The notes beneath the pieces are model-generated. The model was not told where the DNA came from and ran no database searches. It worked only from the letters and a program-made list of their open reading frames with translations. Of a stretch of DNA of 64,000 nt, positions 1-64,000 are shown piece by piece (position 1 is the stretch's first letter; the number at the start of each line of letters is the position of its first letter). Made by a program: the position numbers and the translations under genes. Location: the sequence record MN988561.1; one strand, 5' to 3'.

Positions 1-17
1 TGAACGAGATCCTGGAT

Positions 18-1355
18 ATGTATAAGTTCGTCTGGACTCAAGAGATGACGGTGGATGAATCGGACGATATCGTCAAGGTACTCGAATCACCTAACTACAT
101 TCTCCGTGATCGTGCAGGTGAAGAAGTTACTCTGAGAACATCAGGTATAAAGAAGTACTTCCCGAGTCTAGTAGTTGAAGACTTTATCGCTAAAGCTGCT
201 CAGATGCTAGGTGACGATAATGTTTCAGTCCTCGATAAAAGTATGATTCTTGCAGAACTTCAGTACAATGAAGTCACTGCATATCAGTCACTTGAGAAGG
301 CTGTCCGAGGAGTCATTCCTGGATCAATGCTTAAGCATATGGGATCAGGTCTTCGTGTATACTATACAGATCTGAGTAAGGCTTCAGTAGGTGCTGTTGA
401 CCTTGATCAACTAGTTATGGAACTCTCGGATAATGAAATCCGTAAGGTTCTGAACAAGATGATCTCAAGATCTGAGGCTTCGAAGACTAATGACGTTATC
501 AAGAGTGCTATCATTGCTCTTGGTCAGGCTAATGAGATCTCTGTCGATTATATCAACAAGATTCTCAGTCTGTACAAGTCAGTAGTTCCAACATCTACGA
601 TCAGTCTTGTTGATATCTTGAATCAGATTCCAGACGAGAATATCGTCAGTGGAGGATCTGAGATTGTATTCAACTTCATAGATCTTGCTGCATTCCCTGA
701 ACGTGATGTCATCTTGCAGTCAGGTTCTGTCTCAGTAGGTACACCAGTTTCGACTAATCCTACTGATTATAAGTTCCTGAGCTACTTGAAGGTTCCACTT
801 GAATTTGGATCTGTTAATCTTGGATCTAAATATGAGAAGGATCAGAGACTTTACATTCGAAATATCATTCCTAACTGCTTCAGAATCATCTGTAATGCTG
901 ATGCACTACAAGCGTACTATCGTTATGAGTTTACGATTTCTGATGCATTCTGGAAGATCGACACTATCAAACCTTCGACTAAACGATTTGAATACAATAT
1001 CGAATACGTAGCGAAGATCAAAGGTGTCAGCTTCAGAATGAAGATTGATAATATTCGTCATCCTGTAGCTCACAAGGACGGTGATCTGACTAAGCCTCTG
1101 ACTAAGGATACAATTATCCAACGTGATACGACAGTCTTGTCGGGTATGCTGGCTACACAAGCAGTGGTATCTGATTCTTCTGTTAGTAACTTGACTAAGA
1201 ATCTATCAGACGTTCTGACGGATGACGATATCACAGTCATCAAGAGTACAGTGATGAAGAAGAAGGCAGATACTGCCAAGATGTCACTCACTAATGACTA
1301 TATGCAACTCATCCTTGTCGGATGGCGTAAAGTCGAGCCTAAGTTCTCATTCTAA
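18..1355 (+). CDS. hypothetical protein (445 aa; possibly 5-prime partial)
   Basis: Long ORF. The frame is also open from position 3 to the window edge, so the true start may be upstream. No motif recognised. Confidence 0.7.
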   Translation: MYKFVWTQEMTVDESDDIVKVLESPNYILRDRAGEEVTLRTSGIKKYFPSLVVEDFIAKAAQMLGDDNVSVLDKSMILAELQYNEVTAYQSLEKAVRGVIPGSMLKHMGSGLRVYYTDLSKASVGAVDLDQLVMELSDNEIRKVLNKMISRSEASKTNDVIKSAIIALGQANEISVDYINKILSLYKSVVPTSTISLVDILNQIPDENIVSGGSEIVFNFIDLAAFPERDVILQSGSVSVGTPVSTNPTDYKFLSYLKVPLEFGSVNLGSKYEKDQRLYIRNIIPNCFRIICNADALQAYYRYEFTISDAFWKIDTIKPSTKRFEYNIEYVAKIKGVSFRMKIDNIRHPVAHKDGDLTKPLTKDTIIQRDTTVLSGMLATQAVVSDSSVSNLTKNLSDVLTDDDITVIKSTVMKKKADTAKMSLTNDYMQLILVGWRKVEPKFSF

Positions 1356-1364
1356 GGTGCAACC

Positions 1365-2066
1365 ATGCTTGTTTATTCTTACATCTTATACGGATGGGCA
1401 CAATCCACTATTACAGGTGGAGATGGCAGTAGTGCTAAGCGTCTAACTCTGATCAGAAAGCTTAATCAGGAGTTCAATCTGCTACCCGACTCTCTCAGAG
1501 GGAAGGGTGGCAAGAATGACTTTGATACAGCTAGAGCATTGACGACATATCTATGTCAAATGTTGAAGGTACCTCCTATCAAGTTTCCTGATCCTGCTAG
1601 TTCTATCAAGTCTATAGACCAGGCTGTACTTGTATCTGATAAACTCAGTATTGATGTCATCAACAAAGGTAGCCCAGTCTACTTTACGATGACTAAGATC
1701 ATGCAGACGATTCAGAGTTCAGGTACAGATGCTCACAGAGCATATTTCTTGTCAGCTATCATCAATATGATGTTGGCAGGTAGTAGAATGTTCTTCACAC
1801 TTGCAGCATCTCAAGGTAGCTATAACTACGATGAGTCTACTGCAATAACATCGTACATCAATCGATTTACGAAGATGAAGATCAGTACTTTTGGTAAGTC
1901 AATGACGTTCATGGAATTGAATTTCACTTCTATGACTGAACAGTTCAATAACTGCTACAGAGCTCTTGTCAGAGACTATCCGAATCTTCAGATAAGTGAT
2001 CCTAACGCATTGATTGCATCAATTCGTCAGAACATCATTCTGTATCGTATGCAGGAGATCAAATGA
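1365..2066 (+). CDS. hypothetical protein (233 aa)
   Basis: ORF tightly coupled to its neighbours (ATGA overlap with the next gene). Confidence 0.7.
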   Translation: MLVYSYILYGWAQSTITGGDGSSAKRLTLIRKLNQEFNLLPDSLRGKGGKNDFDTARALTTYLCQMLKVPPIKFPDPASSIKSIDQAVLVSDKLSIDVINKGSPVYFTMTKIMQTIQSSGTDAHRAYFLSAIINMMLAGSRMFFTLAASQGSYNYDESTAITSYINRFTKMKISTFGKSMTFMELNFTSMTEQFNNCYRALVRDYPNLQISDPNALIASIRQNIILYRMQEIK

Positions 2067-3478
2067 CCGAAACTATTTCATTGAATGAAGTAGATCATTG
2101 GGTCGAGACTAATCTTGAGGTCGAGAGCATCGTTGATGCTCTCGGTCTTAGATACAAAGAGCCTGTTGAGAAGGACTATGGATACAGCTCAAAAGTTGAA
2201 TTCACAGTAAATATCTCTCTGAACTCTGAAGGTCAAGATCTCATGATCATTGACGGTGGGTATTCATATAATAAACTCAAGATCCATGACCTGCCTGACA
2301 ATGCTCCTGTCCAACTTCAAGGTGCTATGAGAGCAGTATCGACAGATACTGACTTCAGACTGAAAACTCAGATTCCTATCCAGAATTATATTGAAGGAAT
2401 CCTTGATAAACTACCTAATTTGATCATCACTAAAGAAGACATTATCTTCTCGTCAATTTATGTATCCAATGTGACTGGATTCAAGACATTTGCTAACGAT
2501 ATGAATCGATTCGAGACAATCGAAATCGATTCCAATCCTCATGTGACATTATATGTTACTAAGGATCCTCTCGATCGTTACGTTTTAAGGTATAATCCAA
2601 CGTTCATTTTGAAGACGATTATTCATGATTGGATCTTCAAGGCTACTGGATTCAAACTGATGGCTAAGTATGGTGGAGCGATGTCGACCTTTGCATATAT
2701 GCTAGGTCATGAGATTCTTCACTATCGATTTGACCACTTCAATCCTGTTGTATCTGCAGCAATTGATTCCAAGTGTGTTGATGTAATTGCTCTTAAGAAA
2801 GCTGTCAATCCTAAAATGGCTAAGTCGATTGTAAGATCGATGAGAACTGTTGCTGAAGAAATCATGGTTAATTCCTTGATGAGTCAGCTTATGGATATGC
2901 CAGCAGTCGATAGTGGTCTAACGACAGGATCTAATGGATCAGAAGACTTTAGTTACAAGAATAAATATTATCTTGTGATTGAAGGTCGAAAGATGTATTC
3001 TCAGGATCGCAAAGGTCGTACGACTTCTCATCTTCAGCCTTTAGATATTAATTCTGAAAAATTTAGTCGTAGAATAGCGTACAGTCTTAGTCTGACTAAG
3101 TATCAGGATGATGAACAGTATCCATATGGTAAAGTAATACTTAAACCAGGACATACTCATGTAGCTATACCTGTTGCAGGTAACTATGTGACATACCCTG
3201 ATATTGTCTATCTGATGAATCTGTATGCTTCATTGACTACAGACGATTACTTCGGTAAGAAATATAAACCTAAGCCTCCGAAGATTGAGTATAAGATCGG
3301 TGATATTGTATCGACCTTCAATCATGAGATTTGCATCGTCTGTAATATAGTCAAAGCTAAAGGTGATGAACCTGACAACTTGACTCTTTCTAGACTGAGT
3401 GAACAACATCTCGACGATCTACGTAATCGTAGAGTAACAATTGAACAACTCGTTGAGATAGGGAAGAAAGATGGCTAG
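2063..3478 (+). CDS. putative zincin metallopeptidase (DUF2201 N-terminal-like)
   Basis: HEXXH motif in YMLGHEILHYRFDH followed by VAEEIMVN; sits directly upstream of a vWA gene. Confidence 0.6.
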   Translation: MTETISLNEVDHWVETNLEVESIVDALGLRYKEPVEKDYGYSSKVEFTVNISLNSEGQDLMIIDGGYSYNKLKIHDLPDNAPVQLQGAMRAVSTDTDFRLKTQIPIQNYIEGILDKLPNLIITKEDIIFSSIYVSNVTGFKTFANDMNRFETIEIDSNPHVTLYVTKDPLDRYVLRYNPTFILKTIIHDWIFKATGFKLMAKYGGAMSTFAYMLGHEILHYRFDHFNPVVSAAIDSKCVDVIALKKAVNPKMAKSIVRSMRTVAEEIMVNSLMSQLMDMPAVDSGLTTGSNGSEDFSYKNKYYLVIEGRKMYSQDRKGRTTSHLQPLDINSEKFSRRIAYSLSLTKYQDDEQYPYGKVILKPGHTHVAIPVAGNYVTYPDIVYLMNLYASLTTDDYFGKKYKPKPPKIEYKIGDIVSTFNHEICIVCNIVKAKGDEPDNLTLSRLSEQHLDDLRNRRVTIEQLVEIGKKDG

Positions 3479-4994
3479 ATTCGTTGTAAGTTCTGACGTT
3501 GTTAATCCGTACAAGGTTATCTATCACGATGAGATGCCTACAGATGATGGTGGAGATAAAGATCAAGAATATCAGGATGCTACTGATGAGTACAGTGGTG
3601 ACGTAGTTAAATCTAAATCGCCTAAACTGAAACCTCCAGAAGAAGCTCCTATTCCTGGTATGGAGAATAAAAGACCTCAGACTCAAACGATTCTAGGGTC
3701 TAATAATCCTCCAGAAGAAGATCCTCCGCCACCTCCTCCTGGTCCAACTATGGATGAGCCTGACGATACTTCTGATCCATCTCAACCTCCTTCACCTGAT
3801 GCTCAATCATCTAATGATAAGACGACTCAGGATCTGTTGAATCAAAATCCTCCTACTCCTTCAGATGACTCTGATAGTGAATTTGATGACGATGATTTCG
3901 AAGATGGAGGAGACATTGAAGGGGATGATCCAGATGCTCTACCTGATCCTTCACGACCGTCTAATCGTAAGCCAGGTGATTCGTCTATAGATAGTAATCC
4001 TGATGATACTGGATTTACTTATCCGACTTCTTTCGATGATCTCGAAGATAGTGACGGTGAAGCAGGTGAGAGTGGAGATATAGAGTCTGAAGATAGTGAA
4101 CCTGATCCATTCGATGGTATGTCTGATGAAGAAATTCGTAAGGCTATCGAAAATGCTCAGGATGACATGTCAGATGATGTCAAAGATACTCAACAGCAGA
4201 TCGATCAATCTAAAGAAGATCTAGCTTCTATGAAACGTGTCGGCAATGGTGTGAGTGGAGGAGGTGCCTCTGGTATCAGTCTTCTATCTCGTGCTAGTGC
4301 TGAGAAATTCACTAATCTTATGAAGCCATTCGATCAGTGGATCCGAGATCTGAAAGGTAAAGCTGGTCAGAATCTTGTTTACAGTACTGATACTGTTTCA
4401 AGACGTGTCAAAGGACTATTTGGACGTGAGATCGACTCTGATAGTCACAAGGGTAAGGAACTGGACAAGGTTCTAGCTATTGTGTACGATACCTCAGGCT
4501 CGATGAACGCTAAGTTGATGACCAAAATCAGTAGTAGTCTGTTCTACAAATTGACTCGTGAGAAGATTGTCAAGTATATCTTGCCAATTCACTTCGACGG
4601 TAGATTGCCTACAAAATTCTATCGTGCTATTGAAGCTACTCCTGAGATCGAGAAGATGCTCAAGAATGGTTCAGGGTCATACATCCAACCTGCATATCGT
4701 CAGTTGGAGAAATTGATCCGTGAGAATAAAAGCAAGATGAAGGTATCAGGTATTGTTATCATCTCAGACTATGATATCTTCGATGCTGTAAAGCTACCAG
4801 ACGATTTGTACAAAGAGTTGAAGGATATTCCGATCTTCTGCTTGCTAGTGGCAGATGGGAAACTGACTCCAACTAATACGTCATTAGCTACTAAGTATAA
4901 GAATCAGTCTGGTCTAGATAGCAAGATGACTTTTGCTCTATTCGATGGATTGAACGTGAAAATGTTCATGAGAAACGGAAAAGTTTTGTCATGA
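3471..4994 (+). CDS. vWA (MIDAS) domain protein with long acidic/Pro-rich N-terminal linker
   Basis: IVYDTSGSM (DxSxS) and VIISDY motifs; about 250 aa of D/E/P-rich low-complexity sequence precedes them. Confidence 0.75.
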   Translation: MARFVVSSDVVNPYKVIYHDEMPTDDGGDKDQEYQDATDEYSGDVVKSKSPKLKPPEEAPIPGMENKRPQTQTILGSNNPPEEDPPPPPPGPTMDEPDDTSDPSQPPSPDAQSSNDKTTQDLLNQNPPTPSDDSDSEFDDDDFEDGGDIEGDDPDALPDPSRPSNRKPGDSSIDSNPDDTGFTYPTSFDDLEDSDGEAGESGDIESEDSEPDPFDGMSDEEIRKAIENAQDDMSDDVKDTQQQIDQSKEDLASMKRVGNGVSGGGASGISLLSRASAEKFTNLMKPFDQWIRDLKGKAGQNLVYSTDTVSRRVKGLFGREIDSDSHKGKELDKVLAIVYDTSGSMNAKLMTKISSSLFYKLTREKIVKYILPIHFDGRLPTKFYRAIEATPEIEKMLKNGSGSYIQPAYRQLEKLIRENKSKMKVSGIVIISDYDIFDAVKLPDDLYKELKDIPIFCLLVADGKLTPTNTSLATKYKNQSGLDSKMTFALFDGLNVKMFMRNGKVLS

Positions 4995-4996
4995 GA

Positions 4997-5024
4997 AGCG
5001 AAGAGGAGGGTGCATAGCCTTCCT
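4997..5024 (+). promoter_or_regulatory. bipartite motif AGCGAA-N13-AGCCTTCCT, copy 1 (candidate phage promoter)
   Basis: Exact match; ends 9 nt upstream of tRNA-Ser. The motif is seen directly; promoter function is inferred. Confidence 0.6.
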
Positions 5025-5033
5025 CTCTTGTCA

Positions 5034-5123
5034 GGAGAGGTGCCCGAGTGGTTTAAGGGACTCGTCTACTAAACGAGCGTACGTGAAAGCGTACCATGGG
5101 TTCGAATCCCATCCTCTCTGCCA
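5034..5123 (+). tRNA. tRNA-Ser (anticodon ACU)
   Basis: GGAGAGG/CCTCTCT acceptor, G73-CCA, long variable arm, CTCGT-ctACTaa-ACGAG anticodon arm. Confidence 0.9.
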
Positions 5124-5145
5124 ATTATTAAGAATTGACTTACAT

Positions 5146-5568
5146 ATGTCTATTAGTTTGTATAACTACAAGATCAACGTCATTCGAGTTATCGATGGCG
5201 ATACGATTTATGCAGAAATTGATCTAGGATTCAATATTCGCATCAAAGATTACATTCGATTTGATGGAGTTGATACTCCTGAGACTCGAGGATCAACAGC
5301 TACTGACTTAGGTCAGTGGGCTAAGATGTATACTAGTCTTTGGCTCAGAGGTCTTGAGGGACAATTTGATGAGTTGAAGACTCTGAATCTGGATGAGGCT
5401 TGGTCTAAAGTACCTCGTTCGGATACTGGTCCATGGCTTACTAATCTTTATCTGGATAGTAAGTCATATAATGATCGTGAGAAATACGGTAGGATCCTTG
5501 GATATATCTACCGTAATGAAGCTCTGTCTTTGAATACCAGACTACTCCAAGAAGGTCTCAAGAAATAG
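5146..5568 (+). CDS. thermonuclease (SNase-like) family nuclease
   Basis: RVIDGDT, FDGVDTPE and DREKYGRILG motifs. The ORF-track start at 5083 lies inside the tRNA, so the later Met was used. Confidence 0.85.
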   Translation: MSISLYNYKINVIRVIDGDTIYAEIDLGFNIRIKDYIRFDGVDTPETRGSTATDLGQWAKMYTSLWLRGLEGQFDELKTLNLDEAWSKVPRSDTGPWLTNLYLDSKSYNDREKYGRILGYIYRNEALSLNTRLLQEGLKK

Positions 5569-5661
5569 GAGAACTCTAATGGGTGACGACTCTAGCATCA
5601 TACTTTAACCTGTAGGTTCATACAGAAGAGGACTTCCTCTTTACCTGCAGGTAAGGAGAGT

Positions 5662-5946
5662 ATGATGGATAAGTTCAATCGAGCAGTACGTAGACATCAT
5701 CGTAAACGTCTACGTGAAAATAGAAAGATCTACCACGGAGGACTCCAGTGGGTGATCGATCGTGAGAAAGCTAAGTCTTTCAGAGTAAATACTCCTACGC
5801 CATGTTCATGTCATATGTGTGGCAATCCTCGTAAGTTCTTTAAAGAACTCACAATTCAGGAGCGTAAATTCGCCTTAGATTACGCGAAGTCGAGCTCCAT
5901 TAACCTTCCTTATTGTCAGGAGGAATTGTCCTCCGATGATTTCTGA
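5662..5946 (+). CDS. small basic protein with TPTPCSCxxCGNPR motif
   Basis: AGGAG Shine-Dalgarno, Arg/His-rich N-terminus, Cys cluster. Confidence 0.7.
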   Translation: MMDKFNRAVRRHHRKRLRENRKIYHGGLQWVIDREKAKSFRVNTPTPCSCHMCGNPRKFFKELTIQERKFALDYAKSSSINLPYCQEELSSDDF

Positions 5947-5974
5947 ACCACTGAAAACTTATTCGGTTGGATTC

Positions 5975-6002
5975 AGCGAAGTCAGGGTTGGTTAGCCTTC
6001 CT
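5975..6002 (+). promoter_or_regulatory. bipartite motif copy 2
   Basis: TTC-AGCGAA-gtcagggttggtt-AGCCTTCCT, intergenic, upstream of tRNA-Lys. Confidence 0.6.
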
Positions 6003-6077
6003 TGTTACGAGGTCGAGGTTTTCGATCTTGAAGAATTCGATTTTTAGAGTACAAGTTTATAAAGAATCTCGTAATAT

Positions 6078-6154
6078 GTACGCTTAACTCAGCTGGATAG
6101 AGTAGCGACCTTTTAAGTCGTTGGTCATCGGTTCAAGTCCGATAGCGTACACCA
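6078..6154 (+). tRNA. tRNA-Lys (UUU)
   Basis: Full cloverleaf, ctTTTaa loop, CCA end. Confidence 0.95.
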
Positions 6155-6281
6155 TATTGCATACATTAGAAGACATAGTTTTTAGAGTAAATTTTGAGTG
6201 GTGTGCCTGTACCTATGGTACAGAGTGCTCGGAGATCCTCAGGTAGTTGGCGACTTGAGGATCTCTGCTACACTTTATGAC

Positions 6282-6359
6282 GGTCCTGTACGTTCAATTG
6301 GATAGACGGCTGGATTTCTACTCCGGAGGTTGGGTGTTCGAGTCACTCCAGGATCGCCA
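6282..6359 (+). tRNA. tRNA-Arg (UCU)
   Basis: Full cloverleaf, ttTCTac loop, CCA end. Confidence 0.93.
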
Positions 6360-6377
6360 TAAATTGTAGGTTATATT

Positions 6378-7016
6378 ATGGAATGCCCTTATTGTTCTAA
6401 GCTCTTTAAGAGTGAGAGATCAATGTCTGGACATAAGGGATTCTGTAAATCAGGACCCTATCGTGCAGATACGATTGATCGTAATGCAAAAGCTAAGTTT
6501 AAATTAAGAAAAGTCAGACAACCTAGAGGTGTCGACAAGAGGACTCTTCCTGCGTCTTGTAAATTCTGTGACCGAGAATTTGAAAATCTATTTCAGAAGA
6601 ATGGTCATCAAGTTAGATGTGAGAAGAATCCTAATCCAGCTGAATCGTCAGGTCCAATAGGATATAAACACACTGAAAGTACTCGAAAGAAGCTCTCTGA
6701 CGCTCGAAGAGCCTTCCTTATTGAGAACCCAGATAAGCAATTCTTCAATTATCGTGATTCTAAAGCAGAGCACGATCTTGCTAAGAAATTTGATGAAGTA
6801 GGTATCCTCTACGTAAGACAGTATCGAGGATCTGACTGGAAGAGAGCTTACAAGGCAGACTTCTATCTTCCAGAGTTTAATTACATCATTGAAGTTAATG
6901 GTGAGTTCAAGTATGAGAACGGTAAGCTGCATCAGTATTACCTAAACCGACAGAGATATATTGAATCATTTGGATATAAAGTGATTCAAGTACACGCGTA
7001 TGAAGTGTACGAGTAG
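6378..7016 (+). CDS. putative homing endonuclease (Zn fingers + NUMOD3-like + DUF559/Vsr-like nuclease)
   Basis: CxxC..H..C repeats, KHTESTRKKLS motif, YKADFY...IIEVNG nuclease motif. Confidence 0.7.
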   Translation: MECPYCSKLFKSERSMSGHKGFCKSGPYRADTIDRNAKAKFKLRKVRQPRGVDKRTLPASCKFCDREFENLFQKNGHQVRCEKNPNPAESSGPIGYKHTESTRKKLSDARRAFLIENPDKQFFNYRDSKAEHDLAKKFDEVGILYVRQYRGSDWKRAYKADFYLPEFNYIIEVNGEFKYENGKLHQYYLNRQRYIESFGYKVIQVHAYEVYE

Positions 7017-7023
7017 TTAAAGT

Positions 7024-7201
7024 ACATCTTGGACATAGCTAGTGAGTTGGTTCTTCGTGAGTCATATCGTTTCTCCTTTCGGTATGAGTGTATGACAAGC
7101 TATGAGTTCTGGCATTCTATCTACCTTTAATCCTTTTCTGTAGATAGAATAACGCACGCGTCAAGATGTTATCCTCGAAAGTCAGACAGAGGATCTCAGT
7201 T
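7024..7201 (+). ncRNA. structured RNA motif, copy A (multistem junction plus pseudoknot)
   Basis: P1 7024-32/7161-69, P2 7034-40/7098-104, P3 7114-24/7140-50, AACGCACGCG, P4 7171-76/7189-94. The P4 loop pairs with the junction TCTGGC. Confidence 0.7.
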
Positions 7202-7348
7202 TTATAATCTAGATAACGATATGCCCGATCGTTATGTTCCAGTAAGATCAAGTCTTCCTCCCAGACGTTACTCATTCCCCTCTTGAGTTTATCTTAACGC
7301 ACGCGCTAGATTATAGGTCTCTGAAAACTGGACAGGAGACCATCAGTT
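7202..7348 (+). ncRNA. structured RNA motif, copy B
   Basis: Same architecture with different stem sequences; shares AACGCACGCG, a GAAA-led 12-nt loop and TCAGTT. Confidence 0.7.
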
Positions 7349-7453
7349 CACTAGGGAGTCAGAAGTATGTAATTCCTTGTCTTACCTGGAGGTCACATGC
7401 GGGTGATCTCGGTTACTTTGAGGTTTACTACTTCTGACTCCTGCCGGATTTAT

Positions 7454-7529
7454 TCTAGGTTAGCCAAGTTGGTAAGGCACGAGTTTTTGGTGCTCGCATA
7501 CCTAGGTTCGAACCCTAGACCTAGAACCA
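7454..7529 (+). tRNA. tRNA-Gln (UUG)
   Basis: Cloverleaf, ttTTGgt loop, CCA end. Confidence 0.92.
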
Positions 7530-7574
7530 CTTTTTAGATGTTGATTAAGTTCCGTCTAACAATGAGAGAATACA

Positions 7575-7832
7575 ATGAGTAAAGCATCTGAAGTTATCAA
7601 GAAGCTGAATGAGACTAAACCTTCAGAAGATCTTCTGAAGAGCGAGGTCCAGGAAATTAAGCAGAAGATGATTAATCAAGGCATCGTCAGACCTGACTAT
7701 GCTGTTGAAAGATTTAGTCTGGTTAGTGATAGATTCAGAAATGTCTTGATACACGGTATTGTTCATGGAACAAATACTGCAGGATGGAGAGATCAGATTA
7801 AAGATTTGAGATCTCAGAATTTGATTAGTTAG
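7575..7832 (+). CDS. small protein with MSKA...LNE N-terminal peptide
   Basis: ORF between tRNAs; N-terminus shared with six other ORFs. Confidence 0.7.
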   Translation: MSKASEVIKKLNETKPSEDLLKSEVQEIKQKMINQGIVRPDYAVERFSLVSDRFRNVLIHGIVHGTNTAGWRDQIKDLRSQNLIS

Positions 7833-7906
7833 CGGACGTAACTCAGAGGTAGAGTGCAATCCTTCCAAGTTTGAAGTCGTGGGTTCGATTCCCATCGTCC
7901 GCTCCA
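7832..7906 (+). tRNA. tRNA-Gly (UCC)
   Basis: Cloverleaf, ctTCCaa loop, U73-CCA. Confidence 0.95.
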
Positions 7907-7907
7907 T

Positions 7908-7984
7908 GCATCCTTAGCTCAGTTGGTTAGAGCATCAGTTTTACATACTGAGGGTCACTAGTTCAAGTCTAGTAGGATGTACCA
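7908..7984 (+). tRNA. tRNA-Val (UAC)
   Basis: Cloverleaf, ttTACat loop, CCA end. Confidence 0.95.
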
Positions 7985-8003
7985 GTTATATTAAACTATT
8001 CGT

Positions 8004-8079
8004 GGGAGATTAGTTCAGTGGTTAGAACCGTCAGCTCATAACTGATTAAACAGAGGTTCGAATCCTCTATCTCCTACCA
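8004..8079 (+). tRNA. tRNA with CAU anticodon (elongator Met or Ile2)
   Basis: Cloverleaf, ctCATaa loop, paired 1-72. Met versus Ile2 cannot be resolved by eye. Confidence 0.9.
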
Positions 8080-8082
8080 AGT

Positions 8083-8159
8083 ACCACCTTAACTCAGATG
8101 GATAGAGTACTCGACCGATAATCGAGTTGTCATTGGTTCAAGTCCAATAGGTGGTACCA
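8083..8159 (+). tRNA. tRNA-Ile (GAU)
   Basis: Cloverleaf, ccGATaa loop, CCA end. Confidence 0.93.
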
Positions 8160-8170
8160 ACTTACTTTAT

Positions 8171-8866
8171 GTGAATAAAATGGAATGTCCTTACTGTAAT
8201 AAGATGTTCAAGAATGAAAGATCAATGTCTGGTCATAAAGGTTACTGTAAATCAGGACCTTATAGACTAGAAACAATTGATCGTAATTCTACTGCTAAAT
8301 CAAAATTAAGAAAGCCTAGATCACCTCAAGGTCCTGATAAAAGAACTCTTCCTTCAAAGTGTAAATTTTGTGAGAAGGAATTTGAGACTCTTTACCAGAA
8401 GAATGGTCATCAAGTTTACTGCGAGTCAAATCCTGATAAATCCATTCCATGTGACTGGACAGGAAAATCTCATTCAGATGAGTCTAAGAAGAAGATCGCT
8501 GAGTCTGTAAGTCAGTACTATAAAGAAAATCCTGATAAGGCTTATTATGTTAGATACCATAAGTCCTCAGGTGAGTCTTATGCTGAGAAATACTTCAGAG
8601 AAGTCTTGCCAGGATTAGACTTTATCCAAGAGTATACTGTTGGACCTTATCGTCTGGATTTTGCATTCTTGAATAAGAAGATCGACCTCGAGATTGATGG
8701 TCAATTTCATTACAGAGATCCTCGAACTATCGAGACAGATCGTAAGCGAACTGAGTATCTTCAAAGTCAAGGATGGACTGTGATCAGAGTAAACTGGTCA
8801 GAGTTTAAGAAGTTAAATCTTGAGTCTAGAACTTCTTTTATAGAAGATCTAAAGAGTCAATTATAA
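8171..8866 (+). CDS. putative homing endonuclease (Zn fingers + NUMOD3-like + DUF559)
   Basis: Paralogue of 6378-7016 over the N-terminal ~85 aa; YRLDFA...LEIDGQFH...DRKRTEYLQSQGWTVIRV is DUF559-like. Confidence 0.8.
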   Translation: MNKMECPYCNKMFKNERSMSGHKGYCKSGPYRLETIDRNSTAKSKLRKPRSPQGPDKRTLPSKCKFCEKEFETLYQKNGHQVYCESNPDKSIPCDWTGKSHSDESKKKIAESVSQYYKENPDKAYYVRYHKSSGESYAEKYFREVLPGLDFIQEYTVGPYRLDFAFLNKKIDLEIDGQFHYRDPRTIETDRKRTEYLQSQGWTVIRVNWSEFKKLNLESRTSFIEDLKSQL

Positions 8867-8942
8867 CGCAGGGTATTTCAGTGGTCAGAAGGCGAGATTC
8901 ATAACCTCGAGGTCATCGGTTCGAATCCGATCCCTGCAACCA
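8867..8942 (+). tRNA. tRNA-fMet-like (CAU)
   Basis: C1:A72 mismatch typical of initiators. The anticodon stem lacks the canonical three G-C pairs. Confidence 0.85.
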
Positions 8943-9208
8943 GTTTCAGTTAACGGAGCCAGCGTATCTAGACTATAACATCTATCTCACAGATGTCTAG
9001 ATCGTAGTGAGTTTGAGCGTAGCCTTATGGTATCGTTCTGGCTGCACCGTTTCATATATGCGGTCCTGAGATGGGATAGGACTCTATCTGAGTGCACAAG
9101 GATAGATGCACCTAAGCGGTCTCTGCGATGAGATCCACCGCTCCATAATCTGTAATCTTGATGTGAACAGTGTCGTAGATATCTCATCAGTAATATCGAG
9201 TTAATGAG

Positions 9209-9709
9209 ATGATGTATATCCGATACGCTTTATACTTACCAGTTAATCTACTACTTGTACTGTCAGCATATGTGTTCTCACCTATTCTAGCAGCACTTTC
9301 TCTAATTACAGGTCCGACGCTCCCTGGAGTACTTCAATGGTTCTCTACTACGGATGACAATCTAGACGGTGGAATTCATCAGAATGTCTCAGGCTATAAG
9401 TCTGGACTGAAAGGATTCTCACTATGGTGGCAACGTACATGTTGGATCTGCAGAAATCCTGCTCATGGATGGCAGTCTAACTTACTAGGTATGTCTGTTG
9501 ATGGATTCGAATTTATCGAGAAGATCGATATTTCTACTCCTAAATGGTATCTGATGAAGAATAATAAGCATACGTTCTTCATGTGGAAGAAGGATCAACC
9601 ACTCTTCTCCAAGTATTATCTGAAACTATGGTTCGGATGGCTGAATACTGCATATGATGGTAAGAATCATCATTATGAATTTCAGATCGGACTGAAGAGT
9701 AAAAATTAA
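9209..9709 (+). CDS. hypothetical membrane-anchored protein
   Basis: N-terminal hydrophobic helix; Trp-rich WFSTTDDNLDG and WICRNPAHGW motifs. Confidence 0.75.
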   Translation: MMYIRYALYLPVNLLLVLSAYVFSPILAALSLITGPTLPGVLQWFSTTDDNLDGGIHQNVSGYKSGLKGFSLWWQRTCWICRNPAHGWQSNLLGMSVDGFEFIEKIDISTPKWYLMKNNKHTFFMWKKDQPLFSKYYLKLWFGWLNTAYDGKNHHYEFQIGLKSKN

Positions 9710-9719
9710 TATAGGTTAA

Positions 9720-9797
9720 GTCGCTATGACGGAGTGGTCCAACGTAATGGTCTGCAAAACCATATAACCGCTGGTTCGAATCCAGCTAGCGACTCCA
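9720..9797 (+). tRNA. tRNA-Cys (GCA)
   Basis: Cloverleaf, ctGCAaa loop, U73-CCA. Confidence 0.92.
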
Positions 9798-9807
9798 AGG
9801 TTAAACT

Positions 9808-9918
9808 ATGAAGTATGTAATCATTCTAGGATTGCTTCTAGCAGGGTGTAAAACTGCTGAAGAGCGTTACTACTCAGATTTGTCTACAGGTGTAGGCATA
9901 GTTCTAAAGGATAAATAA
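9808..9918 (+). CDS. small lipoprotein (36 aa; not in ORF track)
   Basis: Translates MKYVIILGLLLAGCKTAEERYYSDLSTGVGIVLKDK; canonical lipobox LAGC. Confidence 0.6.
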   Translation: MKYVIILGLLLAGCKTAEERYYSDLSTGVGIVLKDK

Positions 9919-10035
9919 ATGTCAACTATTATTGTTGCAGTTGTAGCATTCATTGCAGGTGGATACGCTAGTAAGAATTTTGGATTCGATCTAGTTGAGT
10001 ATGCCAAGGCTGCTTATAACAAGTTTAAGGCATAA
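9919..10035 (+). CDS. small single-TM protein (38 aa; not in ORF track)
   Basis: [38 protein letters not shown]; starts immediately after the lipoprotein stop codon. Confidence 0.55.
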
Positions 10036-10044
10036 TGCCTTTGT

Positions 10045-10121
10045 CGGAGCGTAGCGCAGCCAGGTAGCGCAATAGTTTTGGGTACTATGGGTCGTCTGTT
10101 CGAATCAGACCGTTCCGACCA
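10045..10121 (+). tRNA. tRNA-Pro (UGG)
   Basis: Cloverleaf, ttTGGgt loop, CCA end. Confidence 0.95.
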
Positions 10122-10123
10122 AT

Positions 10124-10200
10124 ATTCCCTTGGACAAGCGGTTTAAGTCATCTCACTTTCACTGAGAAGATCACGGGTTCAAATCCCGTAGGGAATACCA
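10124..10200 (+). tRNA. tRNA-Glu (UUC)
   Basis: Cloverleaf, ctTTCac loop, CCA end. Confidence 0.93.
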
Positions 10201-10205
10201 ATTTC

Positions 10206-10233
10206 AGCGAAGTTAGGCTCTTGTAGCCTTCCT
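10206..10233 (+). promoter_or_regulatory. bipartite motif copy 3
   Basis: TTC-AGCGAA-gttaggctcttgt-AGCCTTCCT, intergenic. Confidence 0.6.
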
Positions 10234-10298
10234 TCTTGTATCGGTTAGTAGTGTCAATCCGAGCTATTAATGTGAGTATTAAGTATCGGATTCTATGA

Positions 10299-10395
10299 TC
10301 GAGAGTGGTGGAACGGTAGACACATCCAGATAAAAGAGCAGTTTCTGGACGCTACTTAAATATGCGTGCTAGTTCAAGTCTAGCCTCTCGAACCA
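10299..10395 (+). tRNA. Leu-type tRNA with aberrant 15-nt anticodon loop (identity undetermined)
   Basis: TCGAGAG/CTCTCGA acceptor, A73-CCA, Leu-type D arm, long variable arm and normal T arm. The anticodon stem TCCAG/CTGGA closes ATAAAAGAGCAGTTT. Confidence 0.7.
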
Positions 10396-10429
10396 ATATT
10401 ATATGCTCATTCTTAGATAGGGATTACCA

Positions 10430-11191
10430 ATGGGTAAATTACATGAAATCCTCGCGGTTGAAGGTGACCTCGTAGGTGTAGCCAAGAAAGTTACTGAAGA
10501 AGCTATCGCTACGTTCAGCAAGCGTGCAGATCACTTCAGTGAGACTACTACTGAACAGAAATACTTTGCAGACGATGAGCAGCATCTCAATACGTCTGAA
10601 TCCAAGGCAATGGTGACCACTGTACCTGACAAGCTCAAGTACATTGTTGATCCTATTGCTAAGTTCTTCGATGCGTATTACTCGAAGGAAGCTACCAATC
10701 AGATCGCTAAGGCTGATGTAGAAGTCAAGGGTACGACGATCTTTGCAGATGTTCCAGCAACGGTTCTCCTAGGTATGGAGACTAAGCTTCGTGAACTCCG
10801 TAAGGTCTATGAATCGATTCCGACTCTCGCTCCTGGTGTATTCTGGGAGAAGGATGTTAATCGTCCGGCAGGTGTATACCGTGCTCGTGAACCTGAAGTC
10901 CGATTCGTTACGAAGAAGACTGTACGTCCGATCACTCTTTCACCTGCTACTGACAAGCATCCTGCTCAGATTGAGAAGGTCAATGAAGATCTTCCTGTCG
11001 CTAAGAAGACGATTACTACCTGGAGTAGTATGATGTCGTCAGCTGACAAGAGCAAGGTTCTCGAACGTATCGATACTCTGATCCGTGCAGTTAAGACTGC
11101 TCGTCAGCGTGCAAATGGTACTGAGGCAGTATCTGCTTCATCCTTCGGTGATAAGATTTTCGACTTTATCCATCAAGGTATCGTCGACTAA
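10430..11191 (+). CDS. conserved uncharacterised coiled-coil protein (KLHEILAVE / ATDKHPAQ family)
   Basis: 253 aa ORF with SD. It resembles, from memory and unverified, a widespread hypothetical family of bacteria and phages. Confidence 0.8.
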   Translation: MGKLHEILAVEGDLVGVAKKVTEEAIATFSKRADHFSETTTEQKYFADDEQHLNTSESKAMVTTVPDKLKYIVDPIAKFFDAYYSKEATNQIAKADVEVKGTTIFADVPATVLLGMETKLRELRKVYESIPTLAPGVFWEKDVNRPAGVYRAREPEVRFVTKKTVRPITLSPATDKHPAQIEKVNEDLPVAKKTITTWSSMMSSADKSKVLERIDTLIRAVKTARQRANGTEAVSASSFGDKIFDFIHQGIVD

Positions 11192-11349
11192 GAATTGAAT
11201 GTTGAGGCTACCAGCATAGCCTCCATTCTCCGACTCCCATAGGGACAAACTCAGCCTTAAACTTATTGTGAGTATCAAGAATTTATCTTCTGCTCAAGAT
11301 AAACAAACTAGCTTTGTATCCCTAAAACTTAGACAAGATTTACCAGATC

Positions 11350-11494
11350 CAGTCGCAGCATATCTCTATTTTCCCGGAAGGTCGTGAGTTCGAGTCTCAT
11401 CACCGCACCCAATTACCTACAATTGGACTGATGCGGTGTAGCTCAGTGGTAGAGCGTTCGTTTTATCTTGAAGATATTCTGTCGATGATGACTG
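11350..11494 (+). ncRNA. circularly permuted tRNA-like RNA
   Basis: T arm 11384-11400, then acceptor 3-prime strand CACCGCA-C-CCA, a 20-nt linker, acceptor 5-prime strand TGCGGTG and D arm; closed by CAGCATATCT/AGATATTCTG and CAGTC/GACTG. Confidence 0.8.
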
Positions 11495-11645
11495 TATGAA
11501 TCTATCGTAACGATTAAATATGCTCCGCGATAGGAGTGTATGTTACATTAACAAGAACAGGGTGGTTCCATGCGGAATGTGGTTCCACCCACCTCTTCTT
11601 ATATAAGATCATTCGGATTTTATATAATAAGAATTTGAGGTTTAC

Positions 11646-11933
11646 ATGAGTAAGGCATCAAAATTACTTAGCAAGATCAATGAATTGGACGGTGGATCTA
11701 AGGACCCTCTGGTTCAATCAGGTTGTGCTAAGATTGTAGCTTATTGTCAGAAGAAGAGTCTTAGTGCTGCTGAGATTGAGCAGATTAAGGATCAGATTCT
11801 TGACGATGAGCCTCTTCACAATCATACTGCAGATACACTAGCTGCAATCGGTCTTGATATGAATATCAAGTCTGAGCTTGTAGCGATTGGTCTCAGTAGT
11901 GATGAAGCTGATGCGATTATGAATGTAACCTAA
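11646..11933 (+). CDS. small protein with MSKA...INE N-terminal peptide
   Basis: GAGG SD; shared N-terminal motif. Confidence 0.75.
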   Translation: MSKASKLLSKINELDGGSKDPLVQSGCAKIVAYCQKKSLSAAEIEQIKDQILDDEPLHNHTADTLAAIGLDMNIKSELVAIGLSSDEADAIMNVT

Positions 11934-11940
11934 CAGACAT

Positions 11941-12014
11941 GCTCCTATAGTTAAGTGGTATAACTTCGCCTTTGTAACGCGAGTTCCTCAGTTCGATTCT
12001 GGGTGGGAGCACCA
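11941..12014 (+). tRNA. tRNA-Thr (UGU)
   Basis: Cloverleaf, ttTGTaa loop (one mismatch in the anticodon stem), CCA end. Confidence 0.9.
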
Positions 12015-12066
12015 TGATTTCTTGAATCCTAACTCATAGTGAGTTAGAGATAACAAGGAAGATAAA

Positions 12067-12363
12067 ATGAGTGATGAAGTTAATAAGACTGTCGTAACTA
12101 GAGAAGAACATCGAGGTACTGCTTGTAAGTACTATGATACTCGTGGTAAAGCATACGATGCTATTATCACTGAAGTATGGGGACCTCAATGCGTCAACCT
12201 TGTCTATGTCAATGATGTAGAAGGTCAGAAAGATTCTTATGGTCAGAAATTGATCAGATCATGTTCTGTGATGCATGGTAGTGTTCAGCAAGCTCATGGC
12301 AACTATTGGATGTTACCAGGAGAGACTCGAGTTTCTAAATATGTTCATGATTCAGCTATTTAA
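12067..12363 (+). CDS. hypothetical protein (98 aa)
   Basis: ORF with AAGGA SD. Confidence 0.75.
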   Translation: MSDEVNKTVVTREEHRGTACKYYDTRGKAYDAIITEVWGPQCVNLVYVNDVEGQKDSYGQKLIRSCSVMHGSVQQAHGNYWMLPGETRVSKYVHDSAI

Positions 12364-12437
12364 TTAACTTCTGTGATCTTCCGACCTTGACGCGACGAAG
12401 TAGCAGATAACTCCATCTTCCATAATTGTTATCACGT

Positions 12438-12513
12438 GGGACCGTAGCTCAGATGGGAGAGCGTCTGATTTGCATTCAGAAGGTCATCGGTTCGATCCCG
12501 ATCGGCTCCACCA
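12438..12513 (+). tRNA. tRNA-Ala (UGC)
   Basis: Cloverleaf, G3:U70, ttTGCat loop, CCA end. Confidence 0.95.
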
Positions 12514-12523
12514 CTTTTTATAT

Positions 12524-12606
12524 GCTCCTCCGAAAGGTGGATCCTTGATCTCTCTGAGGTAATACTCTGTCCTGGATCTAGTAGTTAATAGCTACTGGGA
12601 GCGCCA
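12524..12606 (+). ncRNA. degenerate tRNA-like element (acceptor + T-like arm + CCA)
   Basis: GCTCCT/GGGAGC stem ending G-CCA and an AGTAG-ttaatag-CTACT hairpin; no recognisable D or anticodon arm. Confidence 0.35.
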
Positions 12607-12658
12607 CATTAGGTCGTATCAACCTGAGGTTAACCGTAGTTACTCAAACTGATACAAT

Positions 12659-12745
12659 GGGATTTCAGACGTGTTGGAGTGCGATCGGCAGACTGTAAAT
12701 CTGTCCTCTTAGAGCTACTAGGTTCGAATCCTAGAAGTCCCACCA
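12659..12745 (+). tRNA. tRNA-Tyr (GUA)
   Basis: GCAGA-ctGTAaa-TCTGT, long variable arm, CCA end; divergent D arm. Confidence 0.88.
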
Positions 12746-12750
12746 TATTT

Positions 12751-12792
12751 ATAGCCTCATATCGGAGCAATCTGGTATGAGGCTATTTCTTT
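12751..12792 (+). terminator. intrinsic terminator
   Basis: 16-bp stem followed by TTCTTT. Confidence 0.65.
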
Positions 12793-12866
12793 CATGTTAA
12801 AGAGAGGAGCGATGTATTATGATCGTTACGACATCTTCTAGGTAAAACAACCTAGGAGTATAAAGC

Positions 12867-13169
12867 ATGAAGTCGCATTATATTAAGTCTGAGAAGTTTC
12901 GTTGGAATCGAGACGATAAGATCGAATATATTTACAAGCTCAGAGCTGGTAATTATTACCGTGATCTTAAGACCTTTCAGGAGATCTCTGCGAATGAGTT
13001 CGTTAAGTTTGATCCTGACTGTATCGAGTATAAGATTCCTCCTCGTTATGGACGACTTAATCATTACTTGAACAAGTGGAATCTTGAGAGATTTCCTTCT
13101 AAGTCTTATAAGAAGTCTTGGAAGTTTGCTCACAGATGCCGTAAGCAATGGATGATCAATCTTGAATAA
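12867..13169 (+). CDS. small basic protein (KSWK...RKQW C-terminus)
   Basis: AGGAG SD; 100 aa. Confidence 0.7.
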   Translation: MKSHYIKSEKFRWNRDDKIEYIYKLRAGNYYRDLKTFQEISANEFVKFDPDCIEYKIPPRYGRLNHYLNKWNLERFPSKSYKKSWKFAHRCRKQWMINLE

Positions 13170-13347
13170 GATGACATTCGATGATTGGTGTGATCAGGTC
13201 GATACTGTAGCGAGTAAAGCTATGGGAGGACCTGAATCATACACTAAGGCCACTGGCAGAGAATGCTGGATGGATATGTATAACGATGGATTCACTCCTG
13301 AAGATGCATGGACTGAAGAGTCTTTATGTATTCAGGAGTCCCTTTAA
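13162..13347 (+). CDS. small acidic hypothetical protein
   Basis: Coupled to the upstream ORF; 61 aa. Confidence 0.6.
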   Translation: MNKMTFDDWCDQVDTVASKAMGGPESYTKATGRECWMDMYNDGFTPEDAWTEESLCIQESL

Positions 13348-13365
13348 TTCTAGATGGATAAGTTA

Positions 13366-13509
13366 ATGAATTTTCTCGGTAAAATCTTTTCTGCAGATTC
13401 TAAGAAGCTGGATGACGCGAAGGCTCTTCTTGCAGAAGTAACTGCATCGAAGAATCGTATCATCAATAATGATCTTAAGGGTCGTATTGAGACTTTCTTG
13501 AGTGCATGA
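13366..13509 (+). CDS. small hypothetical protein (47 aa; not in ORF track)
   Basis: MNFLGKIFSADSKKLDDAKALLAEVTASKNRIINNDLKGRIETFLSA. Confidence 0.5.
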   Translation: MNFLGKIFSADSKKLDDAKALLAEVTASKNRIINNDLKGRIETFLSA

Positions 13510-13548
13510 GATAGAAGGCTAAAAGACGCGAATTATTCGCCTAGATTG

Positions 13549-13576
13549 AGCGAACTTAGCGTCTGATAGCCTTCCT
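13549..13576 (+). promoter_or_regulatory. bipartite motif copy 4
   Basis: AGCGAA-cttagcgtctgat-AGCCTTCCT; ends 17 nt upstream of tRNA-Asn. Confidence 0.6.
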
Positions 13577-13593
13577 TCTTTGTCAGACGGTGA

Positions 13594-13669
13594 TGGCTAG
13601 TAGCTCAGTTGGTAGAGCATTGCACTGTTAATGCGACGGTCGTAGGTTCGAGCCCTACCTAGTCAGCCA
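13594..13669 (+). tRNA. tRNA-Asn (GUU)
   Basis: Cloverleaf, ctGTTaa loop, G73-CCA. Confidence 0.95.
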
Positions 13670-13692
13670 GTCTGCTTATAAAGGATTCTTAG

Positions 13693-13899
13693 ATGGAACG
13701 TGTATATAGTTTAGTTTATGTTGCTATCATTACAGCAGGTGTAGTCGCAGGTATCACAGCACTCACTCTACCTTTGTACTATGGTACGATTGATAGTAAT
13801 CGTAAACAATCTGAGTTGTCAAGTAAGTGTGTTGACTCAGGAGGGTCCTGGATCGTAGGTCCTAATGGATACTACCAGTGTATTGCTGGTCGTAAGTAA
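13693..13899 (+). CDS. small membrane protein
   Basis: N-terminal TM helix and a C-terminal Cys pair. Confidence 0.65.
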   Translation: MERVYSLVYVAIITAGVVAGITALTLPLYYGTIDSNRKQSELSSKCVDSGGSWIVGPNGYYQCIAGRK

Positions 13900-13908
13900 T
13901 GTGAATAA

Positions 13909-14000
13909 GGATAGTTGGCTGAGTCTGGTCTAAGGCGCTCGACTTGAAATCGAGAGGACGTGAGAGCGTTCCGTGGGTTCGAATCCTACACTATCCGCCA
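13909..14000 (+). tRNA. tRNA-Ser (UGA)
   Basis: Cloverleaf, ctTGAaa loop, long variable arm, G73-CCA. Confidence 0.95.
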
Positions 14001-14018
14001 TATTTATTATTGAGTATA

Positions 14019-14405
14019 ATGGATCAAATAGTAAAGAAAAAGAGGACTAGACGTCCTGTTTCTTTAGAGACTAGAATGAAATTATCTGCTGCTCTTAAGG
14101 GTAAACCTCAGAGTAAAGTTTCTAATGAAGAGATTTTTGCAGATAATACTACTCATCCTAGACATCGTATTAAAGAAAGAATAATTCGAGATAATCTTAT
14201 TCCATACGAGTGTGCAATCTGTGAAAATGATGGTACATGGAATGGTGAACCTTTATCTTTACATCTAGACCATGAAAATGGTAAGAATAATGATAATCGT
14301 CTTGAGAATCTTAGATTCTTATGTCCTAACTGTCATAGTCAAACAGATACTTATGCAGGTAAGAATAAGAAACGTAAGAGAATCAAGAGAGAAGAGCGTG
14401 TTTAG
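14019..14405 (+). CDS. HNH homing endonuclease
   Basis: CAIC...LHLDHENGKNNDNRLENLRFLCPNCHSQT. The start was moved out of the tRNA to the Met at 14019. Confidence 0.9.
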   Translation: MDQIVKKKRTRRPVSLETRMKLSAALKGKPQSKVSNEEIFADNTTHPRHRIKERIIRDNLIPYECAICENDGTWNGEPLSLHLDHENGKNNDNRLENLRFLCPNCHSQTDTYAGKNKKRKRIKREERV

Positions 14406-14469
14406 TTCAATGGTAGAATGCGAGTCTCCAAAACTTGATATGAGAGTTCGATTCTCTCAGCACGTGCCA
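14396..14469 (+). tRNA. tRNA-Trp (CCA)
   Basis: Cloverleaf, ctCCAaa loop, G73-CCA; overlaps the last codons of the HNH gene. Confidence 0.92.
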
Positions 14470-14505
14470 ATTCTAGATATTAAATAAACACTTGGATAAG
14501 AAGAA

Positions 14506-15150
14506 ATGTCAAAAGCAAGAGATTTACTTAATACCTTGAATGAAGCTGATGATTGGAATATTCACAAGAAAGAGTTGAAGAAGGCTGGATTTGATCTCCA
14601 TCCTAATCATCACGCTAATGTGAATATCAATCGTAACAACTATCCTCAGAATCGTGATATCTATACGGGTAAAATGAGTAATGGTCATACGATGGTTATT
14701 ACTCAATTAACTCCGATTGATATGGATCGATACGCATCTGTTAAGGATGCTTCTGGTAAATTTATCAAGCACTACTACGTAGCTCCTGTTAAACCTACAC
14801 TGAGTAAAAGTCCTGTATTAAAGTCTACAGCGATCGGTAATGATCCTAAGACAGTACTTGAAGAAATCAAAGCAGCTATGAGAATGGTTCCAGAAGGACG
14901 TCAGGCTACCTTTAGATCTGTTGAACAGAATGGTAAGTACTATGAGTTCGATGTCAGATACTGGGGAAGCTGGGAAGTTCCTGATGGTGAAGACGATGAT
15001 GGAGACTACGACTTTGAAGTCTTGACATCTAAATCGTCTAAGTCACTTCAGAACATTGTTGAGCCTATCATTAAGAAATATCCAAGTCTAGATATCTACT
15101 ATCAAACTGGAGAGAAGAATTATATTACTGTTCATGCTACTGTAAAGTAG
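14506..15150 (+). CDS. hypothetical protein with MSKA...LNE N-terminal peptide
   Basis: 214 aa ORF; shared N-terminal motif. Confidence 0.8.
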   Translation: MSKARDLLNTLNEADDWNIHKKELKKAGFDLHPNHHANVNINRNNYPQNRDIYTGKMSNGHTMVITQLTPIDMDRYASVKDASGKFIKHYYVAPVKPTLSKSPVLKSTAIGNDPKTVLEEIKAAMRMVPEGRQATFRSVEQNGKYYEFDVRYWGSWEVPDGEDDDGDYDFEVLTSKSSKSLQNIVEPIIKKYPSLDIYYQTGEKNYITVHATVK

Positions 15151-15160
15151 TTGACAGTAT

Positions 15161-15245
15161 GTCGGTATGGCGGAATTGGTAGACGCCCTGGTTTTAGGTA
15201 CCAGTGTCGAAAGACGTGTAGGTTCGAGTCCTATTACCGACACCA
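15161..15245 (+). tRNA. tRNA-Leu (UAG)
   Basis: Cloverleaf, ttTAGgt loop, long variable arm, CCA end. Confidence 0.95.
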
Positions 15246-15251
15246 AATTAT

Positions 15252-15386
15252 GACTTGATGTTGCGAAAGAAATGGTTACTTCGTATTCCAAACGAGAAAT
15301 GTAGGTATCGAATCCTGCTATCCTAATAGGATATCGTCTAAGATAGGACGCTAAAATTTCCATTTCTGACACTATCTCATCAAGTC
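15252..15386 (+). ncRNA. Y-RNA-like unit 1 (permuted tRNA module)
   Basis: GACTTGATG/CATCAAGTC stem, GTTGCGA...ATCTC, TTACTTCG; T arm precedes TATCC/GGATA acceptor and D arm. Confidence 0.8.
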
Positions 15387-15394
15387 TCATATTC

Positions 15395-15477
15395 AGATCT
15401 TGACGTTGCGACTAGTATCGGATACTTCGCTTTGGTTGCTAAAAACTCCGATGCAATATACTATCTCGTCAAGATCT
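15395..15477 (+). ncRNA. Y-RNA-like unit 2 (no tRNA module)
   Basis: AGATCTTGACG/CGTCAAGATCT stem, GTTGCGA...ATCTC, TACTTCG, short loop. Confidence 0.75.
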
Positions 15478-15487
15478 TTCAGTTTAT

Positions 15488-15632
15488 CCTAACGTTGCGA
15501 ATTAAACAGTTACTTCGATATCAAGCAGAAGGTCAATGGTTCGAATCCATTCATGCGACACGCGTTGCATGTAGCTCAGTTGGTTAGAGCGTCCGCCACC
15601 ACAAGATCTGTTTAAGTCATTATCTCGTTAGG
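15488..15632 (+). ncRNA. Y-RNA-like unit 3 (permuted tRNA module)
   Basis: CCTAACG/CGTTAGG stem; T arm AATGG-TTCGAAT-CCATT, looped acceptor CATGCGA/TTGCATG, D arm TAGCTCAGTTGGTTAGAGC. Confidence 0.85.
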
Positions 15633-15641
15633 TCCTTATAA

Positions 15642-15786
15642 CCTAGTGTTGCGATCGGTACAACTTCATCGCATTGTAAGCCCTGTGTCATTGGTTCAAA
15701 TCCAATTCCTCCGTCCATCTATCGGAGGATAGCTCAGTCTGGTAGAGCAAGGAAAGTATGTTGTATCAATATACCATCTCACTAGG
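15642..15786 (+). ncRNA. Y-RNA-like unit 4 (permuted tRNA module, internal CCA)
   Basis: CCTAGTG/CACTAGG stem; T arm, TCCTCCG-T-CCA, CGGAGGA, D arm. Confidence 0.85.
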
Positions 15787-15924
15787 ATCCTTATCTCATC
15801 CACCAACCTCGGTGTAAGAGTGGAAAGAGTTACGTGATCGTATGAGAATACGATCACAGTCATTTAGGTCATGTACCATGTGTACAAGGATCATTCGAAG
15901 GTGCTCGTCATCTTCAGCAAATAA

Positions 15925-16068
15925 TGTAGAGTTGCGAATATATCAAGTTCATCGCTTACCATATACCAAGCGGGTAGCTCAGTGGTTAGAGCACTAGGAT
16001 GTAACAGTCGTAGAGGTCGTCGGTTCGAATCCGACTCTAACTTCTTGATATAGACTTATCTCTCTACA
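15925..16068 (+). ncRNA. Y-RNA-like unit 5 (D arm before T arm)
   Basis: TGTAGAG/CTCTACA stem, GTTGCGA...ATCTC; the tRNA arms are in normal order and the acceptor pairs poorly. Confidence 0.8.
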
Positions 16069-16077
16069 ACTTTTATA

Positions 16078-16212
16078 TGTACTGTTGCGACTAATACGGT
16101 TACTTCGTTGCAAATGAAACATAGGTTCGAATCCTATCCAGAGGATTGTCGTAAGATGACATCTGGCTGAGCATTGGTGAGCTCATCTCCGTATTAACTA
16201 CATCTCAGTACA
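16078..16212 (+). ncRNA. Y-RNA-like unit 6 (permuted tRNA module)
   Basis: TGTACTG/CAGTACA stem; ATAGG-TTCGAAT-CCTAT, CCAGA/TCTGG, GAGC/GCTC D arm. Confidence 0.85.
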
Positions 16213-16222
16213 ATTACAATTC

Positions 16223-16379
16223 GTACCGTTGCGAATGATATGAATACATCGCTGTAGAACCGACGTCGTAAGACATGCTAGTTCAAGTCTAGCTCTCCGT
16301 CCCAATACTATGACGGAGATGGTGAAATTGGTAGACACATCGGTAGATAAATCTTCATATCGGCTTACAATCTCGGTAT
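16223..16379 (+). ncRNA. Y-RNA-like unit 7 (near-complete permuted Leu-type tRNA)
   Basis: GTACCG/CGGTAT stem; CTGTAGA-ACCGA, long variable arm, T arm, TCTCCGT-C-CCA, ACGGAGA, Leu-type D arm, TCGGT. Confidence 0.85.
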
Positions 16380-16388
16380 ATCTTAGAC

Positions 16389-16413
16389 GCTATGTTGCGA
16401 TAGTCCTCATAGC
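16389..16413 (+). promoter_or_regulatory. mini GTTGCGA hairpin in the Ro60 gene leader
   Basis: GCTATG-TTGCGA-TAGTCCT-CATAGC; ends 20 nt before the ATG. Confidence 0.5.
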
Positions 16414-16433
16414 ATTATCATAGGGAAAATGTC

Positions 16434-18002
16434 ATGGCTTCGATCAATAATAAGTCAGTTGCTAATCTTGCACGTACGGTTGCTCCTAAGGCAGTTGTAG
16501 CACCTCGTACATTCACTGGTTTATCTCATAACATTCGTAACAATAATGGTGCGATGGCGTATGATATCACTCCTATCGAGCAATTGAGACGTACTGTTCT
16601 CTCTTGCATGCTCTGGGAGGATTCTGCATATGAGTCTGGTGAACAGATTGCTAATCGTATTGAAAGATTGATCGGAGAGTGTGATCCCTCTGATGTAGCA
16701 CATCTTGCTCGTGAAGCAAGACATATCATGAAGCTACGTCATGTTCCTCTCTTTATGTGCATCACGATGCTGAAGTATCCCGAACATAAGAAATATGTTC
16801 GTAAGACACTCGCATCAGTTATTGAGCGTCCTGATGAGCTTGGTCAAGCTCTCGCTCTCTACTGGAAGGATGCTCTTTCTCCTGCTCGTACTACTGAAGA
16901 TACTGAAATCGGACCTCGAGTTACTTACGTTTCTCAGAGAAAGTCTGATCTGAATCTTCCTCTCCAACTACGTAGAGGTCTTGAAGATGCTCTACAGAAG
17001 TTTGACTCTTATCAGTTGAAGAAGTACCTTATGAAGGACAAGCCTGTCTCTATGGCTGACATTCTTCGTATCGTCCACCCTAAGGGTAAGACTGATGAGA
17101 TCAAAGCTACCTATGGCGAAATCGTCAAGGGTACTGCTACTGCACCTGATACATGGGAGTCTCGTCTCTCATCTTCTGGTAGATCTGAGAAAGCTACAAT
17201 CTTCACAGATATGCTCGAACGTAACAAATTAGGTGCAATGGCTCTACTGAAGAATCTGCGTGGTATGACTGAGGCTGGTGTTGATACCAATCTTATTAAT
17301 ACTGCGATTCAGAAGATGAATACTGAACGTGTTCTTCCTTTCAGATTCCTCACAGCTGCTCGTCATGCTCCTCAGTTCAAGTCTAGTCTCGGTGAGGCTA
17401 TGCTAAAATCTCTGAAGGACATTCAGAATCTGCCTGGTCATACAGTACTACTGATTGACATCTCAGGTAGTATGGGTGGACGTATTTCAGGTAAGTCTGA
17501 TCTGAGACGTATTGATGCTGCAGCTGCTATTGCTATCATGTTGAAGGAAATTTGTCAGTCTTCTGATATGTTTGTCTTCAATTATGGTACGTATCAAGTA
17601 CGTAACGATAACGTCTTCTGCGTGAATCAACCTACTGCTAACAATCACGGATACTCCAGGATTGTTGAGAGTACGAGGATCTACAATTACGAAGAAGATG
17701 CTGTAGTGAAGAGAGGATTTGATCTATCAGATCTTATCGTCAATTCAGTAGTTGGTGGAACTGATCTCCAGCAAGCTGTCAGTTACATCAATAATACTGT
17801 AGAGTATGATCGTATGATTATCTTTACAGATGACGAATCATCTACTGTTCCGCCAGCTCCTAGAGGTCTTTCCTATTCGATCAATGTATCGACTGGAAAC
17901 TATGGAGTGACGTACGGTGATTATGTCCACATCAACGGATTCTCTGAAGGTGTGATCGGCTATGTCACTGAGTACGACAAGTACGTGAAGAGTCAGAATT
18001 AA
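16434..18002 (+). CDS. rsr: Ro60/TROVE domain RNA-binding protein (TROVE + vWA)
   Basis: LRHVPL, IERPDEL, PDTWESRLSS, LGAMALLKNLRGM, RVLPFRFLTAA and LIDISGSM motifs typical of Ro60 orthologues. Confidence 0.93.
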   Translation: MASINNKSVANLARTVAPKAVVAPRTFTGLSHNIRNNNGAMAYDITPIEQLRRTVLSCMLWEDSAYESGEQIANRIERLIGECDPSDVAHLAREARHIMKLRHVPLFMCITMLKYPEHKKYVRKTLASVIERPDELGQALALYWKDALSPARTTEDTEIGPRVTYVSQRKSDLNLPLQLRRGLEDALQKFDSYQLKKYLMKDKPVSMADILRIVHPKGKTDEIKATYGEIVKGTATAPDTWESRLSSSGRSEKATIFTDMLERNKLGAMALLKNLRGMTEAGVDTNLINTAIQKMNTERVLPFRFLTAARHAPQFKSSLGEAMLKSLKDIQNLPGHTVLLIDISGSMGGRISGKSDLRRIDAAAAIAIMLKEICQSSDMFVFNYGTYQVRNDNVFCVNQPTANNHGYSRIVESTRIYNYEEDAVVKRGFDLSDLIVNSVVGGTDLQQAVSYINNTVEYDRMIIFTDDESSTVPPAPRGLSYSINVSTGNYGVTYGDYVHINGFSEGVIGYVTEYDKYVKSQN

Positions 18003-18050
18003 GTAGTGAGAATTGGGAGTGAAATACCTCCCAATTCCATTTATCTAAAT

Positions 18051-18134
18051 GCCCACTTGATGGAATTGGTAGACATAAGGCACTTAAAATGCCTAGCTTA
18101 ATGCGTACCGGTTCGAGTCCGGTAGTGGGTACCA
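18051..18134 (+). tRNA. tRNA-Leu (UAA)
   Basis: Cloverleaf, ctTAAaa loop, CCA end. Confidence 0.95.
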
Positions 18135-18398
18135 TCAAACTCAACCCCAAAATCACCTAGCCAAACTCATTATAAATCATAGGCTTCATGAAGAGACCGA
18201 TGTATCAGATAAGCTGACAAGCTATCTTGATTTCGTAGAAGGGATTCTCAACATGCCTAGTCTTGACTTTGCACAGATAGTACCTGTTGAAGCGACTATT
18301 CTGAAAATTGTAGTCATGCCAAAGGATGGGACTTGTTCAGTCTGGTATAGTATTCGCAACACTGTACATAAGACTGATCTAATCAGAGAAGAAGACAA

Positions 18399-18650
18399 AT
18401 GGACGAGAGTAGTAACAGTACATTAGATGAGTTAGATATCCGTATCTGGATTGCCCTATCTAACTTAAAAAGTGCTGTTAATGCTAAAATGAAAGATAGA
18501 GGTATATCAAACTATCTTGTTGATCTGAACCTTAAGATCAGCGAACGAGATATTTTGACAGACGGAAAATTTCACTCTGAATTTCCCATACCTGACTACA
18601 AAGATATTGATCCTCAAATCCTGAGCGTTTACATGAGCGAGGATCGTTAG
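18399..18650 (+). CDS. hypothetical protein (83 aa)
   Basis: ORF followed by a terminator. Confidence 0.55.
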   Translation: MDESSNSTLDELDIRIWIALSNLKSAVNAKMKDRGISNYLVDLNLKISERDILTDGKFHSEFPIPDYKDIDPQILSVYMSEDR

Positions 18651-18678
18651 TCAATTAGTCAATGTATTGTAATGAATT

Positions 18679-18729
18679 AGCCTAGTTAATATTGATTCTT
18701 CGAATTAGTATTAACTAGGCTTTCTTTTT
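18679..18729 (+). terminator. intrinsic terminator
   Basis: Stem of about 19 bp followed by TTCTTTTT. Confidence 0.75.
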
Positions 18730-18798
18730 GTCCGATAGGTTCAGTTACGCATTATAAGGGATTCTTTCTTGAAGAAGGTTCCCTCTTGGAGAAGTTAG

Positions 18799-20697
18799 AT
18801 GCTAGAATTTGCAGGTAAGTATGAAGATCTGAAGGGTATCGTACCCTCGTCTGTTCATACGATTGAGGATCTGGAGAATCAGGTCATCGCATGGGCTAAG
18901 GCCTATTACGAGAAAGAATCAGAGTTGATTTCTGATGAAGAATTCAATCTCGTTACAGAATATATTGCAGAATTCTATCCTAATAGTCTCGTCTTGAAGA
19001 CTGGATGGGGCTATAGACCTGAAGCTACCGACCATCTTCAGGAGTATCCTCACAAGATTCACGCTGGATCTCTTGCTAAGATCAAGTATGCGGACGTTAA
19101 GTCTGGTAATACGACTTATGATCCTCTATTACGATTCTCTTTGATGCCTAAGGGTGATGGAGGTAGTGTCGTTGCATACTACCACGAAGGCCTCCTGGAA
19201 AGAGCTTTGTCTCGAGGAGATGGAAATGTAGGTCTCGACATCACGAAGAATCTGGTAGCATCTGGATCTCTTCCTACCAAGATCGAGAACAAGAATATCG
19301 AATGGGTACGAGCAGAGTTGATGCTTACCTGGACTGACTATGAAGCTATCGGAGGTAAGCATCCTCGTAACAAGGCAGTAGGACTTAGTCAGTCTGAGAA
19401 TGCTGATCCTGAAGAACTAGCATGCTTGAAGTTCGTAGCTTATCAGTCTAATCTAGACTTCGACTTCGGTATGGAATTGACTCTTCTCAGGAATCTTGGA
19501 TTCACAACTGTCAATCATGTCGAGATGAACTGGTCTGAATTCCTTCAGAAGATTGACGATCAAGTATTCCTAAAGTTATTGAATGAAGATTATCCAACGG
19601 ATGGTCTTGTCCTTCGATTCAGTGACGATGCTGCAATCGCATTCAAGTTTCCTGATGAACGAGTTAAGACTAAGATCAAAGACATTGAATGGAATCTGTC
19701 GAGAACTGGTCGTATGGTTCCTAAGGCAATCCTGGAACCTGTCAATCTAGCAGGAGCTACGATTTCCAGAGCGACCTTGAACAACTATGAGTACTTGACT
19801 GAACTAGGATGCGGTCCAGGATCTGAAGTTGAGATCATTCGATCTAATCTGATTATCCCTAAGATTGTGAAGGTTCTGAATAAGGAACCTGCGAGACGAC
19901 CACTTGTATGCAATAGATGCTATGAGGTATTGGAGGTCGTAAAGACTGATTTGATGTGCGTCAATGAAATGTGCGCATGTCGAGTTATGTCGTCAGTCAA
20001 TCGTCTCTTTTCATTGACGAAACCTGACGGTATCGGTGGTAGTGCTTGTACGACTCTCGTTAATGGTCTTGCAATCGATAGTTGGGAGACTGCTAAGTCA
20101 AGACTCATAGATCAAGACGTAACTGGTTTGGATAAGATCTTCGGTACAAAGACTGAGACTAAGATTCAGGAAATGATCTCGAAGATCAAGAGTCTGAATC
20201 AGATAATCACTGTCAAAGGTGCACTTTATCTCGCGAATATTCCTAAGCTTGGTAATTCGAGTACAGGACCTATCGCTGAGAATGTCTCAGTGGATGAATT
20301 CTTGACTGCTATTCGTGAAGATGAGATTCCTGTTTCATGGAAGCAGTACTGTGCATCTGAACCTGCATTCAACAATCTTCGTAAGTCGATTCAACGAATT
20401 CGACTGATATTAGACTTCCTTAATTGGAAGGTCAATGCTGTAGTGAAAGTTGAGAAAGTAGAAACTCGTCTGAAGTACTGCATGACAGGAACATTTAGTA
20501 AGAAGAGATCTGAGCTACAAACTGAGTTCTCTAAGTTAGGTCTTGAATTCGTCGATGTCAAGAAAGCTCAAGTCTTGATGTGGGATGGAGAAGATCAGAA
20601 GAATAAGTATCATACTGCCAAGAAGCTCGGGATTGAGATTATCTCCGAGAAGGAATTCAGAAGTCGATATGTCCAATCAGAAGAAGCCATCGTATAA
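18799..20697 (+). CDS. ligA: NAD-dependent DNA ligase
   Basis: PKGDG (KxDG), PTDGLV, AIAFKF, WNLSRTGRMVP, ISRATLNN, Zn-finger cysteines and C-terminal BRCT. Confidence 0.93.
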   Translation: MLEFAGKYEDLKGIVPSSVHTIEDLENQVIAWAKAYYEKESELISDEEFNLVTEYIAEFYPNSLVLKTGWGYRPEATDHLQEYPHKIHAGSLAKIKYADVKSGNTTYDPLLRFSLMPKGDGGSVVAYYHEGLLERALSRGDGNVGLDITKNLVASGSLPTKIENKNIEWVRAELMLTWTDYEAIGGKHPRNKAVGLSQSENADPEELACLKFVAYQSNLDFDFGMELTLLRNLGFTTVNHVEMNWSEFLQKIDDQVFLKLLNEDYPTDGLVLRFSDDAAIAFKFPDERVKTKIKDIEWNLSRTGRMVPKAILEPVNLAGATISRATLNNYEYLTELGCGPGSEVEIIRSNLIIPKIVKVLNKEPARRPLVCNRCYEVLEVVKTDLMCVNEMCACRVMSSVNRLFSLTKPDGIGGSACTTLVNGLAIDSWETAKSRLIDQDVTGLDKIFGTKTETKIQEMISKIKSLNQIITVKGALYLANIPKLGNSSTGPIAENVSVDEFLTAIREDEIPVSWKQYCASEPAFNNLRKSIQRIRLILDFLNWKVNAVVKVEKVETRLKYCMTGTFSKKRSELQTEFSKLGLEFVDVKKAQVLMWDGEDQKNKYHTAKKLGIEIISEKEFRSRYVQSEEAIV

Positions 20698-21613
20698 AAA
20701 GACTTATGAGATTCTAGATCCTAATGATCCTCCTACTCTAGCTAAAGAGACGGAGGATCATTATGTATTCTATTGTCCTAATTGTGTTGAGAAAAGAGGA
20801 AAGCCTGACAAAGATGGTAGGCTTTATTGGAGTAAGCCTAAGCAGGTAGGCTACTGCTTCAAATGCGTCACTTCATTCTTTCCTGCAGCAGATGAAAATC
20901 TGACTCCTGAGGAGAATGAGCTCTTCCATATGATTGGACGAACTCTTTCAAAGATGGATAAAGACGAGTCAATCGTTGATCCTCCACCTATGGACTTCTC
21001 ATTCGATGCCCTGGATTACGATCTTCTTACTTATTTGAAGAATCGTAATCCATTTTTGCCGTCTCTAGTGAAATTGCTCGGATGTAGAGCGTGGTATGGC
21101 AAGATTAATGGCGTAGCATTTCCATTTATCTACAAAGATTACGTAGGTAAATTCCAGGTCCGATTTGATACCAAGATCAAGGATAAGAGATATTATACAT
21201 CTCCTGGCAAGGACAAGCTACCGTACTCTCCTACAGGTCTGTTCACTGACTTCAAGTTGAGAGATGAACCTACAATCACAATCTGTGAAGGTGTATTCGA
21301 TGCTATTGCATTGATGATTCTTGGTTATCCTAATCCAATAGCTGTTCTAGGTAAGACATTGACAGCATTCCAAATCAGACTGTTGAGAACTATGATGCCT
21401 TCTAATGCATTCGTAGTAATGGATGATTGGGAGATCTCAAAGGCTATTAAAGGTCAGTTGATGAGCAATGTAATCTCAATGGAAGATGTTCGAATCGTTT
21501 CATACGGTGACGACGTTGATCCTGAAGAGTACCTAGTTGAAGAGATTAAGGATCCTGAGAAATTCAAAGTATACGCTAGTAATGTCGCAGAGATTATCAA
21601 AACGTATTCATAA
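20669..21613 (+). CDS. DNA primase (Zn finger + TOPRIM)
   Basis: CPNC...CFKC; ICEGVFDAI, AVLGK, MDD, DVDPEE. The start was moved to MSNQKK. Confidence 0.85.
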   Translation: MSNQKKPSYKKTYEILDPNDPPTLAKETEDHYVFYCPNCVEKRGKPDKDGRLYWSKPKQVGYCFKCVTSFFPAADENLTPEENELFHMIGRTLSKMDKDESIVDPPPMDFSFDALDYDLLTYLKNRNPFLPSLVKLLGCRAWYGKINGVAFPFIYKDYVGKFQVRFDTKIKDKRYYTSPGKDKLPYSPTGLFTDFKLRDEPTITICEGVFDAIALMILGYPNPIAVLGKTLTAFQIRLLRTMMPSNAFVVMDDWEISKAIKGQLMSNVISMEDVRIVSYGDDVDPEEYLVEEIKDPEKFKVYASNVAEIIKTYS

Positions 21614-22317
21614 TGAAATTCAATATTGTTGAAATGCAAATTGATGGATATCTTCGGAAAGGCTCACTTCTTCTGACTAAAGAAGATCTGAAGATCCATA
21701 TTCCTCGTAAGAAACGAGATCATTATATCGGTATCTCGACTATCACAGGATGTGGTAGAATGCTATGGATGAATTATTTTCATCCAGAACTCATTAAGTG
21801 GCCTGATAATTCCAATAATGATCATAAGAGTGCAAGAATATTTGATTACGGTCATATCGTTGAAGACATTGTCGTTCAATGTCTTCTTCTAGGTGGAGCT
21901 GAGATCACAGGAACTCAAGATCGATACTCAGACTTTGGTGGAGTATTCAAAGGTCACTCAGATGGTATTATCAACGGGAAGCTCGTTGGTGAAATCAAGT
22001 CAATGAACGAAGACTCATTTAATGACTGGATAGAACGAGGTACTCGTAAGTCTAAGTGGGGATATTATGTTCAGACTTTGATGTACGAATACTACTCCAA
22101 AACGTATGATGGAGTACTCATCTCGGCTAACAAGAATCGTGCCATCATGAAGTGCGAACACATTCCCTATGACGAAGAAGTAGTCAATTTTCATCTAGAG
22201 AAAGCTAAGAATATCGCTGAAGCTAAAAGCATGTGGCATATCGAGAAAGAATTCATTGAACAAGATATCGATAAGTGCACATTCTGTCCTCTGAGGAAAG
22301 CTTGTCATGGTTACTAA
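21613..22317 (+). CDS. Cas4-like PD-(D/E)XK exonuclease
   Basis: GCGR, GHSDG..GEIKS, YVQTLMY and C-terminal CTFCPLRKAC. Confidence 0.8.
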   Translation: MKFNIVEMQIDGYLRKGSLLLTKEDLKIHIPRKKRDHYIGISTITGCGRMLWMNYFHPELIKWPDNSNNDHKSARIFDYGHIVEDIVVQCLLLGGAEITGTQDRYSDFGGVFKGHSDGIINGKLVGEIKSMNEDSFNDWIERGTRKSKWGYYVQTLMYEYYSKTYDGVLISANKNRAIMKCEHIPYDEEVVNFHLEKAKNIAEAKSMWHIEKEFIEQDIDKCTFCPLRKACHGY

Positions 22318-22612
22318 AGTAGTCAATATGCACAAAGATCGTCATTTTGATATCGATATCACACGCAATGGAATGTATGGCAACCCATTTATTCTTGGTA
22401 AAGATGGTGATCGAGTAAATGTAATTAACAAATTTAGAGACTGGATCAAAGGTATTAGTTGTCAAGAAGTGGAGCCAATTCGACGTAGAAGCATAGTTGA
22501 AAGCCTTCCTTCTATGAAGGATAAGGTACTAGGATGTGTATGTGCTCCTAATCCTTGTCATGGTGATGTTTATGTGGATTTCATTGAAGGAGTTGAAGAG
22601 ATAATATGTTGA
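22307..22612 (+). CDS. DUF4326-like protein
   Basis: KVVN..K, YGNPF, LGCVCAPNPCHGDV. Confidence 0.8.
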   Translation: MVTKVVNMHKDRHFDIDITRNGMYGNPFILGKDGDRVNVINKFRDWIKGISCQEVEPIRRRSIVESLPSMKDKVLGCVCAPNPCHGDVYVDFIEGVEEIIC

Positions 22613-23109
22613 AATGGCGTAAGAGATTTCTTAGGTTGGCTAGAGAGGTCGCATCCTGGAGTAAAGATCCTTCGACAAAAGTTGGATGTGTAGTAGTCGA
22701 CCCTAAGACTAAGAAGATTATCTCACTCTCATACAATGGATTTCCTCGCAATCATCCTGACGATGAAGAGTTGTACAAAGACCGACAGTATAAGCTTGAT
22801 AATATTATCCATGCAGAGATGAATTCGGTCATCGGTAATGATGTCAACGGGATGGATTTATATGTCTGGCCATTCTTCTGTTGTTCAAATTGTGCTAAAC
22901 ATGTAGTTCAATCAGGTATTAAGATGGTATGTTCATCTAATCTTACACCTGAAAGATGGATAGATGATCTTAACAAATCTAAGAGTATATTTGAAACTAG
23001 TGAAGTTGAATATATTATCTTCAAAGATAAATTCCTAGATATGTCCGAAGATGAAATAGAAATCGAAGTCATAGTAGATGAAGGTTATATTAAACCTGCA
23101 AGTTGGTAA
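22606..23109 (+). CDS. dCMP deaminase
   Basis: SWSKDPSTKVG, YNGFPR, HAEMN, CCSNC. Confidence 0.9.
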   Translation: MLKWRKRFLRLAREVASWSKDPSTKVGCVVVDPKTKKIISLSYNGFPRNHPDDEELYKDRQYKLDNIIHAEMNSVIGNDVNGMDLYVWPFFCCSNCAKHVVQSGIKMVCSSNLTPERWIDDLNKSKSIFETSEVEYIIFKDKFLDMSEDEIEIEVIVDEGYIKPASW

Positions 23110-23111
23110 TA

Positions 23112-24824
23112 ATGGCATCTCGTAGAATTTACAGTCAGCAAGAAATTGATAAGATTACTCCAATGGTCTGGAGGGAGATTGATAAACAATTTCCTTTCGA
23201 TAGTGCTCGTTCAGGTCAGAAAGATCTGATTTTCAGAATTGTTAAAGCTTATATGGAAGGCAAGAAGTACTTCATTCTTGAAGCTCCTACTGGTACAGGT
23301 AAGTCAGTTATTGGTACAACTGCTGCAAAAGTGATTTCAGCACTATTCACTCTAGAAGCAGAAGACGATAAGAAGGCTCCTCCTAGCAATAGTTGTGTAT
23401 GTACTAAGACGAAAGCACTTCAGAAACAGTACTCTGACTCCTTTCCAGATATCGTTACACTCTGGTCAAAGACAGGATATCCTTGTAACCTAGAACCGTA
23501 CAATCCGGATGCTTATTACGGATCGTATACATGTTCCAAGAAGTACTGCAAGCTATTCAATGAATGTAATTTCAGAGTAGCTCGTGAGAAGTTTAACAGT
23601 GCTAGTACTGGTACACTCAACTATGCGTACTACTTGAATTTTCGTCATTATCGATCAAAAGTACTAGTGCTTGACGAATGCCATACACTAGAGCAAGTTC
23701 TATGCAATCACCTGAGTGTTAAGTTCAATGTAGAATTCACTCATCGTACTCTACAAGTTATGCTTAAGTACGATTTGATATCCTCTGAACTAGCTTCTAA
23801 ACTTTATGCACTGCTGACTAATGCGATTTCTATCAAGGATACAATGCCGAGATGGTTTCTTGTTATGAAGTCGATCATTCAAGCTATGAAGCCTATTGTA
23901 TCCCTGATGGTATCGAATTTTAATAGTCTTCAGGATGAAATTGATATGGGTAACTATACAATTGATCCTACGGCTAAGAAGAATCTGTACCATCATGCTG
24001 GTTTAGTGAATACTCTAGAAGGTAAGTTACAGAAGCTACTTCATTCTTCTGTTGAATGGGTTATTTCTGAACGTAAGGACAATGACTTCATTGAATTGAA
24101 GCCTGTGGAATTGCATGAAGAGGCACATATTCTATTCAATAGATGTGAGTTCGCAATCTTAATGTCTGCTACGATCTGTGGTATTCAAGTCTTCGCAGAG
24201 AATCTTGGCATCAAGTTACATGAGTATTCATCAACTCAGTTGAATTCTACTGTACCTATTGAGAATCGTCGAGTATATTCTGTTGGACTACCTTCATTCT
24301 CTCGTGAAACTAAAGAAGAAGTATTTCCACTTTATGTCCATGTTATGGACGAGTTGATTAGTCAATTTGCACCTAATGATCGAGGAATCATTCATAGTGT
24401 ATCTTACGATAATGCGAGATTTATCGTTGATAATTCTAAGCATTCTCACCGTATGAAGATTCCTGAATCTTACGAATTGATGCATATCAAAGACTATATG
24501 TCAATGGAAGATGATCGTATTATCGTGACTCCTGCAGCAATCGAAGGTCTTGATCTTGAAGGTGATCTATCCAGATTTCAAGCATTCTTGAAAGTACCTT
24601 ATCCATATCTTGGAGACAAGTGGGTAGCTCGTAAGAAAGAAATCAGTAATGATTGGTACCTGCGAGAGACTATCTCAGCTATCGTACAAGGTGCTGGACG
24701 AAGCGTTCGTGGTGGTGATGATTATGCTACCACTTTTATTATGGATAGTAATTTTGATCGCTTAACTTATCGAGGAGATTTGATTCCTCAATGGTTCAGT
24801 GAAGCTATTGTTAAATTAGGTTAA
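23112..24824 (+). CDS. DinG/XPD-family SF2 helicase
   Basis: EAPTGTGKS, LDECH, MSAT, EGLDLEG, KVPYP, QGAGRSVR; Fe-S-type Cys cluster. Confidence 0.88.
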   Translation: MASRRIYSQQEIDKITPMVWREIDKQFPFDSARSGQKDLIFRIVKAYMEGKKYFILEAPTGTGKSVIGTTAAKVISALFTLEAEDDKKAPPSNSCVCTKTKALQKQYSDSFPDIVTLWSKTGYPCNLEPYNPDAYYGSYTCSKKYCKLFNECNFRVAREKFNSASTGTLNYAYYLNFRHYRSKVLVLDECHTLEQVLCNHLSVKFNVEFTHRTLQVMLKYDLISSELASKLYALLTNAISIKDTMPRWFLVMKSIIQAMKPIVSLMVSNFNSLQDEIDMGNYTIDPTAKKNLYHHAGLVNTLEGKLQKLLHSSVEWVISERKDNDFIELKPVELHEEAHILFNRCEFAILMSATICGIQVFAENLGIKLHEYSSTQLNSTVPIENRRVYSVGLPSFSRETKEEVFPLYVHVMDELISQFAPNDRGIIHSVSYDNARFIVDNSKHSHRMKIPESYELMHIKDYMSMEDDRIIVTPAAIEGLDLEGDLSRFQAFLKVPYPYLGDKWVARKKEISNDWYLRETISAIVQGAGRSVRGGDDYATTFIMDSNFDRLTYRGDLIPQWFSEAIVKLG

Positions 24825-24826
24825 TT

Positions 24827-25135
24827 ATGAGCAAATATCGTACAGTACATACTCTCAAAACGCTTGCACCATTCTACTATGCTGTAATGGGTGGTGAGAA
24901 GACATTTGAGATTCGTAAGAATGACCGACAATTTCAGAAGGGTGATCTTCTAGTCCTTGATCTTTACGAACCAGATGCTCAAACAAAGAATAGTGTGATT
25001 AGACCAGTATCTATTTACTGTGAAGTAACTTGGGTACTCGCTGGAGGTCAATTTGGTATTGAGCCAGGATATGCAGGACTAGCTATTCGTAATCTTGTTT
25101 TGCAGGAATTCAACGAATTAAGAGGTCCTTTCTGA
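24827..25135 (+). CDS. DUF3850 / ASCH-like protein
   Basis: HTLKTLAPFYYAVMGGEKTFEIRKNDRQFQKGD. Confidence 0.8.
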   Translation: MSKYRTVHTLKTLAPFYYAVMGGEKTFEIRKNDRQFQKGDLLVLDLYEPDAQTKNSVIRPVSIYCEVTWVLAGGQFGIEPGYAGLAIRNLVLQEFNELRGPF

Positions 25136-25143
25136 TATTATTC

Positions 25144-25171
25144 AGCGAATCTGACGTCTAAAAGCCTTCCT
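25144..25171 (+). promoter_or_regulatory. bipartite motif copy 5
   Basis: TTC-AGCGAA-tctgacgtctaaa-AGCCTTCCT; ends 32 nt upstream of the HD gene. Confidence 0.6.
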
Positions 25172-25203
25172 TTCTACGACCCCTTAGATGAGATCGATAC
25201 TTT

Positions 25204-25863
25204 ATGAAAGACATTGTCTTTAATCCTCTCCTTAAGATCTCTAGTGTGAACCGGTATTCCGGAGTTTATCTGACCAAGAATGAGTCAGTTTCAGATCACA
25301 CTACTCAAACTGGATTACTATGTATTCTAGTTGGCAACGAGATCAATAAACGTCTTGCGAAATTGAAATCCTCTGTTAGAGTGAATCTCGAGAAATTAGC
25401 CTACAAGGCTTTAATCCACGATCTCGAGGAATCCAAGACTTGTGACACTCCTAGAAATGTTAAATACTTCAATGACTTGATTTATCAAGAATTTGAGAGA
25501 AAGGGTGATGAACTATCTGAACTCTATGAATTTCCTGAGCTCTATGAGCAATGGAAAAATGCTAAGGATAAGACTCTAGAAGGGTATATTCTTAAAATCT
25601 GCGATATGATTCATGTCGTACGTAAACTAGTTGATGAAGTTGTACTTCTTGGAAATCTTAACATGCTTCAGGTAGCACTGGAGTTGAAGGATCATCTGAA
25701 GAAGACTCACGATTATATTAATAAGATTACAGATCTACCTGCTGAAGCGATTGACGTCTTTAATGAATTGACGATTTTCTCATTGGATACCGTTAACTAT
25801 ATTCTTAAGAAACATCAATCGGAGATTACAGATTATAACTTTACATCTCTGAAGAGCGCATAA
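25204..25863 (+). CDS. HD-domain 5-prime-deoxynucleotidase (YfbR-like)
   Basis: NRYSG..ESVSDH, ALIHDLEE..CDTP..VKY, KICDM. Confidence 0.8.
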   Translation: MKDIVFNPLLKISSVNRYSGVYLTKNESVSDHTTQTGLLCILVGNEINKRLAKLKSSVRVNLEKLAYKALIHDLEESKTCDTPRNVKYFNDLIYQEFERKGDELSELYEFPELYEQWKNAKDKTLEGYILKICDMIHVVRKLVDEVVLLGNLNMLQVALELKDHLKKTHDYINKITDLPAEAIDVFNELTIFSLDTVNYILKKHQSEITDYNFTSLKSA

Positions 25864-28800
25864 TGTCCTTAGAAATTGAATCCATTATTAACAAAGTTGA
25901 TCTGACTAGTGATGTTCGTGTATGTCACATGTGCCCACTAGCTGAGAAGTTTGGTGGATGTGATAATCTTGGACGAGTATCTTTTGAGATTGTAGGTCAG
26001 AATCCTAAGGTTCTACTTGTAGGTGAAGCACCTGCAGCTGAGGATCTGAAATCTGAACGACCATTCAGTAGTCAGTCTGGTTCATTCTTGAGAATGGCGA
26101 TGGCTGAAATTGGCATTAATGATTACGCTCTAGCGAATGTGATCATGTGTCAACCTAAGAGTGTAAATATCTACACTCCGACTCCTGAAGAGTCCGCTCA
26201 CTGTAAAGCACATATTCAAAGATTTGTTGAAAAGTACAAACCTGAGACAGTCATCTTGCTCGGACGAGGAGCATATGAAGTCATTCTACCAGAGAGTTAC
26301 TTCGCAGGTCAGTCAGTTACGAATGTAACCAAGAAGAAGGCTATCGAAATTGATGGTGTACGTTATGGAGCAGCATTTCATCCATCGTATATCTTCCGTA
26401 ATGGTGGTAAAGAATCACCACAGTACATCGACTTCTTGAATCGATTGAGACGACTGACTCAGAATAGTGTTGATGCAGAATTCATCGTACCGTTTAAGAT
26501 CGTTAATCTCGATCAACTAGATGAGACTCTCGAAGAGTTTGATGTCTACAAAGAACTAGGCTTCGACTATGAAGGTACCTCGCTTGATCCGTATGACGTC
26601 AATTATCAGGTTCTCGGACTTGGTATGTCATCGATGGACAAGGCAGTTTATATCGACTTTCATCGAGAGCCTACTCAAGAAGAAAAGAATAAGATATCTG
26701 ACTTCATTCGTAAGAAGCAGATGTGGGTTTATAACGTCAACTATGAAACCAAAGTTACATGGTCTAAGTTGAGTAATGATCTTATTCGATTCCACGATGC
26801 GATGACTCTTGTAAAGATCGACTGTTCTCCTGGATCACTGAAGGACAATGCTCGTAAATATCTGAATGCAGAAATCTGGGAAGAGATCGTAGGTAACTTG
26901 ACTACCTTGTTCTACGATATCTTCCAATTTATGAAGAAGATTGAGGAGAAATCTCCTAAACTATATAATGCTTGTAGACAAGCTAATATGGAGGCGATCT
27001 ATCTTCTTAAGGAAGATACTGCTGAGAAAATCACTGGTGGTAAGAAGAATCCTAAGGTTACGAGATATCGTACCAAGCAGGCAGATCATGCAGACTACAT
27101 ATCTGCTAAGATCTCTGCACTTAGAGAATTCTGCTCTGATGAAGATATCCAACGTGGATTTACTAAGTTTCCTTACGAGTGGGCAGCTGTTCCTCCGAAG
27201 ATTCTAGGTGAATACTGCTGCTACGACTCTTATTACACACTAGGTCTTAAGAATCATCTGTGGGATAAGTATAAGAGCGTTTACCAGTATTATATCACCC
27301 AAGGGTGGCTAGGCTCTACGATGGAGAGCTATGGTCTGAATTGGGATGATGATAAAGCTTCTGAGCATGAACGATTCTATCTCGTTGAAGCTACGACATG
27401 CTTGAATCAGATCATTCAGAAATTGGATTTTGGTGAGAAAACTCTTGATATTCATACAAGAGCAAGCATGATTTTCAATGACTCTAGTCTTCCTGATGCT
27501 AGGAAACTCATTGATCTGAAAGGTATCTTTAATCCAGGTACTCCAGATAAACTTAAACAGAAACCCTTCTGGGATAAGTACGTAACTGACTTTACGACTG
27601 CAATATCCATCTATCTTGTTCTCAGTGAACAGATTCTAATGTCTCCAATCATTCCTGACCAAGCGATTGAGTTAGTCGATCGTCAAGATCTCAATAAAGC
27701 TATTGAGAATTTGATGTCAGTAGATTGGACTAAGTACGATGGAGTTGATCTTAAGACTGCCAAGTCAATTCAGAAATTGATGATGGATCTTATTGGTACA
27801 CTCGATGAGAAGATCGGATGGAAGCTATATGCATTCAGAAGTGATGTTCTAGAGTGGCAATATAAAGCTCACGAAACGTACGGTGGACTAGATATCGACA
27901 ATCGTGAGACTTGGACTCCTGAGTTCGAGTTGTTATATCTTCTGAGAAGATATAAAAAGGTTGAGAAGAGTAAGAATACGTACATCAATGGTAAGGTAGG
28001 TAGAGCACGAGTATGGTTGTCGACAGTCGATGATTACCAGAAGCCTCCTGTTCGACTGAAGCGTTACTTTGATGTTATGGAAGAGAGACAGTGGAAGAAG
28101 TATGAACTTCAGCATAACGAGAGATGGATTCTTGATACAGAATTCAATGTTGCTGGTGCAAATACTAAACGATGGAAAGCAGCTATTCATACTGTTCCAT
28201 GGGGATCAGAACTCCGAGAGATCTATGCATCTCGTTGGTGGGATGGTCTGTTTATGCATTACGACTACTCTCAGGCAGAAGTTCGAATTCTAGCAGCTAT
28301 CTCTCAGGATAGAGCACTACTGGAAGCATTCGCTGATCCTGATACTGACATTCACATGTTCGTTGCATCTCGAATCTGGAAGAAAGATCCTAAGGATGTG
28401 ACTCCAGCTGAGCGTCGATATGCTAAGGTCTGCTCGTTCTCGATTTTGTACGGTAAGTCTATCGAAGGATTTGCTACTGAACATACCAAGGGTGATGTTG
28501 CAGCAGCTAAGCGTATCTTTGATGACTTCTATGCAGCATTCCCTCAAGTTAAGGAGTGGATTGAGAAACAGCATAGAGATGCGAAAGTATCTGGTAAGGT
28601 CTTTACCTTATTCGGAGATCCTCTGTATCTTGATATGTCGGACCCTAATGGTGCTATGCGTGATGCTCAAAACTGGCCAATTCAGTCCTCGAGCAGCTGT
28701 GTAGCAGGATGGGCTATCTGGATGAACTACGAGTTTTCTAGAAATAGAAACATTCCGATTCTTCCAATGGTCTTTACTCACGACTCTCACGATATGGAAT

Positions 28801-29192
28801 TCAGATGTCAACATCTATTCGAGACGATTGATACTGTTCTCGAAACTGCAGTTGATCTACCTAAGCGTAGATTTAATCTTCCGATGAAGATCGACTGGGA
28901 AATCGGTGTTAATCAGTCTGATGCAATTGAGTTCAAAGAAACATCTCGATTTGATGAAGGTCGAGGTCGTACGTATCACTTTGAATGCAATGAAAATGCA
29001 ATGATGCCTGTATTCGATCGTCTAAAGAACTACTTTGACATCGAATATGAAGTCACTTCTAGAGAGACTGAGAGAGCATCGCTGAAAGAAATGTTCGTTG
29101 CAAGACGAGCATTCTCTAAGTATCTTGGTACAGATGTAACCGTCGTAGGTGGTAACCTCAAACTAGTGAAGAAAAATGGGATAAAAATATGA
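25863..29192 (+). CDS. polA: family A DNA polymerase with N-terminal family-4 uracil-DNA glycosylase domain
   Basis: CxxC and GEAP...PF, FHPSY (UDG); FDYEGT and YCCYDS (3-5 exonuclease); DYSQAEVRILA, RRYAKVCSFSILYG, THDS (polymerase motifs A, B, C). Confidence 0.92.
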   Translation: MSLEIESIINKVDLTSDVRVCHMCPLAEKFGGCDNLGRVSFEIVGQNPKVLLVGEAPAAEDLKSERPFSSQSGSFLRMAMAEIGINDYALANVIMCQPKSVNIYTPTPEESAHCKAHIQRFVEKYKPETVILLGRGAYEVILPESYFAGQSVTNVTKKKAIEIDGVRYGAAFHPSYIFRNGGKESPQYIDFLNRLRRLTQNSVDAEFIVPFKIVNLDQLDETLEEFDVYKELGFDYEGTSLDPYDVNYQVLGLGMSSMDKAVYIDFHREPTQEEKNKISDFIRKKQMWVYNVNYETKVTWSKLSNDLIRFHDAMTLVKIDCSPGSLKDNARKYLNAEIWEEIVGNLTTLFYDIFQFMKKIEEKSPKLYNACRQANMEAIYLLKEDTAEKITGGKKNPKVTRYRTKQADHADYISAKISALREFCSDEDIQRGFTKFPYEWAAVPPKILGEYCCYDSYYTLGLKNHLWDKYKSVYQYYITQGWLGSTMESYGLNWDDDKASEHERFYLVEATTCLNQIIQKLDFGEKTLDIHTRASMIFNDSSLPDARKLIDLKGIFNPGTPDKLKQKPFWDKYVTDFTTAISIYLVLSEQILMSPIIPDQAIELVDRQDLNKAIENLMSVDWTKYDGVDLKTAKSIQKLMMDLIGTLDEKIGWKLYAFRSDVLEWQYKAHETYGGLDIDNRETWTPEFELLYLLRRYKKVEKSKNTYINGKVGRARVWLSTVDDYQKPPVRLKRYFDVMEERQWKKYELQHNERWILDTEFNVAGANTKRWKAAIHTVPWGSELREIYASRWWDGLFMHYDYSQAEVRILAAISQDRALLEAFADPDTDIHMFVASRIWKKDPKDVTPAERRYAKVCSFSILYGKSIEGFATEHTKGDVAAAKRIFDDFYAAFPQVKEWIEKQHRDAKVSGKVFTLFGDPLYLDMSDPNGAMRDAQNWPIQSSSSCVAGWAIWMNYEFSRNRNIPILPMVFTHDSHDMEFRCQHLFETIDTVLETAVDLPKRRFNLPMKIDWEIGVNQSDAIEFKETSRFDEGRGRTYHFECNENAMMPVFDRLKNYFDIEYEVTSRETERASLKEMFVARRAFSKYLGTDVTVVGGNLKLVKKNGIKI

Positions 29193-29920
29193 GTCGAGCA
29201 AAATCACTGATCGACATGATTAAAGGAACCAAGAACGAGTCTGGTGACGATGACGACGAAATCTCAAATCGTCGTCGTGGTGGTACTTGGATTGATCCTC
29301 ATCATGTTGACGCAGCATCCAAGAATCTGAAGCGTACTCAGTCATTCTACAAGAAGGCTAGTAATGCTAGCTCAGTTGAAGATCAAGAGTATTGGTTAGC
29401 TCGAGTCTTTAACAAGAATGCTGTTGCTAAGAGAATCTCCTCTGGATTCTATAACAAGGAAGCTAAGGCAGGAGTCGTAGGCGTCGATGACGTTGAAGAT
29501 CTGTCAGCATCTCTTGTTACAGGTAATCCAAGAGCATCGGGTCGTGTTACGACTAAGGATCACACACGTAATCCTGAAGAGATCTTTGCTGCTAACCAGA
29601 TCGTTAAAGCTCTCTACGATACGATTGACAAGAAGTGGCCTGGACGTCCTCAGAACAAGATGGTTCTGACATACTTCCTCAAGGTCAATAAAGCTGATCA
29701 TCTTATTAACTTTAAGCTTCCATACGATGATCGTGTGGAAGAAATCATCTCTTCTATTGAGAAATATGCTAAAGACAATAACTCCAAGATTACTTGGACT
29801 ACTCCTAAGCAGTTTCAGAATTTTTCAGGTATTGAAGACAGAATGTATGCAAAGGTCATGCAGTTCCTAGCAGATAATGCTGTAGAATTGGGTGCTCTTA
29901 TCATTCGAGGTAAGAAATAA
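29189..29920 (+). CDS. hypothetical protein (MSRA... N-terminus)
   Basis: 243 aa ORF overlapping the polA stop. Confidence 0.75.
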   Translation: MSRAKSLIDMIKGTKNESGDDDDEISNRRRGGTWIDPHHVDAASKNLKRTQSFYKKASNASSVEDQEYWLARVFNKNAVAKRISSGFYNKEAKAGVVGVDDVEDLSASLVTGNPRASGRVTTKDHTRNPEEIFAANQIVKALYDTIDKKWPGRPQNKMVLTYFLKVNKADHLINFKLPYDDRVEEIISSIEKYAKDNNSKITWTTPKQFQNFSGIEDRMYAKVMQFLADNAVELGALIIRGKK

Positions 29921-30267
29921 TGGACCAGAGAGTACTTGACGTTCTAGCTCAAGGATATATTAATCGTGAGCTTACACTACCAGCCGCTGATCTATCTAAG
30001 GCTGTTATTTATATTGTTAATTATCATGTTAGACATAAGACAAGTGGACTGGCAGATCTAAAGACTGCTTATGGTAGTCCTGAGTCTTCTAATCTGGCAG
30101 TTAGGTTCTACTCTACAGGTCTATTTAATGGTGTTGTAGATAATGATTCTAAGAGCTCAGATCTATTCTGGTCTCTATTCAATTCGATGACTACATCTCT
30201 GATGATTGAGTCCATCAATGAATCGTTAGCTGAATCCTCGAAAGAAGTTGAAGTGATCGCCGAATAA
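29920..30267 (+). CDS. hypothetical protein
   Basis: 115 aa, translationally coupled. Confidence 0.7.
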   Translation: MDQRVLDVLAQGYINRELTLPAADLSKAVIYIVNYHVRHKTSGLADLKTAYGSPESSNLAVRFYSTGLFNGVVDNDSKSSDLFWSLFNSMTTSLMIESINESLAESSKEVEVIAE

Positions 30268-30362
30268 AGGCGCTTACTTGTTGGGTAAATGGGTGCAGTT
30301 AGGCTCTTGGAGGGATTCTTATTCGGTGAGCCCTCCAAGGCTTCCAGAAAGAGGGTAATGTA

Positions 30363-31019
30363 ATGGCTAGCGATAGACAGATGAAAGGTTACATCTGGGG
30401 AGAGCAAATCCTGGATCATGCTCACATTGAGCATTATGCAAGGGCGATGAGATCCGATGATGTACGTACCGAGGAGTACTGGTACCAGGCAGTATTTCAT
30501 GGGAAGAACCACTCTAAGGTTCTTCAGTCGGAAGTCTTTCATAAGAAAATCCGCAACAACGTTACAAATAAAGTAGAAGTTGAGACTCTGGTTTCTACTT
30601 CTAACTCTGACGTCGTTAATGATGTTCTAGCAGAGGAGAGAAAGAATGAAGTAAAATATTCTCGAGTTATCGAGGATGATAAGGTCGGTAATATGTCCGA
30701 CTATCTTCCCGATGCAACTGTTGGGTTCTCAGTTATTATCAGAGAAATAGCTGACAAATGCAACGATGATGAAATCAAGGTCCTGAGCTACTTTGTATGT
30801 CAGGAACATCTGGATAATATCCTATTCGAGGGGAATTCGATTCATTCATCAAACGATCGCTTCAATCGTACGATCCTAGGTATCTGGGAAAAGAATGTGA
30901 AGAGCATCAATGATCTGAATCGATTTGTAGGTACTCGTGCTCGTGCTGATAAAGCTAGGTGGAGACTCTGCAATCTCTTGAAGAAGGAGTATCCTGAACT
31001 CTTGTCAGGAAAACGATGA
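30363..31019 (+). CDS. hypothetical protein, possibly a divergent sigma-like factor
   Basis: 218 aa with SD. The C-terminal TRARADKARWRLCNLL loosely resembles sigma region 4.2, and the gene lies just before the RNAP gene. Confidence 0.45.
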   Translation: MASDRQMKGYIWGEQILDHAHIEHYARAMRSDDVRTEEYWYQAVFHGKNHSKVLQSEVFHKKIRNNVTNKVEVETLVSTSNSDVVNDVLAEERKNEVKYSRVIEDDKVGNMSDYLPDATVGFSVIIREIADKCNDDEIKVLSYFVCQEHLDNILFEGNSIHSSNDRFNRTILGIWEKNVKSINDLNRFVGTRARADKARWRLCNLLKKEYPELLSGKR

Positions 31020-31255
31020 GTCCATCTAACAAGCCCTATGACCCAAAGTTAGACACAATCATCTACGAAAATAGACATCCTGAAACGGGTTTGTGCATCT
31101 CGGTGCATAAATACGGAAGCAGTGAACCGAAGATCAAGTTAGGTCCAAGAATCGTCGGTGACGACTCCAAACCTGTCTACTTGAAATTAGGTAGAATATC
31201 TATAAACGAGTTTTTGTGGATATCCGAGGTCCTAAAACCCTACGTTAAATCTTAG
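31016..31255 (+). CDS. small protein, possibly PC4-like ssDNA-binding
   Basis: ISVHKY..KIKLGPR..LKLGRISINEF pattern resembles the PC4 fold; weak. Confidence 0.45.
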   Translation: MSPSNKPYDPKLDTIIYENRHPETGLCISVHKYGSSEPKIKLGPRIVGDDSKPVYLKLGRISINEFLWISEVLKPYVKS

Positions 31256-31267
31256 AGGATCTAAAAC

Positions 31268-34200
31268 ATGCAACTTTCTCTGAAGCCAGTCTCTCCAGAA
31301 TCTGTACTCTTGACTTCACAAGGAGAGGTCAAGTCGTATGAGACTCTGAACTTCAAGACAGGTCTACCTGTTCGAGACGGTCTCTTGTGCCAGAAGGTAT
31401 TCGGACCGATTAGAGACTACGTATGTGAATGCGGCAAGTACGATGGTAAGAAATACCAGGGACATACTTGTGAGAAGTGCGGTGTTACGGTAGCGAGTTC
31501 ACGTGCTCGTACTGTGAGAATGGGTCATATTGATCTTCAAGTTCCCATTCTTAATCCGTTGATGATCGAGTCGATCGAATCGATTATAGGTCTCCCATCC
31601 AGAAAGATGGAGGACTTTATGAAGAACAAGATCTGCCTGAAATTTTCAGCATCTGGTACAGGTAATCTTGTTCGTAAGGACGGTACACGAGGTATCGCGT
31701 ATTTTGTAGATCCTAAGGAATCTGATCCTCGATCTCCTACTCTGCAGCATACGAAGTCGTCTCTGGTTCTTTATGAACTCTTGACGGATCTCGATATTGA
31801 AGAGACGCTCAAAGTCAATGGATCCAAGATCCTGAAGACCTATGTGCAGAAGAACTTCCCTCTTTCTAATCTCTTCATTCGTTATCTACCGGTATCTCCA
31901 GCAGGATACCGTCCAGTCACTCGTATGAGAAACTACTATTCTCAGCATCCCAAGAATGACCTTTATCAGAAGATCATTCGACGTACTCTGCGAGTGAAGG
32001 AACTGGTTAATATCAATGCAGACTCAATGATTCTTCAGGAAGAGGCAGGCATTCTGTATAAGTCTGTCGATCAACTCTTCACTGGAGGAGCTCGAGATGG
32101 CGATGGGAACCCTCTTCCTGGAACCATTGAGAAGATGATGGGTAAGAGAGGTATTCTCCGAGGAAATCTTCTCGGTAAGCGTACCGACTACTCTGGACGT
32201 TCAGTTATCACTTCAGCAGGTGATCGTGTAGAAGTGGACCAGATTGGTCTACCTCGTAAGATGGCATACATCTTGTTTCGTCCTTTCATTCTCCGTTATC
32301 TGATGACGGAGTATCTGGATCATTATACTGAAGCACTGAAGCACTACGAGAAGAAGACTGTTATCGCACTGAAGTCTCTCGAGATGGTAGCTAAGGATTA
32401 TCCGATCATCATGAATCGTGCTCCTACGCTTCATAGATACGGTGTAATGTCTTTCCGTACCAAGTTGGTAAATGGTAAGGCTATCCTCGTTCATCCGATT
32501 GTATGTTCTCCATTCAATGCAGACTTCGACGGAGATACTGTAGCTATCCACTTGCCTCTTTCAGCTAAGTCTGTTCAGGAGTGCAAAGATTATCTCATGC
32601 CTCAGAACAATCTCCTGTCTTCACTTGATGGTGATCCGATCATCAATATGTCGCACGAGATGGTTATCGGTCTTGCTATCATGTCTCGTATTAAGGATCA
32701 TGATAAGGGATTCGGTACATTCCGACGTATGGATGAGCTCGAGTATCTTCATACTGTCACCAATCCTCAGACTAGCCGTCCTACACTTGAGATCTACGAT
32801 AGAATCAAGTGGAAAGATGAACGAGGAGTGACAGAGACGTGCTATGGTCGACTTCTTCTCGAGCAGACATTCAAGACCAAGAATCTTCCGAAGGACTTCT
32901 CTAAGAAGACTATTCGTCGGATGATCAGTGATGCGTACGACAAGCTTGGACCTGATGAACTGATTAAGGTACTGGATGTAGCTACTCAGCTTTCATTCAA
33001 GTATGCTACGAACTCTGGTTTCTCAGTTTCGATTGATGATTGTAAGGTACCTTCTACGAAACCTGCTAAGATTGCGAAAGCTAGAGAGCAGGAAGCTGAG
33101 AATTATCGTCAATTCGATAACAATGAAATCAATCTTGCAGAGCGTCGAGAGAACAATATTCGTCTCTGGAACGATGTCTTTGAAGATCTTCATCACGATT
33201 GGATGAAAGAAGCAGGTGAGGACAATCCGGTAGTTCTTATGTATACTACTGGTGCTCGTGTTAGTAAGTCTCAGGTCAATCAGATCGGAGTCGCTAAGGG
33301 TCTTGTATCCAATGCACTCAATCAGATCATCGAGAAGCCTATGGTTAACTCCTTCCGTGAAGGATTGTCGACGTTTGAGTACTTTGCATCTTGCTCTGGA
33401 TCTCGTAAGTCCATGGCAGACAAGAAGAATCTGACTCCCAAGTCTGGTTATCTTACACGTCGAATGATTACTGCTAGCCGAGATTTCTTCATTAATTCAG
33501 ATGATTGTGGTACCGATAAGGGTATCATGCGTACGATGAAGTCCTCGTATGGACGTTATCGTTGCGACAATGGTGAGATGATTGGTACGAACAATAGTGA
33601 AGAACTCGTTAAGGTTCGTAGTCCGATTCATTGTGAGTCGCATGGTGGTATCTGCGTTAAGTGCTACGGTATTGATCCTGCTAAGCGTAAGATCGTCACG
33701 AAGGGGTCCAACGTAGGAGCTATTGCAGCTCACTCGTTGACTGAATCTACAACTCAGATGACGATGCGTACCTTCCATACATCTGGTGCAGTCGTTCTGA
33801 AGGATAGTCCGATGGTCATTACTGCCCAGAAGGATGGTAAGATCAGCTGGGATACTCTTCATCCTGTCTACAGCAAGATTCATGTTGTTGCAGATATGGA
33901 AGATTGGGATACACCTCTCAATGATCGATTGACGTATACAGTTCATAACAAGATGTCTCGCATTCTTGTTAAGGATGGTCAGTCTGTCAAGAAGGGTGAT
34001 CCTCTAGCGATCTACGTTGATGAAGATCTTGAGAGCGACGACGTCAGTGGATCGCTCCCTAAGATTGAATCTCTGTATGAAGGTCGAGTACCTCCGAAAG
34101 CGTACAAGTCAGTTATCTCGAAGGTAGCTGGTAAGATTGGTATTAACATCGGAGATGAAGGTCTTAAGATCTTCGTTGATGGTGAATACCAAGGTACTGC

Positions 34201-34651
34201 TCATCCTAAGACTCCGGTATTCGTTGCTCAAGGTCAGTATGTTGAAGCTGGTCAGACTCTCTCGTTTGGTTCTCCAGACGTAGTAGGTTTGTTCAAGGAG
34301 ACAAAGGATCTTGATCTCGCTTACAAGGTCTTTGAGAAGACTCTGATGGATATCTACAATAAGGAAGGTCTCCAGCCAGTACCAACTCATTCGGAGATGA
34401 TCTTCAGAGCGATGTCTAATCTGGTATACACCGAGAGTGGTCCTTATGGTCTTCGATCCCATGGAGACAAGGGTAGCATTATGCTGAAGGGTATTACTCA
34501 GATTGGTGCGAATCATCCGTCCTGGTTGAAGTCAATCGGATTCGGATGGGTAGCTCAGACGATCAGAACTTCTGCTGTGAATCTTGCTACCACGTACGAT
34601 CTTCCTACCGAACGTCTGATGTCTGGTGAATTGATTTACGAGGATAAATAA
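31268..34651 (+). CDS. rpoC: DNA-directed RNA polymerase beta-prime subunit (bacterial-type, phage-encoded)
   Basis: DGLLCQKVFGP..CECGKY..CEKCGV, RMGHI, LLGKRTDYSGRSVI, NRAPTLHR, catalytic NADFDGD, GYLTRR, QMTMRTFH. Confidence 0.95.
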   Translation: MQLSLKPVSPESVLLTSQGEVKSYETLNFKTGLPVRDGLLCQKVFGPIRDYVCECGKYDGKKYQGHTCEKCGVTVASSRARTVRMGHIDLQVPILNPLMIESIESIIGLPSRKMEDFMKNKICLKFSASGTGNLVRKDGTRGIAYFVDPKESDPRSPTLQHTKSSLVLYELLTDLDIEETLKVNGSKILKTYVQKNFPLSNLFIRYLPVSPAGYRPVTRMRNYYSQHPKNDLYQKIIRRTLRVKELVNINADSMILQEEAGILYKSVDQLFTGGARDGDGNPLPGTIEKMMGKRGILRGNLLGKRTDYSGRSVITSAGDRVEVDQIGLPRKMAYILFRPFILRYLMTEYLDHYTEALKHYEKKTVIALKSLEMVAKDYPIIMNRAPTLHRYGVMSFRTKLVNGKAILVHPIVCSPFNADFDGDTVAIHLPLSAKSVQECKDYLMPQNNLLSSLDGDPIINMSHEMVIGLAIMSRIKDHDKGFGTFRRMDELEYLHTVTNPQTSRPTLEIYDRIKWKDERGVTETCYGRLLLEQTFKTKNLPKDFSKKTIRRMISDAYDKLGPDELIKVLDVATQLSFKYATNSGFSVSIDDCKVPSTKPAKIAKAREQEAENYRQFDNNEINLAERRENNIRLWNDVFEDLHHDWMKEAGEDNPVVLMYTTGARVSKSQVNQIGVAKGLVSNALNQIIEKPMVNSFREGLSTFEYFASCSGSRKSMADKKNLTPKSGYLTRRMITASRDFFINSDDCGTDKGIMRTMKSSYGRYRCDNGEMIGTNNSEELVKVRSPIHCESHGGICVKCYGIDPAKRKIVTKGSNVGAIAAHSLTESTTQMTMRTFHTSGAVVLKDSPMVITAQKDGKISWDTLHPVYSKIHVVADMEDWDTPLNDRLTYTVHNKMSRILVKDGQSVKKGDPLAIYVDEDLESDDVSGSLPKIESLYEGRVPPKAYKSVISKVAGKIGINIGDEGLKIFVDGEYQGTAHPKTPVFVAQGQYVEAGQTLSFGSPDVVGLFKETKDLDLAYKVFEKTLMDIYNKEGLQPVPTHSEMIFRAMSNLVYTESGPYGLRSHGDKGSIMLKGITQIGANHPSWLKSIGFGWVAQTIRTSAVNLATTYDLPTERLMSGELIYEDK

Positions 34652-34654
34652 AGG

Positions 34655-34852
34655 ATGCAAGACCTATCTCAACTATGTGAAGTTGAGATGGAGAAGTTAG
34701 TTGAAATACTAATGAGATCGACTCACTTGACACTCGACGGTGTTGAGCTGAGTCGATCTCATGAATATCATAATAGCCCATCTGTCTCTACAATTAAAAC
34801 TCATAAAGTCCTTGATGACTCATACATTACAGTTAGACTGAAATATGTATAA
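34655..34852 (+). CDS. hypothetical protein
   Basis: 65 aa with AAGGA SD. Confidence 0.55.
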   Translation: MQDLSQLCEVEMEKLVEILMRSTHLTLDGVELSRSHEYHNSPSVSTIKTHKVLDDSYITVRLKYV

Positions 34853-35558
34853 CTTGCAATACGATGATGGAATTCTTAAATCAAATAGGGAGTCTCTCGT
34901 AAACATACGAGCTCCATTCTTCAAACGGATTGATCGACGATCTCGCAAGTCGTCCATCGAGAGATTAATGATCTCACCTGATACAACAAGAAATTGTAGT
35001 CAGATTAAGAGATTTCTCGTTCCGTTCAACGATAAGTACTTGTACAGCATGCATGTGACTTATCGTGACGACTTAAAGTGTCAATCTATTTATGACACTA
35101 ACAAGTCTCTCAAGCGAATCCTCCGATCTAAAATGTTAATGTCAGCTGTGAACAGGATAAATGAGTATCCTCAACTCAAAGCAGACATATTGTCTGTAAT
35201 CAAGCTTGTAGTTAATTCTTGGGAGTTTGATGGTCTTATCACAGACATTGAATGGCTCCAGGATGAAAATCTACTGGATACTGTGATATCTAAGTGGAAA
35301 CTGAAGAAGTACGAATCCTCTACAGAGCGAGGGTCAGTGATCAATCTCTTAATAAAGAGTTTTGATGGAGTTCCACTTAATCTTCTATCTCATCTAGAGA
35401 TGAAGAAAATCAGTATTGAGGATACTGACATTGAGGACGTTAAGTTTAAATGTCCTCTGATATTAATGCGATCGAATTCATCTTGTGCAGGATTCATATC
35501 TAAGTCCTTGGATAAAGGACTACCTGTGAGTCTGTTCAAGATTGATATAAAAGAGTAA
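34845..35558 (+). CDS. hypothetical protein
   Basis: 237 aa, last gene of the + strand block. Confidence 0.7.
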   Translation: MYNLQYDDGILKSNRESLVNIRAPFFKRIDRRSRKSSIERLMISPDTTRNCSQIKRFLVPFNDKYLYSMHVTYRDDLKCQSIYDTNKSLKRILRSKMLMSAVNRINEYPQLKADILSVIKLVVNSWEFDGLITDIEWLQDENLLDTVISKWKLKKYESSTERGSVINLLIKSFDGVPLNLLSHLEMKKISIEDTDIEDVKFKCPLILMRSNSSCAGFISKSLDKGLPVSLFKIDIKE

Positions 35559-35615
35559 AAATAAAGGCCACTAGGCGGGACCCTTCTCGGAGGATTCACC
35601 TAGTGGCCTATTTTT
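35557..35615. terminator. bidirectional terminator at the strand switch
   Basis: AGGCCACTAGG/CCTAGTGGCCT inverted repeat flanked by an A tract and a T tract, between convergent genes. Confidence 0.8.
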
Positions 35616-35620
35616 GTGTC

Positions 35621-35875
35621 TTATGGAAGAAGTGGTACGAAACTCTTCAGCTTATTGTACACATCATCCTGCTTACCCATTTCAGTCGAATACTTATCAA
35701 GAATCGTCTGATTATCTGGGAATTCATTACCTTGATTAGCTACCCAGTCGACATAATCATGCCAATCCTGGTCATCGTGAAGATCACGATGCTGCTTAAT
35801 CAGATTTGCATATTCAGCATCTGTGAATTCATGCAATGATGAAAGCTTCTCAAGAATGTCTTTAGCTCTACTCAT
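35621..35875 (-). CDS. small acidic protein (MSRAKDILEKLSSLHE), putative internal head protein
   Basis: Shared N-terminal motif; downstream of the gp68-like gene. Confidence 0.7.
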   Translation of the reverse strand: MSRAKDILEKLSSLHEFTDAEYANLIKQHRDLHDDQDWHDYVDWVANQGNEFPDNQTILDKYSTEMGKQDDVYNKLKSFVPLLP

Positions 35876-35886
35876 ATTAATCTCCG

Positions 35887-36342
35887 TCAAGCTACTACAG
35901 CGAGTTCATTACTTGGTACTTCATGAACGTCACCATCGACTTCGATCATGCAGATTTCACCGTTCACTTTAAGAACAGTGCCTGTACCGTGAACTGATTC
36001 AACAGTGTTATTAAGAAGGATCTCACGACCATTCTTATCTTCGCATTCGATGAATGCTCTCTGACCATTGTCAGGAGTGTAATCAGGAGCTTTACCTGTT
36101 ACGCCATCTGCATTCACATTGTTCCAGTGACCGTATGCGTCAAAGTATAGTACGTCGAGATCCGAACTATCTTGGAACTTGTCACGTTCAGCCATAGCAT
36201 CCTTGAAAGGCATTGCTAGAGGACCTAGGATAACTTTATTGTTGGTACGATTAACAATGTACGTACCAATGCGTTTACTGGTATCTTCGTCGATACCTGT
36301 GATCTTTGACAGATCACTAATCAGACCTGATGCTCTGCTCAT
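35887..36342 (-). CDS. hypothetical protein (MSRAS...DE N-terminus, SH3-like C-terminus)
   Basis: 151 aa; shared N-terminal motif. Confidence 0.7.
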   Translation of the reverse strand: MSRASGLISDLSKITGIDEDTSKRIGTYIVNRTNNKVILGPLAMPFKDAMAERDKFQDSSDLDVLYFDAYGHWNNVNADGVTGKAPDYTPDNGQRAFIECEDKNGREILLNNTVESVHGTGTVLKVNGEICMIEVDGDVHEVPSNELAVVA

Positions 36343-36370
36343 ATTAAATATCCTTGTTAGCGTTTATGAC

Positions 36371-36670
36371 TTAGAGACCAGCAGCCTTGCGCTTTCTCAT
36401 AGTCATTTGACGCTTACGAGAGATAGCAGCTTGCTGTCCTCTCTTCTTACGAGCACCCATCTTCGCAGCCTTACGCTTAGCGATGATCTCACCGGCACTC
36501 ATCTTGACGCAAGTCTTACCATCAATCTTGTAACCTGGAGGGCAATCAAGAATAACACTCTTGGCTCCACCTCTGAATGTTACTTTCTTCTTAGGAGCAG
36601 CTTCACTAGCTGGAATAGAAGACTCATAGTAAGCATCAATTTTAGTGATCAAATCTGCAGATTTAGACAT
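36371..36670 (-). CDS. prohead core protein, T4 gp68-like
   Basis: CPPGYK..CVKMS and basic C-terminus RKRQMTMRKRKAAGL, resembling the gp68 tail RKRKKALKRRKALGL. Confidence 0.6.
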   Translation of the reverse strand: MSKSADLITKIDAYYESSIPASEAAPKKKVTFRGGAKSVILDCPPGYKIDGKTCVKMSAGEIIAKRKAAKMGARKKRGQQAAISRKRQMTMRKRKAAGL

Positions 36671-36738
36671 AATGTACATCCATTTTAGTTTATTTAATGA
36701 GGATTATCACTTTACACAATTATAAAGTGTGCACAAAG

Positions 36739-36766
36739 AGGAAGGCTTATGTCGCCTTCCTTCGCT
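36739..36766 (-). promoter_or_regulatory. bipartite motif copy 6
   Basis: On the - strand: TTC-AGCGAA-ggaaggcgacata-AGCCTTCCT, co-oriented with and upstream of the gp68-like gene. Confidence 0.6.
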
Positions 36767-36782
36767 GAATCCTTAGCTTTAT

Positions 36783-38627
36783 TTACGTTATTAACTTATT
36801 CTTCTCACTAGCAGGTATCCCATTAGCGATTCGATCCATCATTATAGGATACGGATGAACACCATCTTGTGTAACACTAGGTCGTACAATAGATCCTACA
36901 GGTAAAATTGCAGCACGTGGAATTGAGAGTATAAGAGTATTTCCACTAACACTTAGAATAGTAGTCGTAGATAGTCTAGCAATTCCATCAGGCGCTGCAT
37001 AAGTATTGATTTCTTGTTCTCCTCTAAACAAGTTAGCATTAGCAACTTGAATAGATGAATAAGTTTCTACTCCATCAGTACCAGCTTGGACAGTGACAGT
37101 TGTGCTAGGTAGTTCTAACGTACCTGGCCATGCACCACCCTTTACACTTGATACCCATGCGTAATAAGTATCAATAGAATCATCGCAACATGATGATGTC
37201 TTTGCTAAGATATCATTTCTCAGGCGCCATTTACCACTATTGTCTGTTCCATCAGCAGGCCATGAATTCTGAGATGAGTATGTCTGGAATTCTGCCTGAA
37301 GATATAGATTACTAGCAGTGATCGACCCTGTAGCAGGAGTCGTAGCAGACCCTGCAAAGTTATAAGTGAAACTATTTGGACCTGTGACTGTTATAATCAC
37401 ATTACCATTGTACTCAGTTTGAGTAGCTCCACCAATCGTAACTGTTTGACCTGTTACAAGTCCGTTAGTACCAGAAGCGATAGCCGCAGTTACAACAGTT
37501 CCTACAGATGTCAATGTGACAGTACGTGTAGTCACTGTACGACCGAGAGGGGTCGTCGCAACGATCTTAACACCTGGATAACGTGCACGTAGTCTGGTAA
37601 CCAAGCTGCGGTAATTGGTATTGAAGAATGTCGTATAAACTGTACTAGTATCATTCTGACCCATCTGATTCAAGATAACAGTAAAAGGTTTCTTATTGTT
37701 ATTGAATGCAGTGATTTCATCAAGAATTGCCCATCGACGAGTAGCAATCGTACTACCACTACCTGTAAGTTCGAGTACAGAGTGTGATCCTGGCATACCA
37801 ATCATAAAGTGAGGAAGACGTCCAATACCGTCTGCTTTATCTAGCCATCTACGTAACCATCCTAAGTTACCTCGAGCATCAGCACCTGCACTATATTCTT
37901 GACGAGCTTCACCGATACTATCAACGACTGCTAGTACTACAGGTCGACCATCCCAGTCACCTTTAGCAACCATAAAATCAGGACCGTAGTATGCTGGTTG
38001 AGTTACTAGAATGTAATTTATATCGAGTGATGCAGTGCAGTCTGCAAGTGGTGTATCTTTATAAGCTAGAAGTGTATTGAGATCACTAGCGCCCCATATT
38101 CTTTCACCACGATGTTTCTGAATACGATATACTGGCCAGACTTTCTCACCTACTGCAGTATGATAGAAAGTCCAAATTTCCATCTCACTTTCAGGAGCAA
38201 CATCGCGTAGAACTAATTCATCCGTCCATGCACCATTACTCTGGTCAGCAATTGTTATAGTATCTAGACCTGAGAACTTGCACTGATAGAATACGCCAGC
38301 AACTTTGATAAACAAAGCATCGACTACTACAGAGTTACCAGGAGTACCAATTGTACCAGTTACAACTGTTTCTTGAGGTGAATTTCCACCTTCTGTTGCA
38401 GCGAATCCAGATAGATGGAATTTGAATGAACGTGTTGCATATGAAGGAGTATTTACAATAATCTTACTGCAAAGATAGTTCGTGCCAGATGCTGCTGTAA
38501 CTAAGTTACCAGATGGTACACGATTTCTAGTTGCAAAGAACATATAGCGACTAGGATCAACTGGACGAGCTCTTCGTCCATTAAATGCAGTATTAACAAT
38601 TTTTAATGATTTTTTGGATATAGCCAT
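36783..38627 (-). CDS. SGNH/GDSL-hydrolase-domain virion protein
   Basis: AVVDSIG, QMGQND and DGVHP motifs, with an inserted Thr-rich beta domain. Confidence 0.7.
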   Translation of the reverse strand: MAISKKSLKIVNTAFNGRRARPVDPSRYMFFATRNRVPSGNLVTAASGTNYLCSKIIVNTPSYATRSFKFHLSGFAATEGGNSPQETVVTGTIGTPGNSVVVDALFIKVAGVFYQCKFSGLDTITIADQSNGAWTDELVLRDVAPESEMEIWTFYHTAVGEKVWPVYRIQKHRGERIWGASDLNTLLAYKDTPLADCTASLDINYILVTQPAYYGPDFMVAKGDWDGRPVVLAVVDSIGEARQEYSAGADARGNLGWLRRWLDKADGIGRLPHFMIGMPGSHSVLELTGSGSTIATRRWAILDEITAFNNNKKPFTVILNQMGQNDTSTVYTTFFNTNYRSLVTRLRARYPGVKIVATTPLGRTVTTRTVTLTSVGTVVTAAIASGTNGLVTGQTVTIGGATQTEYNGNVIITVTGPNSFTYNFAGSATTPATGSITASNLYLQAEFQTYSSQNSWPADGTDNSGKWRLRNDILAKTSSCCDDSIDTYYAWVSSVKGGAWPGTLELPSTTVTVQAGTDGVETYSSIQVANANLFRGEQEINTYAAPDGIARLSTTTILSVSGNTLILSIPRAAILPVGSIVRPSVTQDGVHPYPIMMDRIANGIPASEKNKLIT

Positions 38628-38658
38628 AACATCAACTCTCAGATTTATCCATGATTAC

Positions 38659-39936
38659 TTATAGAGGAGCAAGTCTCACGTAGTTAGGTGGGACCCAATA
38701 AGGATCTAGCATAGGAGCCATAGCTGCAGCGAAGTATGGTGCCATGTTAGCATGATCTGTTTGCCCAGGGTGAATTGTATCTGACGGATACGAATTAGGA
38801 TCTCCCTGATATGGTCTCATATCGATCGCAACATCACAATATCCATCAGCTCCTGATAGAATCCAATTGTTGTAATCATTCTTTACAGTATTCTGAGCAC
38901 CTGTGAACGTTCCACGATTCAAGCAGCAGACTGCTACCATAAGTAGCGGGAGTCCATAAGGTCCGATTGTATTCTTAACTGCAGTAGCAATTGAGATGAA
39001 GTCAGCTTTGATCGCTGCTAATGTTCTATTTGCTGCAATATCGTTAGTAATACATTGTAGAATTACACAAGTTAGCAGGTCAAGATTGACCCATTGAAGA
39101 GGAGCGAGTGCAGGAGTCTGAAGTTGCATTTTATTAGCATCAACAGCAGCAAACTGCCATACAAACGTCTCTCCATTAATATTATTTAATCCACGTTTGA
39201 TGTAACCACCAGTCGTTCCTGTATTGGTATCATTGAGATACTGAGCAATACTGTCACCGATGACTCTACAAGCAGCCATAGGAACATCAGGAATTCCTGT
39301 AATCATCCATGGCCATACAGCGTTACCTCCACCAGATCCAGATGCATTCATAGCACCTACGCTATTAACCTGAGCACCACCTACTGTACGAAATCCTTGT
39401 GATGATGGGCCAACCATGTTGACACCATTAATATTGTCAAGCGCTGGATCGAATACTCCAGTCGTAGCATTCTTTACAGTTCTAGTACCTCTGGTGAAGA
39501 TCTGACTATTAGCAAGAGCAAATGCTCCAACAATATTGTCAGTTTCAATCAATCCACCACTGACTAGATCTTTAGATATCGCACCACTATAGGTTGCAGG
39601 ATACGTAGTTGATCCAATTTCAATTGCACGCCTCCAGATACTTGTAGCAGCAGGAGATGCAACTTCTGCTCCAGATCCAGGTGTCAGTCTTGCTTGTATA
39701 TCCTGAATTCTAAGATCTTTAATATTAGCTCGCCCGATTTTATGAGCATTTCTAACTTGGTTAGCAGTATACGATCCACCTGAAGCCATTAATGATGGAG
39801 CTAGGTTAGGAGTTGCGCACCAACTAGCTACAAGTTGTCTTTTAGTAGGTGTAGGTCGAACTAAAGGTCGATTATTGTTGCGAGGATTTATTAAGATTAA
39901 TTTTGACTTCAATAATCTGGTTTTAGAGATTGCCAT
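38659..39936 (-). CDS. SGNH/GDSL-hydrolase-domain virion protein
   Basis: IGDSI, CITND and DTIHP motifs. Confidence 0.75.
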   Translation of the reverse strand: MAISKTRLLKSKLILINPRNNNRPLVRPTPTKRQLVASWCATPNLAPSLMASGGSYTANQVRNAHKIGRANIKDLRIQDIQARLTPGSGAEVASPAATSIWRRAIEIGSTTYPATYSGAISKDLVSGGLIETDNIVGAFALANSQIFTRGTRTVKNATTGVFDPALDNINGVNMVGPSSQGFRTVGGAQVNSVGAMNASGSGGGNAVWPWMITGIPDVPMAACRVIGDSIAQYLNDTNTGTTGGYIKRGLNNINGETFVWQFAAVDANKMQLQTPALAPLQWVNLDLLTCVILQCITNDIAANRTLAAIKADFISIATAVKNTIGPYGLPLLMVAVCCLNRGTFTGAQNTVKNDYNNWILSGADGYCDVAIDMRPYQGDPNSYPSDTIHPGQTDHANMAPYFAAAMAPMLDPYWVPPNYVRLAPL

Positions 39937-39955
39937 AATGCTATCCTTAATGAGA

Positions 39956-39993
39956 TATAAATGTTAGTAGGTGAAATTTTCCACCTACTAACA
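39956..39993 (-). terminator. hairpin terminator
   Basis: 12-bp perfect stem TGTTAGTAGGTG/CACCTACTAACA. Confidence 0.55.
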
Positions 39994-40007
39994 GATTTGA
40001 GAGTCTA

Positions 40008-42368
40008 TTAACTCTGTATGTATCTCCAGCAATATCCGTCATCATAACGAGCAGGTACAGCTACTGTTGCTCCATTTGAGAGCGTATAAACTACAGCACA
40101 TGATACAGTTGGTGTGTTACGATATGTTGGCATATTCGGATTAACAACTTGTCCAGCAGGAATAATGAACGTCAATCCTGTTTCATTAAGGACTTTCTGG
40201 TCATTAATTAGCCATTGAACAACAGATGTTGCTCCAGCAATTTCAGGAACAGTCACTGTCAGAGTAGATCCTGCAGTCATCGTACCAGAGATTGTAGGTT
40301 TAACTACAGGATCAGTAGTCGTTACTGAATTAACGAAATTAGGACCCTTCGTGAATGCAGGGTAGTCTGGTGTGACGAATGTACCACTAGCGTTTGTATA
40401 ACCGGTAGCTGCTCCACCACTTCCTGAGAATCCATTATTGTTATTCTGTTCAGCGATATTGTCTGTAACGAACCCTGTTGCAGGACGGTCTTGCTTGAAG
40501 AATGCTTTATTCTTACGCGTATGGTTATAAAGGATTTCATAGTCCATACGCTGCCATCCACCGTCTGGGTCATCATATCCAGATAGTGCCATAGCAAACC
40601 AGTTACCTTCGATACGATTGAAAATCCATCGTTGATCACGAGTATGAATGATTGCACCAGTACCGATACCGAATGAGTTATCATTCAATATAGCACCACG
40701 AAGATAGTTATCACGTACGGTAACGAGACTTGATAGTGATGACAAGCAGAAGTAGTTACCTTCACAGTCGTTACGTTCGAATAGAACTCTACTTGCACCT
40801 TCAATAACGCAGTTACCTTTAAGAGCATTCGAAAGTACTGAGTGTCTGAAGATATTGTCTGAGACTTCTACGTCAGCAGGTTCCATACCAGACTTGCGTT
40901 CGGAGGTGATCTGAAGATTATCTGCTCCAGTACCTGTAGGAATACCAAACTTACACCAACGAACTCGACCTTGTCTCCATTTACGGAGATACATTCCGTC
41001 ACCGTCAATACCATCAACAAGTGTACAATGATAGATATTACTATTAACGAATCCATGTAAGTAGATACCGTTACCGTACTGACTATTCTTCTCAATCTGG
41101 AGTCGCAAGAATGTACTTCCTGTACCATCCGTAAGACTGATCGCTCGTTGTGTGCCAGTAATCTTCAGATCTTTAAGAATAACGTTAGTTAATGTACCAG
41201 ATACTGATGCACCAATTGCAAATCCACTTGGAACTGTGGTTATAAAGTGAGGAGGTGGTTGTGAAGGGTCACCATAAGCTTGAATTGTTGTATAATTGCG
41301 AAGTGCGTGACCTGTTGTAGTCGTAGGAGTATCGTAAACAGTACCACGCTTATACATCGTGATATATGTACTGAAAACGTCTGCTCCTCGAATACCATTA
41401 GCCTTACCAAAGGTCTTGAATGGAGTAGCAGGAGTCTTACCATTGTTAAGACTATCGTCACCATTGACACTATCAACGAAGTAGGTTCTTGTTAGTCCAG
41501 CAGTCGGTACAAGAGTAATAGGAACAATTGTGCTCTGACTTCCAGCAATATTAGATGCTGTGATCGTTACATAATAAGTTCCTGCAGCTTTTGCTGAATT
41601 GACAAGAGTGATCATACCTGTACTTGCATCAATAGCAAAATCAACATCATCAATTGAATAAGTGACTGCAGGTTTAGGTGAATTCAATGCAAGGACACGT
41701 CCTACACTCGTACCAGATGCAGCACCTTGAGTTATATACATATAACCTAGGTATCCATACTTACCATTCTTCTCACTATCAACCCATGTCGTATAAGAAG
41801 GAGGCATCTGAGGAGCTTCATTAGGCTTATCTGTAGTAACACTAATCGTATTACTGATGATTTCGATGAATCCACTAGCTACCGTACCAGCAGTTACACG
41901 GAATTGATAAGTACCATCTTCTAACACGTCTTGGAATACGTGAGTAGAATTACCAGAAATATCTGACAATTCTGAACCGTCAACGATCCATTCTGTATTA
42001 CCGAAAACTCTATATTCATAAACTATGATTCTATCATTGACAGGAGCGCCATTCTCTAGATATAGATTAGAACTAAGAGTAGGGTGGATAGTATTTTGCG
42101 GACTAGTACCTGTAATTTTTAGACGTGCCAAGGAGATCTCCATATCTGTAACTTTAGGAATATTGATTTTGTCGTATTCACGAGCTTTAATCTCAACACT
42201 TCCTGGTGGTAAATTTGAGAACGATACAGACCAGTCCCCATTCTCGTCTGCTACGATAGAATAAGTATTTGATCCTATCGTACCCTTAACGCGCTTCCCA
42301 GGAGTAGCTTTACCATGGACTGTTGCAGTATTACCTGAAGCATTTTTAGATGTAATTGATATAGCCAT
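40008..42368 (-). CDS. Ig/cadherin-like + right-handed beta-helix virion protein (putative depolymerase/adhesin)
   Basis: ADENGDWS Ig motif, FAIDASTGMI cadherin motif, YFVDSVNGDD..G.TPATPFKT followed by parallel beta-helix repeats. Confidence 0.75.
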   Translation of the reverse strand: MAISITSKNASGNTATVHGKATPGKRVKGTIGSNTYSIVADENGDWSVSFSNLPPGSVEIKAREYDKINIPKVTDMEISLARLKITGTSPQNTIHPTLSSNLYLENGAPVNDRIIVYEYRVFGNTEWIVDGSELSDISGNSTHVFQDVLEDGTYQFRVTAGTVASGFIEIISNTISVTTDKPNEAPQMPPSYTTWVDSEKNGKYGYLGYMYITQGAASGTSVGRVLALNSPKPAVTYSIDDVDFAIDASTGMITLVNSAKAAGTYYVTITASNIAGSQSTIVPITLVPTAGLTRTYFVDSVNGDDSLNNGKTPATPFKTFGKANGIRGADVFSTYITMYKRGTVYDTPTTTTGHALRNYTTIQAYGDPSQPPPHFITTVPSGFAIGASVSGTLTNVILKDLKITGTQRAISLTDGTGSTFLRLQIEKNSQYGNGIYLHGFVNSNIYHCTLVDGIDGDGMYLRKWRQGRVRWCKFGIPTGTGADNLQITSERKSGMEPADVEVSDNIFRHSVLSNALKGNCVIEGASRVLFERNDCEGNYFCLSSLSSLVTVRDNYLRGAILNDNSFGIGTGAIIHTRDQRWIFNRIEGNWFAMALSGYDDPDGGWQRMDYEILYNHTRKNKAFFKQDRPATGFVTDNIAEQNNNNGFSGSGGAATGYTNASGTFVTPDYPAFTKGPNFVNSVTTTDPVVKPTISGTMTAGSTLTVTVPEIAGATSVVQWLINDQKVLNETGLTFIIPAGQVVNPNMPTYRNTPTVSCAVVYTLSNGATVAVPARYDDGYCWRYIQS

Positions 42369-42374
42369 CTTATG

Positions 42375-43874
42375 TTATCCATGACTCTTAAGTTCAACTG
42401 TAATAAGCATACTATCTGTACCGCTATTAGTGAATGCTGACTGCGGATCTGTATTAACAGGTCCATTAGTATCATAAACTGCTAGTCTTGATGTAGACGA
42501 TGAGTTAGTATGGTCTTGTCTGACTGTCCATGAAGCTCCTATACTACCTAACGTGGTACTACGGATAGCAGCCATACAAATCAACCATGAGGTACTATCA
42601 GTATTCTGAAGTGCCATAACATCAGCATTCTTACGCGTAGTTCCTGAAGCTGCGAATACAGTATTAATTGCACCTATTGGTGCAGCATTGTTTGCACCTC
42701 TATACACCATTACTACAGTATCTGTAGCACTTGTTGAAACGATAGAAGGTTCTGAGCTAGTAGCAGCCACCTTCCAGAAGACTCTACCTAGATAACCACC
42801 AGCACTTAAGAAAGCACTAGTAGCAGTCCAACCTGAAGGTAGTGTGAATGTTCCTCCATCACGGAATACACATGCTACAAATAGGTCACCCGCTTGGTGA
42901 GTAGGCATAGCTACAGTAGAAACACCCATTGCAGATGATACGAACGTAATTGCATCATCGATCGTAATAGAGTCGAGTGCTTCTTCACCTACTGGAAAGT
43001 CAGTAACCATCAAGTCAGCTAGATTGTAGCTACCTGCTGGTAGATCTTCTGTGTATGTATAAGTCCAATCACCTTCTGCATCTGTAACTGCTGTGCCATT
43101 TTCTGTACCACTAGGCATAAGGAAGTGAATCGTAAGACCTGATACACCTGTATTTGATCGAACGTAACCTGTTAATGTAGGTCTAGTATTCGTTGTGATA
43201 TTACCTGAAGAAACCGGTACACCGTCAATCGCAGATAGGTACAGACCTTCTACTTCAGTAGCTGTAATCAAAATTGTCAATGTTCTACCTGCTGTCGTAG
43301 TAACAAGTAGTTCAGTCGACCCTACTGTTACTGGACTCTCTCCTTTAAGAATTCTATTAGTAGTATCACTGAATGTGAATCGGCCATCATCTGGAGAGAT
43401 GCTAAAGATCTTCTCATCAGCACCTATATCAAGACCTGTCAAGGTAGCGATAGTTGTTCCTTCGAGATCGTCAATGGTAAGAGTACCAGTAGTAGGTCCT
43501 AATACACCTTCGATCGTATTAACAACGTTAATTGTAAAGGTACGGATAACAGGAAAATCTATTCCGTTATCAGCTTGAATCGTGACTGTGTGTGAACTAT
43601 TAGTTTCAAAATCTAATGAGCCACTAAGTCGTAGAGTTTTATTAACTAGAGAGAATTTGTTGTCTGGATCATCAATTTTAGTAAAGATATAATTAGCTTG
43701 TCCACCTGTAATTGACAGATGTCCAATGACTGAATTATTCAAAGAATTCTCGAATATTGTAGCATTAGAAAGATAAATTGTACCAGGCAGTCTCGTAGAT
43801 TTAACGATACTGTTACCGAGAATTCTAATAAATTTCTTGGATATAGTCATTTCAGGTATCTTACCTCCGAACAT
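42375..43874 (-). CDS. cadherin/Ig-repeat virion protein
   Basis: LDFETNSSHTVTIQADNG cadherin motif and Big-like TNTRPTLTG..GDWTYT. Confidence 0.7.
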   Translation of the reverse strand: MFGGKIPEMTISKKFIRILGNSIVKSTRLPGTIYLSNATIFENSLNNSVIGHLSITGGQANYIFTKIDDPDNKFSLVNKTLRLSGSLDFETNSSHTVTIQADNGIDFPVIRTFTINVVNTIEGVLGPTTGTLTIDDLEGTTIATLTGLDIGADEKIFSISPDDGRFTFSDTTNRILKGESPVTVGSTELLVTTTAGRTLTILITATEVEGLYLSAIDGVPVSSGNITTNTRPTLTGYVRSNTGVSGLTIHFLMPSGTENGTAVTDAEGDWTYTYTEDLPAGSYNLADLMVTDFPVGEEALDSITIDDAITFVSSAMGVSTVAMPTHQAGDLFVACVFRDGGTFTLPSGWTATSAFLSAGGYLGRVFWKVAATSSEPSIVSTSATDTVVMVYRGANNAAPIGAINTVFAASGTTRKNADVMALQNTDSTSWLICMAAIRSTTLGSIGASWTVRQDHTNSSSTSRLAVYDTNGPVNTDPQSAFTNSGTDSMLITVELKSHG

Positions 43875-43918
43875 AGAATAGTGACGCTACTTACATCGTG
43901 TAAGTAGCGTCATATTAC

Positions 43919-44584
43919 TTACACTTCGATGGTATGAAGAGTTACCTTATAAACTTCGCTATTAGCTGCAGGTGTATAAGCTCCAGCAGTAACAAGATAA
44001 GCGAATAGATCTGTACCTGTGGTACGAATCTGCTTACCAATGTTATTAACTTCGACGTATAGAGTTGAACCGATCAGAACAGGCGTACCTAGATCGACGT
44101 ATCCAAGGAATGATGGACGATCAGTTGCATCGAATACGAATGCTCCATTATCTGCAACAGCAGATCCTGGTGTTGCACTGTAAAGATATAGTCTGAAAGA
44201 AGTCATACCTGCTGGAACAGATGCAATATCGAGTTCCAGCTGTGTACCTGTAACAAGGAGAGCTCCTGCAGCAGATCTTACAGCAGCAAACGTAAGAGGT
44301 CCACCTACAACGTCGTTAGCAGCATATGCGTTCATATCTGCAGGACGTGTAATAGTTAGAGCAACATCCTTAGCAGATGATGTCTGGTTGACAGGTAGAG
44401 TATCTTGGTTACTTGCGAGAACTACAGGTAGAGATGCAGTCTTAGTCTGTTGACCAAACGTCAGATCTGCTGCTGCACCATCAGCTCCAATAGCTACCTT
44501 AATTCTTTGATAGAGTACGCCACCAACATCGTCAGCAGCGATTGTTGCACCATTACCTGGTGTTACACTCATATTATCAGCCAT
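43919..44584 (-). CDS. putative virion structural protein
   Basis: 221 aa; MADN..GATIAADDVGGVLYQRIK and YAANDVVG motifs. Confidence 0.65.
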   Translation of the reverse strand: MADNMSVTPGNGATIAADDVGGVLYQRIKVAIGADGAAADLTFGQQTKTASLPVVLASNQDTLPVNQTSSAKDVALTITRPADMNAYAANDVVGGPLTFAAVRSAAGALLVTGTQLELDIASVPAGMTSFRLYLYSATPGSAVADNGAFVFDATDRPSFLGYVDLGTPVLIGSTLYVEVNNIGKQIRTTGTDLFAYLVTAGAYTPAANSEVYKVTLHTIEV

Positions 44585-44598
44585 TTTCGTATCCTAAT

Positions 44599-44910
44599 TT
44601 AGCTGTTTAACAATAGAAGACCACGGTATGTACTACCGGAGGTCGGTGGTGAAGTATTTTGACCTGCATAGGTCATGAGTAGTGTTAGTCCCATAGGACG
44701 TCCTACTCTGTCATCTACAGGAGGCGTGTCACCTGCTGTATAAGTCAATAACAATAGAAGTCCTAGAGACTTACCTGTTAAACTCGGATCTGGAGGATCA
44801 GGAGGATCTACAGGCGTTCCAGGACTATCAATTGTAGTCGAAGAGTATTGGTAGCCGTAACTGAACACTCCTTTGACTCCTTGGAATTCGTTAAATATAA
44901 CGCCAACCAT
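44599..44910 (-). CDS. hypothetical protein with repeated GLLLL motifs
   Basis: 103 aa ORF within the operon. Confidence 0.55.
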   Translation of the reverse strand: MVGVIFNEFQGVKGVFSYGYQYSSTTIDSPGTPVDPPDPPDPSLTGKSLGLLLLLTYTAGDTPPVDDRVGRPMGLTLLMTYAGQNTSPPTSGSTYRGLLLLNS

Positions 44911-44950
44911 CTTATGTCCTACTCAGAGATTTGAATCTCTATAAGATTCA

Positions 44951-45292
44951 TTAGTCGTGTTCTACGTGAATTTCGACACCAGTACCTACAACTGATACAA
45001 TTCTTCTAACAAATTTTGGTAGAATCCATGCTCCTTGTGGACGTTTATATGTCTGAGGTTCACTATCTTCATTACTGATTGGGACTACAGTGATTTCAGC
45101 TACGATACCCGATGGAACATAGATATCCAATGCCTTACCATAAATTGGTAATTCTTTATTACCTATCATTTCCGATGTAAGTAGATATGATTTTGTAGAC
45201 TGATGAGTTCTTCTCTTCTCACCAAGGTTGTAGAGATTAGACTCTCTATCGCTATACCAACCAGATGGATCTTTTTCTATGTCGTAAGGCAT
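44951..45292 (-). CDS. hypothetical protein
   Basis: 113 aa ORF. Confidence 0.65.
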   Translation of the reverse strand: MPYDIEKDPSGWYSDRESNLYNLGEKRRTHQSTKSYLLTSEMIGNKELPIYGKALDIYVPSGIVAEITVVPISNEDSEPQTYKRPQGAWILPKFVRRIVSVVGTGVEIHVEHD

Positions 45293-45314
45293 CGAATCTA
45301 TTCCGTATCACTGA

Positions 45315-45584
45315 TTAAAATATTTTATGACACCATCGTAGANNNNNNNNNNNNNNNNNNNTACCAAGATGAACTTCGATAGCTAGATCCGGATTGATTT
45401 CGTTGATGCGAGTAACCTTGTCTAAAAGCTTACCTTCAACAACGTGAATCTGGTAAATCGACGGATCGAACTTAAGTTTTAATTGATCTACAATTTTGAC
45501 TACTTCGTCGTATTCGACGTAGCCATTTTTAGATACTCCACGATAATTCTCATAATGACCAGGACTGATGGCAATAACCTTCAT
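45315..45584 (-). CDS. N-acetylmuramoyl-L-alanine amidase (Amidase_3), interrupted by an assembly gap
   Basis: IAISPGH..E..LAIEVHL Zn-binding motifs; N-run at 45343-45361. Confidence 0.7.
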   Translation of the reverse strand: MKVIAISPGHYENYRGVSKNGYVEYDEVVKIVDQLKLKFDPSIYQIHVVEGKLLDKVTRINEINPDLAIEVHLGXXXXXXXLRWCHKIF

Positions 45585-45593
45585 TTTATATCT

Positions 45594-45911
45594 CTACTTT
45601 TTCTTCTTGTGACGGTATGCGTCTAATTGTGTTTCTAATCTACCAGCGTAGTTAGAAAGAATTTCTATAGACATTAATGCAGCTTTAGCTACACTAGGTG
45701 AACTTGTATCGAAGTCTTCAGTACTTAAACTTGTGATAGGTAGCTTAGGTCTGACATTCTTAGGTGGCTCAGGCCAGTCTTGTACAACGACTTTCTCGAC
45801 GACCTTGACTGGAGGCGGGAGAGGCGTCCGTGACTTGCTCGTACTTACACAAGAACTCAGAAGAATTACAGGAATCATTGCATATACGTACTTCATTGTC
45901 CTGATTCCCAC
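45594..45911 (-). CDS. o-spanin-like lipoprotein
   Basis: MKYVYAMIPVILLSSC lipobox, Pro-rich; overlaps the end of the upstream coiled-coil gene. Confidence 0.7.
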   Translation of the reverse strand: MGIRTMKYVYAMIPVILLSSCVSTSKSRTPLPPPVKVVEKVVVQDWPEPPKNVRPKLPITSLSTEDFDTSSPSVAKAALMSIEILSNYAGRLETQLDAYRHKKKK

Positions 45912-46219
45912 TTATTACCTAGCTTATTACCCTCTTCTTTGAGCCATTTCATAGATTCTTGACAAGAATTGCCAATAACTGCTGAAGATAGTTCACTTAG
46001 AAGGTGATTATGCTCGATATCTTTCTTATTAATGACCGTTTCAGAGTCTTCGAGATTCTTCATAAGATCTCTCTTATTCGCCTCAAGAGCGCTGATTTTC
46101 TCGTTATTAAGAGTGACAACTTCTGACATTTGATTGTAAGAATTCTGCCACTGTTTGATAGCTTCATCTTTGATTTCAATCGTCATAGCAGAATTAACTA
46201 ATTGAGTCTTAAGACTCTT
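45893..46219 (-). CDS. i-spanin-like coiled-coil protein, C-terminal part (N-terminus lost in gap)
   Basis: Coiled coil ending in C..SMKWL, immediately before the lipoprotein gene. Confidence 0.55.
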   Translation of the reverse strand, partial: KSLKTQLVNSAMTIEIKDEAIKQWQNSYNQMSEVVTLNNEKISALEANKRDLMKNLEDSETVINKKDIEHNHLLSELSSAVIGNSCQESMKWLKEEGNKLGNKWESGQ

Positions 46220-46238
46220 NNNNNNNNNNNNNNNNNNN

Positions 46239-46450
46239 GTTGCCAGAAGCATACGAATCTTCGAACCACTTAATTTGTTATCCTGAGGATCAACAATTAA
46301 ATCTGTAAGATCGATGTTAGGATACTTTCTGGATGAATGCAATTTGAGGATAACCATGATAGCTACCACAAGAACTACAACGAGACTGAATGCTCGCTCT
46401 GACATCCACCCAGAGATGTCATGAATTAAATTGAATAGTGCGTCATCCAT
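46239..46450 (-). CDS. membrane protein (holin-like), N-terminal part
   Basis: TM helix and DLTDLIVDPQDNKLSGSK; truncated by an N-run. Confidence 0.45.
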
Positions 46451-46458
46451 AATAGTTC

Positions 46459-47238
46459 CTATGAATATTTCTCCTTGAGAGTTTTCATGGAGATCATTTG
46501 ATGGTCGATGATCTTACCTTCACCAACTCGTAATCTACAAATTCCGTATGTCCAACCAGTAGCACTTAGTCCAGCGTAGTGTTCAACTTCTCCATCAGGT
46601 AGAGAGGTGCCGACATTGAACACTTGAACAGATTGATTAGAACCAATCTTAGCTTCATGGTGAATACGGTGACGATGAGTGTGTCCTAGAACGACTGAGA
46701 AGAGAGTATCTCTTGCGATCGCTGCTTCGACATTCTTACCTTTATAAGGTACACCCATCGTATTGAATGGAACATGAGTAAATCCTACTCCACCTAAGAA
46801 TAGAAATTTACCGTATGCGGATACATTAAAATTGTATCTGGCGTATAATTGCTCGATGAGAAGACCGAAATGACCACACTCCTTTGGTCTAGCTTTAGCT
46901 TCTCGATGAGCTCTGTCCTCGTGATTTCCTAGTGTAATATGGCGTTCGACTTCTGTATGAGATGGAGCTTCTTTATCAAACATATAAAGAGCTTCTTCAC
47001 CAGCACTAATATCGTCCATAAAAGTTGGACGTTCAAGATCCTCTTTGGATCCAGGCAATTGATGCCTAGACAAACTATCGAGAGATAGAAAGTCACCTAT
47101 GCTAACAACACAGTCAGATGGATTGGCAGATAGATAACGACCGATCCAAGTCATTCTTTCATTGGATCTTTTGGGACTGACGTGAGCATCAGCGATGACC
47201 ACCACGTCTTGAGATTTGTCGTCAGTAGATTTAATCAC
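46459..47238 (-). CDS. calcineurin-like metallophosphoesterase
   Basis: IADAH, SIGDF, LGNHE, FTH and LGHTH motifs. Confidence 0.88.
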   Translation of the reverse strand: MIKSTDDKSQDVVVIADAHVSPKRSNERMTWIGRYLSANPSDCVVSIGDFLSLDSLSRHQLPGSKEDLERPTFMDDISAGEEALYMFDKEAPSHTEVERHITLGNHEDRAHREAKARPKECGHFGLLIEQLYARYNFNVSAYGKFLFLGGVGFTHVPFNTMGVPYKGKNVEAAIARDTLFSVVLGHTHRHRIHHEAKIGSNQSVQVFNVGTSLPDGEVEHYAGLSATGWTYGICRLRVGEGKIIDHQMISMKTLKEKYS

Positions 47239-47302
47239 GGAATAATCCTTAAGGAGACATTAGAGAGGTCACAAGAATGTGACCTCTCCCTCGTCAATTC
47301 AA

Positions 47303-47908
47303 CTACGCAAGTACTGAATTAAACTTCTGAGCGTAAGTTGCTACATCTTTGGCTCGATCGAGACCATTGATGATTCTTCTTGCATTTACCCAGTCAGTTG
47401 TATTAGAGTTAAAGTAATTCTCTAGAGATACTCCTGTGAAGTCACCTCTAGTGCTCTGCCCCTTAGTCATTCCTTCAATCATGATTCTAGCAGCGATCTT
47501 AGGATCCATTGCTAGTTCAGGATTGCCTACCAGATCAACTCCTAGGAGTTTACCCATATTTAAATAGTTATTGTACCATGTAAGTTGTACATATCCTCGT
47601 CCACAGTACTTAGCTCCATCGCCTGGATTTTTATTACCCATTTGAAGAGCTAACTTAGGACGAGTCCCCTTGATGTCGTACATCTTGGTATAATAAGCAT
47701 TGCCACCATACTCCTTAACAGGGAGCATAGTCTTAGCAGTTTCATGATAAGCAGTTGCTAACATGTAAGCTGCCCATCTTGTATCTTCTACTTCAGCCTC
47801 GATTTCTCCAAGAATGAAGTTTAATCCATTAACTTGAGATTGAGTCAATGAAGTGAAGAGACCATTCTTCTTAATGCCATCGTAAAATTTTTCACGATTG
47901 ATTAACAT
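47303..47908 (-). CDS. GH19 chitinase-like endolysin
   Basis: YMLATAYHET, YCGRGYVQLTWYNNY, ARRIING. Confidence 0.88.
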   Translation of the reverse strand: MLINREKFYDGIKKNGLFTSLTQSQVNGLNFILGEIEAEVEDTRWAAYMLATAYHETAKTMLPVKEYGGNAYYTKMYDIKGTRPKLALQMGNKNPGDGAKYCGRGYVQLTWYNNYLNMGKLLGVDLVGNPELAMDPKIAARIMIEGMTKGQSTRGDFTGVSLENYFNSNTTDWVNARRIINGLDRAKDVATYAQKFNSVLA

Positions 47909-47921
47909 ATTGCACCTATCG

Positions 47922-48275
47922 CTAAGGGTTAATCTTACTGTTCAAGGTCTGGATCTGTACCTTCAGATTATCATTCTCTAATTTAAGATCACTGATTTCA
48001 TCTAGAAGAAACTTAACTTGCATCTCTAATTTGGCACTATCTGCAATAGCCTTGTTACGCTCTTCATTCAGCTTGTCAGTTCTAGCTTCAAGTTCTAGTA
48101 CTCTTTTAACGAGACTATCTCTGTAACTATCAAATGACTCCGTGGCACGATCATCTCTCAGATCTCGCTTAACCATACGGAATGCTTTGTAAGAACCTCC
48201 AATTATTAGAGCAGCACACGATCCGACTGCAGCCCAGAATCCTCCTGAAGCATCGGTCGGTAAAAAGTCCACCAT
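47922..48275 (-). CDS. TM + coiled-coil protein (holin/antiholin-like)
   Basis: One N-terminal TM helix and a long coiled coil; directly upstream of the endolysin. Confidence 0.55.
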   Translation of the reverse strand: MVDFLPTDASGGFWAAVGSCAALIIGGSYKAFRMVKRDLRDDRATESFDSYRDSLVKRVLELEARTDKLNEERNKAIADSAKLEMQVKFLLDEISDLKLENDNLKVQIQTLNSKINP

Positions 48276-48277
48276 GG

Positions 48278-48739
48278 CTATTCTCCAACAGATTTATCGA
48301 TTTTATTTTTATCAAATCTTAAGAAGTCCCACCAAGCAGCAACCATAACAATTGCAGTATCCATTACTGCAGCAGCTGGAGGATATTTAGAGCTGATACA
48401 GGATAGAGATACAAATGTCCATACTGCACATGAAAAGAATTTGATGAGGAGTTCAAATTTGAATGTCTTCTTACTCGATACACGATAAAATCTCCACAAT
48501 TGAATCGATGCGAGAAAGAAGAATAGCAATACCCATTGAATCTCAGACAGGATAGAACTCATTAATCCGTAGACAGGTCTGTCAGGACTCATTGTCTGTC
48601 CAGGTAAAGCTAATGAAATTGCCCAGAGATATCCTGACATAATCGAACAGATTATGGCAGGACTTGTGTCAGCATTTTTAACTGTTGATGAGAATGCATA
48701 ATATATCTCAAATATATTATTTTTAAAATGGCTTAACAT
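48278..48739 (-). CDS. multi-pass membrane protein (MLSHFKNN...)
   Basis: Several hydrophobic helices. Its ATG overlaps the TGA of the DAEL end of the upstream gene. Confidence 0.6.
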   Translation of the reverse strand: MLSHFKNNIFEIYYAFSSTVKNADTSPAIICSIMSGYLWAISLALPGQTMSPDRPVYGLMSSILSEIQWVLLFFFLASIQLWRFYRVSSKKTFKFELLIKFFSCAVWTFVSLSCISSKYPPAAAVMDTAIVMVAAWWDFLRFDKNKIDKSVGE

Positions 48740-49660
48740 CACAACTCCGCATCTAAGCTGAATGCAAACGTATTTGTAACCGAATGAGTAAAGTACATCC
48801 CCAGTCGCGAATACTTGTGTATTTCCATTTGCAGCCGTACCAATCCATGAAATCGATGGAACTGTTCTCATTGGAGTTGGCGTGATATGGACTGTATAGT
48901 TTCCAGCATTACCAACAGTTACAGGATATTTTATATAGTATCTGTAGCAGAGCAAAGTTTCAGTTATAAGTGGACGCTCATAGAATGGATCCGACTCACT
49001 TGTGGCATCACCTTCAACTAGAGATACTCTAGCGATATCGAATGTCCCTGACTGTTGACCTAAGCTGACAGTATTCGCGTTCCAATTTGATCCTGCATCG
49101 AACCAAAATCTTAACCCTAAATAATTATCAGGATTCGATCCTAAAGTTTTACCGCTGATCGACGGGATATTAACAGTATACGAGAATTTCTGCCAGCTAG
49201 TACTCAGAAGAACTTTCTTAGGAGCAAAATCAACATTCGATGAGGGAGATCCACCAGTACCGAATACTTGAACTAGATCTACAGCAATATTTTTAGCTGA
49301 GTCAGCCTTAGCATAAAATGTAATAGTAGCTCTCTTTCCGACGAGCGTTCGTACATTTTCAATCTTTTGATGCTTTAATACATAATTTCCTGCACCTGCA
49401 ACTGATGTTACTACTGTTCTTGAGAAGTAAATCGGTTCGCCAGGTACTTCAGTCTGACCTACTGTAAATGGTTGCTGCGAATGAGTCTTTGTTGATCCTA
49501 CATGAGTATTAGCCCATCTATCGTCAGATCCATAGTCTGCAGTTGTCTGAGAAGTAGCACGTTGCCAGATTCTAAAATCACCATTAATAATTTTATTTCT
49601 TGATGGATCTGAGATCGGTATACTAGCTCGACCTGCTAATAATGTATTTTTACTAGTCAT
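48739..49660 (-). CDS. tail-fibre-type carbohydrate-binding domain protein, apparent frameshift near 48800
   Basis: RNKIINGDFRIWQR domain. The expected ...SLDAEL stop is in a different frame beyond a GGGG run. Confidence 0.65.
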
Positions 49661-49680
49661 TTAATTATCCTCAGGTCCGA

Positions 49681-50988
49681 TCAGAATTCCCACATCACAT
49701 TAGCATTACCTGTCATCGTAGGAGTACCACTAACAGTAGTTAATCTTAGTGATGCTAACTCACCTGGTAGTGTGACTTGAGCATTACCTCGAGAGTTACC
49801 ACTACCTTGATAAGTTCCATCCACTGTCATCATCCAAGTACTAGCACCTGCCGATCCAGTTACTCTATTAATGACTACAGTCACTGATGCATAAGTAGAG
49901 ACTGTAGTTCCACTAATAAAATTTAATCCTAGTGTATTCATAACAGCACTGCTCATACTACTAACACCTAAATTAGTAATAACCCCAGTGTAGCCTGTAG
50001 TAACAATACCGGTTGAAATTCCCAATTGGAGAATAGGAATCTGATTAGCACTTAATGTTAATGTAGGAATTATAACAGTAAGTCTATTAATCGCAGGAGG
50101 TAGATTCGGCCAATCAATGAAAGTACCTGACAAAGTTGTCACTGCATTTCTCTTTAGACCTTTAGTAGTCTGGAGATTTACGACATCATTAGTCAGATTT
50201 GATAAGTTGATTGTTGCGATGTCGACTGGTGCATTATAAGCTTTAATCCAGTAAGTAACAGTAATGTTAACAGGTCGAGTTTCACTAGCAGTACGTGGAG
50301 TACCATTAACACCATCAGTTACAGGATCTCCTGTACTTCTTGAGCCACTACCGTACGAGTTAGGATCGTTTGAACCTGCTTGGACAATACCTGTAGTCGT
50401 CGATACGTTACTAACTACGAATCTATGACCTTGGAATGCATCCTGTTGAGTTGATCCAAATACACGACCTGAGTCAACAGTCTGACCAGGAGTCCATCCT
50501 CGCATGAAGTAACCACCCATGTCGGGAAGGAGAGGATCTCCATTTCCATTTAAGGGTCTACCAATCGTGATCAGATGAGCTCTGAGTTCAGGATATGTAC
50601 TCGTAACTGCTGCACCATTCATCAGTAGACATCCAGGAGGAGGCGTCGTGTCACTACCAAACATAGTAACGATCTCACCTACTCTACGTCCAACAGATGC
50701 CTGAAGATCTGATACTGACTTAGTTATAGCAGTTGATCCATATGATCTAATGACAACATTGTCATTTGCATTTCGACCATCAATTAAAGTAACAGTTGAT
50801 GGAGTAGCGAATACGATATCTGACTGGAGAATCAGAATACCATTGATGAAGATATCGTAATTGTAAGGATCTATACTTAAAATTCTGCCGTCATTTGAGA
50901 CGCCACTGAATACAGTTTGACCCTCGGTCGCAGTAAATGAATAGTCAGATCGAGCTACTAAATTTGGTCTATTTCCGAGATAGGTCAT
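49681..50988 (-). CDS. tail fibre protein with collar domain
   Basis: ATEGQTVF, VGEIVTMF..PPGCLLMNG, LPDMGGYFMRGW..GRVFGSTQQDAFQGH, ETRPVNI. Confidence 0.85.
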   Translation of the reverse strand: MTYLGNRPNLVARSDYSFTATEGQTVFSGVSNDGRILSIDPYNYDIFINGILILQSDIVFATPSTVTLIDGRNANDNVVIRSYGSTAITKSVSDLQASVGRRVGEIVTMFGSDTTPPPGCLLMNGAAVTSTYPELRAHLITIGRPLNGNGDPLLPDMGGYFMRGWTPGQTVDSGRVFGSTQQDAFQGHRFVVSNVSTTTGIVQAGSNDPNSYGSGSRSTGDPVTDGVNGTPRTASETRPVNITVTYWIKAYNAPVDIATINLSNLTNDVVNLQTTKGLKRNAVTTLSGTFIDWPNLPPAINRLTVIIPTLTLSANQIPILQLGISTGIVTTGYTGVITNLGVSSMSSAVMNTLGLNFISGTTVSTYASVTVVINRVTGSAGASTWMMTVDGTYQGSGNSRGNAQVTLPGELASLRLTTVSGTPTMTGNANVMWEF

Positions 50989-51005
50989 TGATCAAAATCC
51001 AATTA

Positions 51006-51512
51006 TTAATCAGTCCAGTATTCATCGTCTGCAAAATTATAAGGAATAGGATCCATTGCTTTAATCGTCCAAGATTTGTCGTAAAGATACGATACATATG
51101 CAGTGGACTTTAAGAATAATTCAACGATTTGACCAGGAGTGAGATTCTGAGTTGCGTTATTGGCATCTCTAAAAGGTGTGATTGTTGTTGTATCACCCAT
51201 AGCGATTCGACTAGAAGCTACAGAGAATAGTGACTGAAGATTTCTGGTATCTTGTGTCGTACCTGTTATAGGAATAGTCCCTATTCCAGTTACTTGAATC
51301 GAAATCCCTTGAGCAATACGTCTCTCTCGTTCTGCGTTAATTTGATTAGAAGTAGGTCTAGGTGGAGCGTATGGAGCAATCTCATTTCCTTGATTTACCC
51401 AATCTTCTACCATTTGACGATAACGATTTCCCATATCATCAGGAATCACGAAAGTCTGACCATCAATATCTGCTTGAATGGACCCACTTTCTAAGTATCT
51501 TACATTTTCCAT
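51006..51512 (-). CDS. tail fibre assembly/chaperone protein (DUF4376-like)
   Basis: IPDDMGNRYRQMVEDWVNQGNEIAPY, INAERERRI, FRDANN. Confidence 0.75.
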   Translation of the reverse strand: MENVRYLESGSIQADIDGQTFVIPDDMGNRYRQMVEDWVNQGNEIAPYAPPRPTSNQINAERERRIAQGISIQVTGIGTIPITGTTQDTRNLQSLFSVASSRIAMGDTTTITPFRDANNATQNLTPGQIVELFLKSTAYVSYLYDKSWTIKAMDPIPYNFADDEYWTD

Positions 51513-51525
51513 CTGNNNNNNNNNN

Positions 51526-52571
51526 ATTCAGCATCAGCTGTGTAGTTAAATTGGTAATAACCACTCGAACTTGTTGCATTAGCAGTTTGATACACTCTAA
51601 AATGTCGAGGATTCTGGTCATCAACAAACACTGAACTAGGAAAACTACTAACATTTGTTATACTGACCCCAACCGTAGGTATTGTTCTCATCTGAACAGG
51701 AAGATAGACCATTTGAGTATATGCAGCACCTGATGATACATCACCTTGCCATGTTATATTATATAGTGAATTTACATAATATCTTTGACATAGCATAATT
51801 TCTTGAGTAATGGGTCTAGCAGAAAAAGGATCAGTCTCAAATTGAGCATCACCTTCGACAACTGATACGTGAGATAAATCAAAAGTCCCAGACTGTTGAC
51901 CTAAATTACTAGCACGTGCTGCGAATGTCGACCCTGCATCAAACCAGAATCCTAGAATCAATGAGTGATTTCCATCGCTACCTAGAGTTTTCCCTGAGAT
52001 TGATGGAAGACTCGTAACTATAGTATACTTCTTCCATGAAGATGTAAGTGCAACTAGACCTAGTGGAATCGAAACTGCAGCTGAAGGTGATCCACCACTA
52101 CCAAAACTCTGATAAAATTCAACAGCGATGTTTCGACTGGTATCAGCTTTAGCATAAAATGTAAGTGTTACAGTTTTATTAGCTAAATAGTGAACACCTT
52201 CGATTGCCTGTGACTTTAGTGCGTAATTTCCAGATCCTGCAACAGATGTGACCACTGTACGACTGAAGTAAGACGGACTATTAGGAACCTCAGTATGTCC
52301 TAGTGTAAATGATTGACGAGAGGCTGTCTTAGTCGATCCGATATTAAGATTATTCCATCTATCATCTGAACCATAACCAGAAGATGTCTGTNNNNNNNNN
52401 NCTAAACCATATATCAAAATTACCGTTGATAATCTTATTTCTAAATCCTGATACATTATCAATTAAGAGATTAGCACGTGATTTAGGAAGAGATACGAGG
52501 TCACTTAGATTATTAGAACTATCTAATTTACCATAAGCAACTTCAGGAGTTTCTGCTCCAATATATGACAT
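51526..52571 (-). CDS. second tail-fibre-type domain protein (paralogue of 48739-49660), spans gaps
   Basis: MSYIG..NNLSDL..FRNKIINGNFDIW then YGSDDRW..YTADAE; interrupted by N-runs. Confidence 0.7.
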
Positions 52572-52584
52572 TAACTACTCTCCA

Positions 52585-52902
52585 TCAAAGATACATAAGC
52601 ATCAATCGATGCAGCTGTACTGGATACAATATATAANNNNNNNNNNNNNNNNNNNNNNNNNNNNNNNNNNNNNNNNNNNNNNNNNNNNNNNNNNNNNNNN
52701 NNNNNGGAGCATTCTTAACAATATAAATATTGTTAGTTCCATCGTTGACATACACGTCGACATTTACAGATGCGATCAGTAGGTTAGCGACTGAAAATCC
52801 GATAACTGTAGCTGTAGTACTAGCTGGTACGTTGTAGTTAGAAATCTTAACAGGAGTCGTACCGATTACTCTACTGTTAATAGATTTAAATACAGTAGCC
52901 AT
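52585..52902 (-). CDS. small virion protein (partly N)
   Basis: YNVPASTTATVIGFSVAN..VDV..IVKN. Confidence 0.55.
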   Translation of the reverse strand: MATVFKSINSRVIGTTPVKISNYNVPASTTATVIGFSVANLLIASVNVDVYVNDGTNNIYIVKNAXXXXXXXXXXXXXXXXXXXXXXXXYILYPVQLHRLMLMYL

Positions 52903-52906
52903 TTTA

Positions 52907-53137
52907 TTATCCTAACGCAATAGCCATAGCAATTGCAGTTGAAGTATCCGATACAGAGTTCGCATCAATCGCAGTAGATAACTCTGCAAGTGTATCACGA
53001 CTAGCAGGTGCACTACCCTTGATCGTATTGATCTTATCTGTTACAACAGTATTAACAAATTCTGTCGTAGCTACTCGGCTGGAACTATTATTATTCTCAG
53101 CAGTTATTCCGACGAATGGTGGAACTGATAGTGGCAT
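52907..53137 (-). CDS. small tail-fibre-associated protein
   Basis: NNSSSRVATTEFV, APASRDTLAEL, AIAMAIALG motifs typical of fibre segments. Confidence 0.6.
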   Translation of the reverse strand: MPLSVPPFVGITAENNNSSSRVATTEFVNTVVTDKINTIKGSAPASRDTLAELSTAIDANSVSDTSTAIAMAIALG

Positions 53138-53141
53138 TGTA

Positions 53142-53827
53142 TTATCCTCTAATCCCTTCTAGAACAATATTTCCAGTGATGTTACCTGCAGATGCAATAA
53201 ATCTAATAGCATTTTGACTACCTGTTAAAGTAGCTGACTTAGACGCTAGTGTAACTCCTGCATGCAAGCTACTTGTAACTAGTCCTGTAAAGTGGGTAAT
53301 CATATACTTGATAGTTGATGCTTTATTAAGATTAATCAACGTTGCAGTAATCAGAGAAGGATCATTAGCCAATGTAGTAACTGTCATTTGATAACCAACT
53401 GCAGTACTTGAGGTACCATTTACAACTGCTGTACTATATCCATAATAAGCCAAAGAATGATTTCCACTCGTTGTGAATGTCGATCCGTTATCTGAACTTA
53501 ATTGAATAAATCCTAAACCACCTGAAGTCAGTGCTAAGTCACCAACAATTCTCAGAGTCTTAAATGCTGCTAGATTAGTAATAGGAAAGTTTGCAACGTT
53601 CGTAAATGAGTAAGATCCAATAAGTTCCCAGGCATTAGGTCTAAATACTTTCGTGCCAGTCCCATCACCTACTGCTATAGAGTTATCGTCGGTATCCCAT
53701 TCCATCACACCCTCTTCGGTTGGAAGAGATGATGTGCTTTGAGTGAGAATAATCTTAGGACTCGATAAAGTTTTATTAGTAAGTGTTTCAGATCCAGTCA
53801 AGGATGCTTTGGCGTCTAAACTTGACT
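53142..53827 (-). CDS. tail fibre C-terminal fragment (N-terminus in gap)
   Basis: TGSETLTNKTL repeat, LPTEEGVMEWDTD..GDG. Confidence 0.6.
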
Positions 53828-53893
53828 NNNNNNNNNNNNNNNNNNNCTCCTGAAGAGAAGGAGATAGGATTTAAGATCCTATCTCCTTATGTC

Positions 53894-54121
53894 TTAGACT
53901 TCGTCCCAGGTAAACTCACCCTTGTATCTAAATCTCTTACCAGTATCGTTTTCGACAACAATCGTACCGCGTACAGGATTCATTGTCTTACGATCTTCAG
54001 AAGATCTGTACAGAAGAGAAGGTTCACTTGCAGATACCTCTACGAATGTATGAGTGTACTCAATAACTCGCGTAGGATCTTCTTGTCCAAGTTCTGGTTT
54101 GACTTCAGTTTTCTTAGCCAT
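53894..54121 (-). CDS. small hypothetical protein
   Basis: 75 aa with SD; followed by a 13-bp hairpin at 53858-53888. Confidence 0.6.
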   Translation of the reverse strand: MAKKTEVKPELGQEDPTRVIEYTHTFVEVSASEPSLLYRSSEDRKTMNPVRGTIVVENDTGKRFRYKGEFTWDEV

Positions 54122-54130
54122 ATTTACACC

Positions 54131-57100
54131 TTAAGAGATTGTAAGTCTGATATTACGAATTGCAGGAGCAGTTGTAAAGTCAGTCTTGTCTAGAGTTAAT
54201 CTCAGTCGACTTGCGTTAGCAGCCAGACCTGTATACGTGTAGACTGAAGTCGTCCACTCGTTACCGATTTGAGTACTAGATACGAAAGTCATTGAGGCAA
54301 ACGATGAGTTAGCCAACTGGACTGATGGTTGGAAGGTTGACCCTGTAGGAACATACTGATCGATAACGAGCTTGAGAGTCGCTGGCGTAGTAGATCCATT
54401 AGGAATGTCAAACTGACGAGAAGTATACGTACCAGGCTTAACAGGTGTTCCACCATATAAGCAGAGACCCTTTCCGATAATCGGAGACTTGTTAGTAGAT
54501 GATGAGATCATATCTACTTTAAGTAGAACCGTACCAGAAAGTGGGACTGTATAGAGAGGAATACCAGGAGTGATATCGTACTGAGTACCTGCTTGATCCT
54601 GAAGATAGAATCTTGCTGTTGTACTCTGAGGAACCGTAATCGTCTCGTCTGATAGAACCCAATCAGAGATTGAGGTCAATCCTGTTAGAGTTAGAAGTGT
54701 AGCTGTCGCAGTTCCACTAGTGTAGACAGCTTTTCTCAGAATCATCGTCAAGTCAGAGTCCTGGAATGCAGTCCATGTAGACTCGTTAGCCGAGACTTGG
54801 AATACACCACCATAAGGCTGCTGAGTGACACGCTTCTGAGTAAGCATATCATTGTAACCGAGTTTAGCAATACCTACTGAACCAGCAGGTTGAGATGTAA
54901 GTACAACAAGTGCCTTTTCATCACCTCGGGATACAGGAATTGGAGACTCGAATGAAATCTTATTCCAACCTGCTACAACACTGGCTTTCTTGATACGACC
55001 AGACTCTGACTGCGTAGCAGATAGAGGAATACCGTATTCAGCTTCTGCTACCTTGGTAACGATATCGTCATCTGGCAGCTCTGTAACATACAATGATACA
55101 GATGTCAAGTCACCGTCATCTTCATCCAGAACGAATGTTTCAGCGATCGGATCGTAATAAACAACTTCAGTAGTAGCCGTCGTCATAACACGGAGGACCG
55201 CACTGGCAGTTGTATTACTCGACAGTCCTACACCTTTGATCTCGTAATTGTTAGTAGGCGTACCTGCTGCAACTGAGAGGTTATAAGTGTAAGCACCGCT
55301 ACCATCTGCTGTTACGTTCTGACTGATGGAACGATACGTAATATGAATCGTTTCACCTGGAGCAAATCCTAAGAATCGAGCCTGAACAGTTTCTGTTGTG
55401 ATCGTACTAGTCTTAGTTTGAGACGTCAACGGAGTTGAGAACAGATCACGAATTGTATTCCAAACGTTCTTCTTCCAAGATCCTGTAGCAGATGGAATTG
55501 TACGGTATTGATACCAGATCGTAGTCTGCGTGATATTGGATGGAGTTAACTGGAGCTGACCAATAGGAGGTGCACCTGCAACTGCATAAGGATTGATCTT
55601 CTGACTAGTCGTAACTTGTGTCTGACTAATTACATCAGTTTCCGTGAATGGAAGAGTTGTAGTAGCAGATGTAACACCAAGTCTGTTGTATGTTGAATCA
55701 AGAATCAGAGATTCAAGATACAGAATCATATTGTTAGTAAGACCCAGGTCTTGCTTAACATTCGACTTCAAGTTATCAACGAACAGATTTCTCTTGTTAG
55801 TTGTCGGATCTGTTGAACGTGCACTATCCATTAGCGATAGAGTTGCAACATTATCTTCAACTGAGAAGAGTCTTGATTTCAGACTATTCAGTTCTGACTG
55901 CGGAATATTAGTAACGGTATCTGCAGTAATTACAGGATTCGAACCATTGATCAATTCGATCGTGAACAGTGAAAGAGCATTGCTCAGATACTGCGGAGGA
56001 TTATAAGTTGTATAACCTGGAGTACCTCTACTGATAACGAACTGCTTGTTCTCAGTAATACTGAGACGATCAATACGTTTCAAGAAGTAGTCGTAGTCAA
56101 CGTAGAACACACTACCATTAACAAGAACGTTACTTGAATCAAGAACGACTCCTAGACCGTCACCTGAAATCGTAGGTACGAACGTCGAGATGTAAGTATA
56201 AGTTACAGTGTAGGTTGAACCTGGAGCAGGTTCAGCACCACCTGGAGACCAGTTAATACTATCACCTGATACAATGTAATCTGTGTTTACAACGTAAGTC
56301 GTACCACCTTGTGTAACGGATGATACTGCAAGAACTGGAGTATCTGGCAGTACGTCAATCGCTCCTGAGAAGCTACCGTGCGTAATCGTACGAGTTACAG
56401 ACTTAGTACCTTGAATACGAGTTACTGTATTGATCTTATTGTATCGAAGATTGTACGTTGCACTACCTGTGTAGGTATATGGTTCACCAGCTACTGCACG
56501 ATTGTCAACAACAGGGTCGAATAGAACCTTCTGCTGAGTTTCAATGATAACTGGTACACCATTCACACGAGCTTTACCAGAACTGATATTAACAATCGCA
56601 GAATTACTACCATCGAATGAGTCAAACGATGCACTCATACCATAAAGAACAGTACTACCACGAGTTTCTCTATCGTACTGGTTAAGAAGCTTATTCATAA
56701 CCAAGGATACATCATCAGTCTGACGAGAGATCGTCTGAATGACACCATCAACAATAGTGATAATCGGGAAGAATACTTCATCACCGGTTAGCTCACCTTG
56801 TGCGATCCATCTTGCAGACATCTTCTCGCGCATAGCACCTGGCTGACCTACGTTAGGAGATGCAGGATCTGGCTCGAGAATGAGAGGATCTTCAAGTTCA
56901 GTGATGAGAACAGTCTTAGCAGCAACACCTACAACGTAGGTGCCAGTTGCAGTAATCGGAACTACTCGAGTAGGTACTTGAGCGGTTACACCATCAAGAT
57001 ATACCGTAGCATTCTTAAGAGTGATACCTGTAGTTGTAACAGCTTCAACTTCACCACCAGTAAGAATGCTACCGTTAGTGACAAGCTGAGTTAGAATGAG

Positions 57101-57241
57101 CTTTAGATCGTTTCTAATCGACTCCTGAATTTCATTCAATTCAGCTGCTTGTAGACCACTACCTGCAAGGAATAGAAGACGACTATAATTCTTAGTCGCA
57201 TCAAATCTATTAAAATATGCGTTAGGAGGCGTATATGTCAT
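54131..57241 (-). CDS. large baseplate/tail-fibre attachment protein (DUF4815-like)
   Basis: YFNRFDATKNY..LF..G..LQAAELNEIQ, GQPGA.R, YDRETRGS, YYDPIAETF. Confidence 0.8.
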   Translation of the reverse strand: MTYTPPNAYFNRFDATKNYSRLLFLAGSGLQAAELNEIQESIRNDLKLILTQLVTNGSILTGGEVEAVTTTGITLKNATVYLDGVTAQVPTRVVPITATGTYVVGVAAKTVLITELEDPLILEPDPASPNVGQPGAMREKMSARWIAQGELTGDEVFFPIITIVDGVIQTISRQTDDVSLVMNKLLNQYDRETRGSTVLYGMSASFDSFDGSNSAIVNISSGKARVNGVPVIIETQQKVLFDPVVDNRAVAGEPYTYTGSATYNLRYNKINTVTRIQGTKSVTRTITHGSFSGAIDVLPDTPVLAVSSVTQGGTTYVVNTDYIVSGDSINWSPGGAEPAPGSTYTVTYTYISTFVPTISGDGLGVVLDSSNVLVNGSVFYVDYDYFLKRIDRLSITENKQFVISRGTPGYTTYNPPQYLSNALSLFTIELINGSNPVITADTVTNIPQSELNSLKSRLFSVEDNVATLSLMDSARSTDPTTNKRNLFVDNLKSNVKQDLGLTNNMILYLESLILDSTYNRLGVTSATTTLPFTETDVISQTQVTTSQKINPYAVAGAPPIGQLQLTPSNITQTTIWYQYRTIPSATGSWKKNVWNTIRDLFSTPLTSQTKTSTITTETVQARFLGFAPGETIHITYRSISQNVTADGSGAYTYNLSVAAGTPTNNYEIKGVGLSSNTTASAVLRVMTTATTEVVYYDPIAETFVLDEDDGDLTSVSLYVTELPDDDIVTKVAEAEYGIPLSATQSESGRIKKASVVAGWNKISFESPIPVSRGDEKALVVLTSQPAGSVGIAKLGYNDMLTQKRVTQQPYGGVFQVSANESTWTAFQDSDLTMILRKAVYTSGTATATLLTLTGLTSISDWVLSDETITVPQSTTARFYLQDQAGTQYDITPGIPLYTVPLSGTVLLKVDMISSSTNKSPIIGKGLCLYGGTPVKPGTYTSRQFDIPNGSTTPATLKLVIDQYVPTGSTFQPSVQLANSSFASMTFVSSTQIGNEWTTSVYTYTGLAANASRLRLTLDKTDFTTAPAIRNIRLTIS

Positions 57242-57337
57242 TTTATCCTCAGAATGTCATAACTATTTCGTAGAACTCTCTAGTTGAAGAGTTTCTAATA
57301 ATAGGAGAAACGTTCTCANNNNNNNNNNNNNNNNNNN

Positions 57338-58086
57338 GAACCCTTATCGGAGACTTCACTTGGTATTAGGTATTGCTTATTCTCATTACCTGCTGTAGGT
57401 ACTGTACTAATAAATATACCGTATTGATAGATAGTATTATTAGGCGCATCTGTGAGATCGTAAGCAATATAAGCGTAGATATATTTCGTCGGAGTTAATG
57501 ACTCAGCCCATCGTCCCTGGTTTGTAACATACGCACCATTCACATCAGGTTTAACATACTTAACACTCATAACTTTTCTACGACCAAGTTCTCTATAAAG
57601 ACCTTCATAGGTCAATAGAGGACTTGGAGGGGATGTAGTCCAAAGTGCAGAAGAAGTAGTGTTAACAGTCGGTATTGAAACAGTACCGACTGTAACTGAA
57701 CCGTTATCAATCCATTCAGCAGCAGTAACTGTTACAAGATACTTGTAATCATTTGATGCTGTTCTACCATAAACTTTGTAGGATTTAGCACCAGATACTG
57801 CACTCCAAGTCAACTTGATTGAACTACCAACTGAACTTAGAGTGAATGCAATAGCAGAAGATCCCGTAGTTTCTCCAGCATCTGTCGTACAAGTAACCTT
57901 GTAAGTATAACTTCCCAGAGGAAGCGTTCCTGCAACAGCTGATAGTGTGGCAGCTCCACTTGTCGGAGGGTCCATGTAAGGAGGGATATCTCCCCATGCA
58001 AGGTACAGTTGCTGATCTTTAATCGATTTAGCGATCGCAACGTGACCTGTATTGGTTAGCACCATAAAAGCCATAATTAACTCCAA
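57338..58086 (-). CDS. baseplate wedge protein (3-prime end lost in gap)
   Basis: VLTNTGHVAIAK..LYLAWGD, ELGRRK, PTKYIY. Confidence 0.6.
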
Positions 58087-58410
58087 TTATAGAACAGTAA
58101 GATAGATACTGTTGAACTTCTTACCAAAATTCAAGGTACCTCCACTGCTCTGATCGCCAGCGAGTGTAGGTGTTGTAATCGCATCTACATCTGCACTAAT
58201 ACCATGTCGATACATCGCGATGTGATTAGTTCTTAAAGTTTCAGCTCTATCTAGCATCGACTTACCGAGTACGAAGTTATGCGAAAGTGATTTATCTTGC
58301 CATGAATAATTTATGTTACCATCAAGTGGTCTTAGATCCTGGTCAAGCTTACTTTCATCAAGTGTGAAAGCATAGATATTATGACGTCTACGTCTGATAT
58401 CGAATGCGAA
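58087..58410 (-). CDS. C-terminal fragment of an unseen baseplate gene (not in ORF track)
   Basis: 108-codon open frame FAFDIRRRR...SIYLTVL-stop beginning at the N-run. It implies the gap hides more than 19 nt. Confidence 0.5.
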   Translation of the reverse strand, partial: FAFDIRRRRHNIYAFTLDESKLDQDLRPLDGNINYSWQDKSLSHNFVLGKSMLDRAETLRTNHIAMYRHGISADVDAITTPTLAGDQSSGGTLNFGKKFNSIYLTVL

Positions 58411-58431
58411 CTNNNNNNNNNNNNNNNNNNN

Positions 58432-59417
58432 TAACTGAGAAGTGGTCTTTTCTGGTCTGTAACGTATGCGAGATCAACAGTACAACACGTATTTTGTCTC
58501 TTCACTGCATAACTTGAGATGATACCTGCATAAGATAGCGAGATGCTATTATAGTCCGCTAGTGTAATTAGACGTCTTTTAGTCGTGAAGTATCCTGGAG
58601 CGACTGATTTCAGTTTCTCGAGACTGTCTTCATTAGATCCATAAGAGAGAATTGTACCAGATAAGACTTCACCAGCATTGAATGTCAACTGAGATAGATC
58701 CAAACTCAGATCTTCAGTAGCTGCTCCAGGTTGAATGTATTCAACTTTAACGATATCGCCATTGTTAAGTTTCATCCCTAGATCGTCATCACCAAAGATG
58801 AAGTAGGTACCTGCCGTATAAGTTCTTTCTAGAACATCAGCATCAACTAGATCTTCAGCATTTCGTACAACAGTTACAAGTTCGTCATTTACCATGACGT
58901 TGTAGAGATTGTTGTCAATGGTGTCTTCAACAAGAAATCGTTCGAATACTTTCGTACTTGTAGAAGTGAATTGTACTGACTTCCAGAGACCAATAACTAC
59001 ATCAACAGTATTCTGACCAGCAACAAATCCTGTATCAGATAGAATCGAAAGAAACTCACCTCGATAGTTACCGATCGGAGTCTCTTTGGTCCACTGAACA
59101 GGATTAGTTAATGTGAATGTAATTCTGAATCTAGGTGCTGCCATTCTATTGACATTGTAACCTAGAGTCGTTGACAATCCTACTACTGAAGATCGTAGTC
59201 GAGCAGTATCAATGTAGGCCTCTCTACGATTAGCAGATGCCATGTAGCTCAAGAATGATCCAAGACCTGCAGCGAGTTCGATGGTGGTCATACCAGCACC
59301 ACCCTCGTAGAAGTCTTTCCATCTTCTCTGGTAGTCGTTCAGTGACTGAACATATGTCTTCAAGTCGTTTCTGATAGACTCAAAGGAGATTGAAGTAGGA
59401 TTGATAATATTACTCAT
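58432..59417 (-). CDS. baseplate wedge protein, T4 gp6-like (truncated by gap)
   Basis: SISFESIRNDLKTY..WKDFYEGGAG..LGYNV, RLITLADY. Confidence 0.8.
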
Positions 59418-59782
59418 TTGGACAGTCCTATGACTTGTTCAAATCTATCGTCTCCTAGTCCGACGACCTCAAATACAAGATATACTCGATAGATATGATT
59501 ATCGTAATCCGGATCAACACTAGATCTTGATGTGTCCAGAATTACTCTAGGCTCCCATCTGTAGATAGCTTCGACGATTTCGTTATACATCTGAAACGCG
59601 AGAGCTTCAGTCATAGGTTCGAAAAGTAAGTCTTCCAGATTAGATCCGAAGTCTGCTAGGAATAGTCTCGTATTTTTACTCGTGGTTAGGATCGATATGA
59701 TTGATTGTTTGATCGAATCAATATCGTAAACGTAATTAGATTTCAACGATTGATTGATATCGGAGTAAACATAATACTGCAT
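59414..59782 (-). CDS. baseplate/sheath initiator, T4 gp25-like
   Basis: YSDIN..IKQSIISILTT..RLF..FGS..LFEP..WEPRV. Confidence 0.88.
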   Translation of the reverse strand: MQYYVYSDINQSLKSNYVYDIDSIKQSIISILTTSKNTRLFLADFGSNLEDLLFEPMTEALAFQMYNEIVEAIYRWEPRVILDTSRSSVDPDYDNHIYRVYLVFEVVGLGDDRFEQVIGLSK

Positions 59783-59783
59783 G

Positions 59784-60392
59784 TCAATTCAGATTAATCT
59801 TATCACCAGTAACATTGATTTCTCCATTACTGGTAACATTAATCTCTCCCTCTGCACTAATGTTAATCGTACCTTTGAGACTGAGACTCAAGGAGCCATC
59901 CTTCTCAATTTTCATATTCAACTTAGGCTCGTCAGACGATTGAGTAGAAGAAGACCCTTCATCTTCTTCAGTAGCCATGTGGATGTACTCTGCAGTACCT
60001 TTCTTCTTATTCTGTCGATAGACATTACCAGAAGTATCTCTCCAACCATAGCTCTCAGGATAATCTTCGTCGAAATCTCCTGTAGACTCTTTCTCACTCT
60101 GCCAATGACCTGAGTAGAATGGCTGATAAACATTACCATGAGGAAAGGTAACAGATAGATGTGATCCAATCACTGGCACACTAAACTGACTACCTTTTCC
60201 AGACCCTCCTTGGAAGGTAGGTTGATTAGGATAAACCCATGGAAGGTCTTCAGTATTACCTTTGTAAATACCATCAATCGTGACTTTAACTCGACCTAGC
60301 TTCTTAGGGTCTTTGTTGTCAACAACAGTACCCTTCTGAGGCTTATTCAAATTATTAGTCTTGCTCATCCACTCTGCTGGTTTTAGAAGCAT
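59784..60392 (-). CDS. baseplate spike, gp5/VgrG OB-fold protein
   Basis: GTVVDNKDPKKLGRVKV..LPW..VPVIGS. Confidence 0.85.
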   Translation of the reverse strand: MLLKPAEWMSKTNNLNKPQKGTVVDNKDPKKLGRVKVTIDGIYKGNTEDLPWVYPNQPTFQGGSGKGSQFSVPVIGSHLSVTFPHGNVYQPFYSGHWQSEKESTGDFDEDYPESYGWRDTSGNVYRQNKKKGTAEYIHMATEEDEGSSSTQSSDEPKLNMKIEKDGSLSLSLKGTINISAEGEINVTSNGEINVTGDKINLN

Positions 60393-60450
60393 TAATTATT
60401 TCCTACTGCACCGTTCATAGCTTCACGATTCNNNNNNNNNNNNNNNNNNN

Positions 60451-60969
60451 AGGAAAATTCTTAGACCCTAAGTCGGATCTCGTCCACAATTCATTAACGA
60501 ATGATTTATCTGTGATACTATGTTGGATCCAATTTTGAATATCTGAAGATGCTGAGATATCGAAATCTGGAATAAAGTGCTTGCTAACAATTTGACTCAT
60601 TGTAGCAATAGCTGACTGCTTAGGGGTGACCATAACATCGGTACCAGTTAGGTATTCGATTCTATCGTACAACCCCTTCACAGTCATAATATAACTCGAA
60701 CCTGAACGTCTTGAAAGCTCTTTCTTCATAGGCTTCAATCTCATGTTCGACAGTTCTAAGGTATCCAATCCCATCGCGGCGTTGATGACAGATTTCTCAT
60801 TCATATGAGAGATAACTTCGTCACTATCAGACTCGAATGTCAACTCGAAAGTTGGTAAAGTATTACCAGCTTCTTCGACGACCATGAATCTCTTTAGATC
60901 TGAGTTACCGAGAAAGTTACGTCCATTGATATCGAATGATGCGACATACTGACCTTTAACACCTATCAT
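60451..60969 (-). CDS. putative baseplate hub protein (truncated by gap)
   Basis: Position between the gp53-like and gp5-like genes. Confidence 0.5.
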
Positions 60970-60979
60970 CTTAAGTCCT

Positions 60980-61327
60980 CTACGATGAAACTCCTGGCAC
61001 TAGCGAGAAGTAGATATTCTCAAGCGTTGATACACTTGGATAACGGATAACTGTACCTGTAACAATATCCTCAGGATCTACAATATCGTTGTAGAGCATG
61101 AGGATCCACCAATACTGAGAATAACCTAGACCATAGATCTTCTCAGAAATCAGGTCAGGACGACCGTCCTCACTCGTGACAGTGAAGACACCATATTTAC
61201 CGATAGTTCTCAGTTTATCCATAAATGTCGAATCAAGGATATCGTACATGTCCTCTGAATAAGGCATAAACTTTGCTTGATCGTATCTATTGATAACATT
61301 AGCGTCGTAATTGATTTTGAATGCCAT
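60980..61327 (-). CDS. baseplate wedge protein, T4 gp53/LysM-like
   Basis: GRPDLISEKIYG..YWWILMLYNDIVDP. Confidence 0.8.
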   Translation of the reverse strand: MAFKINYDANVINRYDQAKFMPYSEDMYDILDSTFMDKLRTIGKYGVFTVTSEDGRPDLISEKIYGLGYSQYWWILMLYNDIVDPEDIVTGTVIRYPSVSTLENIYFSLVPGVSS

Positions 61328-61336
61328 TTACGACTC

Positions 61337-62020
61337 CTAACGAATGTTGTCCAAGAACCATCCTTGTACTTCCTTCTTAGTAGGAAGTATTGCAGGTTGG
61401 AATTGGAGAGTTACCTTAGCATAAAGTGGTTTATTCGTACCCTTCACAGTCTCTTTCGAGAATACTGTAGATACACTCATCAGTACGAGACGACTAGCTC
61501 TAAACCAATTGGCATATTGGATTGACCATGTCCCACGTAATGAATTTCTGAATGAGTCTTCTCCAACATTAGCATCAATATCTGGTGTCCATCCGTCCAT
61601 ACTAATATCAACAATCTTCGAGCTATATCCATAAGGTGCTTGAAGGAGTGGAAAGGAGTATTCAGGAGTAACACCACCATAGAGATATTTAATATCGTCA
61701 AAGATATTAACATTTCTATTGTAAGTGATGAGAGTGATAGGGATTACGAACGTCGGTTTACTTGAACCATTCCATCTCGATAGTGTCTGCTGGAGTGACT
61801 TAACAACTCTCTGAGTCATACCGAATGGATTGGTAGCTGCATTTAAGAATTTACTGGCTGCTTCACCTAGACTGGCTGAGTCTGCATCGCTGAATTCACT
61901 AGTAATGTCGAAGCCAAAATCGGCTTCGACAAGTGCAGTGATGGCTCTACCTGGACCAGCAATCATAACTGTAGCATTTCCATTTTTCTTAAGAGATTCT
62001 ACATAGAGAGATTTTGTCAT
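61337..62020 (-). CDS. putative tail-tube initiator / baseplate protein
   Basis: Position after the tape measure gene; tube-like KVTLQFQP C-terminus. Confidence 0.45.
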   Translation of the reverse strand: MTKSLYVESLKKNGNATVMIAGPGRAITALVEADFGFDITSEFSDADSASLGEAASKFLNAATNPFGMTQRVVKSLQQTLSRWNGSSKPTFVIPITLITYNRNVNIFDDIKYLYGGVTPEYSFPLLQAPYGYSSKIVDISMDGWTPDIDANVGEDSFRNSLRGTWSIQYANWFRASRLVLMSVSTVFSKETVKGTNKPLYAKVTLQFQPAILPTKKEVQGWFLDNIR

Positions 62021-63999
62021 CCTAGAAACATCTGTTGGAACATAGATATACCAAGATCGTCGATAGAGTTCTTCGTGTCCTTAGCAGTGGATGTATTCAT
62101 AGCAGTCTGAAGACTAGCTGGAGCAGCTGCAGCAGGAGCTTGAGATATATTTGGTGCAACAGTAGGTGGTTGTATTCTGTTGACGTTAGGCATATCCATC
62201 TGAGGGACAACTGTAGTTCTCACTTTTCTAGGATCTGTACCCTGAGGAGTGAAATTAGGTCCGTTCAGATAAGCATCTGCTTCAGCATCAGTATACTTGT
62301 ACTCAGGATTGACTCCTGCAAGACCTTGATCAATAAGTCTCTGAGACTCCTTCGATACAATAGGTCCACCTTCGTTATTGTAATTCCAGAATTTAGCACG
62401 ATCGGTATGTTTATCCATATGGATACCACCACCGCTCATCTGCATTCCTACTCCACCATAACCTGAAGCAATATATCCTTGACTTACTCTTGCATATTCT
62501 TCTTGAGAGATCTGCTTGCCATCAGGTCCGATAATCTTAAGGTCTGCAGCACCTCCATGGTCGTGACGAGTTGATCCTGTACGAGGACCTCCTTCTTCCT
62601 TACCATTTTGACCGCCACTATATACCTCTACACGGTATCCTGGACCTAGAGTCTTGTAAACACTTCTGGCAATATTTCTCTTCAGATCAGGTTCAATACC
62701 TTGCTTACGAATACCAGCTGTCTGACCTTGATTCTCTGAAACAATCTTATCTACACCTGCTGATCCTTGACCTGGACCAAAGTTAGGCATCATAAGGGAC
62801 ATTCCAGATCCAGGACTTGCACCTAATAAATTGAAATTAGGCTTACCAGAAGCTTGAGTATCGTTAAGATACTGGCTACGTTTACCTATTTCACCTGAAG
62901 GATTCTGAGGTCTCTCAAACCCACTAATATGTGCAGACATTGCCTCTGCAGCAGTTGTGGCAGACATGATCTTAGCATTGGCTCTAGATTCAGATCCTAA
63001 CATCTCTTGACGATAGTACTGTTGTTGAACACCAACGTCAGTCCAATCTTTTCCTTGAGATGCAGCGAACTTCTTCAGATCAGTGAATCTCGTAGATCCA
63101 TTTCTGGAACTATCGTGCCACTGAGCAGTACCACCTGATTCACCGTCAACGTCATTAGCATTGTAAGCAGCAGAATTCAGACCAGATCCACTCTCGCCTC
63201 TCATCGAAGCGATTTCACCTCTAGCTTGTTCAGGAGTTCTTCCTAGTCCACCTTGAGATACTGGTTTGGTTAAGAAATCATACCAACTCTTAACGTTGTC
63301 ATTAGCGCCTGATCCACTGATACCTGGTTTAGACAAGTCTTGAGCAGATGCTCCTAACATCTTGAAGTTACTACCAGATGATCCTGAGAATCCTGCAGAT
63401 TGAGGCATATTGCTATTGGAGAAACTCCCTTTACCATCTCCTAAGAATCCGGAGTTGAATAAGTTAGCTCTCTGTCTTTCAGCAGCAATCTGTTGAGGAG
63501 TCTTAGCTGAACGACCTGATCTTCTTGATCGACCTGATCCTCCACCACCTCCAGATCCTGTCGAACTTGATCCTCCTAATCCAGGAAGACCATCTGCAGG
63601 ATTATAACTGATTCCTGATGCAGATACACCTGCTCCAGGATAATTAGGTAAACCTGAATTGAAATTCAAGCGAGGATTAAGTTCTTTAGCTATCTTCTTA
63701 GCTAAGTCTTCTCTTTCCTTCTCTCTTTCTCTATTCAATTGACTTTCAGATTTACGAGAATCTTCAAGTGACTTCTGACCGAGTCCGAGCCAGCTTCTAG
63801 GAGTACCTATATTGTCAAGGATCCATTTGTCCAGACCTTCAGCACTCTTACTGTTCTTCTCAATAAACTTCTGAAGTTCTTTAGGGTCAGTAGGTATTTC
63901 ATCTACAAGACTGTATGCTGTATAAGCTCCGATGAGTGGAACTGCTTTACCTAGGACCTTACCAAGTATAGAAGACGATCCTTTGAAGATACCTCCAAC
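62017..63999 (-). CDS. tape-measure-like tail protein with lysozyme and M15-like peptidase domains (5-prime partial)
   Basis: The frame is open to the window edge. MRGESG..GTAQWH (phage tail lysozyme-like) and STRHDHGGAAD..GIHMD (M15-like) motifs. Confidence 0.75.
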   Translation of the reverse strand, partial: VGGIFKGSSSILGKVLGKAVPLIGAYTAYSLVDEIPTDPKELQKFIEKNSKSAEGLDKWILDNIGTPRSWLGLGQKSLEDSRKSESQLNREREKEREDLAKKIAKELNPRLNFNSGLPNYPGAGVSASGISYNPADGLPGLGGSSSTGSGGGGGSGRSRRSGRSAKTPQQIAAERQRANLFNSGFLGDGKGSFSNSNMPQSAGFSGSSGSNFKMLGASAQDLSKPGISGSGANDNVKSWYDFLTKPVSQGGLGRTPEQARGEIASMRGESGSGLNSAAYNANDVDGESGGTAQWHDSSRNGSTRFTDLKKFAASQGKDWTDVGVQQQYYRQEMLGSESRANAKIMSATTAAEAMSAHISGFERPQNPSGEIGKRSQYLNDTQASGKPNFNLLGASPGSGMSLMMPNFGPGQGSAGVDKIVSENQGQTAGIRKQGIEPDLKRNIARSVYKTLGPGYRVEVYSGGQNGKEEGGPRTGSTRHDHGGAADLKIIGPDGKQISQEEYARVSQGYIASGYGGVGMQMSGGGIHMDKHTDRAKFWNYNNEGGPIVSKESQRLIDQGLAGVNPEYKYTDAEADAYLNGPNFTPQGTDPRKVRTTVVPQMDMPNVNRIQPPTVAPNISQAPAAAAPASLQTAMNTSTAKDTKNSIDDLGISMFQQMFLG

Positions 64000-64000
64000 A

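What the first reader, a model, noticed from the sequence alone, without database searches (positions are those of the whole stretch)
16223..16379. Unit 7 is an almost complete circularly permuted tRNA split at the anticodon loop
SEEN: joining the 5-prime half (ACGGAGA TG GTG..GGTAGACAC A TCGGT) to the upstream 3-prime half (CTGTAGA ACCGA..T arm TCTCCGT C CCA) gives a full type II cloverleaf. It has a 5-bp anticodon stem, a 7-nt loop CU-GUA-GA and CCA. Other units keep similar loop remnants (TTCCAAA, TTGTAAG, TTGCAAA). ESTABLISHED: permuted tRNA genes matured through circular intermediates are known from Cyanidioschyzon and some archaea, not as a standard phage feature. INFERENCE: either an evolutionary snapshot of a tRNA becoming a Y RNA, or a precursor that could be cut and religated. 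A Leu-type body with a Tyr anticodon would miscode if matured.
Basis: partly seen in the sequence, partly recalled or inferred. Interest (0 to 1): 0.7.

Follow-up and report, generated by a model that had tools for sequence, protein, structure and literature searches.

The report
Phage Y RNA with tRNA-shaped core
This is the last of seven small RNA genes lined up in front of a Rhizobium phage's Ro60 gene; like the known bacterial YrlA "Y RNAs", it carries a tRNA look-alike with its ends swapped, so it is most likely a partner RNA for Ro and not a permuted tRNA gene waiting to be cut and re-joined.

Summary
Joining 16313-16344 to 16252-16304 gives an 85-nt class II cloverleaf ending in CCA that ARAGORN calls a tRNA; none of 1000 shuffles is called. 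The "Tyr anticodon" is an artefact of where the join is placed. Taking 3, 5, 7 or 9 nt as the loop gives Ser, Leu, Tyr or Thr, and the same 7-nt join in sister phage Y65 gives His.

The window matches Rhizobium phage RHph_TM61/TM40. Unit 7 is the last full unit of an unannotated array of seven, each framed by GTTGCGA and ATCTC, ending 51 nt before a TROVE/Ro60 gene. The order is anticodon-stem 3' strand, variable arm, T arm, loop-closed acceptor stem, D arm, anticodon-stem 5' strand. This is the published layout of YrlA Y RNAs.

Units of the same type sit before Ro in Brevundimonas and Caulobacter phages whose Ro proteins are 37-39% identical. Of 24 core pairs, 14 show compensatory changes. 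It is therefore an old, conserved design and not a transitional form.

I found no bulge-helix-bulge motif, no fixed loop length and no RNA ligase. By analogy with Mycobacterium smegmatis YrlA and two-piece tmRNA, RNase P may nick the acceptor loop and leave a CCA end. No re-ligation is needed. Verdict: new member of a known kind.

The parts
15246..16433 (+). Unannotated array between tRNA-Leu(tag) and the Ro gene. It holds seven Y-RNA-like units (U1 15250-15390, U2 15395-15481, U3 15486-15637, U4 15640-15792, U5 15923-16074, U6 16077-16217, U7 16221-16383) and a mini hairpin, U8.
   Evidence: Eight of the 16 GTTGCGA matches in the window fall here, all on the + strand; 3.8 are expected by chance for the whole window. 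Each has a downstream ATCTC and complementary flanks. Rfam YrlA gives sub-threshold hits to U3 (36.2 bits) and U4 (37.3 bits). The stretch has no features in GenBank.
16223..16227 (+). U7 outer stem, 5' strand (GTACC). It pairs with 16375-16379 (GGTAT).
16228..16234 (+). GTTGCGA, the presumed Ro-binding motif. It contains the CGAA core and aligns with GGCGCA/GGCGTA of the Caulobacter and Brevundimonas phage units.
   Evidence: also conserved as GTTGCGAA in a metagenomic phage contig whose Ro is 47% identical; motif described in PMC4201824 and PMC12135203
16237..16244 (+). Middle helix, 5' strand (GATATGAA). It pairs with TTCATATC at 16354-16361.
16245..16258 (+). 5' side of the internal loop.
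   Evidence: This stretch varies in length in homologues (5-7 nt after ACNTCG), and 16256 is A in the window but G in Y65.
16259..16263 (+). Anticodon-like stem, 3' strand (ACCGA). It pairs with TCGGT at 16340-16344.
   Evidence: helix 1: 90% of cells paired; one pair changes A-U to G-C
16264..16276 (+). Long (class II) variable arm.
   Evidence: It is re-paired with different letters in Y65.
16277..16293 (+). T arm (GCTAG TTCAAGT CTAGC).
   Evidence: 100% paired; 4 of 5 pairs changed on both sides. It is identical to the T arm of the tRNA-like gene at 10299-10396.
16294..16304 (+). Acceptor 3' strand TCTCCGT, then C73, then genome-encoded CCA.
   Evidence: Unchanged in Y65 although the unit as a whole is only 86% identical.
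16305..16312 (+). 8-nt spacer closing the acceptor stem. Its last G (16312) pairs with C73 to make an 8th acceptor pair. The predicted RNase P site lies at its 3' end.
   Evidence: pair 85-97 is kept in all 6 sequences. The cleavage itself is inferred from M. smegmatis YrlA (PMC4201824).
16313..16339 (+). Acceptor 5' strand ACGGAGA, TG, Leu-type D arm with a 3-bp stem, and A26.
   Evidence: The D stem changes from GTG/CAC to GGG/CCC in Y65.
16345..16353 (+). 3' side of the internal loop (AGATAAATC).
16370..16374 (+). ATCTC, the 3'-strand partner motif opposite GTTGCGA.
   Evidence: present in all seven units
16389..16420 (+). U8, a mini hairpin carrying GTTGCGA in the Ro 5' leader.
16434..18002 (+). 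Ro60/Rsr orthologue (TROVE plus vWA, 522 aa).
   Evidence: Pfam TROVE 2.8e-13; annotated as a TROVE protein; 2551 homologues found, many named 60 kDa SS-A/Ro

Best explanation
Unit 7 is a YrlA-type Y RNA: a small non-coding RNA made to be bound by the phage's own Ro60 protein, whose gene starts 51 nt downstream.

Its two ends pair into a long stem that carries the Ro-binding motif (GTTGCGA opposite ATCTC). The far end of that stem runs, through an internal loop, into what would be the anticodon stem of a tRNA. The rest is a complete class II tRNA body: variable arm, T arm, D arm, and an 8-bp acceptor stem closed by a short loop that begins with CCA. The "circular permutation" is simply how a tRNA-shaped module is mounted on a Y-RNA stem.

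Shown here: the sequence architecture, its position next to Ro, its conservation with covariation in distant phages, and the lack of a splicing-type junction.

Inferred:
- Ro binds the stem.
- The tRNA-like module recruits or mimics tRNA-binding partners. In other systems these are PNPase and tRNA modification and processing enzymes.
- About an even chance: host RNase P cuts at the 5' side of the acceptor 5' strand, and 3' exonucleases trim the spacer back to the encoded CCA. This would leave a nicked, two-piece RNA held together by base pairing, as in M. smegmatis YrlA and in the two-piece tmRNA of alphaproteobacteria. No ligation step is involved.
For: Position:
- The unit sits directly upstream of a TROVE/vWA Ro gene on the same strand.
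- It is the seventh of seven units sharing GTTGCGA...ATCTC. Eight of 16 window matches lie within 1.14 kb, against 3.8 expected for the whole window.

Family resemblance:
- Sister units U3 and U4, and a further element at 11355-11494, are the best Rfam YrlA matches in the window (36-37 bits, E about 1e-6).
- U7's order of arms equals the YrlA consensus structure printed.
- PMC4201824 describes YrlA as T arm, closed acceptor stem-loop and D arm, with a V arm upstream, mounted on a Ro-binding stem and encoded within 4 kb of Ro on the same strand, in more than 250 bacteria and 22 phages.

Conservation:
- GTTGCGAA is also present in units upstream of a Ro that is 47% identical.
- U7-type units with a class II body stand before Ro in Bambus, Papperlapapp, CcrColossus and CcrPW. 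On alignment A3, 95.8% of cells are paired, 14 of 24 pairs changed on both sides, 0 of 500 shuffles reach this, and slid controls give 30-42%.
- Between the window and Y65, U7 differs at 23 of 164 columns while the Ro gene is 98.6% identical. The D stem and variable arm are re-paired, and the acceptor stem, C73-CCA and anticodon-like stem are untouched.

Support for the nick:
- M. smegmatis YrlA, with a 7-bp acceptor stem, is cut by RNase P in vitro and is found in vivo as two Rsr-bound halves, one ending in CCA (PMC4201824).
- NCCA directly follows the acceptor 3' strand in U4, U5, U7 and the 11355-11494 element, and in units of CcrColossus/CcrPW, Bambus, L130 and L218.
- All 20 phage tRNA genes encode CCA.
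Against: - There is no experimental or transcript evidence. No sequencing run was listed for the array or for the Ro gene.
- U7 gets no Rfam YrlA hit even at E up to 10. The sister units reach only about half of the 69-bit gathering score.
- The 5' motif is UGCGAA and not the published GNCGAA. Ro binding is untested.
- No convincing promoter or terminator frames the unit, so its ends are unknown.
- Against the nick: the Papperlapapp/Domovoi/Kabachok orthologue has no CCA in the acceptor loop. The conserved 8th pair (N-1:N73) could hinder or shift RNase P cleavage. PMC4201824 reports that Salmonella YrlA and Deinococcus Yrn1 were not seen to be cut.
Confidence: 0.8

Rival explanations
1. A true circularly permuted tRNA gene. 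The transcript's ends would be cut and ligated in the anticodon loop, giving a circular intermediate, and the acceptor spacer would then be removed to yield a decoding tRNA.
For: The gene order (3' half, spacer, 5' half) and the complete cloverleaf after joining match the layout of permuted tRNA genes. Class II tRNAs are over-represented among those genes (PMC3978253).
Against: - Known cases are in algae and archaea and depend on a bulge-helix-bulge motif cut by the tRNA-splicing endonuclease (PMC3978253). That these bacterial hosts lack this endonuclease is general knowledge, not checked here. Here the leader and trailer form a 14 x 9 nt internal loop followed by an 8-bp helix and the Ro motif, which is not a bulge-helix-bulge.
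- The would-be loop differs in length among homologues (5-7 nt) and in 'anticodon' (GTA versus GTG).
- The amino-acid reading depends only on the chosen join.
- No RtcB, Rnl or Pnkp was found.
- C73 fits none of the Leu, Tyr or Ser identity rules (my own knowledge of identity elements, not tested here).
- The phage already has tRNA-Tyr(gta) and two tRNA-Leu genes.
Confidence: 0.03
2. A decaying relic with no function of its own: a tandem duplicate of a phage class II tRNA gene that lost its outer halves and happens to lie in the Y-RNA array.
For: - U7 resembles the phage's own tRNA-Leu(tag) (61 of 85 positions).
- Its D and T arms resemble those of the tRNA-like gene at 10299-10396.
- tRNA genes of this phage group are mosaic: tRNA-Leu(taa) is 81% identical between the window and Y65.
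Against: - Compensatory changes keep every helix, both between the window and Y65 and across three phage genera.
- The acceptor stem and CCA are invariant in a unit that is only 86% identical overall.
- The unit has its own Ro motif pair and closing stem, like the other six units.
Confidence: 0.04
3. The functional form is the processed two-piece RNA, and its CCA end is aminoacylated. Ro would then carry a charged tRNA mimic that acts on EF-Tu, ribosomes or aminoacyl-tRNA-using enzymes, in the way the tRNA-like domain of two-piece tmRNA does.
For: - The module has encoded NCCA, an 8-bp acceptor stem and a complete class II body.
- There is a precedent for RNase P cleavage and a CCA end in M. 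smegmatis YrlA, whose authors raise possible aminoacylation (PMC4201824).
- Alphaproteobacteria, the class to which the host genus belongs, carry permuted tmRNA genes whose transcripts mature into two-piece tmRNA (PMC11915505).
Against: - CCA is absent from the orthologue in one Brevundimonas phage lineage.
- C73 with a paired N-1 matches no class II identity set, and there is no G3-U70 (sequence).
- No charging data exist for any Y RNA (PMC4201824).
Confidence: 0.1
4. A tRNA decoy. The tRNA-like modules of the array, U7 included, would soak up or report host tRNA-targeting defence nucleases or tRNA-modifying enzymes, with Ro serving mainly as a stabilising scaffold.
For: - The array lies inside a cluster of 20 phage tRNA genes.
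- The modules mimic different tRNA types.
- They evolve much faster than the neighbouring genes while keeping their pairing: U3 is 89.5% and U7 86.0% identical, against 98.6% for the Ro gene. This is the pattern expected in an arms race.
- The Salmonella rsr-yrlBA-rtcBA operon responds to damaged tRNAs, according to the abstract of PMC7790460.
Against: This is purely inferential. The fast change could equally be recombination among tRNA genes, since tRNA-Leu(taa) also shows it. No defence nuclease is linked to this host.
Confidence: 0.1

Closest known systems
YrlA (Y RNA-like A; Rfam RF02553) of Salmonella, M. smegmatis and phages
   Same: - It is encoded just upstream of Ro on the same strand.
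- The 5' and 3' ends pair into a stem with a CGAA-containing Ro motif.
- The tRNA-like module has the order (V arm) - T arm - closed acceptor stem-loop - D arm, with a short stem in the anticodon-stem position leading back to the Y stem.
- The M. smegmatis member has a 7-bp acceptor stem, is cut by RNase P and ends in CCA (PMC4201824).
   Different: - U7 has a full 5-bp anticodon-like stem plus A26, a 13-nt class II variable arm, an 8-bp acceptor stem and a genome-encoded CCA. In M. smegmatis, CA is added after transcription.
- Its motif is GUUGCGA and not GNCGAA.
- It is not detected by the Rfam model.
Two-piece (circularly permuted) tmRNA of Alphaproteobacteria
   Same: The gene order is T arm - acceptor 3' strand - NCCA - intervening segment - acceptor 5' strand. 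The transcript is cut by tRNA-processing enzymes into two base-paired pieces (PMC11915505). The host genus, Rhizobium, belongs to the Alphaproteobacteria, one of the main clades with such genes.
   Different: - There is no tag reading frame and there are no pseudoknots.
- There is no G3-U70.
- U7 has a real D arm.
- There is no Rfam tmRNA hit in the array.
- U7 is associated with Ro and not with SmpB.
Circularly permuted tRNA genes of Cyanidioschyzon merolae, green algae and Thermofilum pendens
   Same: The 3' half lies upstream of the 5' half, with a spacer between the acceptor ends. The junction would fall in the anticodon loop (their type II). Class II tRNAs are favoured. CCA is encoded in the T. 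pendens cases (PMC3978253).
   Different: Those genes need a bulge-helix-bulge motif, the splicing endonuclease, a ligase and a circular intermediate, and they yield a decoding tRNA. None of these features is present or plausible here.
Yrl1/Yrl2 of Thermus phage phiLo, and metazoan Y RNAs
   Same: These are phage-encoded Y-like RNAs upstream of a phage Ro60. They have a terminal stem and a CGAA motif and form Ro-Y RNA-PNPase complexes in vitro (PMC12135203).
   Different: The text I read for the phiLo RNAs describes a stem-bulge-stem shape and mentions no tRNA-like module, and PMC4201824 says such a domain is not apparent in the metazoan Y RNAs identified so far.

Membership tests
YrlA-type Y RNA | Encoded within about 4 kb of a Ro60 orthologue on the same strand | tested here: met
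   U7 ends at 16383 and the Ro ATG is at 16434, both on the + strand.
YrlA-type Y RNA | 5' motif GNCGAAN0-1G in a stem formed by the RNA's two ends | tested here: inconclusive
   U7 has GUUGCGAAUG. CGAA-N-G is present, but the first G is U. The closing stem is present. The motif recurs in all 8 units and in L130.
YrlA-type Y RNA | T-arm-like and D-arm-like stem-loops with tRNA-invariant bases, separated by an acceptor-like stem-loop, with an optional V stem-loop upstream of T | tested here: met
   covariation
YrlA-type Y RNA | Scores at or above the Rfam RF02553 gathering score (69 bits) | tested here: not met
   U7 has no hit at E up to 10. U3 scores 36.2, U4 37.3 and the element at 11355-11494 scores 37.4 bits. 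The U7-type units of CcrColossus and Bambus also have no hit at E up to 0.01. This is an operational cut-off and not a biological criterion. For this reason I call U7 YrlA-type by architecture and not a curated RF02553 member.
YrlA-type Y RNA | Bound by the Ro60 orthologue in vivo | not testable with these tools
   Needs immunoprecipitation or a gel-shift assay.
Circularly permuted tRNA gene | 3' half upstream of 5' half, joined at the acceptor ends by an intervening sequence | tested here: met
Circularly permuted tRNA gene | Leader and trailer form a bulge-helix-bulge motif at the junction | tested here: not met
   The junction is a 14 x 9 nt internal loop, followed by an 8-bp helix and the Ro motif. 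It does not have two 3-nt bulges around a 4-bp helix.
Circularly permuted tRNA gene | Joining restores a conserved 7-nt anticodon loop with a fixed anticodon | tested here: not met
   The spacing is 5, 6, 7 or 7 nt in homologues. The window has GTA and Y65 has GTG. The call depends on the join chosen.
Circularly permuted tRNA gene | Splicing endonuclease and RNA ligase available; circular RNA intermediate | tested here: inconclusive
   No RtcB, Rnl or Pnkp is named among the 383 features of MN988522. Ten large unnamed ORFs have no such Pfam domain. Host enzymes and RNA intermediates could not be examined.
Two-piece tmRNA | Permuted tRNA-like domain with an NCCA - intervening segment - 5' acceptor strand | tested here: met
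Two-piece tmRNA | G3-U70 alanine identity pair, tag reading frame, pseudoknots; match to the Rfam tmRNA models | tested here: not met
   Acceptor pair 3-70 is G-C. There is no tmRNA hit in the array at E up to 10, and ARAGORN finds no tmRNA.

The most novel reading that the evidence does not exclude
U7-type units would form a distinct, conserved subclass of phage Y RNAs. Host RNase P and 3' trimming would mature them into a two-piece, CCA-ended class II tRNA mimic that stays tethered to the phage Ro. That free CCA end would be used: either charged, or recognised by tRNA-directed host enzymes or defence nucleases. Together with the other six differently shaped modules, the array would then be a phage toolkit for tRNA surveillance or decoying, evolving quickly under host pressure.
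Probability: 0.12. Interest if true: 0.75.

Novelty: new member of a known kind. Interest (0 to 1): 0.35.

Why it matters
The result removes a tempting but wrong reading, a bacterial-virus permuted tRNA that would miscode, and replaces it with a testable one.

It also shows several things about annotation and about this phage group:
- These 200-kb Rhizobium phages carry an unannotated array of seven or eight Ro-partner RNAs next to their 20 tRNA genes.
- GenBank lists parts of such units in other phages as short "tRNA" genes.
- One unit type, with a class II body, an 8-bp acceptor stem and usually an encoded CCA, is shared with Caulobacter and Brevundimonas phages.

What the tRNA-like domain of bacterial Y RNAs does is still unknown. 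Phage arrays with many different modules, and with fast compensatory evolution, offer natural variants to test this. They also offer a host group that carries permuted tmRNA genes, whose tRNA-like domain is matured into two pieces.

Tried and rejected
1. Transcript evidence.
2. Closer relatives of the Ro locus. Single-protein scans of IMG/VR and of JGI metagenomes found none. The protein search gave homologues at 50% identity or less. The best one had no retrievable DNA. The second, L130, was useful.
3. DNA-pattern scans of IMG/VR.
   - GTTGCGA...TACTTCG returned only chance matches; none was followed by a T loop or lay in a run of Y-RNA-like units.
   - TACTTCG...TGGARCCGG returned CcrColossus and CcrPW again, plus two new Y-like units, L218 and L253.
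4. Promoter and terminator scan. Nothing above the shuffled expectation was found inside the array. The only terminator follows Ro, at 18010-18037.
5. Folding energy. The z-scores are weak (-1.25 for U7), as is usual for tRNAs. I relied on covariation instead.
6. A histidine reading. U7 has a G-1:C73 pair, and Y65 has GTG in the 'anticodon' position. I rejected this reading because the anticodon depends on the join, and because, as far as I know, alphaproteobacterial tRNA-His does not use G-1:C73.
7. Two Wolin-lab reviews and the Keiler 2000 paper are not held in the library. The supplement of PMC4201824 that lists phage YrlAs is not held either. I therefore could not check whether the CcrColossus U7-type unit was already listed.
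8. I did not build a covariance model of the U7 type, because the loci in hand were already aligned by eye and tested.
Full report
WHAT THE WINDOW IS

The stretch 15100-18100 is 100% identical to several Rhizobium phages of the genus Cuauhnahuacvirus (Kleczkowskaviridae, about 207 kb), including RHph_TM40 and RHph_TM61. A second stretch is 100% identical to TM61 and TM39. The finding lies in 1.19 kb that GenBank leaves without features. This stretch runs from tRNA-Leu(tag) at 15161-15245 to a gene annotated as a TROVE-domain protein at 16434-18002. Pfam confirms TROVE (2.8e-13) with a weak vWA domain, so this is a Ro60/Rsr orthologue. The region closes a cluster of 20 phage tRNA genes, all on the + strand and all encoding CCA.

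CHECKING THE OBSERVATION

- The joined sequence 16313-16344 plus 16252-16304 is 85 nt. ARAGORN draws it as a class II cloverleaf with a 7-bp acceptor stem, a 3-bp D stem, a 5-bp anticodon stem, a 13-nt variable arm, a 5-bp T stem and C-CCA.
- None of 1000 shuffles of those 85 nt is called a tRNA. The unjoined genomic unit is not called either.
- RNAfold on the unjoined 163 nt finds the same arms on its own.

The anticodon is not real. Taking 3, 5, 7, 9 or 10 nt gives ARAGORN calls of Ser, Leu, Tyr, Thr or Ala. Taking 4, 6 or 8 nt gives tRNA calls with no readable anticodon, and 11 nt gives no call. In the genome these bases are the 5' side of a 14 x 9 nt internal loop.

THE ARRAY

GTTGCGA occurs 16 times in the window on both strands, against 3.8 expected. 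Eight of these lie at 15260-16400, all on the + strand. Each of the first seven is followed 70-140 nt later by ATCTC, and the bases outside the two motifs are complementary. This defines seven hairpin-closed units, U1 to U7. An eighth mini hairpin with the same motif sits in the Ro leader at 16389-16420.

Rfam's YrlA model (RF02553) matches U3 (36.2 bits, full length) and U4 (37.3 bits) with E about 1e-6 in this search. Both are below its 69-bit gathering score, and U7 is not matched at all.

The units are not copies of each other.

- U2 has no tRNA-like part.
- U1, U3 and U6 have an intact local anticodon-type hairpin. In these units the Y stem enters between the D arm and that hairpin.
- In U5 the order is closed acceptor hairpin, D arm, anticodon-like arm, T arm.
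- Only U4 and U7 have the Y stem continuing from the anticodon-like stem.

WHAT IS KNOWN ABOUT THIS LAYOUT

Chen et al. 2014 (PMC4201824) defined YrlA RNAs. These are encoded within 4 kb of Ro on the same strand in 254 bacteria and 22 phages. They have a 5' GNCGAA-type motif thought to bind Ro and a central tRNA-like domain.

That domain consists of a T arm, an acceptor-like stem closed by a loop, and a D arm, often with a V stem-loop upstream of the T arm. The consensus structure printed shows the same order, enclosed by a 4-bp stem in the anticodon-stem position that leads back to the terminal stem. The permutation is thus the family's normal design.

The same paper shows that M. smegmatis YrlA, which has a 7-bp acceptor stem, is cleaved by RNase P RNA in vitro. 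In vivo it is found as two Rsr-bound halves, and the 5' half ends in CCA. [quoted passage not shown] It also shows that a Thermus phage Ro binds two phage-encoded Y-like RNAs and forms complexes with host PNPase.

IS U7 A TRANSITIONAL FORM OR A MAINTAINED DESIGN?

Ro homologues are found by tblastn in 86 phage records; outside this phage group the best matches are 37-39% identical. I read the DNA upstream of several of them.

- CcrColossus has about eight units over 1.2 kb.
- Xanthomonas phage 10KY502B has about five.
- Brevundimonas phage Bambus has about five.
- Rfam gives sub-threshold YrlA hits to some of these units.
- Short "tRNA" features in GenBank overlap parts of such units: tRNA-Gln in CcrColossus, tRNA-Thr in 10KY502B and tRNA-Ser in Gurke.

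In the Bambus, Marchewka and Papperlapapp/Domovoi/Kabachok phages the last unit before Ro, and in CcrColossus and CcrPW the second-to-last, has U7's build. It has ACNTCG, a few bases, a 4-5 bp anticodon-like strand, a long variable arm, a T arm, a 7-bp acceptor strand, N73, a short loop, the acceptor 5' strand, TG, a 3-bp class II D arm, A26 and the returning strand.

I aligned six such sequences (A3) and counted the 24 core pairs.

- 95.8% of cells form standard pairs.
- 14 pairs show changes on both sides.
- 0 of 500 column shuffles reach these values.
- Sliding the partners by 1-3 columns drops pairing to 30-42%.
- The eighth acceptor pair, N-1 with N73, is kept in all six sequences.

A design kept with this much compensation across three phage genera is not a snapshot of a tRNA turning into something else.

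THE NEAREST COMPARISON: PHAGE Y65

The Ro genes of the window and Y65 are 98.6% identical in nucleotides. U1, U2, U4 and U6 are 98-100% identical, but U7 is 86.0% and U3 is 89.5%. The changes in U7 fall as follows.

- The D stem goes from GTG/CAC to GGG/CCC.
- The variable arm is re-paired with new letters.
- The T loop and D loop change but keep GG and TTC.
- One T-stem pair becomes G-U.
- The acceptor stem, C73-CCA and the anticodon-like stem are unchanged.
- The middle base of the supposed anticodon's neighbourhood changes, so the same 7-nt join reads GTG (His) in Y65.

This argues for selection on the fold and on the acceptor end, and against selection on an anticodon. The fast change is not peculiar to U7. 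tRNA-Leu(taa), just after Ro, is only 81% identical. I cannot tell diversifying selection from module exchange by recombination.

COULD IT BE CUT AND RE-JOINED?

Permuted tRNA genes are known from algae and one archaeon. Their leader and trailer form a bulge-helix-bulge motif that the tRNA-splicing endonuclease cuts. The ends are then ligated into a circle, and RNase P and tRNase Z open the acceptor loop (PMC3978253).

None of this fits U7.

- The junction is a large asymmetric internal loop followed by an 8-bp helix and the Ro motif.
- The bases between ACNTCG and the anticodon-like strand number 5 in CcrColossus, 6 in Papperlapapp, and 7 in Bambus and U7.
- In U7-type units, UUC of ACUUCG (AUC in U7) can pair with GAA (GAU in U7) on the other side of the loop. 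This would make the "loop remnant" a bulge. I read this from the sequences; it could not be counted on A3 because the columns are out of register.
- None of the 383 annotated features of MN988522 is named RNA ligase, RtcB or polynucleotide kinase.
- Ten unnamed ORFs of 292-749 aa gave no Pfam hit of that kind. About two thirds of the genes are unnamed, so absence is not proven, and host enzymes were not examined.

MOST LIKELY MECHANISM

Shown by this analysis:
- U7 is a conserved structured RNA gene of YrlA architecture beside Ro.

Inferred from the family:
- Ro binds the GTTGCGA/ATCTC stem.
- The tRNA-like module is presented to tRNA-binding partners.

Inferred with roughly even odds:
- RNase P cuts at the 3' end of the 8-nt spacer, at 16312/16313 or one base upstream because of the N-1:C73 pair.
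- 3' exonucleases then trim back to the encoded CCA at 16304.
- This gives two base-paired pieces, as in M. smegmatis YrlA and as in the two-piece tmRNA made from the permuted tmRNA genes found in Alphaproteobacteria, the class to which the host genus belongs (PMC11915505).

In favour of the nick: NCCA follows the acceptor 3' strand directly in U4, U5 and U7, in the extra element at 11355-11494, in two CcrColossus/CcrPW units, in Bambus, in L130 and in L218. U4 and an L130 unit even share the loop CCATCTAT.

Against it: the Papperlapapp lineage lacks CCA, and Salmonella YrlA is reported uncut (PMC4201824).

Charging seems unlikely to me. C73 with a paired N-1 fits none of the Leu, Tyr or Ser identity rules, and there is no G3-U70. 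This rests on my own knowledge of identity elements and is untested.

LIMITS

- No public sequencing run was listed, so there is no evidence on transcription, RNA ends, nicking or Ro binding.
- U7 fails the Rfam threshold.
- The supplement that lists which phage YrlAs were already reported is not held. I therefore cannot say whether the CcrColossus counterpart of U7 has been listed before.

VERDICT

U7 is a new member of the known YrlA kind. It belongs to a class II, usually CCA-encoding subtype shared with Caulobacter and Brevundimonas phages. Interest is moderate to low for the finding as stated. The array as a whole and its fast compensatory evolution are the more interesting leads.

Noticed in passing
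window 11355-11494 (context 11192-11645): A further YrlA-like RNA lies outside the Ro array, in an unannotated gap of the tRNA cluster. It scores 37.4 bits, full length, against Rfam YrlA. It has a T arm, a 7-bp acceptor stem, C73-CCA, a 20-nt spacer and a D arm, but no GTTGCGA. Against Y65 the region is 86.7% identical, with three compensatory acceptor pairs, one compensatory T-stem pair and a re-paired outer helix.
   Followed up: partly
window 10299-10396: An unannotated class II tRNA-like gene. It has a 7-bp acceptor stem, A73-CCA, a D arm close to U7's and a T arm identical to U7's. Its 'anticodon' arm has a 6-bp stem and a 13-nt loop. Neither ARAGORN nor Rfam calls it. It is almost unchanged in Y65.
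   Followed up: partly
window 16389-16420: A mini hairpin, gctat-GTTGCGA-tagtc-CTC-atagc, lies in the Ro 5' leader and ends 14 nt before the ATG. It may be a site where Ro regulates its own mRNA. It is identical in Y65.
   Followed up: no
window 15246-16433: The array holds three different ways of mounting a tRNA-like module on the Y stem. In U4 and U7 the mount is through the anticodon stem. In U1, U3 and U6 it is between the D arm and an intact anticodon-type hairpin. In U5 it is between the T arm and the acceptor stem. U2 has no module. The U5 type recurs in metagenomic contig L130.
   Followed up: partly
window 15486-15637, 16221-16383, 18051-18134: tRNA and tRNA-like genes diverge far more between the window and Y65 than their neighbours do. 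U3 is 89.5%, U7 86.0% and tRNA-Leu(taa) 81% identical, against 98.6% for the Ro gene and 100% for tRNA-Leu(tag). The cause, recombination or selection, is unknown.
   Followed up: partly
L005 2143-2210, L006 2316-2383, L131 1381-1455: GenBank 'tRNA-Gln' (CcrColossus), 'tRNA-Thr' (Xanthomonas phage 10KY502B) and 'tRNA-Ser' (Brevundimonas phage Gurke), all just upstream of Ro genes, overlap Y-RNA-like units and are probably mis-annotations.
   Followed up: partly
L005 1700-2930; L006 1860-2440; L007 2130-2960: Other Ro-encoding phages carry arrays of about 5-8 Y-like units with a different motif pair, GGTGGCGTAG ... GTTCCCC. All share a (U)ACUUCG motif with the Rhizobium phage units.
   Followed up: partly
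L007 6789-7046: Brevundimonas phage Bambus carries a permuted (two-piece type) tmRNA gene about 2.4 kb downstream of its Ro gene. It scores 57.9 bits against Rfam tmRNA_permuted, above the gathering score.
   Followed up: no
window 15793-15922: A 130-nt spacer between U4 and U5 has no Ro motif. It contains a perfect 10-bp hairpin (GTGATCGTAT...ATACGATCAC) and other stems. It is 93% identical in Y65. Its function is unknown.
   Followed up: no
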